From an archaeon (GTDB taxonomy: Archaea; EX4484-52; B79-G9), in contig JBDRKP010000029.1 of the NCBI GenBank assembly GCA_043813875.1, forward strand, positions 1-12,026: a DNA stretch of 12,026 bases, written 5' to 3'. Positions 1 to 12,026 of this stretch are shown piece by piece. The notes beneath the pieces are model-generated. The model saw nothing but the letters and a program-made list of their open reading frames with translations, did not search any database and was not told the origin of the DNA. The position numbers and the translations under genes are program-made. Positions within the stretch are counted from its first letter, which is position 1. Every line of letters begins with the position of its first letter.

Positions 1-666
1 ACTGTTCTCCTGTGCAGAAGGCATCGGTATCGTTATGTTCTGTGTGGTGTTGACGGGCCCAGAGGTAACATTAGTGACGTTATCATGTGTCACGTCATCA
101 TATGTGGTATTGTAAGTTGTGTTTGTTGCGTTCATTATGTCTGGATATGTTTGGTTAATCATTAACGTGTCGTTTGTCTGCGTGATGTTAAGAGAACAAT
201 CCTCGGTGGTTGTGTTATAACAGACGGAGATGTTGTCGTTAAATGTTAACGAGCCAGCGGTCTGATTATCATGTGTCTGGTTTTCGGTGTAATTATATGT
301 ATCATTGATCTGTGTCTGGTTTGATGTAATATTTTCTCTGATTGTGACATCTTCGGCTAATATGCGATTCCTGAAAAGAACTGTGGCTGACATGCAGGTG
401 CCATTCTCATGGGTCTCATTATAGGTCACAAAGTCGATCCCGGTGTCGTTATATATCACCAATATGCCGTCTTTGCATCTTAATGGCTGATACTCTTTGA
501 ACTGGATGAATACACTTGCATTGGGTTCAGAAACATTGACCTCAACAATTTTCATCCCCTCGAATTCCTGGGCGCCGTAGGTAACGTAACCTGTATAATT
601 CTTAAGGGAAAGCATGAGAATGAACATAGATACAACTAGCAAAATCCATACGGACCTTTTTACAAT
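1..666 (-). CDS. Secreted/surface glycoprotein, N-terminal part (3' end beyond left window edge); not in the supplied ORF track
   Basis: Manual translation gives a stop-free frame from 708 to position 1: (I)VKRSVWILLVVSMFILMLSLKNYTGYVTYGAQEF...NVTNVTSGPVNTTQNITIPMPSAQENS. It has a basic N-terminus plus hydrophobic helix (signal/anchor) and 24 N-x-S/T sequons. The start is uncertain: ATT at 666, TTG at 642 or ATG at 627. Confidence 0.88.
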   Translation of the reverse strand, partial: MVKRSVWILLVVSMFILMLSLKNYTGYVTYGAQEFEGMKIVEVNVSEPNASVFIQFKEYQPLRCKDGILVIYNDTGIDFVTYNETHENGTCMSATVLFRNRILAEDVTIRENITSNQTQINDTYNYTENQTHDNQTAGSLTFNDNISVCYNTTTEDCSLNITQTNDTLMINQTYPDIMNATNTTYNTTYDDVTHDNVTNVTSGPVNTTQNITIPMPSAQENS

Positions 667-683
667 ATCTATTCGGGGATAAC

Positions 684-697
684 GAAATCTATATATA
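684..697 (-). promoter_or_regulatory. Putative archaeal TATA box (TATATATA) for the left-edge gene
   Basis: Minus strand reads AAGGTAGATATAG-TATATATA-GATTTC, with a purine-rich BRE-like upstream stretch. The TATA ends 23 nt before position 666, the same spacing as TATA-to-ATG at the 1067-aa gene. Confidence 0.55.
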
Positions 698-912
698 CTA
701 TATCTACCTTAAATGGTTAGTAACACCTCCATTTTTTGTTAGATGAATTATAAAATTACTGAGATTGAATTCTCACTCACAAGCGATTCCAATTACTTAG
801 GGTTGGGTTTGTAGTTAGCATTGGCTTTGAATTATTTTTGGGAAGATATGACCAAATATCATACACTTTCGATATATCAATATATTGGTATCAAGAGCTA
901 TATATAGATTTC
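684..912. repeat. 14-bp perfect inverted repeat pair (GAAATCTATATATA 684-697 / TATATATAGATTTC 899-912) bracketing the intergenic region
   Basis: Direct inspection shows the two 14-mers are exact reverse complements, 201 bp apart. No target-site duplication was seen. Confidence 0.8.
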
Positions 913-983
913 TTAAGAGCGGCGAGCGTCAAGAAGTCATTGAACTTGAATGCCGAACGAGATCCGTCATGAGCTTACGCAGA

Positions 984-2111
984 CTAATAATAAGTATAGG
1001 TCTTTTTCTCTTTGTACTGAGCCCCTTCATCAGCGGAATAATAGGGATTCAAATCACTTGATATCTGCCTGCTTTGCGGAATACGAGAAACCATATTAGC
1101 ATGAGGTGATTGCGGACGGGATACAGGGGCGTTATTGGATGGAGGTTCTTGTGGAGATACATCAATGAAGTTACCTAACAGCCATGCATATATTCCGGCC
1201 AGGTGTACAAAAAAGAGCGCACGCAGCAACTCCAGAGTAACGAACAAACTAAATACGATAAATAGAGAATAAATGGATGAGAATTGTTCAATCATCGGTT
1301 CCGGAAAAAGGCTAGAAGAAAGAGTCTCATTCATCTGTCTTTCAAACTCCTTGTCAATCCGGGCTTTTGTCTGTCTGTCAATATCATCCATATTATTTCT
1401 TATAGATGCAGCACACATCGTGCTTTCTTCTCTTGAAAGGTCTCGCATACCAGATTCCATTGAATTGAGAGTCGAGGTTTCCATGAATTCAACAAAGCCA
1501 TAGATCTGCTGCTTTTGACTGTCTAACATCGATACCCCAATCATTATAGGTAATACATCATCCATCGCATTACTCAAGTCCGATTCTAAACGAGCCTGCA
1601 TGTCTGTCGGGCCGAATATCAGTAAGATATATACTGCCACGATTATGGTAATGTTTATAACAAAAAATGCTTTCGATGTGCTGTTGGCGGTTATACCGTA
1701 GATGCTTATCTTTTTGTAGTGCTCTTTGTCCTGATAGGACATATAGTGGGCCAATAATACAGATAGAATGAATCCAAGTGAAATCAAAAATGCCTGCAAA
1801 GAGAGACCCAGATAATAAAATACAAGAGGTGTGACGAGTAATGGAGCAATAAGTATTGAGTAGTCAATATCTTTTATGGATAATGAATATAGCCCAACCA
1901 AGGCATAGGAGAATGGAAATAACAGGATGAATATCATGAAGAATAGCCAGTTTATGCCTAATCCTCCCGCAGATAACATTTTTGTGCTCAAACCGATCGG
2001 ATTGAGTATATGATCGCTTGTTATGCCTGAAAGTGAGAGAAAGATGAATGACAGGGCAGTTATCAATGCGAATGATATCAATGTCAAGTTTCGCGTTATG
2101 ATGGAGACCAC
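984..2111 (-). CDS. Hypothetical polytopic membrane protein (~6 TM helices, ~110-aa helical soluble loop, Pro/Ser/Gln-rich tail)
   Basis: 375-aa ORF with GTG start, overlapping the upstream gene by 16 nt and preceded by GGAAGGAGAG. Hydrophobic segments lie at about aa 9-29, 52-76, 85-103, 105-123, 148-166 and 280-315. Confidence 0.9.
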   Translation of the reverse strand: MVSIITRNLTLISFALITALSFIFLSLSGITSDHILNPIGLSTKMLSAGGLGINWLFFMIFILLFPFSYALVGLYSLSIKDIDYSILIAPLLVTPLVFYYLGLSLQAFLISLGFILSVLLAHYMSYQDKEHYKKISIYGITANSTSKAFFVINITIIVAVYILLIFGPTDMQARLESDLSNAMDDVLPIMIGVSMLDSQKQQIYGFVEFMETSTLNSMESGMRDLSREESTMCAASIRNNMDDIDRQTKARIDKEFERQMNETLSSSLFPEPMIEQFSSIYSLFIVFSLFVTLELLRALFFVHLAGIYAWLLGNFIDVSPQEPPSNNAPVSRPQSPHANMVSRIPQSRQISSDLNPYYSADEGAQYKEKKTYTYY

Positions 2112-5100
2112 CTCTCCTTCCGGTGATAATTATAAGTCCGGTTCTCTCTTAGAAAGCGTTTCAATTTTTCAATAAATTCGTCTATCCTTTGCCTAATTAT
2201 GCTTTTCGGTTTAGAGGGAGGGGTTGACTCTTTTTTCTCAAAATCATAATCTGTCGATTTTTCCGGCAACCACATATAGTAAAGAAGCGATGCTGCCAGT
2301 ATTATAATCATTATGATTATTGCAATAATAATATTTCGGCGTGTAATTTTTTGGCTATTCTGAATCTCTTCCTCTATCAATTTTTCCTGACCGAGCAACA
2401 TACCATTTATGTCGGATATTATCTCATCTGCGGAGGCATAATCCTCTTTTTCTATCGCAAGCCTGAGGTCATCGAGGAATTTTTCCAAGGTCTTTAGATT
2501 CCTGTCCAAGGAATTTATCCTTTCATCATCTGAAGGCAGAAGAGAATTCATGTCGTTGCGTAATTTAAGCAGCTTGTTTTTGAGTTCCGTGTAAGTTTCC
2601 TTTATTCTTTGTTTTTCTTTAAAACCAGGCAGGATATCAATTATGAATGACTCTGAGGTGTTTGTGCCGGCGGCTGATTCAAAGTAGATGGTGGCGCCGT
2701 ATGACCCAGGGGATGTGTCTGATGAGGAGATGTCGATGCGAATAGTATAGGTCTCGTTTTGTTCCAATTCTGATATTATTTCATCCAGAACCAGACTTAA
2801 ATCTATTTCTTTTGATTGCAATTTAAAGGTTATATTTTTCTCTATTGCCTCTCCGATGTTTTTTATTGTGATGTTTAAAAGCACGGAATTGTTTTGGTCC
2901 AAGACCAGTCTTTCGGGATAAGATATTATTTCCAAGCCACGCGTATTTTGAGATGATTCACCAGGCGCCGTGCTTTTTATGGCCACTTCCGATATATTCA
3001 GGATATTTATCGATTCTTCTTTATTCCAGCCGCGTATCCTGAAGCCATCTATTGTTTTTTCTGCACTAATCTCAAAGCGGTATAATCCTTTTTTTGTGAT
3101 GTTTTTGAGACCATCACAGAAGTATTCGCTTGTGGAGTTTACGGTTGCTGTATCTGTGTCATTGTAGTTGTTCGGGCCCCTTATGAAACAGGTGACGATT
3201 GCATCTTTTACAAGGGTGTCGTTGTAGGGGTCGATGCTATAATCGATGCGCCCTGAAACCGTCACGCTTGTGCTACGATTCGTGTCTATATACGCGTCCG
3301 AATGAATGTTTACGGTGACATTCAACCATTCGATATCAATCGTTGTTGTGTTCGAGACGGTCTTGGTAATATCCAATGGGGAGAGACCTGTGACAAAGAC
3401 AGTATAATAAACTGATGGTCTTTTTGGAACGTCGAAGTAAAATTGAGATTTCCCGTCCGGACCGGCATTTATATCAGCGGTAGCCACGATGTTGTTTGAA
3501 TCATCCCGTATCGCAGCGGTTATGTTTGCCATGTAGACCGGGTCTGTATTTGTGTTTGTGCCTACTTCGATTGATATGTTATCGCCTTCTGAATATACTT
3601 TGCCTGTGAAATTTGTGAGTATGCGAATCTGGTTTATGTAATTTGTTATATAAAATGTCCTGTTGTAGTCTGCTGTGTTGTTCATCCGGTCTTCTGCTGT
3701 GAGGTATAGTGTTGCAGGACCTGCTGTTGATCCGGTGAAGCTGTATTCTATGTCAATGTTTCCGTCGCTTTCTATCGTGTAGGGGGATGAGGATGAGATT
3801 GCGGTCGAGTTTACGGTCACTGATGCAGAGGGGATGCTCAAGTAGGAGCTCACCGTCGCGTTCACTGCGTCACCGGCCTGATTTCTTATATGGGCCACTA
3901 TCCTGAAACTGTCAGCTTTGAGAAAGTGCCAATCAATGTCATTCGGCTTTGCAGTGGATACGAGAGCTAAGTCAGTTATATAGAGCGATGACTGGTCTAT
4001 CTGAAGCCAGATTGTGTCATTGTATGCTGAGTTGCCGGCTATGTCGACTACGGTGAAATTCAGGTTGATGTTCTTGTTGCCTGATTCCGGAACTTTGAAG
4101 CTGCCAGTGCATTTTGAGTCCTTGTATGTGGGATTTTTTTCTACGTAGACTTCTGATACTTTACTCCCGCCAAAGTAGACTGTGCACAATTTTTTGCTTA
4201 AGCTGTTCATGAAACCGGATAGTGTGTCGGTTATGTTTAGATTGTAATTTACTGTGTAGTCTTTTTTTGTCCATGCGAGAGGGGATGGGCTGAGCACGGT
4301 TATCACGGGTTTTGTGTTGTCGGTGCTTGCGCTCATCGATACGGTCGGCTCTGCTGTTGAGGTTGCAGGGTTGGCGGTCATGTATGCCTGAAGCGTGAGG
4401 GTGCCGGTATAGGTTGTGTCAGGGTCATCGGGATAGTCGAGCCAAAGGAATAGCTGCTTCTGGTCGCCGCTGTCGGTTGTCGGCGCGTGCGCGGTTTCAA
4501 GGTCTTTATATGTCGTGTTCAGGTATATCTGGTTTGCGGGTGTATTGGAAAAGGATGCTCCAAGCGTGCCATCGCCGACTATTATCGAACTGCCGCCTGA
4601 AAAATCGGTGGATTTCGCTTTCCAGCTGTAGGGCGCATTCGCTATTAATGTGACCGGGATATAGGTCAGATCGTAGCCGGATGATTCCAGTTTTGCGAGA
4701 GGATGGTTGTCTGTGACTCTTTTGCCGGGCTCGAATTCTACGGAGGTTTTTGATACGGCAAGCTCCAGATGATAGGTATTGTTTAACGCCAGACTTGCTG
4801 TTTTTGTGCCTGTGCCGTTGTTTGCCCGCAGGTATATGAGCCAGCTTGATGTGTTTGTGTAGCGTGATGATTTGGATGGAGTGAATACGAATTTCGATAA
4901 GGATGATGTTGTGATGTAGGAATTCGGCTTATCTATGGACCAGCTCGTCTGTGTCGGGCGGATGTCGGCGAAAATCTCTTCGCCGGAATTGTTTTTCCAT
5001 TCGACCCAGGAGCACCTGTTTGCGCTTTCCATGGTGTCGGTGTTATAGCATGAGGATTCCTGCGTCTGTGATGAATCGTATATTGTTATGGATAGTTCTT

Positions 5101-5299
5101 TTAAGGATGCATCTGTGATGTTGAATGCCAGTGTCATCTCATCGGCCGGGGTCATCGTTGTTGTGGGGGTTGCTGTTGCTCCGTTGTCGTCGGAATAGAG
5201 CGCAACCGAGGTTATGTTGAATGCTAACGAGACCTGGGTGAAGCACAATATCGATAATATTGCCGTGAAGAATACGAGTGTCTTTTGTGTCTTTTGCAT
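2096..5299 (-). CDS. Large membrane-anchored cell-surface glycoprotein with multiple Ig-like/beta-sandwich domains, a helical stalk and a C-terminal TM helix
   Basis: 1067-aa ORF with signal peptide MQKTQKTLVFFTAILSILCFTQVSLA. Ig-type motifs include DNTKPVITVLSP...VVDIAGNS and the CARDB/NPCBM-associated-like LNITIKNIGE...PGSY. It has many N-x-S/T sites, a TM helix IIIAIIIMIIILAASLLYYMWL (2267-2332) and a 56-aa basic tail. Confidence 0.93.
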   Translation of the reverse strand: MQKTQKTLVFFTAILSILCFTQVSLAFNITSVALYSDDNGATATPTTTMTPADEMTLAFNITDASLKELSITIYDSSQTQESSCYNTDTMESANRCSWVEWKNNSGEEIFADIRPTQTSWSIDKPNSYITTSSLSKFVFTPSKSSRYTNTSSWLIYLRANNGTGTKTASLALNNTYHLELAVSKTSVEFEPGKRVTDNHPLAKLESSGYDLTYIPVTLIANAPYSWKAKSTDFSGGSSIIVGDGTLGASFSNTPANQIYLNTTYKDLETAHAPTTDSGDQKQLFLWLDYPDDPDTTYTGTLTLQAYMTANPATSTAEPTVSMSASTDNTKPVITVLSPSPLAWTKKDYTVNYNLNITDTLSGFMNSLSKKLCTVYFGGSKVSEVYVEKNPTYKDSKCTGSFKVPESGNKNINLNFTVVDIAGNSAYNDTIWLQIDQSSLYITDLALVSTAKPNDIDWHFLKADSFRIVAHIRNQAGDAVNATVSSYLSIPSASVTVNSTAISSSSPYTIESDGNIDIEYSFTGSTAGPATLYLTAEDRMNNTADYNRTFYITNYINQIRILTNFTGKVYSEGDNISIEVGTNTNTDPVYMANITAAIRDDSNNIVATADINAGPDGKSQFYFDVPKRPSVYYTVFVTGLSPLDITKTVSNTTTIDIEWLNVTVNIHSDAYIDTNRSTSVTVSGRIDYSIDPYNDTLVKDAIVTCFIRGPNNYNDTDTATVNSTSEYFCDGLKNITKKGLYRFEISAEKTIDGFRIRGWNKEESINILNISEVAIKSTAPGESSQNTRGLEIISYPERLVLDQNNSVLLNITIKNIGEAIEKNITFKLQSKEIDLSLVLDEIISELEQNETYTIRIDISSSDTSPGSYGATIYFESAAGTNTSESFIIDILPGFKEKQRIKETYTELKNKLLKLRNDMNSLLPSDDERINSLDRNLKTLEKFLDDLRLAIEKEDYASADEIISDINGMLLGQEKLIEEEIQNSQKITRRNIIIAIIIMIIILAASLLYYMWLPEKSTDYDFEKKESTPPSKPKSIIRQRIDEFIEKLKRFLRENRTYNYHRKERWSPS

Positions 5300-5322
5300 G
5301 ATTGTATAATAGGTTGCGCGGG

Positions 5323-5337
5323 TTTATATTTTTTTGA
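5323..5337 (-). promoter_or_regulatory. Putative BRE/TATA promoter (TCAAAAA-AATATAAA) for a probably leaderless transcript of the 1067-aa gene
   Basis: AATATAAA (5330-5323) ends 23 nt upstream of the ATG at 5299. There is no SD motif before the ATG. Confidence 0.6.
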
Positions 5338-5357
5338 AATAGGCTTGATTTGTTAAA

Positions 5358-7928
5358 TTATCTGACATTTTCCAACAGGGCGTTGATTCTTTCGATCTTT
5401 TGCCGGGACGTGGTTTCGTTTCCGTCAAGAAGGTCCAGCTCTGCCATGCTCAGGTCAAGGGATGCATTCTCAAGAAGTGTCTCCTGATTGAATATGTCTT
5501 TTCCCGATCTTTTTTCTGCCTCCAATAGCGCCTCTTTTTCGTGATAAAGCGACTTCAGGCGCGATATCTCTTCAGTTAGGTTCGTGCCATGTATTTTATT
5601 TGCACCCATAGAATCTTTTTGGCTCTCTTTAATATCGGTCATTTCTTTTTTCTTTGGATTTTCAACCGGATTTGGAATCTGAACCGGTGATTGCGCTGAC
5701 AGTACGCATTCATCCTTTGGTATAGAAGAGGATTTTGATTTTGACTTTGACTTTATTTTGTTGAATAGCCCTTTTATTTTTTCCATATGTTTTTGAGGAA
5801 CTAAATCTGCCTCTGGCAGTTCTTTTGTGACCGGGTGGCATAGAGAGTCATTTCGAATTTCATCTGCCTTCATTACAATAGGATTACGCCAATCTAATTG
5901 AGGAGTAATATAGCCATGAACTTGTTTTTCCTGAATATTTTGATGATATTTTGTGCTGTCTTTTGTACGTGACTTTGAAGGCGTATTTTCTGTGAGTTCG
6001 TCATCTTTCTGCCTGATTGAATGTGTTTCTGGAAGATGGTCACACACGGATATTGATGGTGATGTTTCACGGTCAATTTCAGCAGGTTTTATTCGGTTAT
6101 TGTTTAAATCTTGCGTTAAGATTCTTTTTTCGGAGTGGTCTGAATCCGTTACATCTGTTGGAATAATATCTATACTGTCTTTCATGTATCTTATGTTATC
6201 TTCCATATTCACAATGTTGCTTGATATATCCATGTTTTTTTTCGATTCACAAAAATCCTGTTTGAAGATCCGCTCGTTTTTTTGCATTAGAGAGATAATA
6301 TCTGCTAAGACAGATATCTTATTTTTGAGTTCATCTATTTTTTTGTTTAATTCTTTTTCTGAGGACTCTAAGGAGGGTCGTGCAAGGTCGTCAATGCTTT
6401 CTTTCATGTATCGCCCGTTATCCTCAAGGAGGGTGATCGTGGATATTGACTCATTGATTTGGGTGCTTATTTCATTAATCTTTTCGCTGAGTTCCTGATG
6501 TTGCTGGGATGCGTATTGCTCTTTTTGTTCCAGTTCTTTGATGCCTTTTTCAAGGCCATGACGAAGATCTTTTTCTTTGAGCCCTGTTGTTGATATTTGG
6601 GCCATTTTCGTCTCAAGATATTTTTTTAGGGTAAGAAGCTCTTGTTTTGTGTTCTTATCGTTTTTTTGCATTATAGAGAGCATATCTGCTAATTTAGATA
6701 ATCCGGCTTCAAATTGTATGTTTTTTTCGGTTATTGTGGCAACAGCTGAGTCAAGTGATTCTTTGGAAGTGGATTGTACCAAGCCATCAATAATATCTTG
6801 CATGCGTTTAATGTTGTTTTGCAGATTATCTGTTGTGTCTGAAATGCTCTTGATGCTTTTGTTAAGGCCATCAATGTCTTTTAAGGATTCTTTTCTTAGT
6901 TCGTCGCGAATATCCAATCTCATTTTTTCAAGATTGTCTTTTGTCATTAGGTCCAGATTCTCTCTTGACATCTTGTCTACAAGGGTGCTTACAATATCTT
7001 TCAATATCTTTATTCTTGTATCGAGCTCAGCGGCTTTAGTCTCCTGGTCCTCTCTTATCTTTGAAAATGAGTCTTTTGACATCAATGAATCGGTCTTTAC
7101 CTCCAGCGTATCGTTTGATCTTATCAGATCCTTTATCAACTCATTCATGTCGTTGACTTCTTTTTTGTATTTCTGGAATTCTGACAAGCGATTGTCCAAC
7201 TCGGAAAATATCTTCTCTGTCTTGGCTGCCATGCGCGAGGTGTATTTTTCACTGTCTTTTACCTGTTCTATCTCTGCCTTTATCTCTTTTGAGACATCCA
7301 GCAGATTCTCGAAACTTTTGAACCTGTCAAGGAGTTTTGTGAGTTTCACCTGCGTTTTTTCGAGCCGGTCTATCTTGCTTTTCTCTAGCTCTAATTGAGC
7401 CTGGACTTTCATGACTTCGAGCGCATTCTCCTCTATTTCTTTGTGTATCTTTTCCGGCTTCATGTGAGCGGTTGATTCTTTTATATTCTCAAATTCTGTC
7501 TCGATGCCGCTGAAGGTGTCTTCTCTTGAGAATATCATGGATCTCAACTCGCCTATCTTTTCGGCAAGATCGGCTATCCGGTCATTTGTTTCTGATTTCG
7601 ATGATTCTATCATCTCAAATTTGCCTTCCATTTTTTCGACTTTTAGTAAAGTGTCATTTAATTTTTTTTCGATATATTGCACATTGGACTGATTCATATC
7701 GGTACTTGATTCCCGCGCATCTTTGTCTTTTTTTAATTTTTGAAGAAATCCGAACAGCTTCTTATTTTGTTCTTTTTTCTCTAATGCCTCGAATTCTTCG
7801 GTGGTTATTTTTGGCTCTAATGTGTCTTCTTCTTTTATCTTTGATGTTGTGGAACTATCTGAGGTGGGTTTGTCTTCAATCTTAAGTTGGGGAGATAATC
7901 CGTTGTTCTTTTCGATGTCGTTTGGCAT
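5358..7928 (-). CDS. Long cytoplasmic coiled-coil protein (Lys/Glu-rich) with internal duplications, a disordered region and a C-terminal helical bundle
   Basis: The track gives 858 aa from GTG 7934. ATG 7928 is preferred because AGGTG (7938-7934) lies 5 nt upstream. Heptad-type K/E/L/I pattern spans about aa 85-590. No signal peptide, TM segment or Walker motif. Confidence 0.92.
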   Translation of the reverse strand: MPNDIEKNNGLSPQLKIEDKPTSDSSTTSKIKEEDTLEPKITTEEFEALEKKEQNKKLFGFLQKLKKDKDARESSTDMNQSNVQYIEKKLNDTLLKVEKMEGKFEMIESSKSETNDRIADLAEKIGELRSMIFSREDTFSGIETEFENIKESTAHMKPEKIHKEIEENALEVMKVQAQLELEKSKIDRLEKTQVKLTKLLDRFKSFENLLDVSKEIKAEIEQVKDSEKYTSRMAAKTEKIFSELDNRLSEFQKYKKEVNDMNELIKDLIRSNDTLEVKTDSLMSKDSFSKIREDQETKAAELDTRIKILKDIVSTLVDKMSRENLDLMTKDNLEKMRLDIRDELRKESLKDIDGLNKSIKSISDTTDNLQNNIKRMQDIIDGLVQSTSKESLDSAVATITEKNIQFEAGLSKLADMLSIMQKNDKNTKQELLTLKKYLETKMAQISTTGLKEKDLRHGLEKGIKELEQKEQYASQQHQELSEKINEISTQINESISTITLLEDNGRYMKESIDDLARPSLESSEKELNKKIDELKNKISVLADIISLMQKNERIFKQDFCESKKNMDISSNIVNMEDNIRYMKDSIDIIPTDVTDSDHSEKRILTQDLNNNRIKPAEIDRETSPSISVCDHLPETHSIRQKDDELTENTPSKSRTKDSTKYHQNIQEKQVHGYITPQLDWRNPIVMKADEIRNDSLCHPVTKELPEADLVPQKHMEKIKGLFNKIKSKSKSKSSSIPKDECVLSAQSPVQIPNPVENPKKKEMTDIKESQKDSMGANKIHGTNLTEEISRLKSLYHEKEALLEAEKRSGKDIFNQETLLENASLDLSMAELDLLDGNETTSRQKIERINALLENVR
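6274..6700. repeat. Intragenic direct repeat (6274-6316 vs 6658-6700, 37/43 nt identical) in the coiled-coil gene
   Basis: TCGTTTTTTTGCATTAgAGAGAtaATATCTGCTAAgacAGATA vs TCGTTTTTTTGCATTAtAGAGAgcATATCTGCTAAtttAGATA, encoding SVLADIISLMQKNE and SKLADMLSIMQKND. Confidence 0.85.
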
Positions 7929-7933
7929 GTTCA

Positions 7934-7938
7934 CACCT
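7934..7938 (-). promoter_or_regulatory. Shine-Dalgarno-like site AGGTG
   Basis: Minus strand reads AGGTG-TGAAC-ATG(7928), matching part of the archaeal GGAGGTGA consensus. Confidence 0.65.
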
Positions 7939-7963
7939 ATAGCAAATTATATTTGGTGATTTG

Positions 7964-7976
7964 TATATATATATAT
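7964..7976 (-). promoter_or_regulatory. (TA)6 tract, putative TATA box of the coiled-coil gene
   Basis: ATATATATATATA in the short intergenic gap. A 23-nt spacing would put the transcription start near 7940, just upstream of the SD. Confidence 0.55.
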
Positions 7977-7991
7977 GATAATTATATCTGG

Positions 7992-10900
7992 CTAGTCGCG
8001 AAGTATCTTATGGCTTAATAATGACTCGATATATATCTCGGCCATCTTGAACTGACCCTGTTTCAGTTTGGTTTTTGCAAGCCTGATTTCAAGTTCGAAG
8101 TCCATGATGTTCACTTTCCTTGTTTTGAGGTCTTCTATTTTCTTTTCTATTATATCCAGTTTCTCTGCGAAATTCTTGTATATGTTTAATTCTTCTTCTG
8201 TTATCTTGTGCGGCGAGTGCATTGTCGGCCTGAACTGGACGAACCAGGGTTTTCCGTCGTTGTATCTTGGGTTCTGGATCATACCCACGCCTACACCTTG
8301 TCTTGATATCTTTTCTGAATAGATGACACCGTATTTTTCTTTGACTTTCGCTATATCTGACATCGATTTTGTGTTCAGCTGGATTTCTGTCAATATGTTG
8401 CCTTGTATCGCTTCTTTGAAGTCGGAGTATACCTGGGAGCACATTATCAGGCCGATACCCCATTTTCGGAACTCTCTGCATGCTTTTTCGAGTGATATGT
8501 ATCCGCCAGAGCCGCCGTATTTTTCAAGGAGACGGTGGACCTCGTCGAATACGATGATCATCTTCAATGTTGTTGATTCTTCCCATGATACCTGGAATAT
8601 CGTGTCGATTATTGACTGGACGGCTTTATCATATTCGCCGGGTTTGAGCTTGTTTAGTGTGAATACGGTGATTTCGCCGGGGTTCATGTATTTTTTGAAG
8701 TCTATTTTTACGTTGGGGTCGGTCACTTCGAATATCATGCCGGTGAACGGGCGCGCGTCTTCGGGGCGCATGCCGAATTCTTCGTAGTATCTTAAAAGGT
8801 TGTTGTCTTTGCAGGGTCTTACGAAGCCGGTCCATTGTGCAGTAGGGTCAAAGACGACTACGGGGATCTTCTGTTTTAAGGCTTCTTCTACGAATATTGA
8901 TGCGGCGACGCTTTTGCCTGCGCCGGTGGAGCCGGATGTCAGTATGTGGGTTGTCAGGTTGTCCGGGTCGTAGTATGCGGTCCTGTTTGTCTCTGCTATC
9001 TTTCCCAAGGTGTATGCTTTTTGGCCGCGGGGCAGTTTGCTGTAGTCTATCGGGAACACGTATCGCGCTTTTGACATGATCCATTTTCTGTATCTTTGGT
9101 AGCCATAATAGCCAAGAACCGAGAGGATGACCAGTGTGAGGAATAACAAGAGCGCCTGCCCACGGGTTGTTGCCCAGAAGGATTCAACGACTTCGAATGT
9201 GTCTGTGGCTGTGACTTTTTTGGAACTGTAGTCTGCCGAAACGTCTATGAAGTACTGACCTGTCAGTATAGTGTCATCTAATTCTTTCAGGTCTATGGAT
9301 TTTCTTAAATTCGTGCTTTCTTCCAGATGTATTGTCTCTTCGATTGTTTTTAGCACTAAGTCTCTTTTGGCGTCTTTGATGCTGTATTTCAGGGTGACGT
9401 TGAATTCTTTTATCAGCCCCAGATCGTAGAGCATCACATTGAATCTCAGGGTGTCAGTGGGTGTGACTTTTTTTGTCAATATCTCGACAACCATATCAAG
9501 GGATGTAAGGACTTTTTCGCTTTTGTCTGATACTCTTATTATGACAGGAATTATCTGTTCTGAATTGTCTGATTTGATCCTGATGCTGCCAGAGTAGGCA
9601 TCAGGTATTGTTTCTTTTTTTGCATGTATGTTTATCTTTACGGTCCTGTTTGATTGCGCTTCCATTATAAATTCATCCGGTATCAGTTCCATGTAGTCTA
9701 AGATCTCACCTGTCAATCCAAGACTAATGGATATTGACTTGTTGTTGTTGTTCCGTAATATCATTTCATGTGTCTGGTTTTCGCCTGGAGCAATCACTAT
9801 GTTTATGAAATCAAAATCGGTAGTATATTCAAATTCTGCTGAACTGCAATCAAGCGGGCAATTGTCGTTGTTTTCTGTAGGTTCGCAGATACCGTTGCCG
9901 CATGTATGATAGGAACAGTCCAGAGGACAGTTTAGTTCGTTTTCACCAAATTCGCATATATCGTTGCCGCATATTGCCTTTAGAACGGATGTGGAGCCGC
10001 TGCTGCTGCCAGATGTGGTGGCTGTGCCGCCTGAATCGCCGGGCGGAGAGGAACCGCAGATGTTGCCGCCACACCATTTTGCGAGGGCGTAGGCGCTGTT
10101 ATGGGTCGTGGTGAATGTGAATCGGTCATTATCTAAGTCGTTCGGCTTGAGAGATGAGTTGAATTCAGTAAATTCGCTTGCACATACCAAGGAGGTAAAG
10201 TTCCAGTTAGTGCAATAATATAGCCTGATATAGTTTTCGTCAGTAGATCCCCATGATCCCAGGGCATTTGTATAGTCTAGCTCGATGGTGGCGTTGTCAT
10301 AACTCATGTTCGGAGTCTCTAGTACGAATGCCATCAGAATATCTGTTGCTGTATTGGGCAAATATATGTTGCTTGCGTGTGTCTCGGGGCTGCTGTTGGC
10401 TATGAGGTGAATCCTGATTGGGCCTGCCAGTGATGCCGGGTCGGGCTGGCCGGTCTTGTTAATCGCAGATCTTGTGACGTTGAAGTTGTTGAAGCGAATC
10501 GTCTGACCTAATGCGGCCATCTTTATATCGTAAGTGCGCCTGTGGACGGTCCAGTTGTAATAACCCGCTGCATCTGTGCTGAACCGATGGAACATCCAGT
10601 CTGTGCCCTGCTTGTATAGCTCAAAGTCTGCTGTGATGACGTTATTTGATGCATCTTTTAATGTGTCTGTAAATACGATATTACGATAAACGTCGAACCA
10701 TACTGTTTTTTCGGTTGTATGATTTGTGATGCTGTCGTTTGCGTAGATTGTAATCCTGTAATCGCCGGGAAGGTTCGGATTTGAATATGTGCTGTTCCAG
10801 AGATCGCTTACTGGCGTCTTGCGGGAGAGGGTTATGTTTGCGCTAGTGCCGAGCGGGTCGGTGATAATGACCCAGACGTTCTTGACATCGACATTGTCGG

Positions 10901-12026
10901 TGGCGTTTATCTCTAAGATGATTGTGCTAAAATTGTCATCAAATAGCAGGTTTGCCTCGTTTTCGGGTTTCAACGCAATCGAATTAATCCATACCTGATT
11001 TATGGACGGACCGGTGATGTCCCGGTATATCACAAGATTATCTCCTGTTGCCGTGTATGATATCTCGAATCCCTCCGGTGTCCTGTAAGCAACGGTTATA
11101 CCTACGGTGTTGTTTTGTACGTTATTGGGTATCTCGGGAGCTGTGCAGTTTATAAACCACGTGTCTGTTGATGGATTGAAAACGGTATCATCAATTGTGC
11201 AGTTCTGCCCTGAGATCTTTATGCCAAATGTCGTATTCACGGTATCGTTGAGAGGGTTTCCGTCGTAGGTCACATTCAATGTGAAGTTCAGCATATCTCC
11301 TGCAATGATATCTGTCGATGGATATGACGTGTTAGGGGATATTATCTCGACGTTCAATGCGCTGATCGTAAATGTTATGGTCCTGTTTATCCATTGCGGG
11401 ACAGCGTTGCTGTCCAGATTCTGTATCGTGATGTTGTATATGTAGGTACCTTTGTTGCCTAACGTTGCATTTGATATGTTATAGGCAATATCGATGTTTC
11501 CAAATGATAATAGAGCGGGAAGCGTGAAACTTGATTCTGTTGAGCTGAGTTGGTATACTGTTGAATTATAGATGTATGTGAAATTCAGGAAATATGTGCC
11601 GTTGAAATTGATGATGCTTATGTTTATGGCCATGCTCTGATTCTTAAGGTTGGTTATGTTGATTAGGTCGTCAAAGGAGCCGATGCTATCCTTTCCGCCA
11701 AGTCCAACGGTTTTTGATATCTCTTCAGAGGGTGTCAACTGCCAGTCCTGGTCTATGACTGTGATGTTTATTTTTATTTTGTCCGTACAATGCTCATAAC
11801 TGTATATGCAGGCTGAACCGGTGTTGTTTGCTACAATGTATGTCCAATAGCTTCTGCCAAGAAGACTTGCGTTACGAGGCACGGCCACGGTTACTACAAT
11901 TGTCTTGTTACCATAGCGAGCTATGTCAAAGGATTCGTTTGAGTAGGTTATTGTCCAGTTCTTTAGCAACTGATAATCTCCGCCATCGAGATTGAACCGG
12001 ATGTCTTTGAGCATGGTGTTGCCGTA
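7992..12026 (-). CDS. Giant surface glycoprotein fused via a single TM helix to a C-terminal HerA/FtsK/VirB4-superfamily (DUF87-like) P-loop ATPase; 5'-truncated by the window edge
   Basis: The frame stays open beyond ATG 12014 to the edge (TAC GGC AAC ACC ATG) and there is no signal peptide at that Met, so the protein is at least 1344 aa. About 950 aa of sequon-rich beta-sandwich sequence precede the TM ALLLFLTLVILSVLGYYGY (9099-9155), followed by QRYRKW. Walker A GSTGAGKS, Walker B IIVFDEVH and REFRKWGIGLIMCSQ are present. Confidence 0.93.
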   Translation of the reverse strand, partial: YGNTMLKDIRFNLDGGDYQLLKNWTITYSNESFDIARYGNKTIVVTVAVPRNASLLGRSYWTYIVANNTGSACIYSYEHCTDKIKINITVIDQDWQLTPSEEISKTVGLGGKDSIGSFDDLINITNLKNQSMAINISIINFNGTYFLNFTYIYNSTVYQLSSTESSFTLPALLSFGNIDIAYNISNATLGNKGTYIYNITIQNLDSNAVPQWINRTITFTISALNVEIISPNTSYPSTDIIAGDMLNFTLNVTYDGNPLNDTVNTTFGIKISGQNCTIDDTVFNPSTDTWFINCTAPEIPNNVQNNTVGITVAYRTPEGFEISYTATGDNLVIYRDITGPSINQVWINSIALKPENEANLLFDDNFSTIILEINATDNVDVKNVWVIITDPLGTSANITLSRKTPVSDLWNSTYSNPNLPGDYRITIYANDSITNHTTEKTVWFDVYRNIVFTDTLKDASNNVITADFELYKQGTDWMFHRFSTDAAGYYNWTVHRRTYDIKMAALGQTIRFNNFNVTRSAINKTGQPDPASLAGPIRIHLIANSSPETHASNIYLPNTATDILMAFVLETPNMSYDNATIELDYTNALGSWGSTDENYIRLYYCTNWNFTSLVCASEFTEFNSSLKPNDLDNDRFTFTTTHNSAYALAKWCGGNICGSSPPGDSGGTATTSGSSSGSTSVLKAICGNDICEFGENELNCPLDCSYHTCGNGICEPTENNDNCPLDCSSAEFEYTTDFDFINIVIAPGENQTHEMILRNNNNKSISISLGLTGEILDYMELIPDEFIMEAQSNRTVKINIHAKKETIPDAYSGSIRIKSDNSEQIIPVIIRVSDKSEKVLTSLDMVVEILTKKVTPTDTLRFNVMLYDLGLIKEFNVTLKYSIKDAKRDLVLKTIEETIHLEESTNLRKSIDLKELDDTILTGQYFIDVSADYSSKKVTATDTFEVVESFWATTRGQALLLFLTLVILSVLGYYGYQRYRKWIMSKARYVFPIDYSKLPRGQKAYTLGKIAETNRTAYYDPDNLTTHILTSGSTGAGKSVAASIFVEEALKQKIPVVVFDPTAQWTGFVRPCKDNNLLRYYEEFGMRPEDARPFTGMIFEVTDPNVKIDFKKYMNPGEITVFTLNKLKPGEYDKAVQSIIDTIFQVSWEESTTLKMIIVFDEVHRLLEKYGGSGGYISLEKACREFRKWGIGLIMCSQVYSDFKEAIQGNILTEIQLNTKSMSDIAKVKEKYGVIYSEKISRQGVGVGMIQNPRYNDGKPWFVQFRPTMHSPHKITEEELNIYKNFAEKLDIIEKKIEDLKTRKVNIMDFELEIRLAKTKLKQGQFKMAEIYIESLLSHKILRD
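7995..9098 (-). other. Cytoplasmic HerA-like ATPase domain (368 aa after the TM helix)
   Basis: THILTSGSTGAGKS (Walker A 8910-8933), VVVFDPTAQW (HerA/VirB4-type hhhhDP strand), IIVFDEVH (8535-8558), RKWG arginine motif (8457-8468) and SQ sensor (8433-8438). Confidence 0.9.
9846..9971 (-). repeat. Two tandem Cys-rich repeats CGNxxCExxENxxNCPLDC
   Basis: CGNDICEFGENELNCPLDC (9915-9971) and CGNGICEPTENNDNCPLDC (9846-9902) with a 23-aa period, following a Gly/Ser/Thr linker. Confidence 0.9.

Follow-up and report, generated by a model that had tools for sequence, protein, structure and literature searches.

Giant surface proteins of DPANN archaea

DPANN archaea rely on host cells with which they must be in contact, which raises the question of how they attach to them and exchange material. 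The closest described relatives of the protein analysed here are the SPEAREs, giant membrane-anchored proteins of Nanohaloarchaeota with the same architecture (Hamm et al. 2019, PMC6642349; Reva et al. 2023, PMC10266531), and the passages of these papers that deal with them describe the giants without a functional experiment on any member. Their cytoplasmic P-loop domain has been labelled ‘type III restriction-like’ (Hamm et al. 2019, PMC6642349) and ‘VirB4/TraG-like ATPase’ (Reva et al. 2023, PMC10266531), and the latter account disputes that the domains behind the acronym exist in the founder SPEAREs.

The window investigated here, a stretch of 12,026 nucleotides, is the entire contig C29 of genome G000. 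Its minus strand contains an open frame of 1344 residues (7992-12026) that runs off the contig end. The ATG at 12014 was rejected as the start codon; the gene extends upstream beyond the contig. The features of the window are as follows:

9162..12026, minus strand: extracellular region, fragment residues 1-955 (~1738-2690 of the full protein), from translation, sequon counts, AF2 and Foldseek
9093..9161, minus strand: single TM helix, residues about 956-978, from a hydropathy scan
8157..9092, minus strand: cytoplasmic HerA-clade P-loop ATPase core, residues about 979-1290, from Pfam, profile, AF2 and Foldseek
8910-8933, minus strand: Walker A, GSTGAGKS, residue 1032
8541-8558, minus strand: Walker B, IIVFDE, residue 1157
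7995..8156, minus strand: C-terminal helical tail, residues about 1291-1344, from AF2 helices and alignment
7992-7994, minus strand: stop codon
5358..7934, minus strand: c1, soluble coiled-coil protein of 858 aa, from downstream homologues in other loci
2096..5299, minus strand: type-I membrane glycoprotein of 1067 aa (signal peptide, 31 sequons, C-terminal TM)
984..2111, minus strand: 375-aa protein with about six TM segments, its start overlapping the last 16 nt of the preceding gene

Architecture and topology of the giant protein

The frame very probably represents the C-terminal part (1,344 residues) of a SPEARE-type DPANN protein of ~3,060 residues. From the N-terminus this protein comprises a signal anchor, a beta-propeller and a long, collinearly conserved, N-glycosylated beta-sandwich chain; a Cys-rich module and a single TM helix then lead to a cytoplasmic HerA-clade ATPase devoid of a HAS-barrel and to a conserved helical tail. 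The estimate of the full length is based on the N-terminal 1,524 residues, which are located on a second contig of the same genome (G000:C75:28081-32654); this N-terminal part, for whose recovery the first-pass annotation had proposed to extend the contig, has a signal anchor and propeller matches to PF23743/PF25292. We infer the join of C75 and C29 from collinearity with the independent protein P0125 (3,081 residues), whose residues 1738-3076 are 70% identical to the window fragment (935 of 1344 positions). About 190 residues between the two parts are absent from the genome bin. The portion within the window corresponds to approximately the rear 44% of the full protein.

The central claim of the first-pass annotation, that one polypeptide chain joins an external glycosylated ectodomain to an internal, intact FtsK/HerA-superfamily ATPase, describes a genuine and conserved fusion. 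The split of the gene over two contigs and the missing residues might be taken as signs of a chimeric assembly or of an overlooked stop between ectodomain and ATPase, and the probability of such an artefact is negligible: the frame lacks a stop, P0125 is collinear and the architecture is common to hundreds of DPANN homologues, with the same junction in hundreds of independent assemblies. A chimera at the ectodomain-TM-ATPase junction was therefore rejected.

The ectodomain of the fragment is composed of a chain of beta-sandwich domains, a Gly/Ser linker bearing two cysteine modules of the type CGNGICE..NCP.DC (residues about 651-735) and two membrane-proximal Ig-like domains; it is collinear with P0125 at 60-67% identity. 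More than 950 sequon-rich residues had been noted in the first-pass annotation, which agrees with the 42 N-x-S/T sequons in residues 1-955, compared to an expectation of 17.9 ± 3.4 from 1000 composition-preserving shuffles. They amount to 24 in residues 1-310, 14 in 311-650 and four in 651-955. AF2 predicts an all-beta structure for residues 1-952 (pLDDT 78.7), and the model matched multi-Ig/MG-domain chains in Foldseek with a low TM-score, so that the designation ‘Ig-like’ holds as a fold class. Pfam detected neither laminin-G nor serine-protease nor toxin-like domains in either half of the protein.

The sole hydrophobic segment peaks at residue 958 (ALLLFLTLVILSVLGYYGY; Kyte-Doolittle 1.99). 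The flank following the helix, QRYRKWIMSKAR, contains five K/R on the inside, compared to one R in the ten residues preceding it. Only two sequons are present in the cytoplasmic residues 980-1344, in accordance with the shuffled expectation of 1.5 ± 1.1. Flank charge and the sequon split (42 versus 2) thus place the ATPase in the cytoplasm, opposite the Ig-like ectodomain, and corroborate the proposed single TM helix with a positive-inside flank. The helix is poorly conserved in comparison with the ATPase: its identity amounts to 46-57% with close relatives, the lowest of any segment, and 31-40% with distant ones, and the consensus at its positions in an alignment of 35 diverse homologues is ‘x’. 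Judged from this sequence pattern it looks like a plain anchor, and six such single helices, unconserved in sequence, would probably not enclose a channel wide enough for dsDNA.

The ATPase exhibits all features of the FtsK/HerA superfamily, namely Walker A, Walker B with the catalytic Glu, arginine finger, sensor Gln and a RecA-like fold. The motifs recognized in the first-pass annotation are complete, and their residues K1038, D1161, E1162, R1184, R1187 and Q1198 are invariant across the 35 homologues; REFRKWG, the Arg-finger motif, and the SQ sensor align with REGRKFG and SQR of HerA (profile alignment, 4d2i). The active site is hence intact and strongly constrained. Pfam DUF87 matches the core (1.1e-9), and the profile A1 retrieved HerA 4d2i from the PDB at 6.1e-13, FtsK at 2.7e-3 and coupling proteins at 0.015-0.12. 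The AF2 model (pLDDT 88.4) likewise finds 4d2i as its top Foldseek match (9.3e-11), with HerA, Sir2-HerA and HerA-NurA ranking first, and all solved relatives that were found are nucleic-acid translocases or helicases. The ATPase is nearest to HerA rather than to VirB4/TraG. The profile alignment and the AF2 model revealed no HAS-barrel; the TM helix leads straight into the DUF87 core. The tail exhibits the conserved motif LAK.KLK.G.F.MAEIYI.SL, with positions K368, G372, F374 and Y380 of alignment A1 invariant in the 35 homologues, and forms the helices H325-350, H356-370, H374-385 and H388-391 in the 392-residue AF2 model.

Distribution, constraint and genomic neighborhood

The family comprises 356 clusters at 50% identity (E <= 1e-30), and the homologue matches include 554 proteins of 739-2352 aa and 154 of 2353-5000 aa. 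It is one of the few large, near-universal and lineage-typical surface systems in DPANN archaea, to which the window contributes one more, truncated, member. Within the phylum of the window it is present in 28 of 42 genomes, including eight of the ten high-quality ones, with one to three copies per carrier; the longest open frame has 12,145 residues. Three source searches, two of them length-restricted, supplied 322 homologues whose ATPase domain is near-complete. Among these, 304 have at least 250 residues ahead of the ATPase, 15 have a short ectodomain of 50-250 residues, and a TM segment occupies the equivalent place in 309. Homologues of the protein also match ResIII (PF04851) and TrwB/FtsK models. 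The ATPase core is the best-conserved part of the protein, with 86-88% identity to close and 69-72% to distant relatives, compared to 56-70% and 21-36% for ectodomain segments. The ATP motor is accordingly under much stronger constraint than the surface arm.

The gene downstream of the ATPase gene encodes c1, whose core (residues about 90-400) contains the motifs EEIGELRS and PEKI. We found neither a TM segment in c1 nor a specific match to a Pfam or PDB family. In 69 of 78 loci a homologue of c1 follows the ATPase gene (61 adjacent on the same strand, seven with one ORF in between and one on the opposite strand). Six of the nine loci without c1 end less than 500 nt from the ATPase gene, and c1 is missing from three with room downstream (L008, L016, L072). 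Both c1 and the giant are single-copy in G000. Large secreted glycoproteins crowd the locus (up1091, P0003, ORF5). The 1067-aa glycoprotein is a lineage-specific neighbor with homologues only in the three closest of the 78 loci (L006, L007, L027), and 18 of them contain a member of c2, another family of type-I glycoproteins. The 375-aa multi-TM protein is a further lineage-specific neighbor. The 78 neighborhoods contain no conserved polytopic membrane partner and no other type IV secretion (T4SS) component; ORFs with at least four TM segments are present in just 25 loci, and their largest cluster spans four. Profile searches of the window detected no NurA, Sir2, DUF4297 or nuclease effector.

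Proposed mechanism and alternative explanations

Direct observation extends to the architecture, the topology, the intact active site with its strong constraint, and the conservation of the partner gene. The reading that we tentatively favor is a membrane-apposed ring motor at the site of cell contact. The ATPase would form a HerA-like ring, its entry face abutting the membrane from the inside, at the position that the HAS-barrel ring occupies in HerA. Such a ring would therefore gather several ectodomain arms at one spot of the surface, and by homology to the hexameric HerA this bundling is reasonable. The gathered arms may bind a partner cell or a polymer, and the ring might spend ATP to move a polymer, either nucleic acid or protein, at the contact site. 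It could alternatively pull on c1, which would then act as a cytoplasmic scaffold or adaptor. The first-pass annotation had also suggested a conduit; one made by the giant alone is unsupported, because the TM helix is poorly conserved and a polytopic partner is not conserved in the 78 loci. We infer the oligomeric state, the substrate and the direction of transport, and likewise the binding of c1 to the giant.

A less probable explanation is a motorised or regulated adhesin, in which the ring works on c1 mechanically or by signalling (assembly, clustering, retraction or release of arms) and nothing is transported. Gliding mycoplasmas, whose giant surface ‘leg’ proteins are driven by internal ATPases, may serve as a comparison. 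The soluble coiled-coil partner in 69 of 78 loci, single-copy like the giant itself, the conserved helical tail, the unconserved TM helix and the absence of a conserved channel partner are in agreement with such an adhesin; the nature of the solved relatives as nucleic-acid translocases or helicases argues against it. We regard it as improbable that giant and c1 constitute a self-contained trans-envelope machine, mainly in ultrasmall archaea, that reels in host nucleic acid or another polymer at the expense of ATP. The HerA-derived ring under the membrane would gather six glycosylated arms into one contact organelle, c1 would be a cytoplasmic track or adaptor, and the imported polymer could supply nucleotides to cells unable to make their own. 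If true, such a machine would be a novel kind of uptake device between cells, with no relation to type IV secretion or Ced.

The published interpretation of the same architecture, a type IV secretion-like ‘straw’ whose Ig-like domains bind the host while a VirB4/TraG-like ATPase exports effectors (Reva et al. 2023, PMC10266531), is improbable for the protein of the window. Weak matches to the TrwB_AAD_bind, AAA_10, TraC, TraD and VirB4 models and the conjugation coupling protein TcpA at Foldseek rank 41 are consistent with it, but every Pfam/NCBIfam T4SS match lies under its curated cut-off and the HerA match is far stronger (6.1e-13 versus 0.015-0.12 for coupling proteins). Moreover, the 78 neighborhoods are devoid of the expected companions, and the second, VirB4-like ATPase paralogue downstream that was cited in support of the straw is absent in the window. 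The abundance of large secreted glycoproteins at the locus and the recurrence of c2 could suggest a biogenesis device, in which the C-terminal ATPase aids export, folding or insertion of its own ectodomain or of neighboring glycoproteins. This is very unlikely, given that the N-terminal signal anchor suggests ordinary Sec export, the ATPase is made only once the ectodomain has been translated, and the members with short ectodomains retain it. Even less probable is an anti-virus defence HerA comparable to Sir2-HerA or DUF4297-HerA: the PADLOC models for HerA and mad8 yield matches between 1.6e-12 and 1e-3, and complexes of defence HerAs rank high among the structural matches, but these similarities reflect the common HerA core, the window lacks the effectors, and the known defence HerAs are soluble and carry the N-terminal barrel that is missing here. 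The HerA-like motor, the anchor-like TM helix and the near-constant coiled-coil companion provide experimental handles for cultivated nanohaloarchaeal co-cultures.

Comparison with known systems

The RecA-like core, Walker A/B, the REGRKFG-type motif and the SQ sensor are shared with HerA of Sulfolobus solfataricus (4d2i), which functions in HerA-NurA end-resection. Unlike HerA sensu stricto, the protein has neither HAS-barrel nor NurA and is membrane-anchored with a giant ectodomain. In the NCBIfam HerA equivalog model the window domain reaches 25.3 bits versus a cut-off of 800, and each of the 35 members gives a match with E <= 0.001 (5.9e-14 at best). An N-terminal membrane anchor followed by a cytoplasmic ring-ATPase domain is also found in FtsK/SpoIIIE, TrwB/VirD4 and CedB/CedD of the Sulfolobales DNA importer Ced; these pumps have two to four or more TM helices and, unlike the protein of the window, no large ectodomain. 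Matches to all of these families are far under their cut-offs. CedD is the best NCBIfam match; 35 of 35 members match it, over the Walker A region only, and with 17.5 bits for TrwB_AAD_bind versus a cut-off of 20.5 the domain stays short of a VirB4/TraG-VirD4 family-level match.

The closest correspondence is with the SPEAREs, with which the protein shares, according to the published descriptions, signal peptide, beta-propeller(s), Ig-like chain, one TM helix, cytoplasmic P-loop ATPase and terminal helical or coiled-coil tip, as well as a most conserved cytoplasmic part and a spread over DPANN lineages. It consists mostly of extracytoplasmic adhesion-type domains, with a single TM helix on the C-terminal side, a P-loop domain and a helical tip. 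The assignment is based on this architecture and on the identity of the ATPase to Nanohaloarchaea-labelled proteins, NAR1_1133, the SG9 AQV86 proteins and SVXNc_0300 being compared by description only. For proteins labelled Nanohaloarchaea or Nanohalobium the identity of the ATPase amounts to 51-63% (54-63% for a set labelled Nanohaloarchaea), and for that of a 7,878-residue protein, whose cluster includes a member labelled Nanohaloarchaea, to 55%. The novelty of the fusion, as implied in the first-pass annotation, is not supported, since the architecture is in print. The refuting case named there, a fusion from an already characterised system, applies in part: the giants are described, though not functionally characterised, in the published passages on them (PMC6642349, PMC10266531). 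The present member is smaller, with ~3,060 residues versus 5,998-9,409 in the SPEAREs for which sizes are reported, and the modules of the original acronym (serine protease, laminin-G, toxin-like) are without a Pfam match in it. Its downstream gene encodes a coiled-coil protein, whereas a second ATPase is described for the published SPEARE (Reva et al. 2023, PMC10266531). Our searches place the ATPase with HerA, unlike the VirB4/TraG or restriction-enzyme labels in the literature. The points added to the existing picture are a HerA-like ATPase, its core as the most conserved part, the poorly conserved TM helix and the c1 companion in 69 of 78 loci.

The giant gene and its two halves

The large ORFs of the window, which represents the entire 12,026-nt contig C29 of a 1.64-Mb genome (90 contigs, 91.5% complete), are located on the minus strand throughout. 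The features discussed below are the following:

7992-12026, minus strand: giant frame, 1,344 residues open, continuing off the contig end
5358-7934, minus strand: coiled-coil partner gene c1, 858 aa
984-2111, minus strand: protein of 375 aa and about six TM segments, its first 16 nt shared with the end of the glycoprotein gene before it
1-642, minus strand: sequon-dense ORF, 214 aa, 3'-open, 24 N-x-S/T (11.2 per 100 residues)
C75:28081-32654 (second contig of the same genome): N-terminal half of the giant gene, 3'-open ORF of 1,524 residues

The giant frame harbors 24 sequons in residues 1-310, 14 in 311-650, 4 in 651-955 and 2 in 980-1344, and the 42 sequons of residues 1-955 compare with 17.9 +/- 3.4 in shuffled sequences. 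Its only hydrophobic segment (residues 956-978) precedes a K/R-rich stretch, followed by Walker A (GSTGAGKS at 1032) and Walker B (IIVFDE at 1157). The first-pass annotation had described the open frame, the sequon contrast, the single TM helix and the Walker motifs correctly, but the ATG at 12014 is not the true start of the gene.

The fragment is collinear with residues 1738-3076 of the independent 3,081-residue homologue P0125 (935 of 1344 residues identical). A tblastn search of the source genome placed residues 25-1544 of P0125 at C75:28075-32652, where the match runs off the contig end. This half starts with a hydrophobic signal anchor and contains 86 sequons and beta-propeller matches (PF23743, PF25292). 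The ends of C75 and C29 share no sequence overlap, and the gap of about 190 residues between them is filled by no third contig of the genome bin. Because the C75 half and the C29 half are collinear with P0125, the complete protein would comprise about 3,060 residues, the window encoding the last 44%; the join itself is deduced from this collinearity. The extension proposed in the first-pass annotation has accordingly yielded the N-terminal half with its signal anchor, but not the intervening residues, which are absent from the bin.

Ectodomain structure and constraint along the protein

AF2 gives an all-beta model for the 952 extracellular residues (pLDDT 78.7), in which some eight beta-sandwich units are accompanied by a disordered Gly/Ser stretch and, at low confidence, a Cys-rich module (660-731). 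Foldseek returned multi-Ig/MG-domain chains with low TM-scores, namely, ciliary central-pair ASH-domain proteins, complement/alpha-2-macroglobulin, contactin and mastigoneme, and at such scores these matches support the Ig-like fold class only. Proteins 2,200-3,100 residues long in other lineages are collinear with the ectodomain, and many Cys, Trp and Gly positions are near-invariant; the ectodomain is not a random repeat array.

Identity along the giant protein in close relatives (3,053-3,085 aa) and distant relatives (P0132, P0142, P0013)
Segment; close; distant
ATPase core; 86-88%; 69-72%
Ectodomain segments; 56-70%; 21-36%
TM helix and flank; 46-57%; 31-40%
C-terminal tail; 69-76%; 43-54%

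Judging from these identities, selection is strongest on the motor part of the protein, and the TM helix appears to behave like a plain anchor.

Placement of the ATPase domain

The cytoplasmic 392 residues were modeled by AF2 with a pLDDT of 88.4 and a pTM of 0.87, in the order TM helix, short linker, RecA-like core and four helices. The profile built from 35 diverse members (alignment A1, mean column identity 65%) matched Sulfolobus HerA (4d2i) in the PDB at 6.1e-13 and other HerAs at 2e-10 to 5e-7, FtsK at 2.7e-3 and coupling proteins at 0.015-0.12. The top Foldseek matches were HerA, Sir2-HerA, HerA-DUF4297 and HerA-NurA, followed by DndH, the STIV2 packaging ATPase, TcpA and FtsK. The HMMER alignment to HerA pairs VFDEVH with EEAH, REFRKWG with REGRKFG and SQ with SQR, and none of the residues concerned varies in A1; in HerA these motifs are Walker B, the arginine finger and the sensor. 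These DUF87, HerA-profile and Foldseek matches and the invariant motifs bear out the earlier claim of an intact ATPase of the FtsK/HerA superfamily. The HAS-barrel is absent from the ATPase and the TM helix stands in its place. Since every Pfam and NCBIfam match aside from DUF87 falls below its curated cut-off (including the HerA equivalogs, CedD, CedB, TraC, TraD and VirB4), the domain is a distinct clade of this superfamily with HerA as the nearest relative. CedD is the best NCBIfam name, but was rejected because its match on the window's own domain is confined to about 40 residues around Walker A.

The genome contains two further DUF87 ATPases, neither of which adjoins the giant gene: a 652-aa soluble canonical HerA-like protein (C75:18158-20116, plus strand; PF01935 at 3.1e-38) and a protein of 723 aa that matches TraG/TrwB weakly (contig C25, L003:772-2943, minus strand).

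A single polypeptide in a widespread family

The first-pass annotation had proposed that ectodomain and ATPase are fused in one polypeptide. The collinearity with the independent P0125 and the recurrence of the same architecture across hundreds of homologues confirm this fusion and show that it is no chimeric assembly. Searches with residues 940-1344 retrieved 554 matches of 739-2352 aa and 154 of 2353-5000 aa, and an exhaustive search of cluster representatives returned 356 clusters at E <= 1e-30. For 322 homologues the ATPase domain is nearly complete: in 304 of them it is preceded by at least 250 residues (maximum 7,483), and 309 have a hydrophobic segment at the position of the window's TM helix. 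These proportions are biased towards long forms because two of the three source searches carried a length restriction. Logan contigs from four DNA runs are short (151-404 nt), of low depth and never span the whole giant gene. No RNA run was among those listed as containing this DNA. One 242-nt piece covers 8931-9172 with zero differences, the best-matching run possibly being the sample of origin, and a 275-nt piece reaches 80 nt beyond the end of the window.

Source labels of the homologues comprise Aenigmatarchaeota, Micrarchaeota/Anstonellales, Woesearchaeota, Pacearchaeota, Nanoarchaeota, Nanohaloarchaea and Altarchaeum. Within the phylum of the window, a match at E <= 1e-30 occurs in 28 of the 42 genomes examined (8 of 10 among the high-quality ones), with one to three copies per genome and open frames of up to 12,145 residues; the source genome has one copy. 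The giant gene and its coiled-coil neighbor are also present on a 1.9-Mb contig labelled Candidatus Hydrothermarchaeum profundi (L063), a label outside DPANN, and short MAG contigs labelled Methanosarcinales, Heimdallarchaeota, Methanobacteriota or Thermococcus give further matches. Such labels could reflect either a real spread or mis-binning.

A conserved coiled-coil partner

For the neighborhood comparison, ORFs of 77 related loci from species-representative genomes were called and clustered jointly with the window (n=78). Of the 78 loci, 69 have the c1 gene downstream of the ATPase gene, adjacent on the same strand in 61, separated by one ORF in seven and on the opposite strand in one. Six of the nine loci without c1 end no more than 500 nt from the ATPase gene; only L008, L016 and L072 lack it despite downstream room. 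The protein has no TM segment, and its conserved core carries the motifs EEIGELRS and PEKI, often with an N-terminal ITxEEF motif. Its profile matched only generic coiled coils in the PDB (E >= 5.8e-4) and scattered coiled-coil families in Pfam, each in at most 11 of 28 members and none specific; in the Atlas it falls into unnamed DPANN clusters only. It is single-copy in the source genome. Complex prediction for the ATPase (A1 residues 30-392) and c1 (A2 residues 30-400) gave no answer (score 0.00) and speaks neither for nor against binding.

The 57-nt spacer between the stop of the giant gene and c1 (7935-7991) has a high AT content and includes a TATATATATATA run some 35 nt ahead of the c1 ATG at 7928, where the Atlas record also begins the protein; it could be an archaeal promoter of c1's own. 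In genomes of the same genus (L038 and L039; G003:C28 and G007:C25) a 551-aa paralogue with a short ectodomain, a TM helix and the same ATPase, which is absent from the source genome, lies between the giant gene and the coiled-coil gene. It may be the "second ATPase downstream" of Reva et al.

The remaining neighbors are less constant. The upstream type-I glycoprotein family c2, here the 1,091-aa protein of C75, recurs in 18 of 78 loci and the small TM protein c5 in seven; the 1,067-aa glycoprotein and the 375-aa protein have homologues only in the three closest loci. The latter has a weak TIGR02587 match (7.8e-4) far below the cut-off, and no polytopic membrane protein is conserved beside the giant gene in the 78 loci. 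The ORF at 1-642 has by far the highest sequon density of the locus and a homologue in L006 only, one of these three loci. P0003, a large secreted glycoprotein of the locus, shows no similarity to the upstream 1,091-aa glycoprotein. Some 11 kb upstream of the point where the giant gene starts, C75:11686-17070 (minus strand) contains a series of small ORFs with a short charged start and a hydrophobic helix (e.g. MRDERKGQMAIEY...), which resemble archaeal proteins of the pilin type (class III signal peptide).

Possible mode of action

The analysis establishes the topology of the giant protein and an intact, highly constrained HerA-type active site; the HAS-barrel has been lost in favor of a membrane anchor, and both the helical tail and the coiled-coil neighbor are conserved. 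By homology to the hexameric HerA and FtsK, the ATPase domain would assemble into a ring, one face of which abuts the membrane. Several ectodomain arms would thereby be gathered at one site, an arrangement that fits work along an axis perpendicular to the membrane. We tentatively favor a motor at the contact site, which would either move a polymer or pull on the coiled-coil partner.

That the giant protein alone builds a self-sufficient conduit is not plausible, as six single helices of unconserved sequence could hardly enclose a DNA-sized pore and a conserved channel partner is missing. A type IV secretion system is improbable, given neither family-level matches nor, in the 78 loci, accessory genes. 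A purely mechanical or regulatory action of the ATPase on the coiled-coil partner agrees with the synteny of c1, but no precedent was found among solved relatives, and we regard it as rather unlikely, if less so than secretion.

Comparison with published SPEARE proteins

Hamm et al. (2019, PMC6642349) describe SPEARE proteins of Nanohaloarchaeota as very long and mostly extracytoplasmic, with a TM helix near the C-terminus and a most conserved intracellular portion interpreted as restriction-enzyme-like; similar sequences are reported for Woesearchaeota, Aenigmarchaeota, Micrarchaeota and Altiarchaeales. Homologues of the window ATPase match PF04851 (ResIII), which explains the restriction-enzyme reading. 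Reva et al. (2023, PMC10266531) list a signal peptide, an Ig-like domain, two PQQ-type propellers, tandem Ig-like domains, a TM helix, a VirB4/TraG-like ATPase and a coiled coil, and propose a type IV secretion-like "straw". This architecture is that of the window protein, and the novelty implied by the first-pass annotation does not hold. An ATPase 55% identical to that of the window occurs in a protein of 7,878 residues, one member of whose cluster bears the label Nanohaloarchaea. Based on architecture and such indirect links, the window protein is very probably a contig-truncated SPEARE-type member.

Later SPEARE literature, in the portions available, adds no function. Searches combining DPANN with DUF87 found no literature, those with HerA surface proteins nothing relevant, and those with VirB4 Reva et al. 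(2023) as the only relevant paper. The downstream coiled-coil partner gene is not mentioned in the accessible text of PMC6642349, PMC10266531 or coiled-coil-related reports; other DPANN coiled-coil proteins are described, in the available part of one study, from type IV pilus loci (10.1101/2023.02.24.529834). The feature is real and the family interesting, but its kind has already been described; the present analysis adds that the ATPase is placed nearest HerA, that constraint is graded along the protein, that the ectodomain is collinear over its whole length and that a coiled-coil partner gene accompanies the giant gene almost universally.
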